From Candidatus Daviesbacteria bacterium RIFCSPHIGHO2_12_FULL_37_16 (GTDB lineage: Bacteria; Patescibacteriota; Microgenomatia; Daviesbacterales; UBA10151), in NCBI GenBank assembly GCA_001776785.1, contig MFDF01000023.1, positions 60,432-124,431 of the forward strand: 64,000 nt of DNA. The letters are read 5' to 3'. The notes below the pieces were generated by a model. The model saw only the letters and a list, made by a program, of their open reading frames with translations. It was not told where the DNA came from and did not search any database. Below, piece by piece: positions 1 through 64,000 of this stretch (the first letter of the stretch is position 1; every line of letters starts with the position of its first letter). The translations under genes were made by a program, and so were the position numbers.

Positions 1-598
1 TCTAAAGCACTTCCTCCCCCGTCAAATGTTATGTTTTTAAAGTAGATATTTTTTAGCCTGTTTGTTGTTGCACAAGATAAAGCATCAGGATCCCTGTTTG
101 TTACAGCTAAACTAAAATCATGATAGTTAAGCGCTGTATCACAACCTGCAATCCTGCTTGTCCCAGCAATAGTAGCTCCTGGATTACCAATAAAGTGAAC
201 ATTGTTTTTACCAACTAAAGTAAAATTGGAATAATCTCCTGCAGGAAAATAAAGAGTTCCTCCAGAGGATGGTAGGGAGTCTAATGCAGCCTGAGTATTA
301 CCACCAAACTGGGTAGCAACATTGACCTGGTTTGATGGAGAATTTATATCAGGTCTGTAATTTGGTGATGAGGGATTAAAAGGATGATTTGCCCAATAGG
401 TTTCTACATCCTGGTTATAATCTATATTAATTGATGGAACTCCATCCCAGGGTGCTGCAGCGTGAGATTTGGATTTAGGGTATAGAGAGTTTAAGAGCTG
501 GTCTCTTAAAGGAGCGTTTGAAGATATTACAAGAAAAGCTAAAACTCCAACAATGGCAACTAGCAGTACAGGAAGATAAATTATTCCTTTTTGGGACA
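1..598 (-). CDS. Partial CDS (runs off the window, N-terminus at 598): secreted/anchored right-handed beta-helix protein, pectate-lyase-superfamily-like
   Basis: Translated by hand from the ATG at 598 on the reverse strand. No stop codon before position 1. N-terminal hydrophobic anchor (MSQKGIIYLPVLLVAIVGVLAFLVI). The motif GGTLYFPAGDY followed by VGKNNVHFIGNPGATIAG is typical of Pectate_lyase_3 / beta-helix proteins. Not in the supplied ORF track because it is partial. Confidence 0.45.
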
Positions 599-619
599 TG
601 AATTGTTTGTACATATCAT

Positions 620-2299
620 TTACTTAATTACACCTTCTTGTTTTAGGATCAAGACTAAGGCTGAGAAGTCTACAGCGTTTATTAATGAATCATCATTTAT
701 ATCAATCTCTGTTGGTAATCCAGTTGTCTTAGCCCAATTAGTCATCATTACAGACAGGTCAATCCTATCAACCCTTCCATCTTTATTACCATCACCTTTT
801 CTAAATTCCCCAACTCCTGGTTTAGTAACCTCTAGTTTTGGATCTGAAGAGTTAAGTGTTAGACCAGACCCTACTAAGGAAGCTATATAGTAGTACTCAG
901 GAGGGTTATTAATTCCGCCAACTCCGTCATCCTGGAACTCAGAAACCCAAGCAGAATTTGCAGTTGTTCCCACAAATGTGGCAGTTACAGGATTATTTAG
1001 TACACTATTAAATCCTAATATGCCATCATCCTCTCTTACCTCAAATGTCACTTGTCTTCCATTACATGCACTAGAACCTGTTACCCTAATAGTTACCAGT
1101 GAGCCCTGCATAACTGGATTTGAAGGTGTAATCCAGGCTGCATTAGTTAAGGTGCAAGTTGGTACAGGTGTTGGACTTGGAGTTGGAGATGGGGTTGGTG
1201 TTGGACCAGCTGAGCCAGTTGGTGTTGGGCTTGGAGATGGGGTTGGGGTTGCTCCAGATTGCAGAGTTAAAGCTAAATCAGTTGTTGAACCTAAAATATC
1301 CTGGTTATCTGAATTTCTTAAAATACCTGAAGTTGGTAAAATAGAAATAGTTGTGGGTCCAGCAGTCTTTGCCTTGAATGTAAATGCCATCATTTTAACC
1401 CCACTCCCACTTGTTTGGATACCAGGACTTGGTACTCCTCCTAAAAGTGAAACCTCACCAGTAGCATTATCATAAAACTGCTCAGCCCATTGGGTAATAA
1501 ATGAACCTGTGGGCTCAAGCCTGACAACTTCAAGTTTAGCTGCATCAAAACTCAATTTTGCATCAAATAAATTAGCAGCATCCTGATCACTTTGGGCTTG
1601 CAAAGTTACCAGAAACTCCTGCCCAACAGTTACAGGATTAGTATTACTAATTAAAGTGAAGCTTGCACTGCCTGTCTGTGAACCGATATTAATTGTCCCA
1701 TCACCTCTATTCTGCAAAATATTACTATTAGAATTGCTTGATATTGCCTGAGAAGCAGCACTAAAACTTATTGCTGCAACTCCAGATGCAATAATTGGTT
1801 TAAAAGTTAAAGTTGCAATTAACCCATCACCATTTACAGGTGCAACAGTTCCTCTAGATATGGTCACACTTCCAGGAGAGGTTGTGGTAGGTACTTCCAA
1901 TCCAAAACTACTACCAGTCCCATCTATGCTGACATATTCCAAAGAGGCGATTGGGTAATTAACTACTGCCTCAACAGCATTAATAGGTTCCCCATTAGTA
2001 TTTACCCTAACCTGAACCTGAAAATTCTGATTTTGTGTAGCTTGGGTAGTAACAGGAGATACATACACACAAGCAGTCCCAGTTGTTGTATTTTGACAAA
2101 CTGTTCCTGTTACATCAGCTTGTGAGGATGGTTTTTGGTATAAAAAACTAAATAAATTGTCCTTGAAAGGAGCACTTGAAGAGATAAAAAGATATGCTAC
2201 CAGCCCTAAGGCTGCGAGCAGTATTAAAGGGATTAAATGTACAATCCCATTTTGGAGTTTTAGTGTATTCTTTGCAGAATTAAAAAGCCTGGACAACAT
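620..2299 (-). CDS. Surface protein with two cohesin-like domains, a Pro/Thr linker and a C-terminal dockerin (two Ca-binding repeats)
   Basis: N-terminal TM anchor. PT linker TPTPSPSPTPTGSAGPTPTPSPTPSPTPVPT. C-terminus GDGNKDGRVDRIDLSVM...DINDDSLINAVDFSALVLIL is a classic type-I dockerin duplicated segment. Internal beta-sandwich segments resemble cohesin. Confidence 0.55.
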   Translation of the reverse strand: MLSRLFNSAKNTLKLQNGIVHLIPLILLAALGLVAYLFISSSAPFKDNLFSFLYQKPSSQADVTGTVCQNTTTGTACVYVSPVTTQATQNQNFQVQVRVNTNGEPINAVEAVVNYPIASLEYVSIDGTGSSFGLEVPTTTSPGSVTISRGTVAPVNGDGLIATLTFKPIIASGVAAISFSAASQAISSNSNSNILQNRGDGTINIGSQTGSASFTLISNTNPVTVGQEFLVTLQAQSDQDAANLFDAKLSFDAAKLEVVRLEPTGSFITQWAEQFYDNATGEVSLLGGVPSPGIQTSGSGVKMMAFTFKAKTAGPTTISILPTSGILRNSDNQDILGSTTDLALTLQSGATPTPSPSPTPTGSAGPTPTPSPTPSPTPVPTCTLTNAAWITPSNPVMQGSLVTIRVTGSSACNGRQVTFEVREDDGILGFNSVLNNPVTATFVGTTANSAWVSEFQDDGVGGINNPPEYYYIASLVGSGLTLNSSDPKLEVTKPGVGEFRKGDGNKDGRVDRIDLSVMMTNWAKTTGLPTEIDINDDSLINAVDFSALVLILKQEGVIK

Positions 2300-2342
2300 A
2301 CCTTATATTAAGTAACTCATATTAAATATAAGCCTGTCAAGC

Positions 2343-3959
2343 TTACTTTGTGAAAGTTATAATAAAGATCGTTTGTTTTAGATTTGGATTGTGCTCAACT
2401 GTGATTGGGCTTTCAGTTTGTGAGGATATAAATTTCGCTATATAGCCTTCTAATCCGCTGGAAAGCTTTAAGTTAGATTTAAACAAAAGGTGATCATAAT
2501 ATGGTTTTAGTAAAACGTTATAATCTATCCCTAATTGTGGGGAAGATGAGGTAATTTTTATCTTTATAATATGACCAATTTTTAGTATTTCTACTAAAAT
2601 TTTTGGATCTTTTTGGTCTGAGGATAAAAGTATTGAAAGTTCAATCAGTTTTTGGATCATAACCTCTATCCATTTTGAATCCAAAGGTATGGCAAAATCA
2701 GGGATAACATCTCCTGCAAATGGGGATTTTTGCTCGGTCATATTTATAGCTGCTTGTTCAGAGACTTCGTTAGCAGATAGAGAAAATTCAAGTTTTACTC
2801 CTAAGCTTTTGGCAAACACAATTTTTTGATTAACTATTTTTTTAGATAAAAGCGCAAGGTCAGTTAAAGTTTTAAATTCTTTGATTGGATGGTCTTCTAA
2901 TTCCTGGGCAATATTTAAATCTTCCTCAGATTTAGCTAAAAGTTCGATTTGTAAATCAAGGCTGGGAATGTTTGCTCTTAAAAGAGAGTTTCTGATTTCT
3001 GAAAGCAGCTTTAGATTGGAATTTTTTAATGGAATTAAATCTTGGTGAAGGGATTGACCTATTTTGGTAAATGCTTTTTCAGAAACAATAAATACAAGCT
3101 GGGTAACTTTGCTAGCTGAATCAACAATAGGTCTTAGCTGGATACTAATATATATAGGTTGGGGTTTTGTTTTAGTAGAAAGGGAAAAACCCTCAATTAT
3201 CCTGGTAGACCTGTCTTTTAGAACTATATCAATGTAGAGGCTGTCTTTAGTAGCAGGGTTATTTGTACTATCTAAGAGTTTTAAAACTTCTAAAGCAGGT
3301 TTATTTTTGTAGTCAATTTCAGAAAGCTTTAAATTGTTTTCAAAAGCTGAGTTTGCTGAAAGGATAATTAAATTGGGATCTGTTATAAAAACAATTTCTG
3401 CCAGACTTCTTAAGATTGATGCTTCTTTAGATTCTTGGATAACCAGTATATTTTTTAATTTTTCATAGATGGCTGACTTTAGATGGTATGTTCTATTAAC
3501 AATGTGCGAGAGTGGAATAATAACTACAAATGAGACAATATATAGAATTAATGTGAAAGGGTCCTCTTTAAATTTTTCAAGTAAGATTGGATTGTAATAA
3601 GAGTTGAAAACAAGAAGGGCAGATGATGTTGTTAAGAAAATTATTGAAGAGGGGAGGTTAACCAAGAAGCTTAGAGCTAGTGAGTAAAGGTGAATAAGAA
3701 TTAGAAATGGGCTGTAAAAACCTCCTGAGGATAAAACAAAGATTTGAACAAAAAGAGAACATAAGCTTATCAAAAAAGTGGTATTAAGGTTTTTTAAGAT
3801 TGGATTTATACTTTGATTTAATCTATTAGCTGAAACAATAAGGAAAATAATTAACAGGACTAAAATAATATTTACTATATTTGTAGGGATTTTATAGTAA
3901 ATTAAAGCTAAACTTAAAAGTGATGAAATTACTAAAAGGGTAGGAGTCAAAAAGGACAT
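2343..3959 (-). CDS. Polytopic membrane protein with a degenerate histidine-kinase-like C-terminal ATPase region; hypothetical sensor
   Basis: About 6 N-terminal TM helices. C-terminal SSGLEGYIAKFISSQ...TIFIITF resembles the G2/G3 boxes of HATPase_c. No canonical H-box was seen. Confidence 0.35.
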   Translation of the reverse strand: MSFLTPTLLVISSLLSLALIYYKIPTNIVNIILVLLIIFLIVSANRLNQSINPILKNLNTTFLISLCSLFVQIFVLSSGGFYSPFLILIHLYSLALSFLVNLPSSIIFLTTSSALLVFNSYYNPILLEKFKEDPFTLILYIVSFVVIIPLSHIVNRTYHLKSAIYEKLKNILVIQESKEASILRSLAEIVFITDPNLIILSANSAFENNLKLSEIDYKNKPALEVLKLLDSTNNPATKDSLYIDIVLKDRSTRIIEGFSLSTKTKPQPIYISIQLRPIVDSASKVTQLVFIVSEKAFTKIGQSLHQDLIPLKNSNLKLLSEIRNSLLRANIPSLDLQIELLAKSEEDLNIAQELEDHPIKEFKTLTDLALLSKKIVNQKIVFAKSLGVKLEFSLSANEVSEQAAINMTEQKSPFAGDVIPDFAIPLDSKWIEVMIQKLIELSILLSSDQKDPKILVEILKIGHIIKIKITSSSPQLGIDYNVLLKPYYDHLLFKSNLKLSSGLEGYIAKFISSQTESPITVEHNPNLKQTIFIITFTK

Positions 3960-3975
3960 TAACTTAATTTTAGCA

Positions 3976-4836
3976 TCAGTGCTTAAGTTTTTCTTCCCAA
4001 AAAGTTAATAGGGCAGTAGCATTAAATATTGAGGAGTAAGTTCCTGAGATAATACCTATAAGTAGGGCAACCACAAACCACCTGATGGATTCCCCTCCGA
4101 ATAATAGAAGAGCGATCAACACAAATACAACAGTTAGGGAGGTATTAAGTGAGCGGGCAAGAGTTTGGGTAATAGAAATATCTGCAACTGCTTCAAATTT
4201 TTTCGATAAGTTTTTTGGGAGGTTTTCTCTGATCCTGTCAAAAACAACAATTGTGTCATGGACAGAGAACCCGATTATAGTTAGAAGTGCAGTTACAAAT
4301 AATACATCAATTTCAACATTAAAAAAATGTCCAAGGATGGCAAAAATTCCTACTACAACTAAGACATCATGAATTAGGGCCGCAATTGCGGCAATGCCAA
4401 ACCTGAATGATGACGTCGGTTTGGGAATATTTCTAAATGAATAAGTGATATATAAAACAATCATGATACAAGATATTAAAAGTGCTATAAGTGCTTTCTG
4501 TTTTAACTCTTCCCCAATGATAGGTCCTACATTTTCTTCACTTCTAACTTCAAAATTGCCAAATTTATTTTTTAAATCTTGCTTTAGAGTTTGTAGTTTT
4601 TCATGTTCTATTGGTTTAGTCCTGATGATAAAAGTATTTTCTCCGGCCGGAGTAACTACCCCAAATTGTTCAAGCTCACTTTTGCTTACATTTTGTTCAA
4701 ATCTGTATTCAAGCAGTGCTCCTCCCGTGAAGTCTATGCCAAGTTTTAGTCCAGATATAATTAGATAAAAAAGTCCAGGCAGAATTATGAGGGTGGAAAA
4801 GATAAAAAATAGAAGTTTGTGTTTCATTAAATGCAT
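3976..4836 (-). CDS. secF: Protein-export membrane protein SecF
   Basis: N-terminus GLKLGIDFTGGALLEYRF and the overall topology are typical of SecF. Same strand as secD, upstream of it in the transcription direction. Confidence 0.85.
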   Translation of the reverse strand: MHLMKHKLLFFIFSTLIILPGLFYLIISGLKLGIDFTGGALLEYRFEQNVSKSELEQFGVVTPAGENTFIIRTKPIEHEKLQTLKQDLKNKFGNFEVRSEENVGPIIGEELKQKALIALLISCIMIVLYITYSFRNIPKPTSSFRFGIAAIAALIHDVLVVVGIFAILGHFFNVEIDVLFVTALLTIIGFSVHDTIVVFDRIRENLPKNLSKKFEAVADISITQTLARSLNTSLTVVFVLIALLLFGGESIRWFVVALLIGIISGTYSSIFNATALLTFWEEKLKH

Positions 4837-4906
4837 ATTGTTAGTTTGTAAGCTATTTAGCTAGTTAGTTTTCCTAAATAGCTTACTTGCTATCTTGCTT
4901 CTTAGC

Positions 4907-5242
4907 TTATTTGCTTCCTCTCTTTGATTCCTTAATGTCTTCATGCATTTTATTTTTGATGTCCTCTGCTGCTGTTTTGATTTTTTCTTCAATGTTGTTA
5001 ACTTTAGAGTTTAGGTGTTCCCAGATTTTTTCTTTGTCATCATTTGAAAGATGCTCCATAAAAATTTTTTTATCTTGTTCTGAAAGTTCTGAAAGTATTA
5101 CATCTAGTATGGTGTGATGAAGATTTGAATCAACAAGTGCAGCTAAGTGATTTTTTTCAGTGTCGGATAGTTCCAACTTATCAAGCTCTACAACCAGTGA
5201 TTCAATCTCTATTAAATGTGAGTAAAAATGTGTTTTGATCAT
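4907..5242 (-). CDS. Hypothetical acidic coiled-coil protein (111 aa)
   Basis: Clean ORF overlapping the upstream gene by 4 nt (coupled). No recognisable domain. Confidence 0.45.
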   Translation of the reverse strand: MIKTHFYSHLIEIESLVVELDKLELSDTEKNHLAALVDSNLHHTILDVILSELSEQDKKIFMEHLSNDDKEKIWEHLNSKVNNIEEKIKTAAEDIKNKMHEDIKESKRGSK

Positions 5243-6117
5243 ACTTTTGCTAAACTGTGTTCTGTTTTATTGACAGGTCCTAAAGGGATCTGGTCCTGAG
5301 GGTCATCAAGGAAGAAGTATAGTACAGGTCCTTTTCTTGGTCCACCTGCTAATCCTACCTCATGCATTACTTCTGGAGAACCTCCTAAGTGTTTGCCTGT
5401 CCACTCAGCTGGTCCTGCGTCCCCTATTACTGCAACTACTGCCTGGCCTGTTTTAGGGTTAACTACCAGCATTTTTCTAAATTTATAAAAATCCCTATAT
5501 TCTGCAACCCTTTCTGAGAATCCAGGAGAGAGAAAAGTCTGGACAGCCAGATAATACCTTTCCTGGGCCTCATCTTTTGGGGTAAACTGGGCTTTTGATG
5601 GAGTAAAATATCCCCATGCTCCAAGTCCAGGAGCAATGCCTGAGGATCCATACATAGCCCAGTCCTGTGCAGTTTTAGCATGGGCTTCTAAAGTATCCCC
5701 TGGATATCTATAGAGGTGCTGCTCTCCACCAATTACTCCATAAGTCCTGTTTAACCTTTTTCCATCTATCTCTGCTTTAATATCCAGATCTAAGTCTTTT
5801 TTAACTAGTTCTTCTACAACTTTTTCTTCAGTTGGTGTAAGAGCCCTGGTTTCTTTAGGGATTTTATCTGTAAGTTCTGCTGCCAATAGAGCATTTTTAG
5901 AAGTTGAAGCCCCAATTTTAGACTGGTCTTGCTGCGCTGGATGAGTGATAGGGACTGAAAGCCCTGGGGTAGATAAAAGCATAAGTCCCCCAAGGGTAGA
6001 GGCTGCTGCATTTCTAAAGTGTTTTTCAAAAAGATTTTCTGTAATGTCTTTGTTTCTTGAAATCCACTTTTTCCTTAGGTGTTCATAATGAGGCCTTTTT
6101 GATTTGAATAGGTTCAT
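5239..6117 (-). CDS. Hypothetical secreted protein, possibly an RlpA/3D-like double-psi beta-barrel
   Basis: N-terminal hydrophobic segment. VVAVIGDAGPAEWTGKHLGGSPEV resembles the DPBB (RlpA/3D) core. Weak. Confidence 0.4.
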   Translation of the reverse strand: MNLFKSKRPHYEHLRKKWISRNKDITENLFEKHFRNAAASTLGGLMLLSTPGLSVPITHPAQQDQSKIGASTSKNALLAAELTDKIPKETRALTPTEEKVVEELVKKDLDLDIKAEIDGKRLNRTYGVIGGEQHLYRYPGDTLEAHAKTAQDWAMYGSSGIAPGLGAWGYFTPSKAQFTPKDEAQERYYLAVQTFLSPGFSERVAEYRDFYKFRKMLVVNPKTGQAVVAVIGDAGPAEWTGKHLGGSPEVMHEVGLAGGPRKGPVLYFFLDDPQDQIPLGPVNKTEHSLAKV

Positions 6118-6118
6118 T

Positions 6119-7426
6119 TTATTTAGTTATTAATTTCAAAAATGTTTTGGTGATTGTTATTGCTGTAAACATTGAGACTAAAACCCCAATTGCCAGCGTT
6201 ATAGCAAAACCCCTGACAGGACCTGTACCTAAAAAGTATAGAATAGCTGCAGTAATTAATGAAGAAATATTTGAATCCCTGATGGATGACCAGGCTCTCT
6301 TAAAACCCTCTTCCAGTGCAGTTTTATTTGATTTACCCCATCTTTTTTCTTCCTTCATCCTTTCAAAAATTAAGATATTGGCATCAACAGCCATACCAAT
6401 TGAGAGAATAAATCCTGCAATGCCTGCTAAAGTTAAGGTGACAGGGGGGAGGATAAATAGACCTGTTTTAAAGATTGCTAAAACCAGTAGTGAATAAATT
6501 ATTAAAGCAATGTCTGCAACAATTCCTAAAAAACCATAATAAAAGGCCATATAAATCATTATAGTTAGAAGGCCTATTGCTCCTGCAGCTAAACTTTTAT
6601 TAACAGATTCCTGGCCCAGCGTTGCACCAATAGAGCGTTGCTCAATGATTTGAATTGGGACAGGTAAAGCCCCTGCATTTAGCTGGACTGCTAACTGTTT
6701 AGCAGTTTCAGAGGTGAAATTTCCAGTTATGACTGCGCTGCCACCAATAATTTCCTGCTGGACAGTGGGAGCAGAAACAGGAAGCTCATCTAAAAAGATG
6801 GGTAAACTCTTGCCAATGTTTCTTTTGGTGATTTCAGCAAATTTTTGAGCACCAACTGGTGTGAATTCAATTGAGACTTGGGCACCTGCCTGGGAACCAC
6901 CCTGGCCAAAAACAACAGTAGATTTTTTAAGATCTGCTCCTGTTAAACCTGTGGGTTTTGTAGTATCCAGTGAAATGAGGAGTCCACTCATAGTAGCAGG
7001 AATGTTTGGGTCTTCAACTATTTCCCTAAATTCAAGCTGAGCTGTTTTTCCAACCAAACTGGCAGCCTCAGAGGCATTTTGGATTCCCGGGAGGTCAACT
7101 AAAATTCTTCTGGAGTCACCAACTTTTGAAGATTGGACAACAGATTCAGAAACACCAAATAAGTTAACTCTTCTTTCTATGACAACTCTGGCTGATTCTA
7201 AAGCATTGTCTCTATCTTCTGAGGCGATATTTTCCATTTTGGTTTCCAGCACAAGCTGTGTTCCACCCTGGAGGTCTAATCCAAGCTTGAGAGGAATTGT
7301 GCCAAGTATTTCATTTGAGTTTTTATTGACTGCTGGAATTTGAAAGTTGGGAAGATTAACCTTAGGAAGGTCCACAAAAAGTGCAGCAAGAATAAGAATG
7401 ATAATAAGCCAAAGTTTAGTCCGCAT
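6119..7426 (-). CDS. secD: Protein-export membrane protein SecD
   Basis: Signal/TM then a large periplasmic domain then 6 TM helices (GLDLQGGTQLVLE..., ...IFERMKEE). Typical SecD. Confidence 0.85.
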   Translation of the reverse strand: MRTKLWLIIILILAALFVDLPKVNLPNFQIPAVNKNSNEILGTIPLKLGLDLQGGTQLVLETKMENIASEDRDNALESARVVIERRVNLFGVSESVVQSSKVGDSRRILVDLPGIQNASEAASLVGKTAQLEFREIVEDPNIPATMSGLLISLDTTKPTGLTGADLKKSTVVFGQGGSQAGAQVSIEFTPVGAQKFAEITKRNIGKSLPIFLDELPVSAPTVQQEIIGGSAVITGNFTSETAKQLAVQLNAGALPVPIQIIEQRSIGATLGQESVNKSLAAGAIGLLTIMIYMAFYYGFLGIVADIALIIYSLLVLAIFKTGLFILPPVTLTLAGIAGFILSIGMAVDANILIFERMKEEKRWGKSNKTALEEGFKRAWSSIRDSNISSLITAAILYFLGTGPVRGFAITLAIGVLVSMFTAITITKTFLKLITK

Positions 7427-7427
7427 A

Positions 7428-8012
7428 TTAAACTAATACCCCTTCCATCATTTCCTGTTCATCCCCAATTAACATAATTTTGGGCTGGACCAGGACATGT
7501 AAAATGAATGGATCCCTTCTTTTAACCCTGAAATTAAACTCTGCCTCATCCATATATGAATAGTTAATCTCTCTTTCTCTTTTAGCTTGTTCATCTGCAA
7601 CCAGGGATTGAAGTTCTGGAGCTACAATTTGACCAACTATTAATAAGTCTACATCTTCAGTATCAGATGATTCATTTTTTGCAAAACGGGTTGCCATCAT
7701 AGCAAATTTCACTTTTCCTAGAGTATGCTTATTTTTTACAATTGCTCCTGCTAAACCTGTTGATTTAACCACCATTCCTAAAATTTCAGGATAAAATTTA
7801 TAATCTTTTTTGAATCTATAAAGTCTTCTATTAGCCCTCCATTCAGATGAAACTAAACCATACTTTTCCATTCTGGCAAGCTCCCGCCTGACTGCGTTTA
7901 TTTCTTCATCAACCCTTCTGACAATTTCCCTGACATGGAATAACCCTTCTGAAGAAGTTAAAAAAAGAGTTAGAATTTTAACCCGGACTTTTGATACGAA
8001 TAGTTCCTCCAT
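7428..8012 (-). CDS. Winged-helix DNA-binding domain fused to a minimal nucleotidyltransferase (MNT-like) domain
   Basis: N-terminus VRVKILTLFL...HVREIVRRV is a wHTH. SDTEDVDLLIVG matches the NTase hG[GS]...D.D motif. Confidence 0.45.
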   Translation of the reverse strand: MEELFVSKVRVKILTLFLTSSEGLFHVREIVRRVDEEINAVRRELARMEKYGLVSSEWRANRRLYRFKKDYKFYPEILGMVVKSTGLAGAIVKNKHTLGKVKFAMMATRFAKNESSDTEDVDLLIVGQIVAPELQSLVADEQAKREREINYSYMDEAEFNFRVKRRDPFILHVLVQPKIMLIGDEQEMMEGVLV

Positions 8013-8036
8013 TAGACCTCCTTTCTAGGCAGAGGA

Positions 8037-9206
8037 TTAATACTTGACTGTATTACCTTCCGGGACAGTTTGAATCCAAATTTGACCTTTAACAAAACTT
8101 ACTTCTTTGCCCTTATCGTCTAAATATTTAGTCCTTGCAAGCCTATTGGTTTTATCCCAGGTGCCAACTATTGCTTTTCCATTCTGGAAAATTAAAGCTT
8201 TTCCTTTGCCTGTTGTTCCATATAAAAGATGGGCATTGCCTTCATAACCATCATTAGCCCTTGACTCTTTCTGGAACTGGATAACAACATTTTTAGGAGA
8301 TAGCTGTTTATCATTATTCAAATCTTTATGGTCGCTGCCATTTTTTCTGTGGTAACAGTTGCAGGTTGAGTCATAGTTCCATTCCACAGTGTAATCACCC
8401 TGAGACTGCCAGAAAGGTACTTCTATTTTTTGAGGGGTGTCAGGTTTTGCATCTTCAATAAATTTCCAGGGGATAAATTTTGCATCCCATTTGACACCTG
8501 CAGCATCAACTGCAGCCCAGCCTTTTTTAGCCCCAATCTCCCAAAGTTTTTGAGTGGTAGAATACATAGTGTGTTCTGTGGCAACTGGCCTGCCTAGCCT
8601 TTGGTAATCTCTCCAGAATGTTGGGAAGCCAATACCAAATTGGTTTAAATCTTTAATTTTATAATCAATAATTTGACCTAAAGCATTAGCAGGTCCTGGG
8701 CTGTTTGCTCCTCCTACATGGGCATAAAGGGCATCATATTCTGAGAGCCAGTCTAAATAATAGGTTCTGGCAGAGCGGACTGGACCAACCTGGACATCTG
8801 AAAGATTACAATAAAACAGGGCCATGAATCTAGTGATACCGCCTTCTGCTACAGCTTCATAAACAATATTTGCAGAAGAAAGACCTGATTGAGGGCGGGC
8901 TTCTGTGTGGTTTTCAATCATGACAGCTAAAGGTCTTCTTAGCTCCCAGGCATCTTTTGCCTGTTTTGTGTGCATTGAACCATCAAGGGGACAGCTTTCT
9001 GTTTTGGGGACATTTGGGTCCTCATCTACTGCTTGAGATGGACCTGGAAGAGAAGTGGTAAGGGTGCCGCTTCCTGCCTTAAAAGCTAGGTTAGCAAACA
9101 GAGAATAAGAGGCAGTAGTGGAAACTAAATAAACCACTACTGCCATGATAGTTAGGACTAAAGTTTTTTGAGTCTGGTTTAAGTTTCCCAAATATTTATC
9201 AAACAT
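8037..9206 (-). CDS. DUF3048 (YerB-like) secreted protein
   Basis: PLAVMIENHTEARPQSGLSSANIVYEAVAEGGITRFMALF matches the DUF3048 N-domain signature. N-terminal TM/signal. Confidence 0.55.
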   Translation of the reverse strand: MFDKYLGNLNQTQKTLVLTIMAVVVYLVSTTASYSLFANLAFKAGSGTLTTSLPGPSQAVDEDPNVPKTESCPLDGSMHTKQAKDAWELRRPLAVMIENHTEARPQSGLSSANIVYEAVAEGGITRFMALFYCNLSDVQVGPVRSARTYYLDWLSEYDALYAHVGGANSPGPANALGQIIDYKIKDLNQFGIGFPTFWRDYQRLGRPVATEHTMYSTTQKLWEIGAKKGWAAVDAAGVKWDAKFIPWKFIEDAKPDTPQKIEVPFWQSQGDYTVEWNYDSTCNCYHRKNGSDHKDLNNDKQLSPKNVVIQFQKESRANDGYEGNAHLLYGTTGKGKALIFQNGKAIVGTWDKTNRLARTKYLDDKGKEVSFVKGQIWIQTVPEGNTVKY

Positions 9207-9663
9207 TTTGTATTGCTTTTTTTAGAACTTCTTTCTCTTCTTTAGACAAATCCAATTCACTCTCACCCTTTTTTATGACTTTGGCATAAATCCTGGTACC
9301 AGATCTTGAGTGTAAGCTAGTTAAAATTGTGCCATTTAGCTTACCATCCAGGAGTACCAAAGAAAAGCTTTGATCCCCTCCAGTATCATTATAAGGGTTA
9401 TATTTTATAATCTCTACTTTTTGTATATGACCCAAACCCTCTTTTGATACATCTCTGACATGTCTTTGAAGGACATGTCCATCTTTTACAACTTCATCAA
9501 TGATATCAACCAATTCTTTAAACTTATTTCTGATATCACGAGCGCCTGATTTAGGAAAAAGTGAGCGTAAATAGTTTTGTTCCCTCCAGTATAAAAAACT
9601 TAAGATCCCAAGCCAAATAAGGGCTATTAAGATTAGGACCTGCTCAATTCCTACCGGATACAT
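9199..9663 (-). CDS. DUF4446-like small membrane protein
   Basis: One N-terminal TM plus a soluble domain. Frequently partnered with DUF3048 genes. Overlaps the downstream gene by 8 nt. Confidence 0.45.
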   Translation of the reverse strand: MYPVGIEQVLILIALIWLGILSFLYWREQNYLRSLFPKSGARDIRNKFKELVDIIDEVVKDGHVLQRHVRDVSKEGLGHIQKVEIIKYNPYNDTGGDQSFSLVLLDGKLNGTILTSLHSRSGTRIYAKVIKKGESELDLSKEEKEVLKKAIQNV

Positions 9664-9751
9664 AAGTTACTCTATTAAGAATAGCTTAATAATATAAAAG
9701 TTGTCAAACCCCACAATTTGGATCTTAGAATCTATATATTAATAATGTAGG

Positions 9752-10030
9752 TTAAGAGCGGGGGGATTGGAGTTTTTCCATTAACCACATTCTAATTAAA
9801 GTGGATAAGTTTAAACCTTTGCTTCTGGCTATTTGATCTAATCTATCTCTTAACTCTGCCTGCATTCTGATAGGAACTATTTTTTCTCTGGGCTTTTTTA
9901 GATCAAATATAATTTCTACTTCCTCAGTCTCATCTTCATAATCAGTTATATCATGAGTGTCCCAGAAGTGAGCTTCCTCTTCATAGGTCATTTTATTAAA
10001 ATTTGGTAATTTATTTTTTTTCTTTGGCAT
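9752..10030 (-). CDS. brnA: BrnA-family antitoxin (RHH/CopG-like)
   Basis: EEEAHFWDTHDITDY then a C-terminal RHH (LRDRLDQIARSKGLNLSTLIRMWLMEKL). Overlaps brnT by 20 nt in the canonical brnT-brnA order. Confidence 0.6.
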   Translation of the reverse strand: MPKKKNKLPNFNKMTYEEEAHFWDTHDITDYEDETEEVEIIFDLKKPREKIVPIRMQAELRDRLDQIARSKGLNLSTLIRMWLMEKLQSPRS

Positions 10031-10289
10031 AAAGATCTTTCCTTTCCTTTTTACTTGCGTCTCTGGCAGTAACTGGATAATACTTTTTGGGAGCTTTTCT
10101 TCTAATAATTATTGTTATCAGTCTATTACCACTTCTCCCAACTGCCATGTACCTGCCAGTATGAGTTTTTCTGTGATAAATAAAGTTTTTACCAATGTTT
10201 TCAACTTCTTCTGTAGAGACACTATGCTTCTTGATATGTTCTTTATTTACCTCATCCCAGATTAACTCAAGGATTATAATTCTTGTCAT
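10011..10289 (-). CDS. brnT: BrnT-family toxin (DUF497 ribonuclease)
   Basis: WDEVNKEHIKKHSVSTEEVE ... LITIIIRRKA...PVTARDASKKERKDY matches the BrnT/DUF497 pattern. Confidence 0.6.
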   Translation of the reverse strand: MTRIIILELIWDEVNKEHIKKHSVSTEEVENIGKNFIYHRKTHTGRYMAVGRSGNRLITIIIRRKAPKKYYPVTARDASKKERKDLYAKEKK

Positions 10290-10396
10290 ATTGTATTACA
10301 CTGTAATATATTTGTCAATGAAAAGTCAATTAGGCCCATAATTTTAGGCTCGATTGGGGGTTGACAAGCTCAGCTCGTGCGTGTTAGGCTCATACC

Positions 10397-10672
10397 GTGC
10401 CTAAAATAAGTTTGGACGAGAAAAGACTTCAGATACTAAGGCAGCAGCTCTCCCAAAAGAGTATGAGCTTAAGTTCCAAAAAAACTAAGGAAGTGGAAAT
10501 GAGGGAGATCTCTACTCCTGTGGCTGCGACTACCGCTGCATTAAAGATTGAGGATACAAACTACCTATATAAAGATTTAAGAAAAATTATCATTTTGTCT
10601 GTTTTAGCTTTAGCTCTACAGGGAATTCTATATTACAGTCTGCAAATGAATTTAATTCGTTTGTGGTTTTAA
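10397..10672 (+). CDS. Possible small Lys-rich protein with a C-terminal TM helix (GTG start); uncertain
   Basis: ORF preceded by a TTGACA-like box. GC-rich leader. No homology recognised. Confidence 0.25.
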   Translation: MPKISLDEKRLQILRQQLSQKSMSLSSKKTKEVEMREISTPVAATTAALKIEDTNYLYKDLRKIIILSVLALALQGILYYSLQMNLIRLWF

Positions 10673-10700
10673 AATAGAATTTTGAGAGGGGGTGAATTTT

Positions 10701-10850
10701 ATGGCAGTACAAATGTATTGTGTTAAGTGTCGCCAAAAAAGAGATGCTGAGAATGCTGAAGCAGTTACCATGAAAAATGGTAAACCAGCAATGAAAGGAA
10801 AGTGTCCAGTTTGTGGTACAGGAATGTACAAAATTGGTGCAGCATCATAA
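10701..10850 (+). CDS. 49-aa zinc-ribbon mini-protein (two CxxC pairs)
   Basis: MAVQMYCVKCRQKRDAENAEAVTMKNGKPAMKGKCPVCGTGMYKIGAAS. Strong RBS (GAGAGGGGGTGA) 7 nt upstream. Followed by an intrinsic terminator. Below the ORF-track length cut-off. Confidence 0.5.
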   Translation: MAVQMYCVKCRQKRDAENAEAVTMKNGKPAMKGKCPVCGTGMYKIGAAS

Positions 10851-10879
10851 AGTTGGCATCAGTTAATTGATGAAAATTT

Positions 10880-10908
10880 AATCCCCCCAAGTTTGGGGGG
10901 ATTTTTTT
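10880..10908 (+). terminator. Rho-independent terminator (ATCCCCCC-loop-GGGGGGAT then T7)
   Basis: Perfect 8-bp GC stem then TTTTTTT. Also sits just downstream of the convergent comM. Confidence 0.6.
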
Positions 10909-10946
10909 AGAGATTGCCACGTCGCTTCGCTCCTCGCAATGACGGT
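10908..10946 (+). repeat. Family-1 repeat copy (AGAGATTGCCACGTCGCTTCGCTCCTCGCAATGACGG)
   Basis: See 44031-44068. Located immediately after the terminator T-run. Confidence 0.6.
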
Positions 10947-10964
10947 TTGGCTGGAGAGATGTAG

Positions 10965-12494
10965 TTAAGCATCTGATTTAGCCCTATATTGGAGGGCTTC
11001 TGCAATGTGGTGCTGTTCAATATGTTCTGAATCTGCTAGATCTGCAATGGTTCTGGATAATTTTAATATCCTGTGATAACTTCTGGCTGATAAATTCATC
11101 TGGACTATAGCTAATTTTAATAAATCCAAAGCTTCTTTTTTAATTGTGCAAAACTGTTTAATTTGGGAATTATTCATCTCTGAATTGGTTAGAATTCCTG
11201 TTCCTGCAAACCTTTTTGACTGGATTTTTCTTGTTTTCTCAACCCTTTTTTTAATCTCTTTTGAGGTTTCAGATTTTAGGTCTCCTGTTAATTTTTCAAC
11301 ATCAACAGCTGGTACATCTAAATGAATATCTATCCTGTCTAAAAGGGGGCCTGATAATTTTTTCTGGTACCTTGAGACCTGGCCCGGCATGCAGATACAG
11401 CTTTTTTTAATGTCCCCCAAAAACCCGCAGGGGCAGGGATTTTGGGCAGCCAGCAAAATAAACTGGGCTGGGAAGGATAAAGACCCGGAAGCCCTGGAGA
11501 TAACAACATGCCTATCCTCTAAAGGTTGCCTTAGGGATTCTAAAACCTGTCTTGGAAATTCAGGCAGTTCATCTAAAAATAGGACACCTCTGTGAGAGAG
11601 AGAAACCTCACCAGGTTTAATATTATTTCCTCCACCTATAATCCCAACATAAGAAGCTGTATGGTGAGGGGCCCTAAAGGGCCTTGTTTTTATAATTGCC
11701 TCATCTTTAGAAAGGTTTCCTGAGACTGAATAGATCTGGGTGATTTCTAATGCTTCATCTAAAGATAAAGAAGGGAGAATAGAAGGGAAAGTCCTGGCAA
11801 GCATGGTTTTACCTGCACCTGGAGGGCCTTTTAATAAAACATTGTGGGCACCTGCAGCTGCAATTTCTAAAGCCCTTTTTGATTGTTCCTGGCCTTTAAT
11901 CTGGGAAAAATCATACTCATAAAGCCCTTCTTTTTCTAAATTGATTTTAGTTTTGGGCTGGGGAGTAAAGGAGACAGATTTATTCAAAAAACTTACAACA
12001 TCTTTTAAATTTTCAAAGCCATAGATTTTTACTCCATCTATAATTGCTGCTTCAACTGCATTATCTTTTGGAATAATAATTTTTTTTAGACCTAATTTTT
12101 TTGCAAGAATAGTTAAGGGTAAAACTCCATGGGTATATCTTAAAGACCCATCAAGGGAGAGCTCACCTACATATAATATATCCTCTTCTACCTTTTCTAA
12201 CTGGCCTGAGCCAATTAAAATCCCTACTGCAATTCCTAAATCATATAAAGGTCCTTCTTTGGGTAGATCTGCAGGAGCTAAATTAACAGTGATCCTTTTT
12301 GGGGGAAAGTCTGCGCCTGAATTTCTTAAAGCTGAGCGGACCCTTTCTTTGGATTCATCGATTGCTTTGTCTCCTAAACCAACAATGGAAAAAGAGGGGA
12401 GGCCTTGGGAGGCTATGTCTACTTCAATAGTGACAGGGGTTGAGTTGAGCCCTAAATTTGCACCGGATAAAACCTTGGCAAGCATTAAAAACAT
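10965..12494 (-). CDS. comM: YifB/ComM family Mg-chelatase-like AAA+ ATPase
   Basis: N-terminal Lon-like domain. Walker A GPPGAGKT. C-terminal Mg-chelatase ChlI-like region. Confidence 0.85.
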   Translation of the reverse strand: MFLMLAKVLSGANLGLNSTPVTIEVDIASQGLPSFSIVGLGDKAIDESKERVRSALRNSGADFPPKRITVNLAPADLPKEGPLYDLGIAVGILIGSGQLEKVEEDILYVGELSLDGSLRYTHGVLPLTILAKKLGLKKIIIPKDNAVEAAIIDGVKIYGFENLKDVVSFLNKSVSFTPQPKTKINLEKEGLYEYDFSQIKGQEQSKRALEIAAAGAHNVLLKGPPGAGKTMLARTFPSILPSLSLDEALEITQIYSVSGNLSKDEAIIKTRPFRAPHHTASYVGIIGGGNNIKPGEVSLSHRGVLFLDELPEFPRQVLESLRQPLEDRHVVISRASGSLSFPAQFILLAAQNPCPCGFLGDIKKSCICMPGQVSRYQKKLSGPLLDRIDIHLDVPAVDVEKLTGDLKSETSKEIKKRVEKTRKIQSKRFAGTGILTNSEMNNSQIKQFCTIKKEALDLLKLAIVQMNLSARSYHRILKLSRTIADLADSEHIEQHHIAEALQYRAKSDA

Positions 12495-12543
12495 TAAAAC
12501 ACAAAGAGCTTATATTTTAAAATACTAAGATTAAAGTTATGTG

Positions 12544-12614
12544 CTGCGGGACTAGGGCTCGAACCTAGATTAGAGGATTCAGAGTCCTCTGTACTACCAT
12601 TATACGATCCCGCA
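12544..12614 (-). tRNA. tRNA-Gln (anticodon CTG)
   Basis: Hand-folded cloverleaf. Acceptor TGCGGGA/TCCCGCA. D-loop with GG. Anticodon stem GAGGA/TCCTC, loop CTCTGAA. T-arm CTAGG-TTCGAGC-CCTAG. Discriminator G. No encoded CCA. Confidence 0.75.
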
Positions 12615-12660
12615 ATGTTTCTAACCTGTTAATTTTACCAAAAGGGGGATTAATTTAAAA

Positions 12661-13164
12661 TTATCTACGCTGGAGCTGGTTAATTTTTTTAAAGTCCCTA
12701 TAAACCCTAATCAGGTGTGCAACATTCCATCCTAAGTCTCTTAACTGCTCCCTTTGTTTGTCATCCATTCTTACAGGTCCTCTATTTTCTGATGCAACCA
12801 AAAAAGCATCTCTAATCAATTCTCTTTCGATCCCTGTAACCTCTTTTCCATGACTATCTGCAAGGTCTGTAATACTCTCAAGCATTTTAGACGCTTTCCA
12901 AACACCATGCAGGTAATGACCCTGTGGTAAAAGTTGAAAATAACCTGTTCTAACAAAATGACCAGGATCTAGTATATGCTCATTCCAATCGAGTAAAGTA
13001 CATTTCAAATCGAAAGGAAGATAACTTGCACTTAAAACTGTTTGCCTAGTTTTCTGGTACCTTTCATTAGCATTTTGTTGCGCTTGGAATGCAACTTCCA
13101 TTCTTTTTCTTTCTCTTTCATCCATAATATAGCATATTATATCAACTACTATAAGATAATTCAA
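12661..13164 (-). CDS. Hypothetical protein (167 aa; the start may be the internal Met 13 codons downstream of the first ATG)
   Basis: Clean ORF. No domain recognised. Confidence 0.4.
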   Translation of the reverse strand: MNYLIVVDIICYIMDERERKRMEVAFQAQQNANERYQKTRQTVLSASYLPFDLKCTLLDWNEHILDPGHFVRTGYFQLLPQGHYLHGVWKASKMLESITDLADSHGKEVTGIERELIRDAFLVASENRGPVRMDDKQREQLRDLGWNVAHLIRVYRDFKKINQLQRR

Positions 13165-13213
13165 ACTTAATAATCATAATTTATTATTAATTAGTTTTTG
13201 ATATACTCCAATT

Positions 13214-13714
13214 ATGAATTCTTTTTCTATTTGGATTGTGCCTTCTGGAGATGTAAAAAAGAAGCTTGAAGGGGTTATTTTAGATTTAAGCCAGAAATAT
13301 AACTCGCCAGTTTTTGAGCCTCATATGACACTTTTGGGGGATATATCAGTTGATGAAAAATCTGTACTAGAAAAGGCAAAAATTTTAACTTCAAAAATTA
13401 AACCTTTCACAGTAGAACTTGGGGAAATATCTTTTAGCACAACATATTTTCAATCAGTTTTTGTGAGAATTAAATCTAATGCAGAACTTATGAATGCTAA
13501 TTTAGCTGCAAAAGAAATATTTGGAGTTGATAATAATGTTTTTATGCCCCATATCAGTCTTTTGTATGGTGATTATGACATGGAGTTAAGGGAAAAAGTT
13601 GCAAAAGAAATTAAATTACCTTCTAATTTATCTTTTAATGTAGATAAACTTGTTATAATACCAAGTTTTCCAGAACCTAAGGACTGGAAACACTTAGCTA
13701 AACTCCCACTTTAA
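13214..13714 (+). CDS. 2H phosphoesterase family (LigT/ThpR-like 2'-5' RNA ligase / cyclic phosphodiesterase)
   Basis: Two H-x-[TS]-x motifs, PHMTLLGD and PHISLLYGD, at the expected spacing. Confidence 0.7.
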   Translation: MNSFSIWIVPSGDVKKKLEGVILDLSQKYNSPVFEPHMTLLGDISVDEKSVLEKAKILTSKIKPFTVELGEISFSTTYFQSVFVRIKSNAELMNANLAAKEIFGVDNNVFMPHISLLYGDYDMELREKVAKEIKLPSNLSFNVDKLVIIPSFPEPKDWKHLAKLPL

Positions 13715-13755
13715 ATTCTCAGTAAAATTTTTTACAAATTTAGTAAGATATTGGG

Positions 13756-14721
13756 ATGGCTTATGAATTTACCTCCTTTTTAGAGAAGAGAAGACAACAA
13801 AGAAGAAATAAAAAGATTGTTAGAATTTTAGGTTTTTCCATAGTTATATTATTTGCAGTTTTTTTTATCCCAGGTTTTCTTAGAGATAGGCCTGCAATTT
13901 TGGGAGAACTGGTTAAACCAAATGTTAAATCCACCCAGGCTACACCCACTATTGAGTCAAGTAAAAATTTAGAACAGGCTGTATCAAAAGCTTTAATTGG
14001 GACCCAGGGAGAGTATGCAGTTTATATTAAGAATTTAAAAACTAATGAATCCTTTTTTTTGAACGAACACCAGGTATTTGAGTCAGGAAGTTTATACAAA
14101 CTTTGGGTAATGGGTGAGGCTTTTAAGCAGATTGAGGAAGGAATTATTCAAGAAGATGAAGTTTTATCCCAGGACATTGCCACATTAAATAGAAAGTTTT
14201 CTATTGATCCAGAGTTGGTTGAACAAACTGAAGGAGGGATTACACTAACTGTAGCCCAGGCTTTAAACCAGATGATAACTATATCCCACAACTATGCAGC
14301 ACTACTTTTGACTGAGAAGTTAAAACTTTCTCAGGTAAAAAAGTACCTTGAGGATAATGGTTTTAAGGAATCACAGGTAGGGTCTGAAACTGAGCCTCCA
14401 AAAACTACTGCTTTTGATACAGCTTTATTTTTGGAGAAGTTATATAGGGGAGAGCTTGGCAGCAGTGAGAGCAATGTAAAGATGATGGAGCTTTTAAAAA
14501 ACCAGAAATTAAATAAAAAGCTTCCAAAATATTTGCCAGAGGGTACAGTTTTAGCCCACAAAACTGGAGAGATTGGCTGGTTTTCTCATGATGGAGGAAT
14601 TGTTTTTCAAGAAAATGGGGATTATATAATTGTAGTTTTATCTGAAAGCAGTGTACCTGCAGGGGCAGAAGACAGGATTGCTAAAATTTCAGAAGCTGCT
14701 TATCAATATTTTTCTCAATAG
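13756..14721 (+). CDS. Class A beta-lactamase-like serine hydrolase with an N-terminal TM anchor
   Basis: S-x-x-K (SGSLYK), an SDN-like ISHN, and KTG (HKTGEIG). Confidence 0.65.
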   Translation: MAYEFTSFLEKRRQQRRNKKIVRILGFSIVILFAVFFIPGFLRDRPAILGELVKPNVKSTQATPTIESSKNLEQAVSKALIGTQGEYAVYIKNLKTNESFFLNEHQVFESGSLYKLWVMGEAFKQIEEGIIQEDEVLSQDIATLNRKFSIDPELVEQTEGGITLTVAQALNQMITISHNYAALLLTEKLKLSQVKKYLEDNGFKESQVGSETEPPKTTAFDTALFLEKLYRGELGSSESNVKMMELLKNQKLNKKLPKYLPEGTVLAHKTGEIGWFSHDGGIVFQENGDYIIVVLSESSVPAGAEDRIAKISEAAYQYFSQ

Positions 14722-14723
14722 TT

Positions 14724-15638
14724 TTACTTAAGAGTGCAGAAGAGTTGGGGGAAGGAAATCCTGAAGAATCCAAAGTTTAGGGTCCTAACCCTAATCTGAC
14801 AGGATATATTTAGTCCAAAGAAGGGATTAGGGGCTGAACTAGGTGTTGCAGATGGTGAAGAGGTTGGTGTAGCTGATGGAATTGAGGTAGGTGTGGCAGA
14901 AGGGGTAGCTGTAGGTGTAGGCTGCGCAGTTGGTGAAGCTGAAGGAGTAGCAGTGGGGGTTGCACTTGGAGTTGCTGTTGGAGAGGGAGTGGCCTCTGGT
15001 TCAATGTCAGACTGGGAGTTTTGGGGCTGGGGTACATCTCTTACTACAAAATCATCTCCATTGTTATTTGTATCTTCTGCATTGCCCATGTTTATATCAA
15101 CTCCTGAGGACATACTCTGCGGGGTTGAAGAAGAGTTTGCTTTTCTTTCCAGACTCTGGCCTGATGAAGGAGTGGCAGCTGCAGTTGTTTCTGTATCTAA
15201 AGCTGTTCCAAAGCCTACTTTATCAACTAGAGTTGTGCCTGAGTCAGAAAATAAAGAGAGAGTATTATCATCTGCAATTACTCCTGATGAGTAAACTAAG
15301 TCAGCAGAAGGAGAAGCAAATGATTCATCATGGGTTATTAAGAAAAATCCATTTGAAGGGATAGTCCCTGACAAAGATGCTACCAGGCTTGTTTCAGGAG
15401 ATCCATCCTGAGGTTTTTTTGTTAATCTCCAACCTGCAAGATCTACTGGAGAGGAGGTTGGGTTATAAAGCTCAATAAATTCATCATTTGCACTACTGCC
15501 TCTGACCATAATTTCTGAAATGACTATGTTTGTGGCTGCAGCAGATTTAACTGATGTTACCTGGTGTAAGTAGATTAGGGAGAGTGTTGTTAGGGCTGTA
15601 AGAGATAAAAAGATGGGAAGGGCAGTTTTTCTCATCAA
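14724..15638 (-). CDS. Secreted lamin-tail-domain (LTD) protein with a long Ala/Thr/Pro/Ser low-complexity tail
   Basis: Signal peptide. IVISEIMVRGSSANDEFIELYNPTSSPVDLAGWRL is the LTD signature. C-terminal (ATPS)n repeats generate the spurious ORFs on the opposite strand. Confidence 0.7.
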   Translation of the reverse strand: MMRKTALPIFLSLTALTTLSLIYLHQVTSVKSAAATNIVISEIMVRGSSANDEFIELYNPTSSPVDLAGWRLTKKPQDGSPETSLVASLSGTIPSNGFFLITHDESFASPSADLVYSSGVIADDNTLSLFSDSGTTLVDKVGFGTALDTETTAAATPSSGQSLERKANSSSTPQSMSSGVDINMGNAEDTNNNGDDFVVRDVPQPQNSQSDIEPEATPSPTATPSATPTATPSASPTAQPTPTATPSATPTSIPSATPTSSPSATPSSAPNPFFGLNISCQIRVRTLNFGFFRISFPQLFCTLK

Positions 15639-15811
15639 TTTTATTTTAGTGAAGATAGGATTTTAGTCAAGACAGCAAATTTATCGGCTATTTTGAGAAA
15701 AGTTAAATTTATGTAAATAAAAGTAATAAATGTGTAAGAATTTGGTATTTTTGGGCTTATTGGGGTTGTCAAAACTAGATTTTTTGGTAAGATTGGAAGA
15801 ATAAATTATCT

Positions 15812-16972
15812 ATGGATAATATTCTAGAAACTATTAATAAATCTGGACTGAGGCTCTTAGAACCACTAACACTTTCTGAAACTTATGAGATTATTGTAAA
15901 AGAAGCAATAAGATTGGTGGATGCGGCTTATGGTTCCCTAACTTTAATTTCAGGTGACAAATTTTCTCAGGTTTATTCAACTCTCCCTATAACTGTAAAA
16001 AGACGCAAAAAAGGCTTTACATATAAAGCTTTAAAATCAAGAAAAATTTTAATAGTTAACACAGAAAAGACTGATGGTTTTCTAAAACTCTATCCAGACT
16101 ATCAAAATTTAGGAATAAAATCGGTTGTGTTGATCCCTTTGTTTTACAAAAAAGAGGCTATTGGAGTACTAGCAATAAATTCTTTTAGAAGTGAACATTT
16201 TAACAAAAGAGAGCTTGATATTTTACAGCTGTTTGGATCTTTTGCCACTTTAGCAATAAGAAAAAATCAACTTTATGATGAGGTTAAAAAAGCTTTAGAG
16301 ATAAGAGATCTTTTTATATCTATGGCTGCTCATGAATTAAGAACTCCATTAACTTCTGTAAATGGATATATTCAGCTTTTGAGAAGCAAACAAACAAATT
16401 CTAATACCCCTGAATCTAGATGGATAGAGCAACTATATGGTGAGAGTTTGAGAATGACAAGTTTAGTAAATGAATTATTAGAGATAAACCGAATTAGATC
16501 GGGGAAGTTAAATTTTATTTTAAAGGAGTGCCACGTTGGTCAGTTAATTAGAAAGATAGAGAATGATTTGAAAGTTTCTTATCCTAACAGAAAATTTGTT
16601 ATTGAAGATCAGACAGGAGATAGATCCGATTTGGTGATTGGAGATTCAGATAAAATATCCCAAGCATTGTTTAATTTAGTAGAGAATGCTATTAAATTTT
16701 CGCCAGAGAGCACTCCAGTTGTCATGAATTTAAAGAATAAAAGTGGGAATTTGATTGTACAAGTAAAAGATAAAGGTGTAGGAATTCCTAAAAAGGATTT
16801 GGATTTAATTTTTAGAGCATTTCAGCAGGGAGAGCATAGTAGGGAGGGTTTAGGTTTGGGACTTTATCTTGTGAATAATATTGTTGAGAATCTGCGAGGA
16901 AATATAAAAATATCTTCTAAAATAAACAAAGGAACAACAGTAGAGGTTATTTTTCCACAAGCAAGAACATGA
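15812..16972 (+). CDS. Cytoplasmic sensor histidine kinase (GAF + HisKA + HATPase_c), no TM
   Basis: H-box AAHELRTPLTSV. N-box NLVENAIKFS. G-boxes DKGVGIP and GLGLGLYLV. Confidence 0.8.
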   Translation: MDNILETINKSGLRLLEPLTLSETYEIIVKEAIRLVDAAYGSLTLISGDKFSQVYSTLPITVKRRKKGFTYKALKSRKILIVNTEKTDGFLKLYPDYQNLGIKSVVLIPLFYKKEAIGVLAINSFRSEHFNKRELDILQLFGSFATLAIRKNQLYDEVKKALEIRDLFISMAAHELRTPLTSVNGYIQLLRSKQTNSNTPESRWIEQLYGESLRMTSLVNELLEINRIRSGKLNFILKECHVGQLIRKIENDLKVSYPNRKFVIEDQTGDRSDLVIGDSDKISQALFNLVENAIKFSPESTPVVMNLKNKSGNLIVQVKDKGVGIPKKDLDLIFRAFQQGEHSREGLGLGLYLVNNIVENLRGNIKISSKINKGTTVEVIFPQART

Positions 16973-18042
16973 CAGAATCTATTCCAGAAGTAAAAAAAAT
17001 TATAAGACGTAATTCTGCATTATGGTTTGAACCCATAATGAGAGTAGAAGGACTACCTTTAATTGAACATCTTCAGGATAGGAATCCCCAACATTTTAAT
17101 AAGTTAACTTATTTGAGCGCCAGTTCTTATGGAAGAGCGCAGAGGTTGAAAGAGCAGATAACAATAGAGATTGATATTTTAGGGTTAACGGGTTTAGCAA
17201 AATCTCTTCTTAGAGAAGAACTTTGTAATTTTTTTGAACCGATCGGACCAACTTTTACACATGATTATGAAGTGTCTATTGCTTTAGCTACGTTGCAAGG
17301 AAAAGTAAAAAATCCTAGTGGTCAGAGGACAGAGGAGGAGTTTCAAAGATCAAACGAAGAAGATAATAGGTTAATTAGTCTTTTTTTGGATCATATTGAG
17401 GTTAACAAGTTTTTTGTTCGAGAAAAACCTGGAATTACTCAGGATCCCTTTACGAAAGCTGGGTCTGTTAGAGGAGACTGGAGTTTTGATAAAAGGTTTA
17501 GGCATAGAAGGTCTCTTTTCGACATAATCATGGGAGGTGAAGAGGAGTTTAGAAGAGCCAATGTTTACAGGAGGGCAGTTTTAGCCAGTGAGACTAAAGA
17601 TGCAAATTGGAGTTCTGGTTATAATGCTTTCGTTCAGCATTCTAAGGCTGCAGCCCTACAGATTTATACTCTAGCAGGGCGCGAAGAAGGAATGCGCTAT
17701 GAAGAGCTTGATAAATACAAAGGAATGCCCCTGGAAGAAATTGGATCTTATTTATATAGAGAGGAAGGGGCGATGGTGGAATTTATAAGAGATGTACTTA
17801 GCAAGAGAGTCTCTCTTTTTCTTCACGGTGCCTACAATTCAGAGAGAGTGATATTTTTTTGCAATGAATTAAAAGAGGATTGGTCAACAGCTTTCAAAGG
17901 ATACTCAAAAGTTGCCCTGAATTCCAGGTTGGGCATACACAGAGCTTTGTGGAAACATTCTCAAAAAACAGGAGATAAAAGTTTAGGAGCTGAACTTAAA
18001 AGTATGAAGGTTCCAGAATTAATAGAGATAGAAGAGAGGTAA
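16969..18042 (+). CDS. Hypothetical protein (357 aa) translationally coupled to the histidine kinase (ATGA overlap)
   Basis: 4-nt start/stop overlap with the kinase gene. No domain recognised (a weak R-x4-H near the C-terminus). Confidence 0.55.
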   Translation: MTESIPEVKKIIRRNSALWFEPIMRVEGLPLIEHLQDRNPQHFNKLTYLSASSYGRAQRLKEQITIEIDILGLTGLAKSLLREELCNFFEPIGPTFTHDYEVSIALATLQGKVKNPSGQRTEEEFQRSNEEDNRLISLFLDHIEVNKFFVREKPGITQDPFTKAGSVRGDWSFDKRFRHRRSLFDIIMGGEEEFRRANVYRRAVLASETKDANWSSGYNAFVQHSKAAALQIYTLAGREEGMRYEELDKYKGMPLEEIGSYLYREEGAMVEFIRDVLSKRVSLFLHGAYNSERVIFFCNELKEDWSTAFKGYSKVALNSRLGIHRALWKHSQKTGDKSLGAELKSMKVPELIEIEER

Positions 18043-18047
18043 GGAAT

Positions 18048-18911
18048 ATGATAGAAAGTTGGCAAGGGTCTAAACCAGTTTTTTTGTTGGACAATCAAAA
18101 AACTTTAACCCAGCATGTAATACATGAAAGAAATAGAAATCACCAACAGCCACAAGATTATAGTTATGATGATTATTTATTAGTCGAAAAGATGGTTGAT
18201 TGTTTGCGAAGAGAACATTGGGGGGAAATTTCTAAGGATAGGATTAATAGAGAAGATGCTTTATTTTTTCAAATAAGTCTTTTAGATTTAGCTATTTCAA
18301 AAGAAATTGATATTAATGATCTTGGTAATGGTTTTAATTTGATGGAATACTTGTTAAAAGCACCAAAAAAAGATGGAATATCTTCTATACCTAGTATTAG
18401 TTCATCCTCAAATGATCAAATAACAGATTGGAAATTAACCGATGAAGCTAAAAGTTTAGTTAAAATGATTCATGATGATTTAAAATGCCCACAGTTTGTA
18501 GTTACAGGCATTGGTATCGATCAGAGGACAGAGCTATTTGAAAATTTTACTAAGCAAGGAGTTCTGGAATATTTAGATGATCCGCAATTTATATTACGAC
18601 TAGGTAGGATTGGTTCTACACATATTCACAAAGCATTTGTGAATGCCGCAGTGCGCAATCTAGGAGAGCCTACAATTCATGTGGATGACGATCCCAATAC
18701 AATAGGAACAGTACAAGCGCTTGTTGGTGGTGCGCATGTATTAGTTTCAACACCAGAAGAGGTTGAGTTCTATACTAGATCTAGAGGTTTAGACTCGATA
18801 AAAAATCAAAAATCAGGACCCATTTTTCAAAAAGGAGTAGATGGAGATACTATGCTGGAATTAGCTCATAAAGCCTATGATTGGTGGCGAGATCAACCAG
18901 CTAGTCTTTGA
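18048..18911 (+). CDS. Hypothetical protein (287 aa)
   Basis: 5-nt gap after the previous gene with RBS GAGGTAAGGAA. Its 3' end overlaps the convergent response regulator by 11 nt. Confidence 0.55.
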   Translation: MIESWQGSKPVFLLDNQKTLTQHVIHERNRNHQQPQDYSYDDYLLVEKMVDCLRREHWGEISKDRINREDALFFQISLLDLAISKEIDINDLGNGFNLMEYLLKAPKKDGISSIPSISSSSNDQITDWKLTDEAKSLVKMIHDDLKCPQFVVTGIGIDQRTELFENFTKQGVLEYLDDPQFILRLGRIGSTHIHKAFVNAAVRNLGEPTIHVDDDPNTIGTVQALVGGAHVLVSTPEEVEFYTRSRGLDSIKNQKSGPIFQKGVDGDTMLELAHKAYDWWRDQPASL

Positions 18912-19572
18912 TCATGTAACCGAAGCCGCGGACAGAGTGTAAGAGTTTTTGGTGGGCAGACTCATCAATCTTTTTTCTTAGGTAACCCATATAAACATCT
19001 ACCACCCTTGTTTCTATATCCGGGGAATATAACCAAACCCTGTTTAAAATCATTTCCCTGGTTAAGATCCTGCCCTTATTGCTCATTAAATACTGCAGGA
19101 GTTTAAATTCCTGAGGTGTCAGCTGTATATTTTTTTCTTTTCTTTTTACCTCTAAGGTCTTATTGTCTAATTCTAGATCTCCAACTTTGAGTTTAGTATC
19201 CTGGATGCCTTTGCTTCTAAGCCTGGCTTTTACCCTAGCCAAAAGTTCATCTGCCACAAAGGGTTTAGTCATATAATCATCAGCTCCTAAATTTAGACCC
19301 TGGACTATATCTGAAACTGCATCTTTGGCAGTTAGAATAATTACAGGTAGGTCAGGATATTTTTTTCTGATTTCCATACAGACTGCTTCACCGCTCATAT
19401 TGGGTAGGCCTAAATCCAGAATAACCAGGTCTGGTTCTGATTTAGAGATTGAGTTTAGTGCCTGAATACCATCTGAAGCTGATTGGGCTGAAAAGCCATT
19501 ATCCAAAAGAAGTTCCTTTAAGTATTTTTGTAAACCTGAGTCATCTTCAACAATGAGGATTGTGCTTGTCAT
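18901..19572 (-). CDS. OmpR/PhoB-family response regulator (REC + winged-helix Trans_reg_C)
   Basis: ILIVEDD...D53-like LVILDLGLPNMSG...K. C-terminus ...VWLYSP...RVVDVYMGYLRKKID. Confidence 0.8.
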   Translation of the reverse strand: MTSTILIVEDDSGLQKYLKELLLDNGFSAQSASDGIQALNSISKSEPDLVILDLGLPNMSGEAVCMEIRKKYPDLPVIILTAKDAVSDIVQGLNLGADDYMTKPFVADELLARVKARLRSKGIQDTKLKVGDLELDNKTLEVKRKEKNIQLTPQEFKLLQYLMSNKGRILTREMILNRVWLYSPDIETRVVDVYMGYLRKKIDESAHQKLLHSVRGFGYMIKD

Positions 19573-19823
19573 AGGTTTTCAAAAAAATTATATAGAGATA
19601 TCAATTTATTTTCAAGTATCCTCTTACTAATTTTGGAAGTTTTTTTGAGGCTACTGTGCATATCCTTACAATATTATTACAAAAAAATTAACTTTTTTAT
19701 TACTGATGCTCAGTATTATTGCTATGTGATTAAAGTAAATAAAGTATTAATAAGAATAGTTAAAAATACATTCCTATATGATTTTGTAGTACTTTTTTCT
19801 GCCCCTGTTAAGTAATATTTTAA

Positions 19824-21263
19824 TTAGAATGGGTTTGTAATTAAATTTGAGTTTAAATATTTAAGTTTTATATTTGGCGGGGATTCAATGTTGGTTAACT
19901 TTTTCTGAGAGTTTAAATAGCTACTAAGAATTTTATAGGTATCTAAATCAAAATTGATGTATTCTTCCTGCTCTAACCCATCCATTGTAACCTTTCCTAT
20001 TAAACACCAGTTATTTAATAGGAATCCCTCATCCCCTTCTTTGATAATAATTGGCCCGTTAAATGGCCAGGGTTTAAGTCTGCTGCGGGTGAAGGCTTCT
20101 ATAAACCTTAAATTATACTTTATGGTTTTTTCTTTACCTTTGCAGGCACCATGACAATTGCCAAGCCTGTAGCCAAAACATTCCCCCTTAGTATTTTCTA
20201 AAGATAATAATTTCTCACAAAGATTAAAGTTTTTACAGATAATTAATAAAGTATCTTTTGCCTGTTTTTTTGACCTGAAAACTCCAACTATAGAATCTAA
20301 GTCTGCAGGATTAATTCTATCCACAGACTCCAGTGCTATAGTTTTATACCCTTGGGGATTGTCTTTAACTTTTAATAGCAAAAGTTTTCTGGAGAGCCTA
20401 AGCTTTGAGTTATAAAGGGGCTGAAGTTTTTTTACCAGAGTGGATTCTAATAAAAGGGCTCCCAATTCTCCAAAGGTTTGAATAGTTTCTATGTTTGTGA
20501 TTAGCTGGGCAATTTTTAACTCTTTTGAAGAAAGATGGTCTGAGGAGAAGTGGGACATTACCCTATCTTTAATATTTATACTTTTTCCCACATAAAGGGG
20601 TGCCCTATTTTCTCCATAAAAAATATAGACTCCTGGGGATTTGGGGAGTGAATCTAAAATATCCTCAGAAATTTTTATAGGAATGGAGGGTCTTTTCATA
20701 GCTTTTTTAAGGTTTAATAAAAGTGTTTCTTTGGGCAGTTTTTTTGTTAAATGTGAGTAAAAATCCCACAAAACTTTAGCATCATCAAAAGCGCGGTGGC
20801 GGTTTTTAACTTTGAATTTAAACCTTTCTATTATGCTGTCTAAATTGTGGTGTCTGTGTTCAGGATATAAAGCCCTTGATAACTTTACTGTGCAAATTTG
20901 TTTTGGAGAAAAACTAATTTCCCATCTTTTAAATTCATTCTTTAAAAAACTTAAATCAAACCTGACATTGTGGGCTACAAAGATACAATCCTCTAGAAGA
21001 GAATAAATATCTTTTTTAACTTCATAAAAAGTTGGTGCAGCCTCAAGCTGTGAAGGGGTTATGCCTGTTAGTTCAACTATCTCTTCAGGGATATGACACT
21101 GAGGATTAAGTAAAGTCTGGTAGCTTTCAATTAATTTGTGGTTTTCAACTCTTAATATGCCTATTTCTATAATTCTATCTGAAATCCTACAGCCTGTAGT
21201 TTCTATATCAACAAAAGCTAGTTTTTTTGGCAGATCATCCATAGGAGAATTGAATATTATCAA
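19824..21263 (-). CDS. DnaQ-like 3'-5' exonuclease fused to a GIY-YIG nuclease domain
   Basis: Exo I FVDIETTG. Exo II/III (HNVRFD..., HRAFDDA). GIY-YIG (PGVYIFYGEN...LYVGKSINIKDR). Confidence 0.7.
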   Translation of the reverse strand: MIIFNSPMDDLPKKLAFVDIETTGCRISDRIIEIGILRVENHKLIESYQTLLNPQCHIPEEIVELTGITPSQLEAAPTFYEVKKDIYSLLEDCIFVAHNVRFDLSFLKNEFKRWEISFSPKQICTVKLSRALYPEHRHHNLDSIIERFKFKVKNRHRAFDDAKVLWDFYSHLTKKLPKETLLLNLKKAMKRPSIPIKISEDILDSLPKSPGVYIFYGENRAPLYVGKSINIKDRVMSHFSSDHLSSKELKIAQLITNIETIQTFGELGALLLESTLVKKLQPLYNSKLRLSRKLLLLKVKDNPQGYKTIALESVDRINPADLDSIVGVFRSKKQAKDTLLIICKNFNLCEKLLSLENTKGECFGYRLGNCHGACKGKEKTIKYNLRFIEAFTRSRLKPWPFNGPIIIKEGDEGFLLNNWCLIGKVTMDGLEQEEYINFDLDTYKILSSYLNSQKKLTNIESPPNIKLKYLNSNLITNPF

Positions 21264-21307
21264 AGGTATTATTAATAAGGCAATACTTATATGAGGAATG
21301 GTAAGAT

Positions 21308-21481
21308 ATGGATATGCTTAGGAATTTTTTCTTTGTATTAATAATTGGATTTTTTATCACTGGAATCTATGCAGCTTTTTACAATTCCCATAGAAAAATA
21401 AACCAACAAGTCCTACCAGCCTCTACAACTGCTCCAGAGTATCTGGAAAGTACTCCATCTGCGAGCCCCCTAAAAAAATGA
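21308..21481 (+). CDS. Possible 57-aa single-TM mini-protein
   Basis: MDMLRNFFFVLIIGFFITGIYAAF.... Followed by a GC hairpin (CCCCGC-ACGTA-GCGGGG) and a T-run. Below the track cut-off. Confidence 0.3.
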   Translation: MDMLRNFFFVLIIGFFITGIYAAFYNSHRKINQQVLPASTTAPEYLESTPSASPLKK

Positions 21482-21627
21482 GTCGAAAAACCCCGCACGT
21501 AGCGGGGATTCTCGAAAACTTATTTTTTAAGTAAGCTTATTATGTATAGCAGATAGGGCATTTTTCAGTCAACTAATGCAAAATATATCAATTTGCATGT
21601 TTTAAACAAATGCACTATAAATTTAGT

Positions 21628-22134
21628 ATGAAGATTTATATTGGTGCTGACCATACAGGATTTGAGTTAAAAGAGAAGATTAGGACTTATCTTTCAGAAC
21701 TTGGTCATGAAGTAGAGGATTGCGGGGCATTTGAGTATGACAAAAGTGATGATTATCCTGACTTTATAGCAAAGACTGCACAGTCTGTTTCAAAAGATCT
21801 GGAAAATAGTTTAGGAATAGTTATAGGAGGTTCTGGTCAGGGAGAGGCAATGGCTGCAAATAAAATTAAAGGGATTAGATGTGCCTTGTTTTATGGCCCG
21901 GCTTTAGCAGTTGAGGCAATTGATATAAATGGTAACAGCAGTGATGACCCATATGAGATTTTGAAACTGACAAGAATTCATAATGGTGCAAATGTCTTAT
22001 CTTTGGGAGTGAGGTTTTTAACAGAAGCGCAGGCAAAAGAGGCTGTAAAAGTTTGGCTGGATGCACCTTTTGCCACTGAAGACAGACATATAAAAAGAAT
22101 TGAAAAGATTAAAAAGATTGAAGAAAAAAGTTAA
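21628..22134 (+). CDS. rpiB: Ribose-5-phosphate isomerase B (RpiB/LacAB family); the ORF could extend to 21610
   Basis: MKIYIGADHTGFELKE..., GIVIGGSGQGEAMAANK, CALFYGP. Confidence 0.8.
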   Translation: MKIYIGADHTGFELKEKIRTYLSELGHEVEDCGAFEYDKSDDYPDFIAKTAQSVSKDLENSLGIVIGGSGQGEAMAANKIKGIRCALFYGPALAVEAIDINGNSSDDPYEILKLTRIHNGANVLSLGVRFLTEAQAKEAVKVWLDAPFATEDRHIKRIEKIKKIEEKS

Positions 22135-22781
22135 TGGTTCAAATTATTCCTACTTTATTTGCAACTTCTGAAGAGGATTATCAAAAAAGAATTGTACAGC
22201 TTAATTCTGTACCAAGCTTTGAAGATGGGTGGGTACAAATTGACCTCATGGATAATAAATTTGTTCAAAATTTGAGTGTCGATCTGGATATTGTAGAAAA
22301 ATACCCCCTAAAATTTAAAAAAGAAGGTCACTTAATGGTTGAAGACCCTGAAAGCTGGTTTGAAGGTTTACTTGAATTTGGTGTGGATAGAATAATTTTT
22401 CCTATAGAGATTGAAAAAGATATTGATGGGTTAATCAAAAAGGTAAAAAGTAATAACATAGAAGTAGGTTTGTCTTTAAATCCAGAGACTCCAGTTGAAA
22501 AACTAGAAAATTATTTAGATAAGGTTAATGTAGTTTTAGTCATGGGGGTGAATCCTGGTTTGGAAGGACAACAGCTTGATCCTAATACAGTAGGGAAAGT
22601 CAGACAGCTTAAAGAAAAAAGGAATGATTTAATAATTGGGGTGGATGGTGGAGTTAAAGATACAAATGTTAGAAGTTTAGTTGAAGCTGGAGTGGATTAT
22701 TTAGCAATAGGATCATTTTTGTTTGAAGGGGATGTAGAGGAAAACATAGAGAAGATTTGGGAAGCAATCAAGAAAATGTAA
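22134..22781 (+). CDS. rpe: Ribulose-phosphate 3-epimerase-like (TIM barrel)
   Basis: QIDLMDNKFVQN (cf. H-x-D-x-M-D-G-x-F-V-P-N). GVNPG. Start overlaps the rpiB stop (TAATG). Confidence 0.7.
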   Translation: MVQIIPTLFATSEEDYQKRIVQLNSVPSFEDGWVQIDLMDNKFVQNLSVDLDIVEKYPLKFKKEGHLMVEDPESWFEGLLEFGVDRIIFPIEIEKDIDGLIKKVKSNNIEVGLSLNPETPVEKLENYLDKVNVVLVMGVNPGLEGQQLDPNTVGKVRQLKEKRNDLIIGVDGGVKDTNVRSLVEAGVDYLAIGSFLFEGDVEENIEKIWEAIKKM

Positions 22782-22866
22782 GGACCTGCTTCGCACTTCA
22801 GTGAGAATGGTTTTACTTCGTGCTCGCAGAACCTTGCCTTTTTAAACTAATGATATTTGAAGAAAA

Positions 22867-23547
22867 ATGGAAAGTTTAAAAACGTTGAAAAAATTTGGGA
22901 AACTCTTAAGAGCTAAACAAAGATGTGAGCTTAAAGCTCACACTATAGAGAATGTAGCTATCTTTGGCTATGCAGATACTTCAAACAGGGAACATTTATT
23001 CAGGGATGTCTTTAAAGTTTGCAAGAGGCTGGCTGAGTCAGGCTACACTGTTGTGGATGGAGGAGGCCCTGGGGTGATGCTGGCTGCTTCTCTGGGAGCT
23101 AAAGAGGGTGGAGGGAAAGTGATTGGTGTGACTTTGTACCCAAAAGACATGAAAAATTTTGAAGGGAGGGATCCTGAAAATTTACTAGATAAGGAGATTA
23201 AGACTGATAACTATATTGAAAGGACATTAACATTAATGAGGCATGGGCAGGTTTATGTAATTTTTAATGGGGGGACTGGTACTATCTCTGAATTTGGGAT
23301 GGCTTGGGGTTTAGCTAGGCTTTATTTTGGACACCATAAGCCTTTAATTTTATATGGAAAATTCTGGAAAAATATTATGAAAGCTTTTAAAGAGAATATG
23401 CTTTTGAGGGAAGAGGAGTCCAAAGTTTATAAAATTGTTGATGACCCTGAGGAGGTTTTACAGGCTATTTATGATTTTGAGTGTGAGATAGTTGCAGGTG
23501 AACATAGGGATCATCTAAAAGCTTCCAAAAATGGATTCAGTATATAA
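22867..23547 (+). CDS. LOG-family / TIGR00730 Rossmann-fold nucleotide-binding protein
   Basis: GGGPGVMLAAS and NGGTGTISEF motifs. Confidence 0.65.
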   Translation: MESLKTLKKFGKLLRAKQRCELKAHTIENVAIFGYADTSNREHLFRDVFKVCKRLAESGYTVVDGGGPGVMLAASLGAKEGGGKVIGVTLYPKDMKNFEGRDPENLLDKEIKTDNYIERTLTLMRHGQVYVIFNGGTGTISEFGMAWGLARLYFGHHKPLILYGKFWKNIMKAFKENMLLREEESKVYKIVDDPEEVLQAIYDFECEIVAGEHRDHLKASKNGFSI

Positions 23548-23556
23548 TATATCTAT

Positions 23557-24441
23557 ATGCTTTCTGCCCATGAAGTTAAACAATTAGAATTAAAGGCAAA
23601 TGAGATCCGCATTGACCTTATAAAGATGCTTGAGGAAGCAGGCAGCGGGCATTCTGCAGGCCCTTTGGGGATGGCAGATATATTTACTGCACTTTATTTT
23701 AATATTCTAAATATTGATTCCAAAAATCCAAATTTAGCTGAAAGAGATAGGTTAGTTTTATCAAATGGGCATATCTGCCCTGTACTTTATACTACTATGG
23801 CCCACAGGGGATTTTTTCCTGTTGAAGAGCTTAAGACGTTGCGAAAGCTGGGGAGTAGGTTGCAAGGGCATCCACACAGAGAAGCTTTACCTGGTTTAGA
23901 AACAACCTCAGGGCCTTTGGGTTCTGGACTTTCGCAAGCCAGTGGGATGGCAGCTGTAGCTAAGATGGATAAGCTTCCCTGGAGGGTTTACTGCTTAATG
24001 AGTGATGGGGAGCAGGATGAGGGGAATACCTGGGAAGCTGTGATGTTTGCAGCAAAATATAAACTGGATAATTTAACTGCCATTATGGATAGAAATCACA
24101 TTCAAATTGATGGTTTTACAGAAGATATCATGCCTTTGGATTCCCTAAAAGCTAAGTATGAGGCATTTAATTGGTATGTAATAGAAATTGATGGGCATAA
24201 TATGCAGGAGATTATTGATGCCTGTCATGAAGCTGAGGCAATTCATGATAAGCCAGTTTTGATTTTGGCCCATACAATTCCCGGGAAGGGTGTGGATTTT
24301 ATGGAGAATGATTATAAATGGCATGGAGCTCCTCCAGGGGCTTCTGATATGGAAGGTGAACCTAAAAAAGAAGAGCAGGCAAAAATTGCACTTAAGGAAC
24401 TAAGAACTTTAAGAGGAAAGATACGATCGGAGCATGAATGA
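23557..24441 (+). CDS. tktA: Transketolase, N-terminal (TPP-binding) subunit
   Basis: GHSAGPLGMADI, SNGH, GPLGSGLSQASGMA. Split-gene arrangement. Confidence 0.85.
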   Translation: MLSAHEVKQLELKANEIRIDLIKMLEEAGSGHSAGPLGMADIFTALYFNILNIDSKNPNLAERDRLVLSNGHICPVLYTTMAHRGFFPVEELKTLRKLGSRLQGHPHREALPGLETTSGPLGSGLSQASGMAAVAKMDKLPWRVYCLMSDGEQDEGNTWEAVMFAAKYKLDNLTAIMDRNHIQIDGFTEDIMPLDSLKAKYEAFNWYVIEIDGHNMQEIIDACHEAEAIHDKPVLILAHTIPGKGVDFMENDYKWHGAPPGASDMEGEPKKEEQAKIALKELRTLRGKIRSEHE

Positions 24442-25424
24442 TTAATCAAAACTTAAAATTAAATCCTAAACTTTTTGATGAGGATATTGAGGAGGCTCCT
24501 ACCAGGAAGGGGTTTGGGGAGGGGTTGGTAATTGCAGGCGATGAAAATCCTAATGTGGTGGCTCTTTGTGCAGATTTAACAGAGTCTACTAGGATGGAGG
24601 AGTTTAAAAAGAAAAATCCTTCTAGGTTTTTTGAGGTTGGGGTGGCTGAGCAGAATTTGGTTACTGTTGGATCAGGTATGGCAGCAGCTGGAAAGATTCC
24701 CTTTGTTGCAAGTTATGCTACTTTTTCTCCAGGCAGGAATTGGGAGCAGATTAGGACTACTATTTGTTATAACAATGTGCCTGTAAAGATTGTTGGATCC
24801 CATGCAGGGATTTCTGTAGGACCTGATGGAGCAACACATCAGGCTTTAGAAGATATAGCTTTAATGAGGGCTTTACCAAATATGGTGGTAATTGTTCCGG
24901 TGGATGCAATTGAGGCCAAAAAAGCCACTATTGCAATGAGTAAAGATAAGATGCCTGATTATTTAAGACTTTCCAGATCTAATGTTCCAACTGTTACAAC
25001 TGAGGAAACACCTTTTGAAATTGGGAAGGCTGAAGTTTTTTTTGAGGGTAAAGATGTAACAGTCATTGCCTGCGGGCAGATGGTCCATAGAGCACTTTTG
25101 GCTGCAGAGGATTTGAAAAAGAGTAATATAAGTGTCCGGGTAATAAATTGTTCCACTATTAAACCTTTAGACTCAAAAACAATATTAAAAGCGGCAGAAG
25201 AAACAGGAGCAATTGTTACTGTTGAAGAGCACCAGGTAAATGGAGGGTTAGGCGGGGCAGTTTCAGAGCTTGTAAGTGCCCATTTTCCTGTACCTATAAA
25301 AATAATAGGGATTGAGGACCATTTTGGAGAGAGTGGGGAACCTGAAGAGCTATTAGAAAAGTTTGGGTTGACTGTAGAAAATATTATAAAGGCTGTAACG
25401 CAGGTTTTAAGAATGAAACATTAA
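24438..25424 (+). CDS. tktB: Transketolase, C-terminal (Pyr + C-terminal domain) subunit
   Basis: 4-nt overlap with the N-terminal subunit. FEVGVAEQNLV, GPDGATHQALEDIALMRALPNM. Confidence 0.85.
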   Translation: MINQNLKLNPKLFDEDIEEAPTRKGFGEGLVIAGDENPNVVALCADLTESTRMEEFKKKNPSRFFEVGVAEQNLVTVGSGMAAAGKIPFVASYATFSPGRNWEQIRTTICYNNVPVKIVGSHAGISVGPDGATHQALEDIALMRALPNMVVIVPVDAIEAKKATIAMSKDKMPDYLRLSRSNVPTVTTEETPFEIGKAEVFFEGKDVTVIACGQMVHRALLAAEDLKKSNISVRVINCSTIKPLDSKTILKAAEETGAIVTVEEHQVNGGLGGAVSELVSAHFPVPIKIIGIEDHFGESGEPEELLEKFGLTVENIIKAVTQVLRMKH

Positions 25425-25444
25425 AAAGTAGGAGGTGAGTTTAT

Positions 25445-25576
25445 ATGATGGGTTTTGGGAGTTATGGAATGATGAATTCAGGTTTTGGTTTTTTGGCCAG
25501 TTTATTTTGGCTGGTAATATTTATTGATTTTATACTACTAGGTGTTTGGCTCTGGAAACAAATTAATAAAAAATAG
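25445..25576 (+). CDS. Possible 43-aa Met/Gly-rich single-TM peptide
   Basis: Strong RBS AAGTAGGAGGTGAG 6 nt upstream. MMGFGSYGMMNSGFGFLASLFWLVIFIDFILLGVWLWKQINKK. Immediately upstream of the CsoR operator. Confidence 0.3.
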   Translation: MMGFGSYGMMNSGFGFLASLFWLVIFIDFILLGVWLWKQINKK

Positions 25577-25615
25577 AGTGAATAAATAATATCTTGCCAG
25601 AATACTACTTATAAA

Positions 25616-25648
25616 TTAATATATCCCCATAGGGGGGATATATTAATG
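25616..25648 (+). promoter_or_regulatory. CsoR-type operator: GC-cored inverted repeat TTAATATATCCCC-ATA-GGGGGGATATATTAA overlapping the csoR start
   Basis: A 13-bp perfect inverted repeat with a C/G-tract core, as in characterised CsoR operators. It abuts the csoR ATG (25646). Confidence 0.5.
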
Positions 25649-25915
25649 GCTTACAGACCTAAAGATCTACAGGAAAGAATCCTTCACAGGTTAAAAATTT
25701 CAAGAGGACATCTAAATAAAGTAATTAACATGATTGAGAGTGATGAGTATTGTATAGATGTACTTACGCAATCCCAAGCCGTTCAAAAAGCAATTAAAGA
25801 AACTGATGCTCTGATTTTGGAAAACCATTTAAAAGGGTGTGTTGTTGATCACATACAAAGAGGAGAGACAAAAGCTACTATCGATGAAATAATGAAAATT
25901 TTTAGAAAACAATAA
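25646..25915 (+). CDS. csoR: CsoR/RcnR-family metal-sensing transcriptional repressor
   Basis: 89 aa. Conserved Cys...His...Cys (YCIDV, CVVDH). DUF156 fold. Confidence 0.75.
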   Translation: MAYRPKDLQERILHRLKISRGHLNKVINMIESDEYCIDVLTQSQAVQKAIKETDALILENHLKGCVVDHIQRGETKATIDEIMKIFRKQ

Positions 25916-25930
25916 AAAGGAGGTGAATAT

Positions 25931-26572
25931 ATGAAACAAAGAGACCCTTTAATTTACGGAATAATAGGTGTGCTCATTGGTGGTGCATTTGTATGGTTTT
26001 CGGCTACAAATGCAGTTAATAACAATAACTATGGCATGATGCAGATGATGGGTATGCGTGGAGGAAACCAGGGTATGATGATCAGTTCAACCACGATAGA
26101 TGCTCATTTTATCGAGCAAATGATTCCCCACCACGAAGATGCTATTACGATGGCAAAACTTGCTCAAGAAAAAGCTAGGCGTCCTGAGATTAAAACGCTT
26201 GCCCAAAACATTATCAATTCCCAAAGCCGGGAAATTGATCAGATGAAAGGTTGGTATAAAAATTGGTTTGGCAGAGAATTACCTGTAGGTACCCAAGTAA
26301 TGAGCCAACATGGAATGATAGGAGGAAGTGGTATGCATATGGGTATGATGGGTGACGAGACGGATATGGCAAGACTTGAACAAACTGCTGATTTTGATAA
26401 AGCGTTTATTGAGGAGATGATCCCTCACCACCAGATGGCTGTAATGATGGCAAGTATGCTTAAAAGTAGTACAAATAGAGATGAGATGAGAAAACTTGCA
26501 GATGATATTATCACTGCTCAAACTAGTGAAATAGATCAGATGAGGCAGTGGTATATAAACTGGGGGTACTAA
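25931..26572 (+). CDS. DUF305 copper-resistance-associated protein with Met-rich inserts
   Basis: Duplicated F(I)EQMIPHHEDAI / FIEEMIPHHQMAV motifs. Met-rich MMQMMGM and MHMGMM. N-terminal TM. Confidence 0.7.
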   Translation: MKQRDPLIYGIIGVLIGGAFVWFSATNAVNNNNYGMMQMMGMRGGNQGMMISSTTIDAHFIEQMIPHHEDAITMAKLAQEKARRPEIKTLAQNIINSQSREIDQMKGWYKNWFGRELPVGTQVMSQHGMIGGSGMHMGMMGDETDMARLEQTADFDKAFIEEMIPHHQMAVMMASMLKSSTNRDEMRKLADDIITAQTSEIDQMRQWYINWGY

Positions 26573-26603
26573 GGAGGTGAGTACCATAAAAAAGTATTTA
26601 ACA

Positions 26604-26753
26604 ATGTGGCAGGTGTGGGCTGGAATTACAGTTGTACTTGCTATATTAGTGATTAGTGGGGTAACTAATTTTGCTGGTTTTTTGCCTTTCATATTGCTGT
26701 TAGCGTGTCCTATCATAATGATGTTTATGATGCGAGGGCACAAGCACAAATAA
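26604..26753 (+). CDS. DUF2933-like 49-aa membrane mini-protein (LLLACPIIMMFMMRGHKHK tail)
   Basis: Small TM protein with a Cys-Pro, Met-rich, His tail typical of DUF2933 found in metal-resistance loci. The start could instead be the in-frame GTG at 26577. Confidence 0.4.
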   Translation: MWQVWAGITVVLAILVISGVTNFAGFLPFILLLACPIIMMFMMRGHKHK

Positions 26754-26763
26754 AATAAAGGGG

Positions 26764-27036
26764 GTGATTAAATTGTTAAAAGAAAAAGAATTTGCCAATG
26801 CTTTTACTGTTGTCAGTTTGGGGGTTTATGTAGTTTGCAGGGTATTATCACTTATTGCACCTGACTTTCTTTTTAGTGTAGGGAAAAGCTGGTTTCATAC
26901 CTTTAGCTTAGACAGTATGAGGGCTGTTTCACCAATGGATTTAGGTACATTTATATTTGGGGCAGTTAGCTTAGCTTTTTTAGTATGGATAACTACATAC
27001 TCAGGGGCAGCCTTATATAATAAGTGGGCAAAATAA
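26764..27036 (+). CDS. Small two-TM membrane protein (DUF5676-like?)
   Basis: 90 aa. GTG start with RBS AAAGGGG. Confidence 0.4.
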   Translation: MIKLLKEKEFANAFTVVSLGVYVVCRVLSLIAPDFLFSVGKSWFHTFSLDSMRAVSPMDLGTFIFGAVSLAFLVWITTYSGAALYNKWAK

Positions 27037-27165
27037 GTTTAGTGAATAGAATAATTAAAAACACATTTACGATTACGCCTGTCTGCCGACAGGCAGGCCT
27101 TTAAGGTTTTCGACTCTGAGGGACGAGCCCTCAGGCTCAGACTCGAATGAGTGGAAAGCTAAATT

Positions 27166-27606
27166 TTGCAAAATATGAAAATGAGTAATAAAAATTTTGT
27201 GATTTCAAATAGGTTAAAAACCCTCCTAATGCTTTCGATAGTTGTGGTCTATCTACACTTTTTTGAAGAAGTTATTACGGGTTTTTATAACAATGATTGG
27301 ATAATGAAGTATATTAGCAGTCTCTTCCAAAATATTAATCAAGCGCAATATTACGCGTCGCATATTGTTTGGATTCTCATGATTGGTCCAGCTGCCCTAC
27401 TGGTTTTAGGAGGAAAATGGACTCTAAGAGTGTTAACACTTTATGGTATCTTCTTTATTTTTGAACTACATCATTTGATTGATGCTATTAGAACACTTTC
27501 CTACTATCCAGGAGTAATTACAAATATTGTGTTTGAAATAATTGGATTATTTTATTGGAAAGAGTTAGTAAATAACTGGAGGAGTGCTGAAGCATATGAA
27601 AACTAA
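27166..27606 (+). CDS. HXXEE-domain membrane protein
   Basis: LHFFEEV is the eponymous H-x-x-E-E motif. 4 TM helices. Confidence 0.6.
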   Translation: MQNMKMSNKNFVISNRLKTLLMLSIVVVYLHFFEEVITGFYNNDWIMKYISSLFQNINQAQYYASHIVWILMIGPAALLVLGGKWTLRVLTLYGIFFIFELHHLIDAIRTLSYYPGVITNIVFEIIGLFYWKELVNNWRSAEAYEN

Positions 27607-29857
27607 AGAAATAATTAAAACTTATATTTGTCCAATGCATCCTGAAGTAACATCAGACAATCCTGGTAGATGTCCTAAGTGTGGAATGAAGCTTGTTGAG
27701 ACAGAGATAAAAATGCCTGTCCGCCGAAGCCTGAGTGAAGGTGGAGAACATAAAGATATGGATCATGGAGGTCATGTAATGAAGCCTGTTTCTGAGATGT
27801 CTTTTTGGGAAAAGTTTAAGATGAGTATGGGGATGACTATGGGGATGGAGCACACCGGGCTTGCAGGCAGGGAGATGGCTAAAATGATGGAGGAGGATAT
27901 CAGGAATAAGTTTTTTGTTTCTTTAATTCTCACAATACCCATTGTTTTATATTCCCCTCTGGGAATGAATCTTTTAGGGTTGAGACTTCCTGAGCCAATC
28001 CCAGGAGTTTGGATAATGTTTTTGCTTACAACCCCTGTTTATTTTTACTGCGGGTGGATCTTCCTTTACTCAAGCTACATTGCTTTAAAGCAAAAAACTT
28101 TAAACATGGCAGTTTTAATTGCTGTTGGGATTACTGCTGCCTACATATTTTCAATTGTTTTAACACTTTTGGGATCTGTGGAGTCTTTTTATGAAGCTGC
28201 TGCTATGCTTACAACTTTTGTTTTATTTGGGCACTGGATGGAGATGAAGAGTAGAAGAGGCACAACAGATGCGCTGCAGGCTCTTTTTAATTTAGTTCCC
28301 CCGCAAGCCAGGGTTTTACGGGATGGCAAAGAGCTGCTAGTACCAACTTCTGAGGTTAAAATTGGGGATGTTTTAATTTTAAAGCCCGGAGATAAAGTAC
28401 CAGTTGATGGTGTTATTTTAGATGGAGAAACAGCTATTGATGAGTCTTTGGTTACAGGTGAGTCTCTGCCTGTTTCTAAAAAAAGAGGTGATCTGGTAAT
28501 AGGAGGGTCAATAAATACTTCAGGATCAGTTAGGTTTAAAGCCACTAAGGTTGGGGAGGATACAGCTTTAGCCCAAATTGTAAAAATGGTTGAAACTGCT
28601 CAAAACTCCAAGGCCCCCGGGCAAAAACTAGCCGATAAATTTGCTAAGTACCTTGTAATAGTTGCAGTTGGTGGAGGTTTACTTACCTTTTTAGTCTGGT
28701 TTTTTATACTTGGACAGCCCTTACTTTTTGCATTAACTTTTGCAATATCCACAGTAGTGATTGCCTGTCCTGATGCTTTAGGGCTTGCTACCCCTACTGC
28801 AGTAGCAGTTGGTACAGGACTTGGGGCAAAACATAATATTTTAATAAAAGATGCACCTACTTTAGAGCAGGTTTCTAAGATCCAGGCTGTGGTTTTAGAT
28901 AAAACAGGAACACTGACAGAGGGTAAACCAAAAATTACAGATATTGCTGTTATAGCAGGTTACTCTAAAGAAGAGGCATTAATCTTGGTTGCAGCTGCTG
29001 AGGCAAAATCTTCGCACCCCCTAGCAAATGCAGTGCTTGAGGAATTAAAAAATAGAAAATTGGAATTATCAGGGAATGTTGAAAAGTTTGAGAATTTATC
29101 AGGTTTAGGGGTTAGGGCAGTGGTGGATAATAAAAAAATCCTTGTAGGGACAATTAAATTAATGAAAGATGAAGGAGTTGAGATTAATAAAAATTTGCAG
29201 GATAAGATTGATGAGTTTTTGAAAGATGGTGAAACTATTATGGTTTTAGCAGTGAATAAAGCTGGAGTAGCAGCAATAGGAGCACAAGACCCCATAAAAC
29301 CTAATGCCAAAAAAGCTATTGAGAGGTTAAAAGAGTTGGGGATAGAGACTGCCATGATTACAGGGGATAACAAAGCAACAGCTGATGTAGTTGCAAAAAA
29401 ACTGGGGATAGAGAGGGTTTTTGCAGAGGTGCTGCCAAAAGAAAAGTCTGAGTATGTTAAAAAATTACAGAGAGAGGGAAAGTTTACTGCTATGGTTGGG
29501 GATGGGGTGAATGATGCACCAGCTTTGGCCCAGGCAGATATAGGGATAGCTATTGGGGCAGGTACAGATGTTGCAATAGAGACTGCAAAGGTAGTGCTGA
29601 TGAAATCAGACCCTGCAGATGTTTTGAGGGCTATAAAACTTTCTAAAGCAACAGTTTTGAAGATGAAGCAAAACCTTTTTTGGGCTTCTATTTATAATTT
29701 ACTGGCAATCCCTATTGCAGCAGGGGTTTTATATCCTAACTTTGGGATAATGCTGCGGCCTGAATTTTCAGCGCTTTTAATGAGTATTTCTTCTGTTATT
29801 GTTGCAACTAATGCAGTTTTATTAAACAGGGCAGAAAAAGATTTAATTGCCCTTTGA
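27596..29857 (+). CDS. copA: Copper-translocating P1B-type ATPase (CopA/CopB-like) with an N-terminal Zn-ribbon heavy-metal-binding domain and a Met/His-rich region. TM6 motif is CPD rather than CPC/CPH.
   Basis: CPMHPEV...PGRCPKCGM (HMBD). MGMTMGMEH. DKTGTLT, TGDN, GDGVNDAP. TM7 YN, TM8 MSISS. Start taken at the ATG at 27596 (RBS GGAGGAG), overlapping the HXXEE stop. Confidence 0.85.
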   Translation: MKTKEIIKTYICPMHPEVTSDNPGRCPKCGMKLVETEIKMPVRRSLSEGGEHKDMDHGGHVMKPVSEMSFWEKFKMSMGMTMGMEHTGLAGREMAKMMEEDIRNKFFVSLILTIPIVLYSPLGMNLLGLRLPEPIPGVWIMFLLTTPVYFYCGWIFLYSSYIALKQKTLNMAVLIAVGITAAYIFSIVLTLLGSVESFYEAAAMLTTFVLFGHWMEMKSRRGTTDALQALFNLVPPQARVLRDGKELLVPTSEVKIGDVLILKPGDKVPVDGVILDGETAIDESLVTGESLPVSKKRGDLVIGGSINTSGSVRFKATKVGEDTALAQIVKMVETAQNSKAPGQKLADKFAKYLVIVAVGGGLLTFLVWFFILGQPLLFALTFAISTVVIACPDALGLATPTAVAVGTGLGAKHNILIKDAPTLEQVSKIQAVVLDKTGTLTEGKPKITDIAVIAGYSKEEALILVAAAEAKSSHPLANAVLEELKNRKLELSGNVEKFENLSGLGVRAVVDNKKILVGTIKLMKDEGVEINKNLQDKIDEFLKDGETIMVLAVNKAGVAAIGAQDPIKPNAKKAIERLKELGIETAMITGDNKATADVVAKKLGIERVFAEVLPKEKSEYVKKLQREGKFTAMVGDGVNDAPALAQADIGIAIGAGTDVAIETAKVVLMKSDPADVLRAIKLSKATVLKMKQNLFWASIYNLLAIPIAAGVLYPNFGIMLRPEFSALLMSISSVIVATNAVLLNRAEKDLIAL

Positions 29858-29900
29858 ATGTTTACAAGCGGGTTTTAGTATACTAAAATCATAAAACCTT

Positions 29901-30665
29901 ATGGATTCTGATAATAATTCTACCTTTATATCTACTCCCCTGGCAATTGTTTTAGGTTCTTTTGTAATAGCTGTTGCTATTTTAATCAGCGGCGGGGTAA
30001 TACAGCTTCAGGGAGTGAAAACACTGGGAGCCCAGGCTAGTCCACTGCCTCAGGTTGGGGCATCTCCACTTCCTCAAGCAGAGGAGCCCGCTGGTCCTAT
30101 GGAGGTTTCTCTGGATGATGATCCTGTTATGGGTGATAAAAATGCTCCCTTAACTATGGTTGAATTTTCTGATTATGAGTGTCCATTTTGTAAAAGGTAT
30201 TTTGATCAGACATTGCCTGAAATTAAAAAGGACTATGTAGACAGCGGCAAGCTAAAGATAGTGTTTAGGGATTTGCCTTTATCTTTCCATGACCCAATGG
30301 CTACAACTGAGGCAATTGCAGCAAATTGTGCCAGGGAACAGGGAGGAGATAGTAAATATTTCCAGTTTCATGATGAGATGTTTAAAAGGACTACCTCTAA
30401 TGGGGATGGGTTAGATAGGGCAGAGATTGATAAAATTGCTGCAGATGTAGGATTAAATGCTTCTAATTTTAAAACTTGTTTAGATACTGAGAAGTATAAA
30501 GATGAGGTTTCTAAAGATTTAGCTGATGCTTCAAATGTAGGGGCAGATGGGACACCAACATTTTTTATAGGTAAAAGTGAGGCAGGAAATAAAATTACAG
30601 GAACTAAACTTGTGGGTGCACAGCCTTACTCTGCATTCAAAACTATACTTGATGGTATAAAATGA
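29901..30665 (+). CDS. DsbA-family thiol:disulfide oxidoreductase with an N-terminal TM anchor
   Basis: YECPFCKRY active site, thioredoxin fold. Confidence 0.7.
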   Translation: MDSDNNSTFISTPLAIVLGSFVIAVAILISGGVIQLQGVKTLGAQASPLPQVGASPLPQAEEPAGPMEVSLDDDPVMGDKNAPLTMVEFSDYECPFCKRYFDQTLPEIKKDYVDSGKLKIVFRDLPLSFHDPMATTEAIAANCAREQGGDSKYFQFHDEMFKRTTSNGDGLDRAEIDKIAADVGLNASNFKTCLDTEKYKDEVSKDLADASNVGADGTPTFFIGKSEAGNKITGTKLVGAQPYSAFKTILDGIK

Positions 30666-30671
30666 GTATAG

Positions 30672-31148
30672 ATGAAATTTTTACTGACTGCCCTATCAGT
30701 TTCATTATTTTACATCCTGTTAAATGTTTATATTTCAAACTATCAGGTAATAAACCAGGCTTTTTTGGGGGATTTTACATTTGAATATAGGTCAGCATTA
30801 ATGTTTTCTTTAATCCAGGGACTTACAACTGCATTATCTGCAACAAGCTTAATCTTTTTAATGATAATTTCTGTTTTAACTGGTTTAAATTCTGCCATGC
30901 TTATAAAAAAAGTTAATAAAGGAGGTGGGGTGCACTTAATGTTTGGAGGGTCAATGCTGGGGACATTAGGTAGTGGATGTGTATCCTGTGGATTGCCACT
31001 TTTAGGGGTTTTAGGAATGAGCGGGAGTATAGCTTACTTACCGTTTAAGGGATTAGAATTTTCAGTTTTATCAGCAGGATTACTTTTAATATCTTTTTAT
31101 CTTCTTTTGAGAAATTCAAAGAAAGAGTGTGTAATTAAATCTTCTTAG
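30672..31148 (+). CDS. Polytopic membrane protein with an intramembrane CVSC motif (possible DsbB/VKOR-analogous partner of DsbA)
   Basis: 4-5 TM helices. GSGCVSCGLP. 6 nt downstream of dsbA. Confidence 0.45.
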   Translation: MKFLLTALSVSLFYILLNVYISNYQVINQAFLGDFTFEYRSALMFSLIQGLTTALSATSLIFLMIISVLTGLNSAMLIKKVNKGGGVHLMFGGSMLGTLGSGCVSCGLPLLGVLGMSGSIAYLPFKGLEFSVLSAGLLLISFYLLLRNSKKECVIKSS

Positions 31149-32124
31149 CAACAATTTTGGGGTTTTTATTTAAACTTTCTTTTAATTTATTTAAAGTTAA
31201 TAGTCCTTCCTGGGGACCCATGGCTGAGATTACTGATGCAGAGTTTGATGTACCCCACCTGATGGCTTCTGAGAGGGGATTTCCATAAAAGAGTCCTGCT
31301 AGAGTGGCAGTAGCAAAAGCATCACCTGCCCCTGTTTTTTGGACTAGTTCAGCTGGGAAAACATCTAATTTATAATAATTTTCTCCATCAAAACAAAAAG
31401 AACCATTTTTTCCATCTGTAATTACCACATTTTTTGGACCTAAATCAGCAAGTTTTTTTAGGAGTTTTTTTATTTCTATTTTTTCATCATCTTTATAACC
31501 TAGAAACTTTTTAGCTTCTTCCAAATTCATTATCAAAAATTGGGTTCTAGATAAAAGTTGGCCATTTTTTTTAGCCCCCAAACTTATTTGGAAAGTCCCT
31601 GGCTGGTAAGCAAGTTTGGCTTTGGTCCTTTCTAAGTAATTTAAAATCTGGTCAATTAAGTTAGTGTCTACGAAGTTGGGAGCAAGAGAAGTTAGATAGA
31701 CCCATTTTGTTAAATCCAGATCTGGTAAATTAAATTTCCAATGGTGGTGGTGGACTAAAATAGTCCTCTCCCCTTTGTAATTTAAAATAATATTGTGGTT
31801 AGTTGGTAAATCTGGATCATGGATAACAAACCTTGTATTTACCCCTTCTTTTTTGAGCTTTGCAATTATTCTTTCATCTGAGGCATCTATATCTTTTTTC
31901 CCTACATTTGTATAAATTGCAGTTTTTAATCCAAGTCTTGAAGCACCAACTGCATTATTTGAAGCATTTCCACCAACAAAAGAGATGGGATCATCAACAG
32001 GAATTTTGTAGCCAAAGGGTAAACTTAAATGAGGAGTACCAGAGATATCTGTTACTTGCGCATCTTTTAAGGGGACAAAAGTATCAATTACAGTATCACC
32101 TATGGTGATAAGATCAAAAGCCAT
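31135..32124 (-). CDS. PfkB-family carbohydrate kinase (ribokinase-like)
   Basis: GGNASNNAVGASRLG and C-terminal TGAGDAFATATLAGL motifs. Confidence 0.75.
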   Translation of the reverse strand: MAFDLITIGDTVIDTFVPLKDAQVTDISGTPHLSLPFGYKIPVDDPISFVGGNASNNAVGASRLGLKTAIYTNVGKKDIDASDERIIAKLKKEGVNTRFVIHDPDLPTNHNIILNYKGERTILVHHHHWKFNLPDLDLTKWVYLTSLAPNFVDTNLIDQILNYLERTKAKLAYQPGTFQISLGAKKNGQLLSRTQFLIMNLEEAKKFLGYKDDEKIEIKKLLKKLADLGPKNVVITDGKNGSFCFDGENYYKLDVFPAELVQKTGAGDAFATATLAGLFYGNPLSEAIRWGTSNSASVISAMGPQEGLLTLNKLKESLNKNPKIVAKKI

Positions 32125-32138
32125 GTTAATTTAGTTTA

Positions 32139-33059
32139 TCATGGATATTTTTGTTTTACCTGATCTGGAGTGAGAACTTCTTTTATTGAGTGGTTATCAT
32201 TTATTATTACAACCTGGTCTGCATTATTTTGGGCTAAGTTTTTAATGTGGATTGCAGGGTGGACTGACCTCCAGAAATAATGGACAAACTCCACAATTTG
32301 GTCATGGGTCATGCCTTCCCCTTTTGCCCTTAAAGCTTCCTCTGCCTGGTCTCTCCATTTAAGGGACATTTCATAATTTGGGACATATAAGACATTCATA
32401 AAATCTATTAAATCCCAAAGAGGATAATATTCATCCAGTTTAGAATTTATATCTTTAGCAAGTTGGATGTGTTCCGGGGTATCTAAAGCAGGTAAACCTG
32501 AATTAAAGATTGATTCATCCTCAACTTTTCTAGCACCCAGCATCCAGCCATCATAGAAAATAAAATGTGGTTTTTTAGTAACAGTATTCCAGCCAGTCCT
32601 GTCCCCGTCCCCATTAAAAGCTCCCTTATCATAAATAGGTATTTTAACTTCAGTTCCATCTTTCATGGTCTGAAGATCTTTTAGATTTTGGATTGCAAGT
32701 GGGATATCATGGGTTACCCCCCTTCTTATGTACCTTGGGTCTGATTCTCTTAGTTTGTTTAACTCATCATGGGTAAGATAGTGGTTATCAATAGATAGAT
32801 GAAAAGATTCATAGCCAAAATGGTCAAGTAAGGTTTCTAGTATTTCACCTTGAGTGGTTTTGCCTGCCCCCTGAATTGCAGAGACACCCACAATTATTCC
32901 TTCCTCTGAAGTTTTATTTTTGGATAGATTAATTAGCTTTTCAATAAAAGGTAAGTAATATTTTTGGAGTTCAATTTTTAGGGATTCTTTTGAAATTTCA
33001 GGACGTTTTTTTAGGGGTTCATCAAATAGGGTTAAGTCATTATCTAAGTGAAAGTTCAT
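32139..33059 (-). CDS. P-loop kinase of the PRK/uridine-kinase superfamily (glycerate 3-kinase-like)
   Basis: GVSAIQGAGKTT Walker A in a context resembling plant-type glycerate kinase. Confidence 0.45.
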   Translation of the reverse strand: MNFHLDNDLTLFDEPLKKRPEISKESLKIELQKYYLPFIEKLINLSKNKTSEEGIIVGVSAIQGAGKTTQGEILETLLDHFGYESFHLSIDNHYLTHDELNKLRESDPRYIRRGVTHDIPLAIQNLKDLQTMKDGTEVKIPIYDKGAFNGDGDRTGWNTVTKKPHFIFYDGWMLGARKVEDESIFNSGLPALDTPEHIQLAKDINSKLDEYYPLWDLIDFMNVLYVPNYEMSLKWRDQAEEALRAKGEGMTHDQIVEFVHYFWRSVHPAIHIKNLAQNNADQVVIINDNHSIKEVLTPDQVKQKYP

Positions 33060-33103
33060 ACATAATATGGTAACATCTTTTTAGCAAAAAGGAGGTGATT
33101 TTA

Positions 33104-33325
33104 ATGGCGTTAACAGATTTAGGATTAACAGGTAAATGGTTGGTGGCTAACTGTGGAAAATATCCAAGTGAGAAAAACTGTAAGTTAGTAATGTTGGCTC
33201 CGGAAGACCAAAAAGAAGATTTAGTAGAGGCAGGAGTAGCTCATGCAGTAAAGTCTCATGGACATACAGATACACCAGAGATGAGGGCTGAACTGGAAAA
33301 AATGATTGAAACAGTTGAGGCTTAA
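33104..33325 (+). CDS. DUF1059 small protein
   Basis: RBS AAGGAGG 8 nt upstream. LVANCGKYPSEKNCKLVMLAP...AHAVKSHGHT matches the DUF1059 pattern. Confidence 0.55.
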   Translation: MALTDLGLTGKWLVANCGKYPSEKNCKLVMLAPEDQKEDLVEAGVAHAVKSHGHTDTPEMRAELEKMIETVEA

Positions 33326-34190
33326 ATTTGCTATACTGAATTTAATGCCCAATTTGGATAAATTTTTAAAAAATGGAAAGTTTTTGATGCTGGCTTTTGA
33401 CCATCGGGGAAGCTTTAAGAAGATGATGAACCCTTCTGATCCAGAAGTGGTATCTGATGCAGAGGCGATAGAACTTAAGAAAAAAATTATTGATAGTTTG
33501 AGGGAAAAATTTAGTGCAGTTTTAATAGATCAGGATATTGGGTTTAAAGCTTATGAGCCAAAGGATAAACCTTTTTTACTTCCTGTTGAAAAGTCTGGGT
33601 ATGAAAAACAAGGTAAGGAGAGGATTACAGATCTTGAGTATTCTTTAGATTCATTAATTAATAATGGGGCAAGCGGAGCAAAAATATTAATTTGGTTTAA
33701 CCCTTATGCAGAATCTGCCCAAATCCAGATTGAAACCTGTAAAAAACTAATAGAGGAATGTAAGCAAAAAGATTTTCCATTTTTTTTAGAGATTAGGACT
33801 TATGATGGGGAGAATGAGGCAGATAAGATGAGTGAGCCAGAAAGAGAAAAGATAAATATAGATTCCCTAAAGATGTTTTTAAGACACAAGGTCTATCCAG
33901 ATGTTTATAAATTAGAATACCCAGGTTCTGCTATAGCTTGTCAGACATTTACTGCAGCACTAGCATTAGAGGAAAAACAGATTCCCTGGATTATGCTGAC
34001 TATGGGGGCAAGCTTTGATGAATTTTGCAAAGAGCTAGAGATTGCTTCTGTAAGAGGATGTCAGGGGTTTTTAGCAGGAAGGGCTTTGTGGCAGGAAGCA
34101 TGCAGTTTAAAGGATGAGGAGTTAGAAAAGTTTTTAAGTGAGACTTTGCCTGAAAGATTTCAAAAAATCTCAGAGATTGTATCTAAGTAG
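33306..34190 (+). CDS. Class I aldolase of the LacD (tagatose-1,6-bisphosphate aldolase) / DeoC-FbaB family
   Basis: LMLAFDHRGSFKKMM matches LacD ALAFDQRGALKRMM. The start may be 33345. Confidence 0.6.
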   Translation: MKQLRLKFAILNLMPNLDKFLKNGKFLMLAFDHRGSFKKMMNPSDPEVVSDAEAIELKKKIIDSLREKFSAVLIDQDIGFKAYEPKDKPFLLPVEKSGYEKQGKERITDLEYSLDSLINNGASGAKILIWFNPYAESAQIQIETCKKLIEECKQKDFPFFLEIRTYDGENEADKMSEPEREKINIDSLKMFLRHKVYPDVYKLEYPGSAIACQTFTAALALEEKQIPWIMLTMGASFDEFCKELEIASVRGCQGFLAGRALWQEACSLKDEELEKFLSETLPERFQKISEIVSK

Positions 34191-35868
34191 GTTTAGGGGT
34201 TGCAGCATAATCTTCAACTTCTTTTAGTTTTACTCCATGGTCTAAGTGGTCCATTGAATATTTTATAGTTGCATCTGTTTTTTTGTGAGGGTTAAAGATT
34301 TTTTTTGGATCAAAAATCTCTTTTACTTCTTTAAATAACTGGTACATCTGCTCTCCATACATTTTGGGTAAATAGGGCCCTCTGACTAGTCCATCATTGT
34401 GCTCTGCAGCCATGGAACCTTTAAATTCAAAAACTAAATTAAAAACTTTTTCTGAAATTTCAGGAATTAAGCTTCTTATATTTTCATCTGAAAAGTTCAT
34501 AAGTGGGATAATATGAAAGTTTCCATTACCAATGTGTCCTGCAATTGTATATATAATTTTCCCTTCATACTGTTTTAGAAGCTCCTGGAGCCTGGGTAAA
34601 AATTGAGGAAGGTCTTTTGGAGAGATAATTATGTCATCTATAAATGGGGCAGTCCTCATATTTTCCCCTGAATGATGCCTTAGGATATTAAAACTATCCC
34701 TTCTTATAATCCAGTATTTTTCCTCATCATTTGAGTGGATCACCCTTAAATGAATATTAAACTTTGTTAGAGCTTCTTTTGCTTTTTGTGCTAGGTCAAT
34801 CTCTTCACCTTCATTTTCTCCAGTGAACTCAGCTATCAATATAAGTTTAGGGAGTTGTCCAGCCAGAGACATTAAATACTCAGGTAAAATTTTTAAATAA
34901 ACTTCAAAGCCATGGGTTTTTTTAAAGTCTTTAGCTATTTCTCCAATATATTTAGTGGCTGCTTTTAGGGTAGCATCATCAAAACACTCAAAACTTTCAG
35001 GTTTAAATTCTAAAACAGTATTTACAATTTGATCTAATTTTTCCAAGTTTTGAAGTTCTATCTCAAGCATGGCTGTTTGAGGCTTTGGTTTAATAAGCTG
35101 AAACTCTATCTCTGTAACTATTCCCAAAGTTCCCTGTGACCCAACTATTAGTTTAGTTAAGTCAAATGTTTGCTCATCAGAAACTTTCCAAAGATAGTAG
35201 CCTGTGGAATTTTTAGAAGTATGGGGCTGCGAAGATTTTATTAACTCTAAATTTTCATTTATTAGTTCACTTATCTTTTTATAAATTTCTCCCTCTAAAT
35301 TATTTTGAGAAACTTTATTACTCAATACATTTTTATCAATTGGATATATTTCATACTCATTTCCATCTGAGAGAATAACTTTTAATTTCCTAACCCATTT
35401 TTCAGTTTGGCCAAAACTTAAGGATTTTTCCCCCGCAGCATTATTTCCTACCATTCCTCCGACAGTGCAGATCTCTCTTGAGGAGGTGTAACAGGGTAAG
35501 ATTAAACCTTTTTCTAAAGTTTTTTTCTCAAAATCTCTGTAAAAAACTCCAGGTTGGGTCCTGGCAAAATTATCCCCTACCTCTAAAACAGAATTAAAAT
35601 ATTTGGTCATATCTAAAATTATTGAGTCATTTAAAGGACCTCCTGACATGCAGGTGGCAGCTGCCCTGGGGGTTAGAGAGAGGTTTTGTTCTGGGTTTTC
35701 ATTTATATATTTAACTAAAGCTTTTATGTCTTCTGAATCTTTAGGGAAAACTACTAATTGGGGTTTAATGATAAAGATTGATGCATCTTTTGAATAGGTA
35801 TTTAGGGTTTGTTGATCATCCAATACTTCTCCTTTAATAATAGATTGAATTTGATCTTTTAGAGCCAT
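34183..35868 (-). CDS. FAD-linked oxidase (GlcD / D-lactate dehydrogenase family)
   Basis: PCMH-type FAD-binding motif (CTVGGMVGNNAAGEKSLSFG). C-terminal FAD-oxidase_C. Confidence 0.75.
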   Translation of the reverse strand: MALKDQIQSIIKGEVLDDQQTLNTYSKDASIFIIKPQLVVFPKDSEDIKALVKYINENPEQNLSLTPRAAATCMSGGPLNDSIILDMTKYFNSVLEVGDNFARTQPGVFYRDFEKKTLEKGLILPCYTSSREICTVGGMVGNNAAGEKSLSFGQTEKWVRKLKVILSDGNEYEIYPIDKNVLSNKVSQNNLEGEIYKKISELINENLELIKSSQPHTSKNSTGYYLWKVSDEQTFDLTKLIVGSQGTLGIVTEIEFQLIKPKPQTAMLEIELQNLEKLDQIVNTVLEFKPESFECFDDATLKAATKYIGEIAKDFKKTHGFEVYLKILPEYLMSLAGQLPKLILIAEFTGENEGEEIDLAQKAKEALTKFNIHLRVIHSNDEEKYWIIRRDSFNILRHHSGENMRTAPFIDDIIISPKDLPQFLPRLQELLKQYEGKIIYTIAGHIGNGNFHIIPLMNFSDENIRSLIPEISEKVFNLVFEFKGSMAAEHNDGLVRGPYLPKMYGEQMYQLFKEVKEIFDPKKIFNPHKKTDATIKYSMDHLDHGVKLKEVEDYAATPKPT

Positions 35869-35880
35869 ATTTTATAGTTT

Positions 35881-35918
35881 TCTCTGGGTTCTGCCAGCTC
35901 GCTGTCACCCCTCGAAAA
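35881..35918 (+). repeat. Family-2 GC-rich intergenic repeat, short form (CTGCCAGCTCGC|TGTCACCCCTCGAAAA)
   Basis: Matches the two ends of the 105-nt copies at 37279 and 40441 with the internal ~70 nt missing. Confidence 0.5.
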
Positions 35919-35937
35919 CTCTTTACTAATCGTAACA

Positions 35938-37266
35938 GTGTCCTTCTGGCTTGTCCAGAATCTTAAGCTATTGTATGTTAAATACATGGATGAAAATCTG
36001 CCCAAGAGTCTTAATGCAATCTCAACCCCAATACCTTCTGAGAATGCAGGTAAAAAAATTATTGTTTTTGGGACTCCTACCTGTCCTGATTGCGGGAGGG
36101 TTAAAAAATTCTTAACTGAAAATGCCATTGAGTATGAATTTCATGATGTATCTTCTGAAAAAGAGGCAAATAATTGGCTTACAAGTTTTGTAACTTTTGT
36201 TCCAGTTTTAGTAATGCCTGATAAAACTCTTTTATATTCCCCTTCAAACCAGGAACTTTTGGAAAAAATTAATGGGGGAAGTGTGAATGAAGCTGTAAAG
36301 ATGGTTGAACCTGAAGTTTTTGACACAATAATTATTGGGGCAGGTCCTGCAGGATTATCTGCTGCAATTTATGCAGTCAGGAAATCTTTAAAGGTTTTAA
36401 TTATTACAAAAGATATTGGAGGGCAGGCAGCACTTTCAGGGGATATTGAAAATTATTTAGGGTTTACTATGATTGCGGGGGCAGATTTGGTAGCTAAGTT
36501 TAAAGAGAGTGTAGAACAATTTAAAGGGGATGGTATTTGGATTAAGGATGGGGTGGAGGTTACTGATTTAGTAAGTGAAAATGGGCAGTTTGTTGTAAAA
36601 ACTTTAAGTGGGGAATACAAAAGTAAAAGTGTAATTGTTGCATCAGGAAGAATTCCAAGGCATTTAAATATACCTGGAGAGAAGGAGTTTATAGGGAAGG
36701 GTGTGGCAACCTGTGCCACTTGTGATGCACCTTTATTTAAGGGTAAAGATGTGGCAGTTGTTGGGGGTGGAAATTCTGCTTTGGATGCTGCATTTTCTTT
36801 AATGAAGCTTGCAAAAAGTGTAACTATTATTAATTTAACTGAACAAATTAGCGGGGATAGTATTTTGGTGGAGAATGTAACCCATGCTAACAATGTAAAG
36901 ATTTTAAATAACACAGAGAGTTTAGAGATAATAGGTAAACAGTTTGTGGAGGCAGTGAAGGTGAAAGAAAAGATAACAGGAAAGGAGGAAGCAATACCTG
37001 TTGCAGGTGTGTTTGTAGAGATTGGGTATACTCCATCAACTGGTTTTGATAAGTTAACTGATAAAGATGAGCAGGGCTGCATTATTGTTGATGAGATGGG
37101 GCATTCATCTGTAGATGGGATTTGGGCTGCAGGGGATGTTAATAATTTATGGGGTGAACAGATTGTTATAGCTGCTGGAGAGGGAGCAAAAGTTGCTTTA
37201 TCTGTGGCAGAGCATATCTCTAAACAGCCTCACCAGGCTACTTCAAATCCGCATGAACAGGTTTAA
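35938..37266 (+). CDS. Glutaredoxin-like domain (CPDC) fused to a thioredoxin-reductase-like FAD/NAD(P) oxidoreductase (CATC)
   Basis: TPTCPDCGRVKKF. GAGPAGLSAAIYA. CATCDAPLF. GDV...AAGEG. The start is possibly the Met 15 codons downstream of the first ATG. Confidence 0.7.
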   Translation: MSFWLVQNLKLLYVKYMDENLPKSLNAISTPIPSENAGKKIIVFGTPTCPDCGRVKKFLTENAIEYEFHDVSSEKEANNWLTSFVTFVPVLVMPDKTLLYSPSNQELLEKINGGSVNEAVKMVEPEVFDTIIIGAGPAGLSAAIYAVRKSLKVLIITKDIGGQAALSGDIENYLGFTMIAGADLVAKFKESVEQFKGDGIWIKDGVEVTDLVSENGQFVVKTLSGEYKSKSVIVASGRIPRHLNIPGEKEFIGKGVATCATCDAPLFKGKDVAVVGGGNSALDAAFSLMKLAKSVTIINLTEQISGDSILVENVTHANNVKILNNTESLEIIGKQFVEAVKVKEKITGKEEAIPVAGVFVEIGYTPSTGFDKLTDKDEQGCIIVDEMGHSSVDGIWAAGDVNNLWGEQIVIAAGEGAKVALSVAEHISKQPHQATSNPHEQV

Positions 37267-37278
37267 GATAATGTATTT

Positions 37279-37383
37279 GCTCGGGGTCCTGCCAGCTCGC
37301 AGCCCCAGTTAGAAAAAATTTAAGGGACGGGGTCTATTAAATTTTTTCATTGGGGCGCCCCGCTCGCTGTCACCCCTCGCAAT
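37279..37383 (+). repeat. Family-2 GC-rich intergenic repeat, long form
   Basis: Aligns over ~105 nt with 40441-40543: GGGTCCTGCCAG...AGCCCCA...GAAAAA...TTT..GGGGCGCCCCGC...CTGTCACCC.TCG.AA. Confidence 0.6.
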
Positions 37384-37389
37384 TTTTCA

Positions 37390-38094
37390 TTAATGCACAT
37401 AGACTCTGGTGCCTGGGTTGTCGGCAGAAGCACGCAGGGCATTAGTTTTCTCTGGTAAAACAGGGCCTGCCCATTCAAATAACTGGGCAACCTGGGCTAG
37501 TGGGGCATTGACACATCCATGTGACATGGGTTGGCCAAAGTTGTTGTGCCAGTAAGCGCCATGGACTGCATATCCTTTATAGAAAAACATATTGTTGGGG
37601 ACATTGGGTAAATTGTAGTAAGTACCTAACTCTTTTGAACCTCCAATCATGGATTGGTTTCTGGTCTTATACCAGATAGAAAAATCCCCTTTTGGTGTAG
37701 GTGCCCATTTACCAGAGGAGATAGGAAATTCCATTACTACCCTGTTTCCCTCCATAGCCCTTAATTTTTGCTCATCTAAGGAAATATCAATCCATTTTTC
37801 CTCTCCTGCTGCATTTGTTGTACCCAAGACATCTTTTAAAGCGTTAGCTGATGCTAACCTAACTGTTGAGGCAAGAGAAGTTTTTGGGTAATCAATTACT
37901 TCATTATTAAAAATTGCTACTGATGATGTTTCATCAAATTCTCCATTTTGAGATAATTTATTTTCATCACAGCAGGATAATGTTGTATCTCCTGAAATAC
38001 CTAACCTGTAAGCAAGTTCTCTTTTTAAAGGAAGATAGTTTAATATAGTTGCCAGCAGGGCGAGTATGACTATAACGGGCAGAAGTTTACTCAT
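37390..38094 (-). CDS. L,D-transpeptidase (YkuD) domain protein, membrane-anchored
   Basis: Catalytic H...SHGCV(N) motif near the C-terminus. Confidence 0.7.
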   Translation of the reverse strand: MSKLLPVIVILALLATILNYLPLKRELAYRLGISGDTTLSCCDENKLSQNGEFDETSSVAIFNNEVIDYPKTSLASTVRLASANALKDVLGTTNAAGEEKWIDISLDEQKLRAMEGNRVVMEFPISSGKWAPTPKGDFSIWYKTRNQSMIGGSKELGTYYNLPNVPNNMFFYKGYAVHGAYWHNNFGQPMSHGCVNAPLAQVAQLFEWAGPVLPEKTNALRASADNPGTRVYVH

Positions 38095-38161
38095 AATCTT
38101 ATTTTTGCATCCTAAAAATTTTTAATCAAGAATCAGATTTTAATATGTTAGAATTTTTGTC

Positions 38162-39115
38162 ATGAGAAAAGCTTTTTTATTATACTTTCTGGTAATTTTA
38201 CTTTCAGTAGTTTCCCTTACTTTTTACTTTATTACTGCCAGTAAGAAAGCATTAATTTCTCCTGTACTTGGAATTTCAAAGCAAAGACTAGCTGAAAATG
38301 TCTGGTTTCCTAAAGAAGCTGGGAAAAGTTCTGCGGAGGATACAAAAGTTTCAGAACAGATTACAGCAAATGCTGCATTTTTTGTAGAGACTCAAAGCGG
38401 ACAGGTTTTATTTTCAAAAAACCAATATGAAAAATATTCTGTAGCATCTCTTATAAAAATTATGACTGTGATTGTTGCTTTAGAGCATAAATCGGTGGAG
38501 GATATTTATAGTGTCAGCCAAAAAGCTGCAGATATGGAACCAGACAAAATGCTTTTGATTGCAGGAGAGAGGTTAAGTTTAAAAAAATTACTTGAGGGAA
38601 TATTTTTAGTTTCTGCAAATGACGCTGCAGAAGTTTTGGCTGAGGGAACAACAGGAAGAAGAGAGGAATTCATAAATTTAATGAATTCAAAAGCACTGCA
38701 ACTGGGGATGAATAATACATATTTTGTAAATCCCACAGGCCTTGAGGAAGATCCCTGGACTTGTTTTAATAAAAGCCCCTGTCAGTATTCCAGTGCTTTT
38801 GATGTTTTGTTAATGTCTCATTATGCTATAAAAAAGTGGCCTGAGATTATATCCATAACATCAGAGTCCCATATATTTATAGAAGCTACTTCTGACCACC
38901 AGGATTATGATTTATATTCAGGGATTAACCTTTTAACTACATATCCTGGAGTCATAGGGTTTAAGACAGGATTTACTCCTGAGGCAGGGTTAACATTAGT
39001 TACACTGGCAAGAAGGGGTGATAAAGAAGTTATGGGAGTACTTTTGGGAGCAACTGACAGAAGGGATGATGCTAAGCTGCTTTTGGACTATTCATTTAAA
39101 AAGTTAGGAGTTTAA
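38162..39115 (+). CDS. dacA: D-alanyl-D-alanine carboxypeptidase (peptidase S11, PBP5-like)
   Basis: SxxK (SVASLIK), SxN (SAND), KTG (KTGFT). Confidence 0.75.
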   Translation: MRKAFLLYFLVILLSVVSLTFYFITASKKALISPVLGISKQRLAENVWFPKEAGKSSAEDTKVSEQITANAAFFVETQSGQVLFSKNQYEKYSVASLIKIMTVIVALEHKSVEDIYSVSQKAADMEPDKMLLIAGERLSLKKLLEGIFLVSANDAAEVLAEGTTGRREEFINLMNSKALQLGMNNTYFVNPTGLEEDPWTCFNKSPCQYSSAFDVLLMSHYAIKKWPEIISITSESHIFIEATSDHQDYDLYSGINLLTTYPGVIGFKTGFTPEAGLTLVTLARRGDKEVMGVLLGATDRRDDAKLLLDYSFKKLGV

Positions 39116-39657
39116 TGGTTTTATTGGGCTATATTATTGCAGCAGTTCTACTAATTTTTGCAATTTTGATAATAATTTATTTGTTTTTGGACTTTATTGC
39201 CCATTTTTTGGGGGCACCTTTTGTACCAACTTCTCAAAAAGATATTGATGAAATTTTAAAGGAGGCAAAATTAAAAAAGGGTCAGGTGTTTATTGAACCA
39301 GGCAGTGGTGATGGCAGAGTTGTAATAAGTGCAGTTAAAAATTATGGGGTTTTTGGAGTGGGAATTGAAGTCCACCCCTTTTTACTGCTTTATTCAAAGC
39401 TTTCAGCCAGGTTTAAGAAAGTTAGTGTGCAGCTTAAAGCTGAGAATTTTTTTCAGACAAATTACAAAAAAGCTGATGTGATTTTTCTATTTTTGTTTCC
39501 AAGAACTTTAAAAAAATTAAAAGAAAAATTTTTAAAAGAATGCAAAAAAAATACTTTAATAATTTCCCATGGGTTTAGGATAGAAGGAATGGAGAAATAT
39601 TTAATAAAAACATTAGAAAGAAAAGTTTATAATACTTACTTTTATAAAATAAGGTAA
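39115..39657 (+). CDS. Class I SAM-dependent methyltransferase with an N-terminal TM
   Basis: Motif I VFIEPGSGDGRVV. Start overlaps the dacA stop (TAATG). Confidence 0.6.
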   Translation: MVLLGYIIAAVLLIFAILIIIYLFLDFIAHFLGAPFVPTSQKDIDEILKEAKLKKGQVFIEPGSGDGRVVISAVKNYGVFGVGIEVHPFLLLYSKLSARFKKVSVQLKAENFFQTNYKKADVIFLFLFPRTLKKLKEKFLKECKKNTLIISHGFRIEGMEKYLIKTLERKVYNTYFYKIR

Positions 39658-39722
39658 CTTCTCCACTCACTACGTTCGGTCGAAGAGTAAATTTTTTGTT
39701 CGAGCGTAGTCGAGAACATACA
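39658..39722 (+). repeat. Family-3 GC-rich 3'-flanking repeat/hairpin
   Basis: Homologous to 55619-55684 (TTCTCCAC...TCGAA...AATTTTT...TTCGAGCG...AGTCGAGAA.ATAC). Forms a ~10-bp stem ACTACGTTCG/CGAGCGTAGT. Confidence 0.5.
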
Positions 39723-39776
39723 CACAGTTAATAGCTTGATTAATTGTACACGGGGTGGTAAAAGTGAGAATTAGAA

Positions 39777-40436
39777 ATGAGTGAAAGGGTTTTTGTAGTT
39801 ATATTTTTAGTAGTAGTTGCGCTGGTTTCTGTTGGGCTTTTGGTCTCCAGGTCTATGCAGAATAACCAGGTTAACCAATCTGCCCAGAGTGCAAATACTA
39901 TTTCTCCTCCACCAAGTGCTGCGGGACAAGTAAGCCAGACACCAGTCCCAACTCCACTAAGGAAAACCTATACTGCTTACACTGGAGATGTTACTTTAAA
40001 GGAAAGACAAAATAAAAAAGCTGTAATTCAGACAAAAAAAGGGACAATTGAGTTTGAGATTTATCCAGAGGCTACTAAAGCTGCATCTAATTTTATTAAA
40101 TTAACTAATGATGGGTTTTATGATGGGATTACATTCCACAGGGTAGAGCCAGGTTTTGTAATTCAGGGAGGGGATCCTGAAGGGACTGGTAGAGGTGGAC
40201 CAGGATACAAGTTTGAGGATGAACCAGTGACTAAAAAGTATATTAAAGGGATTGTTGCAATGGCTAATGCAGGTCCAGATACCAATGGATCACAGTTTTT
40301 TATCATGCTTGAGGATAAACTGGATTTACCTCCAAAATATACAATTTTTGGGAAGGTTATAAAGGGACAAGAGGTTGTATCTGCAATTAGGGTTGGGGAT
40401 GTAATGGAAAAAGTGACGATAGAAAATTTAAGGTAG
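39777..40436 (+). CDS. ppiB: Cyclophilin-type peptidyl-prolyl cis-trans isomerase, membrane-anchored
   Basis: FHRVEPGFVIQGGDP, GIVAMANAGPDTNGSQFFI. Confidence 0.85.
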   Translation: MSERVFVVIFLVVVALVSVGLLVSRSMQNNQVNQSAQSANTISPPPSAAGQVSQTPVPTPLRKTYTAYTGDVTLKERQNKKAVIQTKKGTIEFEIYPEATKAASNFIKLTNDGFYDGITFHRVEPGFVIQGGDPEGTGRGGPGYKFEDEPVTKKYIKGIVAMANAGPDTNGSQFFIMLEDKLDLPPKYTIFGKVIKGQEVVSAIRVGDVMEKVTIENLR

Positions 40437-40440
40437 TTTT

Positions 40441-40543
40441 CTCCGGGTCCTGCCAGAGGACAGCCCCAAATGGAAAAATTTGTGGAACAGGTTCTAACAA
40501 ATTTTTCTCTCGGGGCGCCCCGCCCTCTGTCACCCGTCGAAAA
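40441..40543 (+). repeat. Family-2 GC-rich intergenic repeat, long form (second copy)
   Basis: See 37279-37383. Confidence 0.6.
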
Positions 40544-40601
40544 CAAATTTCACACTTCACTCCCTTTTAGCAAAAACTTCTCTTTAAAAATCTATGATTT
40601 G

Positions 40602-40646
40602 CACAATATATTGTATGTTGACAGGGATTACTTGTAGTGTGATAAG
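40602..40646 (+). promoter_or_regulatory. Putative nrdR promoter with an NrdR-box-like palindrome (CACAATATATTGTATG) overlapping a TTGACA -35
   Basis: 12-bp perfect palindrome ACAATATATTGT resembling the NrdR box consensus. TTGACA at 40618 with TGTGATAAG ~17 nt downstream. Confidence 0.4.
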
Positions 40647-40701
40647 TTAGTAGATGTTGGGTATGTTGAGTGTAGGTTAGGGTGAGTATACAAGATGTTG
40701 T

Positions 40702-41145
40702 ATGAAGTGTCCTTTTTGTTACAGTGAGCTTTCAAACGTTATAGATAAAAGAGCAGTAAAATCCAGCGGAGAGATAAGACGTAGAAGAGAGTGTTTAAAG
40801 TGCCGCAGAAGATATACCACTTATGAGCGGGTTTCTGCAGTAGAGCTTGCAGTAATTAAAAAGGATGGGAGAAGGGAGCCTTTTGACATTTTAAAGCTAA
40901 AGGGTGGTCTGATAAGAGCATTGGAAAAAAGACCAGCTTTTTTAGAGATTGACAGTATTGTTTCAAAAATTGAAGCAAAGCTTAAAGCAAAAGGGAATTT
41001 TGAGATAGAGAGTAGAATAATAGGACAGGTTAGCTTATCTGAACTCAAAAAGATAGATAAAGTGGCTTATTTAAGGTTTGCATCAGTCTACAGGAAATTT
41101 GAGGAACCAGGAGATTTTACAAAAGAGTTACAAAAGATTCATTGA
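40702..41145 (+). CDS. nrdR: Transcriptional repressor NrdR (Zn-ribbon + ATP-cone)
   Basis: MKCPFCYSE...CLKCRRRYTTYE...ATP-cone. Confidence 0.85.
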   Translation: MKCPFCYSELSNVIDKRAVKSSGEIRRRRECLKCRRRYTTYERVSAVELAVIKKDGRREPFDILKLKGGLIRALEKRPAFLEIDSIVSKIEAKLKAKGNFEIESRIIGQVSLSELKKIDKVAYLRFASVYRKFEEPGDFTKELQKIH

Positions 41146-41179
41146 ATTTTTTTAAAAAATAGATATATTTAATTAAGAT

Positions 41180-43828
41180 ATGAAAAAAACAAAGATTCAA
41201 ACAACAGCAATGCAGGTAGCAATAGTGGCCCCAAAGCCAAACAAAACTAATGGCCATGCAAATGGATTGACTCCTAAGAATAGAGGTTTTGAGGATAGGT
41301 TTATCTCAAGGTATGACAAAATGCCTAAAGTTCCAGAGGGTTTAGAGACTCCAACTTTTTCTGAATCTTCACAAAAAATATTAAAGGAAAGGTATCTTCT
41401 AAAGGGTGGAAATTTGGAGGTTGCTGAGACTATTGCTGAGAGGTTTTGGCACATTGCTTATGATATAGCTTCAGCGGATTTTGATTTTGGGGCTTCTGAA
41501 AAAGAGGTAATGGAACTTGCCAAAAGATTTTATGGAACTATGGTCAGGCAGGAGTTTTTACCTAATTCTCCTACTATTATGAATGCTGGGAAACAGAATC
41601 AGCTTCAATATTCAGCCTGTTTTGTATTACCTGTTGATGATTCAATCCCTGATATTTTTGACACAATGAAGTATGCAGCTATGATCCACCAAACTGGGGG
41701 GGGAACTGGTTTTGCTTTTTCCAGGATCAGACCACAGGGATCAATTGTTAAAAGGTCAGGAGGGGTTGCATCAGGTCCTGTTTCATTTTTAAGGGTTTTT
41801 GATGCTGCAACCCAATCTATTAAGCAGGGTGGGACAAGAAGAGGGGCAAATATGGGGATTTTAAGGGTAGACCACCCTGATGTTTTGGAATTTATAAGGT
41901 GCAAAGCTTTATTGGATGAACAAAACCAGCCTATTTATGATGGGATTGCCCCATTTTTGCCAGATGATAATGTTAGAGCTTACTTCAGGACTCTGCTTTT
42001 AGACAGGCAGATCTCCAATTTTAATATTTCTGTGGCTATAACTGATAAGTTTATGGAGGCTTACAAAAATGACCAGGAGTATGACCTGATTGACCCTAAA
42101 ACTAAAGAATCTGTAGGGAAAATGCGGGCCAGGGATGTGTTTGAGGAGATGGTAGAGAGAGCCTGGGCAACTGGGGACCCTGGAATGGTGTTTATAGACA
42201 GGATTAATAATTCTCCTGCTAATCCTGTACCTGATTTGGAAGAAATTGAGGCTACAAATCCTTGCGGTGAGCAGCCTTTAGGGCCTTGGGATGCATGTAA
42301 TTTGGGTTCTATAAATTTAGGAAAATTTGTTTTAGCAGATGGGTCAGATGTTGATTGGGAGGGATTAAGAAGGGCAGTAAGGGAAGCTGTACACTTTTTA
42401 GATAATGTTGTTCAGACAAACCCTTATACTTTAGAGTCTATTTATAAAGAGGTACACAATAACAGAAGGATTGGGCTTGGGGTGATGGGCTGGGCAGATA
42501 TGCTTTTTAGGTTAAAGACTGCTTATGACAGTGAAGAGGGAATAGCTTTGGGTGAAAAAGTAATGAAGTTTATAAATGATGAGGGGGTTAAGATGAGTGA
42601 GGATTTGGCAAAACTTAAGGGCCCATTCCCTAACTTTTATAAATCCAGATATAAAAATGGAACCCCCAGAAGAAATGGGACTGTGACTACAATTGCACCA
42701 ACAGGGACAATCTCTATAATTGGTGACTGTTCCTCAGGAATTGAGCCTGTATTTGCTCTTGCTTATATCCACAGGGCAAAGGGTGATGGTGGGAAGACAG
42801 GCAATGAGATGAGGCTTTTGACTATTGCTAATAAAACCTTTAGAGAGATTGGCGAGAAGCAAGGCTTTTATAATGATGCTATAGCCCAAAAAGTGATGGA
42901 TAGGGGGAGTGTAAGCGGAGTTGATGATATTCCTCTTGAGTGGCAGAGAGTGTTTGTGACTGCACCTGAGATTGAGCCTAATTGGCATGTGAAGATGCAG
43001 GCTGCATTCCAGAAAAATACAGAAAATGGGGTTTCAAAGACAATTAACCTTCCAAACTCTGCAACTTTGGATGATATCAGGACTTCATACCTTTTAGCCT
43101 GGGAAACAGGCTGCAATGGAATAACAGTTTATAGAGATGGGTCAAAAACTACCCAGGTTTTGAATGTAGGTTCAACTATAAATACTAAAGGTGAAATAGC
43201 TTCAGGGCTTGGTATAAAAGAAGAAGAGGTAGACCACAGCTTAAGTGTGTCACAGGACTCATTTGTTTCAAGGCCAATGATTTTGCGGGGCAGGACTTAC
43301 AGGATCCAGACTCCAATTGGGGAAGGATTTATAACTATTAACAGGGATGAATCTGACCAGCCATTTGAAGTATTTATAACTGTGGGTAAGGGTGGAACTC
43401 ACACTTTAGCTGATGCTGAGGCTATGGGGAGGTTGGTTTCACTTTCCTTGAGGCTTGGGAGAAGTGGGGGGACTATAAAACCTAAAGATGTAGCCCAAAA
43501 GATTGTGGCACAACTTAGGGGCATTGGGGGGGCATCCCATGTAGGATTTGGGAAAAATAGGGTGATGAGTTTAGCTGATGCTATAGCTAAGGCTTTAGCT
43601 GAGGATTTAGCAATTGGGGCAACAACTGGGGAACAGCCTGAACCTTTGCCTTTAAATCTAACTGAAGATCCAGTTTCTGCCTCACAAACATCACTGGTTG
43701 ATGATGTGATGACTCATGCAAGTATGGCTTCAAAAGGAGCAGATCTTTGCCCAGAGTGTGGACAAGCTACTTTTGTAATGGAAGAAGGCTGCCAAAAATG
43801 CTATAGCTGCGGCTACTCTAAGTGCTAA
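41180..43828 (+). CDS. nrdJ: Class II (adenosylcobalamin-dependent) ribonucleotide reductase
   Basis: 882 aa. NrdJ-type catalytic core (NPCGEQ, active-site Cys/Glu context). C-terminal Zn-ribbon CPECG...CQKCYSCG. Confidence 0.9.
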   Translation: MKKTKIQTTAMQVAIVAPKPNKTNGHANGLTPKNRGFEDRFISRYDKMPKVPEGLETPTFSESSQKILKERYLLKGGNLEVAETIAERFWHIAYDIASADFDFGASEKEVMELAKRFYGTMVRQEFLPNSPTIMNAGKQNQLQYSACFVLPVDDSIPDIFDTMKYAAMIHQTGGGTGFAFSRIRPQGSIVKRSGGVASGPVSFLRVFDAATQSIKQGGTRRGANMGILRVDHPDVLEFIRCKALLDEQNQPIYDGIAPFLPDDNVRAYFRTLLLDRQISNFNISVAITDKFMEAYKNDQEYDLIDPKTKESVGKMRARDVFEEMVERAWATGDPGMVFIDRINNSPANPVPDLEEIEATNPCGEQPLGPWDACNLGSINLGKFVLADGSDVDWEGLRRAVREAVHFLDNVVQTNPYTLESIYKEVHNNRRIGLGVMGWADMLFRLKTAYDSEEGIALGEKVMKFINDEGVKMSEDLAKLKGPFPNFYKSRYKNGTPRRNGTVTTIAPTGTISIIGDCSSGIEPVFALAYIHRAKGDGGKTGNEMRLLTIANKTFREIGEKQGFYNDAIAQKVMDRGSVSGVDDIPLEWQRVFVTAPEIEPNWHVKMQAAFQKNTENGVSKTINLPNSATLDDIRTSYLLAWETGCNGITVYRDGSKTTQVLNVGSTINTKGEIASGLGIKEEEVDHSLSVSQDSFVSRPMILRGRTYRIQTPIGEGFITINRDESDQPFEVFITVGKGGTHTLADAEAMGRLVSLSLRLGRSGGTIKPKDVAQKIVAQLRGIGGASHVGFGKNRVMSLADAIAKALAEDLAIGATTGEQPEPLPLNLTEDPVSASQTSLVDDVMTHASMASKGADLCPECGQATFVMEEGCQKCYSCGYSKC

Positions 43829-44030
43829 GAGGTGGTTTCCAAAGTTAAACTTATACCAAGAGAGGGAATTTTTACCTCATGACCTTTTGCTAAATCTTCA
43901 GCCACTGCCATAGCTGCTAAAGCACCAGCAGGATTTTTAGTATGAACTTTAAACTTGTTTTCTGGTGTCTTAGTTATGGGTTTTTCTATTTCCAAAGTTA
44001 GGATTATCAGTATTTTTGCTTGTGATGTCA

Positions 44031-44068
44031 ATCGTCATTGCGAGGAGCGAAGCGACGAAGCAATCTAG
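44031..44068 (-). repeat. Family-1 repeat copy (reverse orientation) containing the exact 25-mer CGTCGCTTCGCTCCTCGCAATGACG
   Basis: 25/25 identity to 10919-10943 on the opposite strand, with further flank similarity (AGATTGC...). Confidence 0.6.
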
Positions 44069-44070
44069 TA

Positions 44071-44104
44071 TTGAGATTAATCGTTTTTTTCGTATAATTC
44101 CATC
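44071..44104 (+). promoter_or_regulatory. Putative sigma70-like promoter (TTGAGA-16-TATAAT) giving a near-leaderless cobA transcript
   Basis: The -10 hexamer ends 6 nt before the ATG at 44105. No RBS. Confidence 0.35.
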
Positions 44105-44683
44105 ATGTCTGATAAAAAAAAGGCTGAGCAAAAAAAGAGAGTTAAGTTTAAAGAGACTACTAAGGGGCTGGTGATTTTATATACTGGTGAGGGGAAGGGG
44201 AAGACTACTGCTGCTTTGGGACTTGCACTGAGGGCTGCAGGGTATAAAAGGAAGGTTTTAATAGTCCAATTTGGGAAGGTTTGGTTTACAGGGGAACTTG
44301 AGGGTATAAAGATGCTTGAACCCTTTGTAAAGATTGTGCAGGGTGGGATTGGGTTTGTGAATATTTTTAATGATAAATCCAGTTTGGAAGATCATAGGAA
44401 GGTTGCTTTAAAGACCCTGGAGTACTTAAAAAAAGAGATAATTTCCGGGAAGTGGGATGTTGTGATTGCAGATGAAATTATAGGAGCATTAGCTGGGAAT
44501 GTTTTAAAATTTGAAGAAGTCAGGGATTTTATAAAATCAAAGCCTGAGAGAGTGGATTTGGTGATTACAGGTCACCATGCAAAAAAGAATTTAATTGCTT
44601 TGGCAGATTTAGCTACTGAGATGAAACCCATTAAACACCCTTATGAAAAAGGTTTTCTTGCAAAACCTGGAGTTGATTATTAA
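44105..44683 (+). CDS. cobA: Cob(I)alamin adenosyltransferase (CobA/CobO/BtuR type)
   Basis: P-loop GEGKGKTTAALG. The family is ~190 aa. Adjacent to the B12-dependent nrdJ. Confidence 0.75.
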   Translation: MSDKKKAEQKKRVKFKETTKGLVILYTGEGKGKTTAALGLALRAAGYKRKVLIVQFGKVWFTGELEGIKMLEPFVKIVQGGIGFVNIFNDKSSLEDHRKVALKTLEYLKKEIISGKWDVVIADEIIGALAGNVLKFEEVRDFIKSKPERVDLVITGHHAKKNLIALADLATEMKPIKHPYEKGFLAKPGVDY

Positions 44684-44812
44684 CTATTTATTACAGTTTG
44701 GATTTAAGATAAACTAAGAACAGTCTAAGTTTTTGGAGGGTTGACCCCGATAAAGTTCGGGGTTGACAGATTTTAGCACTCATGTTAGGATACTGCTAAT
44801 TGATTTGAAAAT

Positions 44813-47224
44813 ATGGCAACTTTAGATCCTATTACACATCCATTAAAACTTTCAAAGAATATGCCTGTTGCTCCCCTTAGGGGCACAGTTATATTCCCCC
44901 AAAACACAGTCCCTATTGTTTCAGGCAGACCAAAGTCCAGATCAGCTATTGACAGCGCCTGGGCAACCAACAGATTAATTGTTTTTGTAGCCCAAAAAAA
45001 TGACAGGATTGATGACCCATCTCCTGAGCAGCTTTACCAGGTTGGCACAGTCTGTTTAGTCAAAAGAGTATTAAAAGTTGATAATGAATACCAGCTTTCT
45101 GCAGAAGGACTTGTCAGAGTCTATTTAAAAAATTTCACCCAAACAGACCCTTATTTAGAGGCAGAAATAGAAGAGATTCCTGAACTTTATGAAAAAAATG
45201 AAGAAACAGAAGCACTTTTGAGGACAGTTAAAGAGCAGTTAAGAAGGTATCTGGAGCTTAATGGTAATCCCCTTTTTGATGTTTCAGCTGTAGCTAACTG
45301 GCCTCTTTTATCCCAAAGTGAAGATCCAAACCAGATTGTAAATTCTGTTTGTCAGATGATTGAGTTTAAGACTATTGATAAGCAGCAAATTTTAGAGATG
45401 GTTTCTGCAGCAGACAGACTGCAAAGAGTATCTGAGCTTTTGGCAAAAGAGATAAGGATTTTGGAGATTTCCCAAAAGATTTCATCCCACACCCAGGAAA
45501 GGGTATCCAGAATGACTAAAGAAGCAATCTTGAGAGAGCAGATGAGGTCAATTGAGGAAGAGTTGGGTGAGTCTGGAGAGAATGTAGAGATTAGGGAGTT
45601 TGAGTTAAAGATAAGAAAGGCTAATATGCCAAAAGAAGTCAGGGAAAAAGCTATGAAAGAACTCTCAAGGCTTTCTAAGATGAGTTCCTATAACCCGGAG
45701 GCTGCATATATTAGGAATTATTTGGAATGGTTGACTGACCTTCCCTGGAAATCTGCAGGAAAGACTAAGTTAAATATGAAGAAATCCCAGGAAATTTTAG
45801 ATGATGAACATTATGGACTGAAAAAAGTTAAAGAAAGGGTGATGGAGTATTTAGCTGTCTATAAACTGGCAGGAAAACTGCATGGTCCAATCCTTTGTTT
45901 TGTGGGACCTCCCGGAACCGGAAAGACCTCTATTGGGAAATCTATTGCTAAAGCTTTAGGCAGAAAGTTTGTGAAAGTATCCCTTGGTGGAATCAGGGAT
46001 GAGGCTGAGATAAGAGGCCACAGAAGGACTTATGTTGGGTCAATGCCTGGAAGGGTTATCCAGTCTATAAAACAGGCTGGTACTTCAAACCCTGTGTTTA
46101 TGCTGGATGAGATAGATAAAATTGGGGCAGATTATAGGGGTGACCCATCCGCTGCGCTTTTGGAAGCTTTAGACCCTGAGCAAAATAATTCTTTTTCTGA
46201 CCATTATTTAGAAGTTCCATATGATTTGTCTAATGTCATGTTTATAACTACAGCAAATATGCTTGATACTATTCCCCCAGCCCTTAGGGATAGATTAGAG
46301 GTTATTCCATATCCTGGTTATACAAGAGAAGAAAAGTTTAATATTGCAAAGAGGCACTTAGTACCAAAAGTTTTAGGCTCCCATGGTTTGCCTGAAAAAT
46401 TAAAGATTGGGTTTGATGATGATGCAATCCATCAGGTAATTGATGGATATACCAGGGAAGCAGGGGTAAGAGGTTTAGAAAGAGAACTGTCTGCAGTTGT
46501 TAGGAAAATTGCCAGAAAATATGCAGAGGGTGAGATTAAAAAAGAATATGAGATTACTGAGCAGGAAATAAGAAAACTTCTAGGGCCTGTTAAATTTATC
46601 CCTGAGCTTGCAGAGATTGAAGATATGGTTGGTGCTTCAACAGGGCTTGCCTGGAGTGAGGTTGGAGGATCTGTGATGTTTATTGAGGTTACCCTAATGC
46701 CTGGTAAAGGTGCAGTGCAGCTGACTGGTCAGCTGGGTGAGGTGATGAAAGAGTCAGCCCAGGCTGCAATGAGTTATGTCAGGACAAACTGGTTTAGAAT
46801 GGGATTGCCAGAGAAATTTTTCCACAAAGTAGATGTACATGTACATGTACCAGAAGGTGCTGTACCAAAGGATGGTCCATCTGCAGGTATTGCACTAACT
46901 ACTGCAATAGTTTCTGCTTTTACTAAGATTCCTGTCAGGAAAGATGTGGCTATGACTGGTGAGGTAACTTTAAGGGGTAGGGTTTTAGAGATTGGGGGGT
47001 TTAAAGAAAAAGTTTTGGCAGCACACAGAGCAGGGGTTAAAGTGGTTATTGCACCAGAGCATAATAAAAAAGACTTAGAGGATATTCCAGAGAATGTGGT
47101 AACTGATTTAGAGTTTCATTTTGTAAAACACATGGATGAAGTATTAGACTTAGCTTTAGTTAGATCTCCAAAACCAGGTTCTTTAAAAAGATCACCTGTA
47201 GTCCCAAGACCAGCTGTAGCATAG
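44813..47224 (+). CDS. lon: ATP-dependent Lon protease
   Basis: Lon N-domain, AAA+ (GPPGTGKTS), protease domain with DGPSAG and K dyad. Confidence 0.9.
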
Positions 47225-47252
47225 TAATTATCCTCAGGGTATAATTCCCAAC

Positions 47253-47810
47253 ATGAGTGAAAGAAAATTGACCTTTGATGAGAGGCTTGATTTGCTGAGG
47301 AGATACAGAAAGCGTAAGGTTCAGTATTTAGAAGAATTGGATCCGAGGAAAGAAGGTTTACTTAGAAACGCAGAAGCTGGATTTATTGGATTGTCTGCAC
47401 TTTGCGGGGCATTAGTTTTTGCTTCAATCTTTGGGGTAGCTGCAGCTGATTACTTAAAAACCAGGCCTGAATTTTCCTTTTTAAAAAGTGAACCAAGTAT
47501 AATTGCCTATTGTACTAATGAAAATGGTGAAGCAGGAACGCATGTTGCTATTAAGATAAGTTTTAGGCCATTTAATGATTTAAGTGAAGGTGTAACCGTT
47601 GTTACAACAGCCAGTTCATCCAACAAAGCAGAGGTTATTTCGCACAGTCAATTTTACTCTGAAGTGCCTATAGAAGATACGATCCATGTTAAGAGGAGTT
47701 TTAGAGGAAGAGTTATGCTATTTAGAAGTGAAAATATTTATGATTCAACAAAGAGATATACAGATGATTCAAAGAAGTTATATGAAAAAGATGTGGATAT
47801 TAAATGCTAA
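47253..47810 (+). CDS. Hypothetical membrane-anchored protein (185 aa)
   Basis: Single TM. No domain recognised. Confidence 0.45.
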   Translation: MSERKLTFDERLDLLRRYRKRKVQYLEELDPRKEGLLRNAEAGFIGLSALCGALVFASIFGVAAADYLKTRPEFSFLKSEPSIIAYCTNENGEAGTHVAIKISFRPFNDLSEGVTVVTTASSSNKAEVISHSQFYSEVPIEDTIHVKRSFRGRVMLFRSENIYDSTKRYTDDSKKLYEKDVDIKC

Positions 47811-47857
47811 CTCCCCCTTGACTAAACTTAGTCTTATAGTGTAGATTTACCGCCAGT

Positions 47858-47898
47858 AGAGATTACTTCGGGTCAAAGTTGACCCTCGCAATGACAGG
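47858..47898 (+). repeat. Family-1 repeat copy (AGAGATTAC...GGGTCAAAGTTGACCCTCGCAATGACAGG) followed by T8
   Basis: Shares AGAGATT.C and CCTCGCAATGAC.G with 10908-10946 and 44031-44068. Contains the hairpin GGGTCA-AAGT-TGACCC. Confidence 0.5.
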
Positions 47899-47924
47899 AT
47901 TTTTTTTGTATATTATCTAAAGAC

Positions 47925-49919
47925 ATGAATTTACAAAGCTTTGTAGATATATTTATTTGGGGGGCTGCAGGAGCTGCCACACTTTATGGACTTATTTTAT
48001 CCTACCTTATTTTAAGACTTCCTGATGGAAATGAAAAAATGAAAGAGATTGCTTCTGCAATTCAGGAGGGGGCAGCAGCTTATTTATCCAGGCAATACAT
48101 GGTGGTTTCTTTGGTGGCTGTTGTTTTAGCTGCACTGATTTATCAGTTTTTGGGTTTAAATAGCGCTCTGGGATTCTTGGTTGGAGCAGTTTGCAGTGGA
48201 ATTGCAGGCCTTATCGGAATGCTTATTGCTGTGAGGGCAAATGTCAGGTGTGCAGAAGCTGCAAAAGATGGATTATCCCAGGCTTTTAATGTGGCTTTCA
48301 GAGGTGGGACTGTAACCGGGTTTTTGGTTGTTGGTTTAGCGCTTTTTGCAACTTATGGGTTTTATAAATACACAGGTGATCTAACAGCTTTGGTGCCACT
48401 TGGCTTTGGTGCATCTTTAATTTCTGTTTTTGCCAGGCTTGGTGGAGGGATATTTACTAAAGGAGCAGATGTAGGTACAGATATGGTTGGGAAAGTAGAA
48501 GCTGGGATTCCTGAGGATGATCCAAGAAATCCTGGTGTGATTGCAGATTTAGTGGGTGATAATGTTGGTGATGATGCAGGAATGGCTGCAGATGTATTTG
48601 AGACTTATGTAGTAACTGCTGTAGCTGCAATAATTTTAGGGGAATTAACTTTGTCAGGTTTGGGGGAAAATATAGTCAATTATCCACTTGCTCTAATGGC
48701 AGGGGCAACTTATGCTTCAATAATAGGAACTCTTTTTGTCAGATTATCTGGTAACAAAATCATGGGGGCTTTGTATCAGGGTCTGATAATCTCAGCTGTT
48801 TTGGCAGCAGGAGCTTTTTACTTTATAACCAATAGTTTAATTGGAGAAAGTGGACCTTTTTCAAGCTTTAATTTATTTTTATCTGCAGTAGTAGGGCTTT
48901 TAGTTACAGGTGGGATGGTGATTATTACTGAATACTACACAGGTACAAAGTATTCTCCTGTGAAGCATATAGCAGAAGCTTCAAAGACAGGACATGGAAC
49001 AAATGTGATTGCAGGTTTGGCTGTGTCTATGAAATCCACATTTGCACCAATTATTTTAATCTGCACTGCTATACTTTTTGCATACTCTTTAGCAGGGCTT
49101 TATGGAATAGCATTAGCTGCTGTAGCAATGCTTTCACTTGCTGGAATAGTTGTAGCAATTGATGCATTTGGGCCTATTACTGATAATGCTGGGGGAATTG
49201 CAGAGATGAGTGGGCTTCCTGCGAAAGTAAGAGGGGTGACTGATCCTTTGGATGCAGTTGGGAATACCACAAAAGCTGTAACTAAAGGTTATGCAATTGC
49301 ATCTGCAGGACTGGCTGCATTGGTTCTATTTGCAGCATACCAGCAGGAACTTGGGAGTGCAGTGGTTTTTGATCTGGCAAACCCAATGGTATTAGTGGGA
49401 CTTTTCATTGGGGGTGCACTGCCATATGTATTTGCAAGTTTAGCTATGGAGGCTGTAGGAAAAGCTGGAGCCAAAGTGGTAGAAGAAGTCAGAAGACAGT
49501 TTAGGACTATGAAGGGGATAATGACTTATGAGGAAAAGCCTGACTACGGCGCTTGTGTATCTATTGTGACAGCAACTGCACAAAAAGAGATGATTCTTCC
49601 AACTTTAATTCCAATTCTAGCTCCAATTTTAGTTGGACTGTTTTTGGGGCAGCAGGCTTTGGGGGGAATGCTGATGGGAGTTATAGTAACAGGGTTATTT
49701 GTAGCTTTATCTATGACAACTGGTGGAGCTGCCTGGGATAATGCTAAAAAATATATTGAGTCAGGAAAATTTGGGGGAAAAGGTTCATTTGCTCACCAGT
49801 CTGCAGTAACAGGAGATACAGTAGGAGATCCATATAAGGATACTGCCGGGCCTGCTATAAACCCCATGATCAAAGTAGCAAACATTGTAGCTCTTCTTCT
49901 GGTAAGTTTAATGAAATAA
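47925..49919 (+). CDS. hppA: Membrane-bound proton/sodium-translocating pyrophosphatase
   Basis: ~16 TM helices. GGG(I)FTKAADVGADLVGKVE, DNVGDNVGD motifs. Confidence 0.9.
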
Positions 49920-50165
49920 ATGGAAAGTAAGATCAAGAATTCTTTTCCCTTTGAAAGTAAACCAATCCTTTGTAGAAATTTAAGTCAGGAAGTAGATGTT
50001 AGTATTGATGCTTTAGTTGCAGCAAAAATTTATAGAAGTAGGGATCGCGCTTTAGCTGGACTTGTTGAGGAAGGTCTTGAAGCTTTTATAGAGAAAAATC
50101 CTAAAATGTTGGGAGTTATAGAGACTTATAAGGAATTTCAAGAAGCAGCTTCAAAAATGAAATAA
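49920..50165 (+). CDS. Small hypothetical protein, possibly ribbon-helix-helix-like
   Basis: The ATG overlaps the hppA stop (TAAATG). ...[22 protein letters not shown]. Confidence 0.4.
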
Positions 50166-50168
50166 CTT

Positions 50169-51947
50169 TTATCTAGTTCCGTTTAGGTCTATTTTTCTGA
50201 GTCTGACATTTTTTGGGGTGACTTCTACTAATTCTGAGTCATTAATGTATTCCAGGGCATCTTCCAGGTCCATGAGTTTTGGGGTATTAAAGTGTTCAGA
50301 AACTCCCTCTCCAGAGGATCTGTGATTAGTTTGTTGTTTTTCTTTAACTACATTTACAGAGATATCTCCAGGCCTTGAGCTTTGCCCAACTACCTGACCT
50401 TTGTAAACTGTAACACCTGGACCCAGAAAAAGTGTTCCTCTGGACTGGATACCAGTAAGGGCATAAAGTTTGGTTGCACCATTTTCATGGACAACTAGTG
50501 AACCATTATCCCTTTGGAAAGACTGACCTGGATCTTGGGCAAATTCATAAAAGTTTGTATTAATAATTCCCAGGCCTTTGGTGTCAGTAATAAATTCTGA
50601 CCTATATCCAAAAAGTTCTTTGGTTGAGATTATAAATTCCATAGTGGCTGTGCCATTATCATTTGTCATGTTTTGTAAATTTCCATGCCTTAAACCCATC
50701 TTTTGCATAACTACTCCAGAATATGTTTCTGGTACTTCTATATAAACTTTTTCAAATGGGGTAAGGGTTTGACCATTTTCCTGCTTTTCTATTACCTGAG
50801 GCCTTGAGACCTGGAATTCATAACCTTCCCTTCTTAACCTTTCAATTAAAATTGCCAGATGCAGTTCTCCTCTTCCTGAAACTTCCCATCCGCCACTTGT
50901 TTCCTTAACCTTTAGAGCAACATCATCTTCAGCTGCTTTAAACAACCTTTCTGCAATTTGACGGGATGTTTTAAACTCCCCTTCTTTTCCTGCAAATGGT
51001 GAAGTGTTTACACCAAAGGTCATTTTAACTGTGGGTTCTTCTATGGATAAAAGAGGAAGAGCTTGGGTATCTAAATTATCTGCAATGGTTTCACCAATTG
51101 TGATCTCAGGGATTCCTGAAAGGGCAATAATATCTCCGGCAAACGCTTCTTTGGCATCAATCCTATCCAATCCTTCAAAAGTCATAAGGGAGGTTAACCT
51201 GAATTTTGCTTTTTGCCCATCCCTGTTGATATGGATTACATCCTGGTTTGCATTGACTTTACCATTCATTATTCTACCTGTAGCAATTCTGCCTTTGAAA
51301 TTATCATATGAGGTGGAGGTGATTAAAATTTGAAGTGGTTTCTCCGGATCTCCAGATGGTTGAGGGATTTCTTTTAAAATTGTTTCAAAAATTGGGGTAA
51401 TATCTGTCATTGAATCTAAGTTTGGTTCTAAACCTGCCAGGCCATTTTTAGCTGAGGCATAAACAATTGGGAAATATGCAGAGTCTTCATCTGCACCAAG
51501 TTCTATAAAAAGATCAAAGGTTTTGTTTATAACATATTCAATTCTGGCATCTGCTTTATCAATTTTATTTATAACTACAATAATTTTTAATCCTAAACTT
51601 AAAGCCTGTTTTAAAACAAACCTGGTTTGAGGCATAGGGCCTTCTTTTGCATCAACCAGGAGTAAACAGCCGTCAACAAGTTTTAGGACTCTTTCTACTT
51701 CTCCTCCAAAATCTGCATGGCCAGGGGTGTCAACAATATTAATTTTGGTGCCAAGATAATTTACTAAAGCATTTTTGGAGAAAATTGTAATGCCTCTTTC
51801 TTTTTCAAGCTCATTAGAATCCATTATCAGATTTGTGTCTTTTAAGTCCTTGGAGAGTTTGGTTTCAGTTTGGCGCAGCAAAGAGTCAACAAGAGTAGTC
51901 TTGCCGTGGTCTACATGGGCGATGATTGCAACATTACGAATATTCAT
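50169..51947 (-). CDS. typA: Translational GTPase TypA/BipA
   Basis: G1 [11 protein letters not shown]3 DTPGHADF, G4 NKID. EF-G-like domains. Confidence 0.9.
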
Positions 51948-52080
51948 AAATTTTACCCAGAATAGATATTATACCTGATTTGAGAGAATAAAGAAACTAT
52001 AGGATCACATTAATTTTTTGAAAAAGACTATTTATTCTTTAAACGCGTAGTGATATCTTATACTGAATGCCCAGAGATAA

Positions 52081-53142
52081 ATGATGGAGCATTTAGACAG
52101 AAAAGAGGCAATTAGGAGAATGGCTGCAATTAGTGTGGCCCCTTTTATAGCCCCAAAACTCATTCTTCCTGGAATCTCTGAGGCTAATAATAAGTATCAG
52201 GTTCCCAATGTTATTGTTAAGAAGTCTCCTTCTTTTGATCCTTCTTCAAATCTGGGAATTAATGTAAATCCAGCATTAGTTGACTGCAATGCAAAATTTA
52301 TAAAAGATTTGGGAGCTTCTTGGGTTAGGCTAGTCCTAAATCCCCATACTGACTTTGGACCTTATTTAAGAGAATTAGAGAGTGTTGGTTTAGAGGCTGT
52401 TTGTGTAATAGGGCAGGAAAGCATAAAAGTTGGTGATTGGAATGATGAAAACCTTCTTAGCAGTAATCAATTTAAGTTATCAGCTGAATACTATGCTGAA
52501 AAATATAGTGGTTACCGTTTTGCACTTCAAATTGGAAATGAGCCAGATAATATCCCAACTGAAGATAGAGTAGAAAGCGAAGCGAGCTGGTGGCTGTATC
52601 AGGAAGTATTTAATAATTTGCTTGAATCCTACAGGGAAGTCTTTACAGATAGATTTTTAATAGCCGGGGGTGTATGTACTGGTGATTCTTATTATTTAGA
52701 TAGGGTTAATTTATCTCATGTAAATGCCTTTGCAGTGCAGCTGTATGGAGTGGATACACCTGAGGTTTCTTCTAATGAGGGTTTTACTGACGCTGCTTCT
52801 GCTTTAGGAAGGTATAAAATAAACCTTCCAGTTTTTATTACAGAAACAGGGGTAAATCACCTTAATTATACTGATGATGAAGCAGTTAAGTACTCTTTTG
52901 CTCTTTTGAATTACTATATAAAAAGGGGTATTCCTATTGCTTATTATTGTCTTTCAGATCTGATGCATGATGATCATGGGATTTTTGACAAAAATGGAAA
53001 TCCAAAACCTATCCTTAAGTCATTTTTGAAGGTTGCCTGGGGAGAGGATGTGCCCATAGATTCATTTCATCTAAACCCTGTTAAGGAAGAAGTTGTAGAA
53101 AAAGAGCCTGTTGTACAATTTACAGATTTTTCTTCTCGTTAA
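52081..53142 (+). CDS. Glycoside hydrolase, clan GH-A TIM barrel (GH5/GH113-like)
   Basis: Catalytic acid/base in QIGNEP and nucleophile in FITETG at the canonical spacing. N-terminal anchor. Confidence 0.55.
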   Translation: MMEHLDRKEAIRRMAAISVAPFIAPKLILPGISEANNKYQVPNVIVKKSPSFDPSSNLGINVNPALVDCNAKFIKDLGASWVRLVLNPHTDFGPYLRELESVGLEAVCVIGQESIKVGDWNDENLLSSNQFKLSAEYYAEKYSGYRFALQIGNEPDNIPTEDRVESEASWWLYQEVFNNLLESYREVFTDRFLIAGGVCTGDSYYLDRVNLSHVNAFAVQLYGVDTPEVSSNEGFTDAASALGRYKINLPVFITETGVNHLNYTDDEAVKYSFALLNYYIKRGIPIAYYCLSDLMHDDHGIFDKNGNPKPILKSFLKVAWGEDVPIDSFHLNPVKEEVVEKEPVVQFTDFSSR

Positions 53143-53285
53143 ATTTTGGAATAAGTACCGCGTACGGAAGATATCCTAGTCCTTCGACTTCGCTCAGGAC
53201 TAACGAACCAGATCAAAGATCTTTGTTCTCTCTTAACACAGTTATTACAAAATTAATGGTCACAAGGACCAATAAATTTTGTAAG

Positions 53286-53359
53286 TACCGCGTACGGGAG
53301 TCGAACCCGTGATCTTAACATTGAGAATGTTATGTCCTGGACCACTAGACGAACGCGGC
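53286..53359 (-). tRNA. tRNA-Glu (anticodon CTC)
   Basis: Hand-folded. GCCGCGT acceptor. D-arm GTCT-AGTGGTCCA-GGAC (very similar to E. coli tRNA-Glu). Anticodon stem TAACA/TGTTA, loop TTCTCAA. T-arm ACGGG-TTCGACT-CCCGT. Confidence 0.7.
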
Positions 53360-53500
53360 TCGCTTTGCTCGCCTTGTCCGTCTGCGAGTATTCCGTTTAC
53401 TCTTTTGATTGCTGTCAAAGAGTAAACTCCAAACTCTAATGACGAACGCGGCGCAGGTCAATTATAGCAATTTAGCCTCAAAAAAGATATACTTTTAGGC

Positions 53501-54955
53501 ATGGCATTAGATCAGTTGAAAAAAGAGAGAATTAAGAAGCTCAATAATATTAAAAAGCTGGGAGTTAATCCTTACCCTGCAAAAGCTAAGAGGACTTTTG
53601 AGATACACAAAGCCAGGGGAATTTTGGGCAGAAAAGTTGTAGTTGCAGGAAGGATAAGATCCCTACGTCCTCATGGAAAGATTACTTTTGCAGATTTAGA
53701 GGATGCCAGTGGTAGAATGCAGCTTTTTTTCTCTTTGAATGATCTTCCAGGGGAAAAATATGATTTTTTAGTAAATTTAGATTTAGGGGATTTTATAGAA
53801 GTTTCTGGTGAGGTTTTTAAAACCCAGGCTGGTGAAGTAACTGTTAAGGTAAAAGACTATAAAATTTTAACTAAATCTTTACTTCCCCTTCCTTCTTCCT
53901 GGTATGGACTTAAAGACATTGAAGAAAGAAACAGGAAAAGATATCTGGATCTACTTATGAATCCAGAAGTTAGGACAACTTTTGAAACAAGGTCAAAAAT
54001 AGTTCATGCAATAAGAAAATTTTTAGTAGAAGAAAAGGGATATTTTGAAGTGGAAAATCCAGTACTCCAACCTTTATATGGTGGAACAAGAGCCAGGCCT
54101 TTTAAAACACATCACAACAGCTTAGATGCAACATTATACTTAAGGATTTCCAATGAACTTTATTTAAAAAGATTAATTGTTGGTGGGTTTGAGAAAGTTT
54201 TTGAGATTGGACACACCTTTAGAAATGAAGGGATGGATAGAAACCATAACCCTGAATTTACCATGCTTGAGACAATGGAGGCTTATGCAGATTATATAGA
54301 TAATATGAATTTGGTGGAAGAGATGTTTGAGTATGTTGCAAAATCTGTTTTTGGTAGTACTAAACTTGAGTACCAGGGCCAGGTTTTAGAATTTAAAAGA
54401 CCCTGGATAAGAGTAAAACTTGAGGAATTATTTAAGAAGCACACAGGGGTTAAATTTTCAAGCATTGATACTTTAGAAAAAGCTACAACTCTTGCTAAAA
54501 AACTTGGGGTAGAGATTAAAGATTATATGACTGATGGGGAAATTTTACTTGAGATTTTTGAGAAAAAATGTACTTCGCAGTTAATCCAGCCAACTTTTGT
54601 TTATGATTATCCTGCAGATTTTTACCCTTTAGCTAAGAAGAAAGCTGATGATCTAAGGTTTGTTGAGAGTTTTGATATTTATGTTGTAGGGATGGAGATG
54701 GGGACAAATTATTCAGAGGCAAATGATCCATCCCAGGTAAGAGAGGCCTGGGTTAAAGAAAAGAAAAAAGAACAAAAGGGAAATCCAGAAGCCCAAAAAA
54801 TGGATGAGGATTTTTTGGAAGCGCTGGAGTATGGAATGCCTCCAACTTCTGGGATTGGTCCTGGGATAGACAGGTGGATAATGGTGATGACAAACTCCCC
54901 ATCAATTTCTGATGTGATAGCATTTCCAACTTTAAAACCTGAAAGGAAAAAATGA
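53501..54955 (+). CDS. lysS: Lysyl-tRNA synthetase, class II
   Basis: OB anticodon-binding N-domain. Class II motifs (FRNEGMDRNHNPEFTMLE, GIGPGIDR). Confidence 0.9.
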   Translation: MALDQLKKERIKKLNNIKKLGVNPYPAKAKRTFEIHKARGILGRKVVVAGRIRSLRPHGKITFADLEDASGRMQLFFSLNDLPGEKYDFLVNLDLGDFIEVSGEVFKTQAGEVTVKVKDYKILTKSLLPLPSSWYGLKDIEERNRKRYLDLLMNPEVRTTFETRSKIVHAIRKFLVEEKGYFEVENPVLQPLYGGTRARPFKTHHNSLDATLYLRISNELYLKRLIVGGFEKVFEIGHTFRNEGMDRNHNPEFTMLETMEAYADYIDNMNLVEEMFEYVAKSVFGSTKLEYQGQVLEFKRPWIRVKLEELFKKHTGVKFSSIDTLEKATTLAKKLGVEIKDYMTDGEILLEIFEKKCTSQLIQPTFVYDYPADFYPLAKKKADDLRFVESFDIYVVGMEMGTNYSEANDPSQVREAWVKEKKKEQKGNPEAQKMDEDFLEALEYGMPPTSGIGPGIDRWIMVMTNSPSISDVIAFPTLKPERKK

Positions 54956-54972
54956 TTAAAGATTAATGATTT

Positions 54973-55611
54973 ATGAATAGAGAACAGGCGTACAACTTAA
55001 TGACTGAGATGATAAAGAATCCTAATTTGAGGAAACATGGAGTAGCTGTGGAGGCTATTATGAGGGCTTTGTGCAAATATTTAAAAGAGCGGGTCCGTGT
55101 CCACCCCGGGGGTGGAAGCAAGGTTACTGCTGGCCCGCACCCCCGGGGTGATGCCAAAGTGGATGAATTTGATGAAGAGGAATGGGCAATAGTTGGGCTT
55201 TTACATGATGCAGATTATGAGTTGATAGAAAAAGACCCAACCAGACATACTTTGGTGACTGAGGAAAAGTTAAGAGAAAAAGGGGTTAACAATGAGAGGA
55301 TGATTTCTGCAATAAAAGCTCACCACGATGGAATAAAAGAGGGAAGGGATAATTTGCTTGAGAGTTCAGTTTATGCAGCTGATGAGCTGTCAGGGTTAAT
55401 TACAGCTTGTGCTTTGGTACAGCCAGATAAAAAACTTGCACCTGTTAGTGTGGAGTCTGTAATGAAGAAATTTAAACAAGCTAATTTTGCAGCAGGTGCA
55501 AGAAGAGACCAAATTTTGGCTTGTGAGAAAGAATTAGAGATTCCTTTAAGAGAATTTGTTAAGATAGCTTTAGATGCAATGAAAGGAATTTCATCTGAGC
55601 TGGGTTTGTAA
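54973..55611 (+). CDS. HD-domain phosphohydrolase carrying an in-frame GC-rich insert
   Basis: H...LLHDADYE HD motif. Residues VHPGGGSKVTAGPHPRGD are encoded by a 50-nt palindromic GC-rich segment (55101-55150). Confidence 0.6.
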   Translation: MNREQAYNLMTEMIKNPNLRKHGVAVEAIMRALCKYLKERVRVHPGGGSKVTAGPHPRGDAKVDEFDEEEWAIVGLLHDADYELIEKDPTRHTLVTEEKLREKGVNNERMISAIKAHHDGIKEGRDNLLESSVYAADELSGLITACALVQPDKKLAPVSVESVMKKFKQANFAAGARRDQILACEKELEIPLREFVKIALDAMKGISSELGL

Positions 55612-55618
55612 TATTGTA

Positions 55619-55684
55619 GTTCTCCACAAGGTCGAACAAAAAAGAATTTTTCTTCGAGCGAGCGGAGCGAGTCGAGAAGTACAA
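55619..55684 (+). repeat. Family-3 GC-rich 3'-flanking repeat (second copy)
   Basis: See 39658-39722. Confidence 0.5.
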
Positions 55685-55686
55685 AT

Positions 55687-56961
55687 ATGTTAGATATAAA
55701 TTTTATTAGAGAAAACACAGATTTAGTTAAAAAAGCAGTCCTCGATAAAGAGATTAAGCTTGATGTGAATGAATTACTAAAACTTGATGATAGAAGGAGA
55801 GAATTGCTTGGTAAAGTTGAGGATTTAAGGGCACAAAGAAACCAGGCTGCAAAGGAGAGGAATATAGAACTTGGGAAAAAGGTAAAAGGTGAATTAGATG
55901 GGTTGGAAGATGAATTGAGAAAGGTTGAGGAAAAATTTAGAGAACTTATGCTTTTAGCCCCAAATATTCCTGCCCCTGATGCACCAGTTGGAAAAGATGC
56001 CCAGAATAATGAGGTAATCTATAAGTGGGGAAATAAACCTGACTTTGATTTTGAAGTTAAAGACCACATAGAACTTGGGAAGAATTTAGATATTTTGGAT
56101 TTGGAACAGGGTGCAAAGGTCTCTGGATTTAGGGGATATTATCTAAAAAATGAGGGTGCAGTTTTGCACTGGGCAATTTTAAGGCTGGCTATGGATAGGA
56201 TTTTATCCCATGGATTTAGTTTAATGGTCCCCCCCACTTTAGTACATGAGGAAGTTTTAGAAGGGTCAGGCCATTTCCCTTTTGGGAAAGAGAATATTTA
56301 CCAGATTGCCAATCCTGGGAAATTAGATAGTGGTGAGGATATTAAAAAACCTGTGTTTTTAACAGGTACTTCTGAACCATCTTTGCTTGCATACTTTATG
56401 GGTAAGACTTTAAGTGAGGAAGACCTGCCTGTTAAAGTTGCTGCAATGACCCAATGCTATAGATCAGAGGTTGGTGATTATGGTAAAGATACAAGGGGCC
56501 TTTATAGGATTCATGAGTTTACTAAAGTTGAGCAAGTTGTTATTTGTTCAGCTGATTTGGATGAATCTGAAAAATTATTTAAAGAGATGCAGGAAATTTC
56601 CCAAAAGATTTTAGAGGATTTAGGGATTCCCTACCAGGTTATTGCAACTTCTACAGGAGATATGGGGGCAGGCAAATACAGGATGAATGATATAGAGGCT
56701 TGGATGCCTGGCAGAAATAAATATGGGGAGACTCATTCTAATTCTAATTTGACTGACTGGCAGGCAAGAAGACTTAATATAAAAGTGAGATATAAGAATG
56801 AAGATATAAAATATGTATACACACTTAATAATACTGTTATTGCATCCCCTAGAATTTTAATTGCAATTTTGGAAAATTTTCAGCAAAAAGATGGGTCTAT
56901 AAAAATTCCTGATATTTTAATCCCTTATACTGGTTTTTCAGAAATTTCATCCAAACATTAG
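55687..56961 (+). CDS. serS: Seryl-tRNA synthetase
   Basis: N-terminal coiled coil. Class II motifs 2 and 3 (FRSEVGDYGKDTRGLYRIHEF, GSALAV-like ...IASPRILIAILEN). Confidence 0.9.
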   Translation: MLDINFIRENTDLVKKAVLDKEIKLDVNELLKLDDRRRELLGKVEDLRAQRNQAAKERNIELGKKVKGELDGLEDELRKVEEKFRELMLLAPNIPAPDAPVGKDAQNNEVIYKWGNKPDFDFEVKDHIELGKNLDILDLEQGAKVSGFRGYYLKNEGAVLHWAILRLAMDRILSHGFSLMVPPTLVHEEVLEGSGHFPFGKENIYQIANPGKLDSGEDIKKPVFLTGTSEPSLLAYFMGKTLSEEDLPVKVAAMTQCYRSEVGDYGKDTRGLYRIHEFTKVEQVVICSADLDESEKLFKEMQEISQKILEDLGIPYQVIATSTGDMGAGKYRMNDIEAWMPGRNKYGETHSNSNLTDWQARRLNIKVRYKNEDIKYVYTLNNTVIASPRILIAILENFQQKDGSIKIPDILIPYTGFSEISSKH

Positions 56962-58058
56962 TTAGGTGGGGGAACTGAAGGTAGTGGAGGACCAGGAGGG
57001 ATTGTGGGACTGGCTGAAGAGCTTTGTCTTTGTTTTAAAAGATCAACTGCTGAAGTACCAGAAGGTGTAGGGGTTGGTGTTACCAGGCTTGAGGAAGTTG
57101 TGGCTGGAGGAACTGAAGGGAGAGGAAGCGGTGGCGGAGTGGGAACTTGAGCTGGAGGGTTAGTTAGTGTAGATTCTTCTTGAGCTGGTATTGAAGCTGG
57201 AGATGGGGCTCCAGGTTTGCCTATTCCTAAGATAAAGTATGCAGATAATCCAGAGACTATTAAAATTACAATAATCCCAACAATTATCAATATTTTTGAA
57301 ATATTGAAGTGATTTCCTGATGTAGTAATAGATTCAGGAGTATTATTTGAGGGGACTACTAAATTTTCTGGTTGAGCAATGGGTGGAGTGTAAACTTCAT
57401 TGTGATTATTTGCGGGAGGCGTTTCTGATATTAAGTGGGAAAGGTCTGTGGGTGCAGTTTCAGTTGGAGTCTGAGGTGATGGAGGTGTAGATCCAGGTTG
57501 TTCAGCTCCCCCTAATCCTAAGCTCTGACTAAGATTTGGAGGCATATTTGGAGTTTGGGAATTATCTGGTGCAAAAACTTCTGGAGCTATTGGCTGGGTT
57601 GGTGCTGGAGGTTCTTGAAGTGTTGTTTCAGGAGGAGTTAGAGGGTTGACAGAAGGGGTAGCTCCATCAATTGTACCTGAAAATGCTGGTTGAGAGGGAA
57701 TGCTTGGAGTTAAGTTATCAAGAGGTGGTGCTGCAGGTGGGGTGGTTGAGTCCAGTGGTGTAGATCCAAAACTTTGGGGAGGATTAGATGGAGGAGCTGG
57801 ATCAATGGTAGAAGATGGGGGTGCAGAAAAACCTGTTGAAGCAGGTAAATCTGGTGAAGAAGATGAGGGTATATCAAGCGAGATTGGCTGGATAGGTGTT
57901 TGTGGAGATGCAGTTATATTTTGGGTTGGGTCAGAGGCAGGAGTGGCTGGGGGTTGTGCCTGTGATAACCCTCCACCTGGGGTAGAAGGCCAGCTAAATC
58001 CAGAGGGTGGGTTATTGGGATCGTTTGGGTTGTTAGAATTAGGATTATTAGGGTCCAT
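56958..58058 (-). CDS. Proline/Thr/Ser-rich low-complexity single-TM protein
   Basis: 366 aa, ~35% Pro. One TM (ILIIVGIIVILIVSGLSAYFILGI). Confidence 0.5.
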   Translation of the reverse strand: MDPNNPNSNNPNDPNNPPSGFSWPSTPGGGLSQAQPPATPASDPTQNITASPQTPIQPISLDIPSSSSPDLPASTGFSAPPSSTIDPAPPSNPPQSFGSTPLDSTTPPAAPPLDNLTPSIPSQPAFSGTIDGATPSVNPLTPPETTLQEPPAPTQPIAPEVFAPDNSQTPNMPPNLSQSLGLGGAEQPGSTPPSPQTPTETAPTDLSHLISETPPANNHNEVYTPPIAQPENLVVPSNNTPESITTSGNHFNISKILIIVGIIVILIVSGLSAYFILGIGKPGAPSPASIPAQEESTLTNPPAQVPTPPPLPLPSVPPATTSSSLVTPTPTPSGTSAVDLLKQRQSSSASPTIPPGPPLPSVPPPN

Positions 58059-58184
58059 GGGCAGTTCCTTAGCCTTTAGTGTAGCTAATTTGTATGTCTG
58101 TTATCAAGAGTTAAATTACGTAGTCTGTTGTGAAGGTCGCTCGTCAGATCATAAAGTACCGTTCGGGCCGGATCCCTCACTGTT

Positions 58185-58223
58185 GGTGAGCAAGTCACCG
58201 AACTACTGCATGACTTGCTCACC
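58185..58223 (+). promoter_or_regulatory. Perfect 13-bp stem-loop (GGTGAGCAAGTCA-N13-TGACTTGCTCACC) in the secA leader / divergent intergenic region
   Basis: Seen directly. No upstream gene ends here, so it is not a simple terminator. Confidence 0.4.
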
Positions 58224-58301
58224 GACTACTTTATTGATTCTGACTTCGCTACCTTATGCCAGCTCTGTGAAATTGATGGATTTTTAGGTATAATTGCATC
58301 C

Positions 58302-61181
58302 ATGTTAAATATATTTAGCAAACTTATTGATGCTAATCAGAGAGAAGTGAAAAGGCTTGCAAATACAGTCAGGGAAGTTAATTCCCTAGAGCCTAAAATT
58401 AAAAAACTCACAGATTCTCAAATTAAGTCAAAATCAGAGGAGTTGAGGAAAAAAGCTCAAAGTGGTGAGGATTTAAATAAGTTATTGCCTGAGGCTTTTG
58501 CACTTATTAGGGAAGCAGCTTTTAGAAGTTTAGGCCAGAGGCACTTTGATGTCCAGCTTATTTCTGCAGCTGCATTGCATGAAGGGAAGATTGCTGAACA
58601 AAGAACTGGTGAGGGTAAGACTTTGTCTGCCACTCCTGCTGTATTTTTGAATGCATTAACAGGTAAAGGGGTACATGTTATTACTGTAAATGATTATTTG
58701 GCCAGAAGAGATGCTGGATGGATGGGGCCAATTTACCACATGCTTGGGGTGAGTGTAGCTGTTATAGTTCATGATGCAGCTTACCTTTATGATCCAAAAT
58801 ATTCTGCAAAGGATGTAAGTGATAAAAGACTTAAGCATTTAAAACCTGTTTTCAGAAAAGAAGCTTATTATGCAGATATAACTTATGGGACTAACAATGA
58901 GTTTGGATTTGATTATTTGCGGGATAACATGGCCCTTTCTTTGGAAAACCAAAACCAGAGAGGCCACTTTTATGCAATTGTTGATGAGGTTGACTCAATT
59001 TTAATTGATGAGGCAAGAACCCCTTTAATTATTTCTGCACCTGCCCAGGAAGCTACTGACAAATATATCCAGTTTACAAAGATAATAGATAAGTTATCTG
59101 CAGATACAGATTATGTAATTGATGAAAAACTAAGGACTGCCCATTTAACAGAGCATGGGACTTTAAAAATTGAAAAAATTTTGGGGGTAGATAACCTATA
59201 TGAGAAAGATTTTTCTTCTTTACATCATATGGAGGAAGCTTTAAAAGCCAAAACACTTTTTCAGATAGATAAAGATTATGTGGTTAAAGATGGGGAGGTA
59301 ATTATTGTTGATGAGTTTACCGGAAGGCTGATGCCTGGGAGAAGATATTCAGAGGGGCTTCATCAGGCAATTGAAGCAAAAGAGGGTGTGCAAATTCAGC
59401 AGGAGTCCCAAACTTTGGCAACCATTTCTTTCCAGAATTACTTTAGGATGTATGAAAAACTTGCAGGTATGACTGGTACAGCTGCAACAGAGGCAGAAGA
59501 GTTTCATAAAATCTATAAACTGGATGTTATTATTGTGCCTACTAATATGGACATGATAAGAATTGATGATGCTGATGCAATTTATAAAACTATTGGTGCA
59601 AAATATTCAGCTGTAGCAGCAGAGATAGAAAAAATTCATGCTACTGGACAGCCAGTTTTAGTTGGTACTACATCAATTGAAAAAAATGAATTTTTATCTG
59701 ACCTTTTAAAGAAAAAGAAGATCTCCCATGCTCTTTTAAATGCTAAAAATCATGAAAAAGAAGCTGAGATTATTGCAGATGCAGGAGCCAAGGGTGCTGT
59801 GACAGTTGCTACAAACATGGCAGGAAGAGGAGTGGATATCCAGTTGGCTAAGGGGGTAGCAGAGCTTGGGGGGCTTTATGTAATTGGTACTGAAAGGCAT
59901 GAGTCCAGAAGGATTGATAATCAGCTTAGGGGTAGGTCTGGAAGGCAGGGGGATCCAGGTGTCTCTAAGTTTTTTGTTTCATTGGAGGATGATTTAATGA
60001 GGATTTTTGGAGGGGACCAAGTGGCAAAAGTGATGAACTTTTTAAAGATGCCTGAGGATGTACCAATTGAGAATCCTCTTGTTTCTAAAGCAATTGAAGG
60101 GGCCCAGAAAAAAGTTGAGGGTCACAACTTTGATATCAGAAAACACACTGTTGAATATGATGATGTGATGAATCAGCAAAGACAGATTATTTATGGGGTA
60201 AGAAAGCAAATTTTAGAAGCAACAAGTCAGTCGTCAGTCGTCAGTCGTCAGTCGTCAGACTCCTTGAAAGAGCAGATACTTGAGAAGGTTGATAAAGAGA
60301 TTGAAGGAGTAGTTTTGGCAAATTCCCAGGATGGAGTAGATTTTGAAAAAATTGTTGAGGATATGTCTACCATAGTTCCTTTTGATGATAAATCTAAAAT
60401 AGATTTGCAAAAACAGGTAGAACAATTAAATTCTGAGCATATAACTGAATTTTTAATTAAGCTTGCAAGAGATTTATATGGGCAAAGGGAAAAACAGGTG
60501 GGAGAAGATATATCAAGACAGATGGAGACATTTGTTTATTTAAATACTATAGATACACTTTGGATTGAGCATTTAGATACTATGGATGATCTAAGGGCAG
60601 GGATTGGGCTCAGGGGTTATGCCCAAAGGGATCCTTTGGTTGAATATAAAAAAGAAGGGTTTGATTTATTTGAGAGATTACTTATAAATGTAGATTCAGA
60701 GGTAGTCCATAGGATTTTTAAAGTTTCAGTAGAGCACAGGCATCCAATTGCTCCCCAGCCTGTGGTGGATCTGGATAAAGCTCTGGAAGAGCATGAAGAA
60801 GCATTAGATGAGAAAACTTTGATGGAAGAAGTAGGACAATTAATGCCGCAAGTAGAAGAGACAAGAGACAAGATACAAGATACAAATAATGGGGAAACTA
60901 AGGTTGTGGTAGAAGGGTCAAGTAATGATGCTGCATATTCAACACCTGAACCCTCCCGTCATTCTGAACAAGTTTTGGAATCTGTACCAGATGTAGTAGT
61001 TGAACAGCCATCACCAACTACAAAAGTAACTGTTGAAAGAGGGGGGCAAGTTGTTGCCCAGCAAGTTTATAGAGAAGATGGAGGTTTGCAACAAAATAAA
61101 ATTGGCAGGAATGATCCTTGTCCCTGTGGATCAGGGCTTAAGTGGAAGAAGTGCCATCTAAATAGGGAACCGCAAGGATAG
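58302..61181 (+). CDS. secA: Preprotein translocase ATPase SecA (ORF open from 58215; likely start is the ATG at 58302, MLNIFSKLID...)
   Basis: DEAD motor (TGEGKTL, DEVDSILIDEARTPLIIS). C-terminal Zn-binding CPCGSGLKWKKCH. Confidence 0.9.
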   Translation: MLNIFSKLIDANQREVKRLANTVREVNSLEPKIKKLTDSQIKSKSEELRKKAQSGEDLNKLLPEAFALIREAAFRSLGQRHFDVQLISAAALHEGKIAEQRTGEGKTLSATPAVFLNALTGKGVHVITVNDYLARRDAGWMGPIYHMLGVSVAVIVHDAAYLYDPKYSAKDVSDKRLKHLKPVFRKEAYYADITYGTNNEFGFDYLRDNMALSLENQNQRGHFYAIVDEVDSILIDEARTPLIISAPAQEATDKYIQFTKIIDKLSADTDYVIDEKLRTAHLTEHGTLKIEKILGVDNLYEKDFSSLHHMEEALKAKTLFQIDKDYVVKDGEVIIVDEFTGRLMPGRRYSEGLHQAIEAKEGVQIQQESQTLATISFQNYFRMYEKLAGMTGTAATEAEEFHKIYKLDVIIVPTNMDMIRIDDADAIYKTIGAKYSAVAAEIEKIHATGQPVLVGTTSIEKNEFLSDLLKKKKISHALLNAKNHEKEAEIIADAGAKGAVTVATNMAGRGVDIQLAKGVAELGGLYVIGTERHESRRIDNQLRGRSGRQGDPGVSKFFVSLEDDLMRIFGGDQVAKVMNFLKMPEDVPIENPLVSKAIEGAQKKVEGHNFDIRKHTVEYDDVMNQQRQIIYGVRKQILEATSQSSVVSRQSSDSLKEQILEKVDKEIEGVVLANSQDGVDFEKIVEDMSTIVPFDDKSKIDLQKQVEQLNSEHITEFLIKLARDLYGQREKQVGEDISRQMETFVYLNTIDTLWIEHLDTMDDLRAGIGLRGYAQRDPLVEYKKEGFDLFERLLINVDSEVVHRIFKVSVEHRHPIAPQPVVDLDKALEEHEEALDEKTLMEEVGQLMPQVEETRDKIQDTNNGETKVVVEGSSNDAAYSTPEPSRHSEQVLESVPDVVVEQPSPTTKVTVERGGQVVAQQVYREDGGLQQNKIGRNDPCPCGSGLKWKKCHLNREPQG
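60228..60258 (+). repeat. Tandem heptanucleotide repeat (CAGTCGT)x4.4 inside secA, encoding SQSSVVSRQSS
   Basis: Seen directly. The 7-nt unit is not a multiple of 3. Confidence 0.7.
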
Positions 61182-61201
61182 GTTGTTCTACAATCCTATA
61201 A

Positions 61202-62770
61202 CTAGAATCGAAAATCTATTTCAATTTTTCCATTTCCTGCTCTGATCTCTTTGACTATCATACGTAGTACATGTTTTCTCTCTTCAAGTTCCGAACTATC
61301 CCATAAAGTATTGAAGTCATCTAGGGATTTAGTAAATTTCTCTAGCTCTTTGCGACGCTCATTAAGTTGTTGAACCTTAAATTGATAATCATCGGTTACC
61401 ACATGGTATTTAGTTACCTCTTCCTCCAGACGCTTCATATTGCCCGCATACACATCTATAGAGTCAATACCCGCCTCGTATGCCTCTTTGACTCTCTCAC
61501 GTCTTCTATCGATATCTGCGAGGTGCTTAGCTGCTAATTTGTAATCTGATTCAAGGTTATCTGTAATAGCAATATTTCTGTCAAATATAAGCCTTTCTCT
61601 GGCAGTAGGATTGTTTACGAGATTGCGTATCTGATTCAAGACAAAATCTTCAAGCCTTGTTGCACTCATAATCCTTCGTTGGCATATTCCACTGTACTTG
61701 TAGCCTCCGCACAAGTACTCATAAGTAGTGGTATCATTCCATTTCGGATTTTTCTTCTTTCTGTTGTGGTGGCGGGTAAGATAAGTTACACCTGATCCGC
61801 AACGAATACATTTTGCTATGCCTGTAAGTAAACCTCTGCTTTGTTTTGCTCGTCCTTTTTGCGAGTTTCCCCTAATCCTTTTCTCCTTTTGAGCGAGCTT
61901 AAATATTTCTTCAGGTATAATGGCTTTGTGTATTCCGTCTTCAACAATGCCTTTATGATCTCGTAACTTTCGTTGTTTGTTTTTTGCATAGTCTGCATGT
62001 CTCCAACCCCAAAGTACCTTTCCAGTATAAGTTTGGTTTTGAAGCATATATTTGATCGCTTGGGCTCTCCAATATTTACCTCTTGGAGGTTTTATGCCTT
62101 TTTCTGTGAGTGCAAAGGCAATACTTAAAGCCCCTCTTCCTTTAGTGTATTCTTCAAATATCCAGCGAATAGTTTTAGCGTTTTCTTCATCAACCTCAAC
62201 TTTTCTTTGAACTTTATTTTTATCATCAATCCAACGAATAATTTTATAACCATAGGGCACGTTGTTTGGTATCTTTCCAGCTTTTGCTACAGCTACCTTA
62301 CCCATCGTCATTCTACGCCTGATCTTATTCCTTTCGATTTCGTTCATGGTGTCACTGAAGCCTTCTACCATTATGCCTAAGTCGTCATCTGTAGGATCGT
62401 AAAGTTTTGGATCTCTCGGCTCAACAGGGGTTGCAAGCGAATACGTTTGTATAAATATCTTCTTTAGCTCATCTCTAGATTTAGTAGCCAGTGATTTATT
62501 TCGTGCAAATCTATCAAAATCTTTTACTATTACAAGATCGAATTTGTAGGCAAGGGCATCCTGCATGAGTTTTTGGAAACCTAGTCTTTCTTCCATTAAA
62601 TGGCCACTTTCTGCGTCGATATAGGGTTCTTCAACCAGTTCCCAGCCGTGATCGGCTATGGCTTTTTTGCACACTCTTATTTGATCGGGGATAGATTCCT
62701 TGCCGTCTGCTTGTTCTTTTGTTGAGACTCTTCCGTAAATAACAGCTCTAATTTTAAATTTATTTTCCAT
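61202..62770 (-). CDS. Large serine recombinase (resolvase N-domain + recombinase domain + Zn-ribbon + coiled coil)
   Basis: AVIYGRVSTKEQ (catalytic Ser). C-terminal CxxC...C Zn-ribbon (CIRCGS...CGGYKYSGIC). Confidence 0.8.
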   Translation of the reverse strand: MENKFKIRAVIYGRVSTKEQADGKESIPDQIRVCKKAIADHGWELVEEPYIDAESGHLMEERLGFQKLMQDALAYKFDLVIVKDFDRFARNKSLATKSRDELKKIFIQTYSLATPVEPRDPKLYDPTDDDLGIMVEGFSDTMNEIERNKIRRRMTMGKVAVAKAGKIPNNVPYGYKIIRWIDDKNKVQRKVEVDEENAKTIRWIFEEYTKGRGALSIAFALTEKGIKPPRGKYWRAQAIKYMLQNQTYTGKVLWGWRHADYAKNKQRKLRDHKGIVEDGIHKAIIPEEIFKLAQKEKRIRGNSQKGRAKQSRGLLTGIAKCIRCGSGVTYLTRHHNRKKKNPKWNDTTTYEYLCGGYKYSGICQRRIMSATRLEDFVLNQIRNLVNNPTARERLIFDRNIAITDNLESDYKLAAKHLADIDRRRERVKEAYEAGIDSIDVYAGNMKRLEEEVTKYHVVTDDYQFKVQQLNERRKELEKFTKSLDDFNTLWDSSELEERKHVLRMIVKEIRAGNGKIEIDFRF

Positions 62771-62790
62771 ATTACATTTAATCGAACAAT

Positions 62791-63027
62791 TTATTTCTTC
62801 AACTTAATTTCTACTGAATTCAAATAAGCCAAGACATCTTCTTTTCTATAGCGTCTATCATTTCTGGAACCTACACGAATAGCTACAAGCTTTCCTTTTT
62901 TGTCCCATTCCCTTAAAGTCCAATTGCTAACCCCTAGAATTCTTGCTGTTTGCTCAAGTGTTAAGAGATATCCCCAAGTATTTGGATCTGAAGGAGAAAA
63001 TAAACTAGTTGATTTACTATTTACCAT
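62791..63027 (-). CDS. Excisionase-family helix-turn-helix DNA-binding protein
   Basis: LTLEQTARILGVSNWTLREWDKKGKL...R..YRKEDV matches HTH_17/excisionase (MerR-like). Confidence 0.6.
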   Translation of the reverse strand: MVNSKSTSLFSPSDPNTWGYLLTLEQTARILGVSNWTLREWDKKGKLVAIRVGSRNDRRYRKEDVLAYLNSVEIKLKK

Positions 63028-63068
63028 AACTTATACTAAGTTAACCATAGTTAAATGTAAAATGCAAT

Positions 63069-63887
63069 ATGAATAATGATGTAATCTTAGATTCTCTGAG
63101 ACTAGTAAAAAATATTCTTAATTCGCTACTGCCAGAAGAAAAAGGAGCAATAGTAAATATTGCTAGAGATAAAAGAGATTCTTTCCAACTTAAAGGAATA
63201 GCAACAATATATGGCTACAAACAAGACAAGACGCCTGTATTTTTAGAAAAACATGGAGTAATAGAGGCTATAAACACTAGAAAATGGCACGTCGATAATG
63301 TTGATGAAAATGATGATTGGGTAAAGCAAGTCTTGCCAGAAATAAATTTCGTAGATCCTATTTTTACAAAAGCTCTCGCTAAAGATTACTTAGAAGATAA
63401 TCAAATACCTAAATATTATTACGAGGCTACTTATTGGGGTGGAGTTCCTACTGTTTACTCATGGGGGCCTAAGAAAGATAGACATGCAGCAATTTTAGTT
63501 AGCGTTGACGGCCTCAATAAGTTTATAGAAATGTTTGATGTTCAAAATAGTAAATTTGCTCAGAAAGAAAAAATCGTGACATTTGATGATGCGACTGGTG
63601 AGGTTAAAGTAAGTGGTAATACTTTAGGTAAGATAAGAAAAAATACAGATCAGTTTGAATTATGCAATGTAGTTCTTAAGAATGGAGCCTCTAAAAAGAA
63701 AACATGGGAATGGGATGAGATATTAAATAAGTGGCATATGGATAATCTAGATAATCTAAAGGCTAAGAAAATGAAGGTTTATCGTGCAGCTCGGGAGATA
63801 AATAAAAAAATTGCTCAAGTTAGTGAATATAAAGAATTCTATATTTTTACTACTAACACCTTACAGCTAAATCCTATCTTCAAATAA
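63069..63887 (+). CDS. Hypothetical protein, element cargo (272 aa)
   Basis: Clean ORF divergent from the recombinase operon. No domain recognised. Confidence 0.45.
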   Translation: MNNDVILDSLRLVKNILNSLLPEEKGAIVNIARDKRDSFQLKGIATIYGYKQDKTPVFLEKHGVIEAINTRKWHVDNVDENDDWVKQVLPEINFVDPIFTKALAKDYLEDNQIPKYYYEATYWGGVPTVYSWGPKKDRHAAILVSVDGLNKFIEMFDVQNSKFAQKEKIVTFDDATGEVKVSGNTLGKIRKNTDQFELCNVVLKNGASKKKTWEWDEILNKWHMDNLDNLKAKKMKVYRAAREINKKIAQVSEYKEFYIFTTNTLQLNPIFK

Positions 63888-64000
63888 TTGTTTGTCTAAC
63901 ATTATATAAATTTAGACAAATCCTCTTTTTGTAAACTTTGGTTGACATGCAAAGTCAGCCATTTTCAAAACTCACACCAGAACAACAAGAGAAGGTAATA

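What the first reader, a model, noticed from the sequence alone, without database searches (positions are those of the whole stretch)
61182..64000. Integrated element with a large serine recombinase inserted 21 nt after the secA stop
A large serine recombinase (catalytic YGRVSTKEQ, Zn-ribbon), an excisionase-family HTH gene and a divergent cargo gene follow secA. The codon flavour differs (more CGN/GCG codons). Large serine recombinases integrate without target duplications, so the boundaries need comparative data. The cargo continues beyond the window.
Basis: partly seen in the sequence, partly recalled or inferred. Interest (0 to 1): 0.55.

Follow-up and report, generated by a model that had tools for sequence, protein, structure and literature searches.

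The report
Serine-integrase island inside secA's last codons
A roughly 12.7-kb mobile DNA island of an uncultivated groundwater bacterium (Candidatus Daviesbacteria) has been spliced by a large serine integrase into the last codons of the essential secretion gene secA; it is an ordinary kind of element, but its target site, both ends and its attachment sites can now be stated exactly.

Summary
Window 61202-62770 (-) encodes an intact large serine recombinase (LSR), 62791-63027 (-) an HTH_17 protein, and 63069-63887 (+) a divergent gene of unknown function.

The insertion point is not after the secA stop. The crossover lies inside secA, in the Lys-Lys-Cys codons of its SEC-C zinc motif (61146-61153). 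The last nine codons and the stop codon of secA are element DNA.

The far end (attR) is 12,727 bp away, outside the window (window-equivalent about 73,880). In a relative it carries the displaced native secA tail.

The reconstructed attP has a 10-bp inverted repeat (perfect in two relatives, 9 of 10 here) around a 29-bp spacer.

Related Daviesbacteria have empty sites. LSR homologues 75-94% identical always sit at this same spot, in hosts whose SecA proteins are only 54-70% identical to each other. Arg codons are 35% CGN in the element against 8% in the host.

The element carries a phage-type replication initiator, an XRE repressor, an amidase and a variable cargo slot, which holds restriction and defence genes in relatives. 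It has no capsid, portal or terminase gene, so it is a satellite- or plasmid-like island, not a complete prophage.

Verdict: a new member of a known kind, with a previously unreported target.

The parts
58302..61181 (+). secA, the target gene. The 959-aa form is the one called in public assemblies; an upstream TTG at 58215 is also open. Codons up to the SEC-C Cys (61152-61154) are host DNA; the rest is element DNA.
   Evidence: Pfam SecA_DEAD, PP_bind, P-loop, SW and SEC-C. Tail classes of the 120 closest SecA proteins.
61125..61178 (+). attL: the host B arm (codons for G-S-G-L-K-W-K-K) joined to the element P' arm.
   Evidence: Alignment of attL from 13 loci. Comparison with the empty attB sites of L153 and L144.
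61146..61153 (+). AAGAAGTG, the stretch shared by attB (AA[A/G]AA[A/G]TG) and attP (AAAAAATG). The crossover lies somewhere within it. The centres of symmetry of attP and attB both fall in the A-run, so an AA central dinucleotide is the best guess.
   Evidence: attL versus attR versus attB. The exact dinucleotide cannot be resolved from sequence alone.
61162..61171 (+). ATAGGGAACC, the outer motif of the P' arm. It is the inverted partner of GGTT(T/C)CCTAT in the P arm at the far end of the element and lies inside the invariant 17-mer at 61159-61175.
   Evidence: The 17-mer is invariant in four junctions aligned. It is present at every LSR-bearing locus and absent from 80 distant secA loci. 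The inverted repeat was found.
61155..61181 (+). Element-encoded replacement tail of SecA (H-L-N-R-E-P-Q-G-stop). It replaces a native tail inferred to be of the G-L-I-N-A-P-Q-H type.
61182..61201 (.). 20-nt spacer that still contains CCTATAA. It is a remnant of the longer tail-coding region (codons E-A-Y-N) seen in relatives. The window element has a 55-nt deletion here.
   Evidence: Alignment A1; tails listed.
61202..62770 (-). Large serine recombinase (integrase), 522 aa. The nucleophile Ser16 lies in YGRVSTKEQ. Domains in order: catalytic domain, long helix E, recombinase domain, zinc ribbon (C321, C324, C354, C363) with an inserted coiled coil (helices 404-432 and 438-483).
   Evidence: AlphaFold model with pLDDT 78. 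Foldseek matches to full-length integrase-att complexes 9dxh, 9y66, PhiC31, Bxb1 and 4kis.
62791..63027 (-). HTH_17/MerR-like 78-aa protein, 20 nt upstream of the integrase on the same strand. It is a candidate recombination directionality factor and/or regulator.
   Evidence: Pfam PF12728 6.7e-11; PHROG excisionase families. It sits next to the LSR in all relatives at 58-71% identity. Its function is inferred.
63028..63068 (.). 41-nt divergent control region between the HTH-integrase operon and the rightward operon. It has back-to-back promoter-like hexamers and AGTTAA repeats.
   Evidence: These are pattern matches only and are not above chance for the region as a whole. Sequence.
63069..63887 (+). 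p272, the first gene of the rightward operon. It is a conserved-position core gene of the element family and its function is unknown.
   Evidence: Homologues at the same position in L146 (69%), L109 (42%) and L106 (26%); L104 and L148 are linked through these and align at 21% and 18%. No Pfam, PHROG, PADLOC or PDB match. AlphaFold model unusable, pLDDT 33.6.
63947..64000 (+). Start of a 57-aa ORF that runs off the window. The element continues to window-equivalent 73,880.
   Evidence: Gene calls in L009; attR at L009 20780-20812.

Best explanation
Window 61,146/61,154 to 64,000 is the left 2.85 kb of a 12,727-bp integrative element of a Candidatus Daviesbacteria genome.

Integration. The element's large serine integrase recombined a roughly 50-bp attP with an attB formed by the secA codons for the SEC-C zinc motif.
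- attP (perfect-repeat form; this element has GGTTTCCTAT in the left arm): GGTTCCCTAT-AAAAAAGCATTTCAAAAAATGCCATCTAA-ATAGGGAACC
- attB: ...GGATCAGGNYTNAAGTGGAARAARTG|YGGN...

The crossover fell within the shared AA(A/G)AA(A/G)TG stretch. No target duplication results. attL keeps secA open by supplying a replacement tail (CHLNREPQG-stop). attR, 12.7 kb downstream, carries the displaced native tail (C-G-L...) in direct orientation, so attL x attR recombination would excise a circle.

Gene content, left to right:
- Leftward operon: integrase and the HTH_17 protein.
- Rightward operon: p272, p57, DUF5659, p153, an HTH_50 protein, a phage-type winged-helix replication initiator and a zinc-ribbon protein.
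- Variable cargo slot, which here holds SHOCT, DsrE, DUF4352, p178, p474 and p376.
- Right end: a secreted Amidase_3, an XRE repressor, p163, a conserved 350-nt non-coding region and attR.

What is shown: the domain architecture and fold of the integrase, both junctions, empty sites in relatives, foreign codon usage, and horizontal spread of the integrase module.

What is inferred: that the HTH_17 protein acts as the directionality factor, that the excised circle replicates through the Rep protein, and the route of transfer between cells. The element has no conjugation or capsid genes, so the likeliest routes are packaging by a helper phage, as for phage satellites, or natural transformation.
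For: LSR identity: three Pfam domains, phrog_95 at 2e-90, invariant catalytic and Zn-ligand residues across 43 homologues, an AlphaFold model with a coiled coil inserted in the zinc domain, and best fold matches to full-length serine integrase-att complexes at E 3e-23.

Target site: LSR homologues 80-94% identical to the window's, in six other loci with different hosts, are all convergent with secA, with 0-5 nt between the stop codons where secA is in view. In the JGI metagenome scan, 11 loci carry the 17-mer next to an LSR homologue. Ten of them show secA beside it, and the eleventh is cut by a contig end.

Junctions: the P-arm motif ATGGTT(T/C)CCTATAAAAAAGCATTTCAA(A/G)AAATG is found once each in L009 (20780-20812), L152 and L151. 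It is followed by TGGGCTA (C-G-L) in L009, CCACTAT (C-H-Y) in L152, and TGGACTTATTAACTCTCCTCAG (C-G-L-I-N-S-P-Q) in L151. The L151 sequence is exactly a native SecA tail class.

Empty sites: L144/L145 (SecA 73% identical, tail CHYPN-stop, no LSR). L153-L155 (Rifle Daviesbacteria, tail CGLIGASQHRS, no LSR; attB ...AAGTGGAAAAAATGTGGTTTAATT shares AAAAAATG with attP). Of the 120 closest SecA proteins, 115 have native-type tails (101 CH[YFW]P[NQ], 13 CGLI, 1 CHYGRD) and 5 have the element-type CH[LI]NR tail.

Horizontal spread: across 15 pairs of loci, LSR identity averages 82% (75-92%) and SecA identity 59% (54-70%), with no correlation (Spearman 0.05). SerRS is 39-49% and AspRS 46-55% identical to the window's.

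Composition: CGN is 35% of Arg codons in the element against 8% in the host. GC is 0.348 against 0.372.

Architecture is stable in relatives: L146/L152 (about 11.9 kb) and L151 (15.1-kb contig) share both end modules and differ only in the middle. In L151 the middle is a type III restriction-modification system plus an AriA/OLD-like ATPase and a PD-(D/E)XK nuclease.

P-P' contiguity: L141 holds 16 nt of the P arm fused to P'.
Against: No excised circle or empty site from the same strain was seen. All 23 contigs read with the exact LSR and all 21 read with the exact SecA are occupied, so current mobility is unproven.

In the window's own genome only 7 nt beyond the attR core could be read, because locus L009 ends there. 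The fuller displaced tail is seen only in the relative L151.

The exact crossover dinucleotide cannot be fixed. The B' arms differ greatly between hosts (CCACTAT... versus TGGACTT...), which is unusual if both attB half-sites are read with equal stringency.

No relative of this LSR is in IMG/VR and no transfer machinery was found, so the means of spread is a guess.

The HTH_17 protein could be only a transcriptional regulator.
Confidence: 0.85

Rival explanations
1. It is an inert remnant of a temperate phage. An ancestor resembling the L109 element (LSR module plus primase plus large terminase) lost its structural genes. The island is now fixed in place and can no longer move.
For: The replication initiator is phage-type: 62 phage records match against 9 plasmid records (phrog_428/270). 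An endolysin-like Amidase_3 and an XRE repressor are present. The relative L109 has a TerL-like gene (phrog_2, 7e-29) and L148 a small terminase. The window element has lost the long SecA tail through a 55-nt deletion. No empty site was seen in the same strain.
Against: The integrase ORF is intact and keeps all residues that are invariant in the family. attL and attR are intact, with a 9-of-10 inverted repeat. Three diverged elements (window, L146/L152, L151) keep the same two end modules and similar sizes of 12-15 kb while exchanging only the middle. This is the pattern of a functioning element type, not of random decay.
Confidence: 0.12
2. It is a complete temperate prophage whose structural genes lie beyond the window.
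For: The integrase, repressor, replication and lysis-like genes are typical of prophages.
Against: Both ends are now defined and the element is only 12.7 kb. All 17 of its ORFs were scanned against Pfam and PHROGs, and none matches a capsid, portal, terminase or tail family.
Confidence: 0.02
3. The recombinase is a resident, vertically inherited host gene, for example a domesticated recombinase that switches the SecA C-terminus, and not part of a mobile element.
For: It is always found beside secA, and it changes the SecA tail.
Against: Related genomes lack it. LSR and SecA identities are uncorrelated, and the LSR is far more conserved than the housekeeping genes. Codon usage is foreign across the whole 12.7 kb. 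attL and attR are in direct orientation, which gives excision and not inversion.
Confidence: 0.01

Closest known systems
Site-specific large serine integrases of prophages and islands (PhiC31, Bxb1, TP901-1, Listeria A118/LI integrase), and the thousands of LSR-attB pairs catalogued by Durrant et al. 2022 (PMC10083194)
   Same: Same three-domain architecture with a coiled coil inserted in the zinc domain. Short att sites with inverted-repeat arms, no target duplication, and one conserved gene targeted by a whole LSR clade, which that paper describes as the rule for 83-88% of LSR clusters.
   Different: At most 28% identity to any LSR in GenBank phage records and 20% to solved structures. No relative in IMG/VR. 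The host is a CPR/Patescibacteria lineage. secA is not mentioned as a target in the main text of that paper (supplements not checked).
phiRv1 of Mycobacterium tuberculosis (Bibb & Hatfull 2002, listed as reference 17 in PMC12286644; details from my own knowledge)
   Same: A roughly 10-kb prophage-like element with a large serine integrase and a small Xis-type HTH protein as directionality factor.
   Different: phiRv1 integrates into a repeated element (REP13E12), not into an essential gene, and carries some capsid-related genes. The role of the HTH_17 protein as directionality factor here is only inferred.
Phage satellites that use a large serine integrase and their own replication initiator, such as Vibrio cholerae PLE (abstract of PMC9410903; the integrase type is from my own knowledge), and PICIs
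   Same: Size of 12-18 kb. Integrase, regulator and replication module, no structural genes, and a variable accessory region. One relative (L148) has a small terminase, as PICIs do.
   Different: No helper phage, packaging-redirection gene or induction signal has been identified. The window element has no terminase gene.
Lambdoid phage 21 and the e14 element integrated in the 3' end of icd in E. coli (my own knowledge)
   Same: Integration inside the 3' end of a conserved protein gene, with the element supplying a substitute 3' end so that the gene stays functional.
   Different: Those elements use tyrosine integrases and supply a near-identical copy. Here the substitute tail differs from the native one, and in most relatives it adds about 25-28 residues beyond the shared CH[IL]NREPQ start; 24 of those codons were tested and are under purifying selection.
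Gene-intervening elements with LSRs in Bacillus (skin/SpoIVCA in sigK, SPbeta/SprA in spsM, gin in gerE; reference 21 in PMC12286644)
   Same: A large serine recombinase and an insertion inside a host coding sequence.
   Different: Those elements split and inactivate the gene until developmental excision. Here secA remains a complete open reading frame.

Membership tests
Large serine recombinase (serine integrase) | N-terminal resolvase-type catalytic domain with the nucleophilic serine | tested here: met
   PF00239 at 2.9e-22 over residues 9-166. YGRVSTKEQ with Ser16. Y12, R14, T17, E19 and Q20 are invariant and S16 nearly invariant in 43 homologues.
Large serine recombinase (serine integrase) | Recombinase domain followed by a zinc-ribbon domain with four Cys ligands | tested here: met
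   PF07508 at 9.7e-22 and PF13408 at 6.4e-9. C321, C324, C354 and C363 are invariant.
Large serine recombinase (serine integrase) | Coiled-coil motif inserted in the zinc domain, and an overall fold like that of solved integrases | tested here: met
   AlphaFold model with pLDDT 78. Helices 404-432 and 438-483 lie between the zinc-domain strands (319-368 and 506-520). Foldseek E 3e-23 to 9dxh and 9y66; also PhiC31, Bxb1 and 4kis.
Large serine recombinase (serine integrase) | Short attP and attB sites with inverted-repeat arms around a central dinucleotide, and no target-site duplication | tested here: met
   attP has a 10-bp inverted repeat (perfect in L151 and L152, 9 of 10 in the window element) 29 bp apart. 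attB has ATTAAA/TTTAAT 15 bp apart. Only an identity of up to 8 bp (AAAAAATG) is shared, and there is no duplication at the ends. The central dinucleotide itself is not resolved.
Large serine recombinase (serine integrase) | Catalysis of attP x attB recombination, with attL x attR only in the presence of a directionality factor | not testable with these tools
   Needs an in vitro or heterologous recombination assay.
Integrative mobile element / genomic island | Presence or absence among related genomes at a defined site | tested here: met
   Occupied: window, L104, L106, L109, L115, L146, L148. Empty: L144/L145 and L153-L155. Five of 120 SecA clusters have the element-type tail.
Integrative mobile element / genomic island | Displaced part of the target found at the far junction | tested here: met
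   attR is followed by C-G-L-I-N-S-P-Q codons in L151, C-H-Y in L152 and C-G-L in the window genome. Only 7 nt are readable in the window genome.
Integrative mobile element / genomic island | Foreign composition and phylogenetic incongruence with the host | tested here: met
   CGN is 35% of Arg codons against 8% in the host. LSR identity averages 82% against SecA 59%, Spearman 0.05.
Integrative mobile element / genomic island | Excised circular form (attP) and restored attB in the same population | tested here: inconclusive
   No attP-form or empty contig from the same strain was found. Indirect hints only: the P-P' junction fossil in L141, and several assemblies break within about 20-140 nt of both att cores.
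Complete temperate prophage | Capsid, portal, large terminase and tail genes between attL and attR | tested here: not met
   None of the 17 ORFs matches such a family in Pfam or PHROGs.
Phage satellite (PICI/PLE-like) | Integrase, repressor and own replication initiator in a 10-18-kb element without structural genes | tested here: met
   LSR, XRE HTH_3 (1.6e-17) and Rep-like protein (phrog_428 at 1.1e-11) in 12.7 kb.
Phage satellite (PICI/PLE-like) | Packaging-hijack genes (small terminase or capsid-size redirection) and induction by a helper phage | tested here: not met
   The window element has no terminase or capsid-related hit. Only the relative L148 has a small terminase. Helper dependence cannot be tested here.
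Integrative conjugative or mobilizable element | Relaxase/oriT, with or without a type IV secretion system | tested here: not met
   No relaxase, coupling-protein or T4SS family among the Pfam hits to the element's ORFs.

The most novel reading that the evidence does not exclude
Integration does more than park the element: it rewrites the C-terminus of the essential translocase motor SecA. In 11 distinct relatives the element supplies a conserved 33-36-residue tail, CH[IL]NREPQ..E.EAYNLYF.N..EW.RRYGKK. The 24 codons tested beyond the P' arm are under purifying selection in the secA frame only (pN/pS 0.34, against 1.18 and 0.80 in the other two frames; 22 of 24 third positions vary, against 14 and 13 first and second positions). 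None of the other five frames is open in all eight sequences checked. The reconstructed circular form has no start codon upstream of the tail. The peptide can therefore be made only as a SecA fusion after integration. If the graft has a selected function, such as changing SecA's zinc-domain interactions, excluding competitors or making the host dependent on the island, this would be an element that edits a core secretion protein as part of its lifestyle. The window's own element has lost the long tail and keeps only CHLNREPQG.
Probability: 0.3. Interest if true: 0.65.

Novelty: new member of a known kind. Interest (0 to 1): 0.5.

Why it matters
Mobile elements of the Candidate Phyla Radiation are poorly described, and these bacteria are hard to manipulate genetically.

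This result gives a complete, sequence-level integration system for the Microgenomates: an integrase, a roughly 50-bp attP, and an attB that sits in a nearly universal gene motif. The system could be tested directly as an integration tool.

It also shows that one integrase module spreads between hosts as different as 54-70% SecA identity. The module carries interchangeable cargo, including type III restriction-modification and AriA/OLD-like ATPases, so it is a route of gene flow and defence exchange in these reduced genomes.

For annotation, the C-terminal residues of SecA in such genomes are element-derived. secA-adjacent recombinases in Microgenomates mark islands of about 12 kb or more.

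Tried and rejected
- A scan of GTDB species genomes with SecA returned only distant relatives (44-58% identity). None has the LSR and no close empty site was found there.
- A search for a second copy of the 17-mer or its inverse in L009 with up to 3 and then 7 mismatches found nothing. The P arm is too asymmetric to be found that way.
- A search for the displaced tail as Y-P-N-stop codons in occupied loci found nothing useful. The window's host belongs to the other tail class, CGLI.
- A generic repeat search over the left 6.7 kb gave only chance matches.
- IMG/VR has no exact 17-mer match. It has no close LSR relative with a single query, and only 26-27% identical hits with a profile.
- The metagenome 17-mer scan found 31 loci. 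20 are chance matches with neither LSR nor SecA, and none is an attP form.
- L015 looked like a different context (a SecA fragment next to an unknown 703-aa ORF), but it is the same locus with frameshifts.
- The AlphaFold model of p272 from a single sequence is unusable (pLDDT 33.6). Pfam and PDB profile searches of the p272 family found nothing.
- PADLOC gave no hit for p474, p376, p178 or p272.
- Rfam found nothing in the element.
- Extending the window's contig beyond attR was not possible.
- Inovirus was considered and rejected, because no Zot/pI-type ATPase is present.
Full report
**What is in the window**

secA ends at 61181. Twenty nucleotides later, on the opposite strand, a 522-aa ORF ends (61202-62770). 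It carries the Resolvase, Recombinase and Zn_ribbon_recom domains and the catalytic motif YGRVSTKEQ. It matches the PHROG integrase family phrog_95 at 2e-90.

An alignment of 43 homologues keeps the catalytic residues and four zinc-ligand cysteines invariant. An AlphaFold model built on that alignment (pLDDT 78) shows a catalytic domain, a long helix E, a recombinase domain, and a zinc domain with an inserted coiled coil. Its best structural matches are full-length serine integrases bound to att sites: 9dxh and 9y66 at E 3e-23, then PhiC31, Bxb1 and 4kis. It is a genuine large serine integrase. It is distant from characterised ones: at most 28% identity to any LSR in GenBank phage records.

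Upstream on the same strand is a 78-aa HTH_17/MerR-like protein (62791-63027). Across a 41-nt divergent region lies a 272-aa gene with no known family.

CGN codons make up 35% of Arg codons over the whole element, against 8% in 37 host genes.

**Source and extension**

The window is part of an 85-kb contig from Rifle aquifer metagenomes. The identical locus is in GenBank assembly GCA_001775325.1, whose proteins are named Candidatus Daviesbacteria. Locus L009 gives the window from 53069 plus 9.9 kb beyond its end (L009 coordinate = window coordinate - 53068).

**The integrase always sits at the end of secA, in very different hosts**

Homologues 80-94% identical to the window's LSR were traced in six other loci (L104, L106, L109, L115, L146, L148). 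Each is convergent with secA, with 0-5 nt between the stop codons where secA is in view.

In JGI metagenomes, 11 loci have the junction 17-mer next to an LSR homologue. Ten of them show secA beside it.

The hosts are far apart. Across 15 pairs of loci the LSR averages 82% identity and SecA 59%, with no correlation (Spearman 0.05). SerRS and AspRS are only 39-55% identical to the window's. A recombinase that is better conserved than housekeeping genes, and incongruent with them, is moving horizontally.

**Where the junction really is**

The junctions share an invariant 17-mer, TAAATAGGGAACCGCAA (window 61159-61175), inside the end of secA. It is absent from 80 distant secA loci.

Of the 120 closest SecA proteins, 101 end ...KKCH[YFW]P[NQ], 13 end ...KKCGLI(N/G)APQH.., and one ends CHYGRD. 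Only 5, including the window's, end ...KKCH[LI]NR.... So the sequence after the SEC-C cysteine is not native.

Two native-tail genomes were checked, and both lack the integrase:
- L144/L145: SecA 73% identical, same upstream synteny, tail CHYPN-stop.
- L153-L155: a Rifle Daviesbacteria, tail CGLIGASQHRS.

**The other end**

Comparison with the relatives L146/L152 and L151 showed that the element is larger than the GC dip suggested. p376 and p474, 10 kb from the integrase, are 76-79% identical in L106, whose SecA is only 60% identical. The XRE-p163 pair recurs in L146 and L151.

About 350 nt beyond p163 there is a motif, ATGGTT(T/C)CCTATAAAAAAGCATTTCAA(A/G)AAATG. It occurs once each in L009 (20780-20812), L152 and L151. 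What follows it is host secA tail:
- L151: TGGACTTATTAACTCTCCTCAG, which with the preceding TG reads C-G-L-I-N-S-P-Q.
- L152: CCACTAT, reading C-H-Y.
- The window's genome: TGGGCTA, reading C-G-L, after which the locus ends.

This is attR. The displaced native tail is in direct orientation with secA.

From the TG of the Cys codon at attL (window 61152-61153) to the TG at attR (L009 20811-20812) is 12,727 bp.

**The att sites**

| Site | Sequence |
|---|---|
| attP, reconstructed from this element (P + P') | GGTT(T/C)CCTAT-AAAAAAGCATTTCAAAAAATG\|CCATCTAA-ATAGGGAACC |
| attB (empty site, L153) | GGATCAGGATTAAAGTGGAAAAAATG\|TGGTTTAATTGG |

- attP has a 10-bp inverted repeat around a 29-bp spacer. 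The repeat is perfect in L151 and L152 and 9 of 10 in this element.
- attB has its own ATTAAA/TTTAAT repeat, 15 bp apart.
- The two sites share only AA(A/G)AA(A/G)TG. Both centres of symmetry fall in the A-run, so an AA central dinucleotide in the Lys codons is the best guess, but it is not resolved.
- There is no target duplication.
- The target is a good choice for a broad-host element, because it encodes the conserved G-S-G-(K/L)-K-(W/Y)-K-K-C motif.

**What kind of element it is**

All 17 ORFs were scanned against Pfam and PHROGs, and five ORFs (p272, DUF4352, p178, p474, p376) also against PADLOC.

Left to right, the element has:
- the integrase and HTH_17 protein;
- a rightward operon of p272, p57, DUF5659, p153, an HTH_50-like protein, a winged-helix replication initiator and a small zinc-ribbon protein. 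The initiator matches phrog_428/270 at 1e-11 and is 30-35% identical over its N-terminal half to initiators of staphylococcal and lactobacillal temperate phages;
- a leftward cargo block of SHOCT, DsrE, DUF4352, p178, p474 and p376;
- a secreted Amidase_3, an XRE repressor, p163, a conserved non-coding 350 nt, and attR.

There is no capsid, portal, terminase, tail, relaxase or secretion gene.

Relatives keep both end modules and swap the middle. L151 has a type III restriction-modification system with an AriA/OLD-like ATPase and a PD-(D/E)XK protein. L146/L152 has a different set of unknown genes.

Elements with the same integrase module but a different right-hand side include:
- L109, with a DnaG-type primase and a TerL-like protein;
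- L148, with a small terminase;
- L104, where MmeI-type, SMODS and GmrSD genes lie alongside, though these were not shown to be inside that element.

The window's element is best described as a small integrative, probably replicative island of satellite or plasmid-like type. Its integration module is shared with phage-like elements. How it moves between cells is not shown.

**An extra point on SecA**

In 11 distinct relatives the element-derived tail is long (33-36 residues, CH[IL]NREPQ..E.EAYNLYF.N..EW.RRYGKK) and abuts the integrase stop codon.

The 24 codons tested beyond the P' arm evolve under purifying selection in the secA frame only: pN/pS is 0.34, against 1.18 and 0.80 in the other two forward frames, and 22 of 24 third positions vary. 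None of the other five frames is open in all eight sequences checked.

In the reconstructed circular form there is no start codon upstream. The peptide can therefore be made only as a SecA fusion after integration.

The window's element has a 55-nt deletion here and gives the short tail CHLNREPQG. That tail still places a His directly after the third Cys, as in the canonical zinc motif.

**Limits**

- No excised form and no empty site of the same strain was found.
- Only 7 nt beyond the attR core are visible for this genome.
- The role of HTH_17 as directionality factor and the transfer route are inferences.
- Two hints of excision exist. Contigs in three independent assemblies break within about 20-140 nt of both att cores. 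L141 holds a fossil in which 16 nt of the P arm are fused to P' just after a native secA stop.

**Comparison and verdict**

Mechanistically this is a standard site-specific serine-integrase element. Clade-wide targeting of one conserved gene is the rule for such integrases (PMC10083194).

The closest analogues are:
- phiRv1 (LSR plus a small HTH Xis protein);
- LSR-bearing satellites such as PLE;
- for the replacement of a gene's 3' end, phage 21 and e14 in icd.

What is new is the lineage (CPR), the target (the secA SEC-C codons, not found in three literature searches; nor in the main text of PMC10083194), the fully defined att sites, and the selected SecA tail in relatives.

It is a new member of a known kind. 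Interest is moderate.

Noticed in passing
L141:500-960 (JGI Ga0209102_1000078): This is a decayed copy. secA has a native-type end (..KKCHYPDPGPRG-stop). It is followed at once by 16 nt of the P arm fused to the P' arm (GCATTTCAAAAAATGCCACATAAATAGGGAACC), the long tail ORF, and only the last 69 codons of the integrase. This is an attP-type junction sitting next to an intact attB, which canonical integration does not produce. How it arose is unexplained.
   Followed up: partly
L009:20462-20780 (window-equivalent 73,530-73,848): About 350 nt of non-coding DNA between p163 and attR are conserved with L152 and partly with L151. The stretch includes a hairpin (CCCTATCCAGCCTAGAATGGATAGAG), palindromes around TATATAAG and AGATCT, and a 16-nt tandem pair. 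It could be an origin, a packaging site or a regulatory RNA. Rfam finds nothing.
   Followed up: partly
L009:16266-18862 (p474 and p376) and L106:1885-5244: This gene pair is 76-79% identical between elements whose hosts share only 60% SecA identity. p376 matches phrog_17982 at 2.9e-44 (function unknown). Neither protein has a PADLOC or Pfam hit. They are mobile cargo of unknown role, possibly a defence system.
   Followed up: partly
SecA proteins P0165, P0166, P0171, P0174-P0176, P0195-P0197, P0204, P0207, P0208, P0223; locus L153:12700-12751: A native class of Daviesbacteria SecA ends ..CPCGSGLKWKKCGLI(N/G)APQH.. It lacks the canonical His directly after the third Cys of the SEC-C zinc motif and has a His eight residues later. 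The window's host belonged to this class before integration. The element's tail restores the canonical C-H.
   Followed up: partly
Contig ends: JGI C687J35174_10008606 (L012), Logan contigs of L146, L147, L151, L152: Independent assemblies break within about 20-140 nt of attL and attR. The 12,927-bp JGI contig is almost exactly the element plus about 100 nt on each side. This fits a mixed population of occupied and empty sites, or repeats shared between species. It was not tested at the read level.
   Followed up: no
L109:3197-8113 and L148:6221-6676: Relatives with the same integrase/HTH/p272/DUF5659 module carry other genes beside it: a 936-aa DnaG-type primase plus a TerL-like protein (phrog_2, 7e-29) in L109, and a small terminase (phrog_51, 9e-14) in L148. 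The integration module is therefore shared by phage-like and island-like elements.
   Followed up: partly
window 56958-58058 (-): A 366-aa protein extremely rich in Pro, Ser and Thr, with one hydrophobic segment and no Pfam family. It sits between serS and secA. A counterpart of similar size and position, with weak similarity (35-39%), is present in L144 and L109.
   Followed up: no
L144:12938-13060: Directly after the native secA stop of the empty-site genome there are about three tandem copies of a unit of roughly 30-35 nt (TTTCCGAAGGAAAGAGGCCGAATGGACTCA). It was seen by eye only.
   Followed up: no
Logan SRR29904083 contig of 8,675 bp (no DNA held): This contig holds an exact copy of p272 together with the HTH_17, 57-aa and DUF5659 genes, followed by different genes (103, 291 and 457 aa) and an OLD-family AAA_15/TOPRIM protein. 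It is a further cargo variant of the same element core.
   Followed up: no
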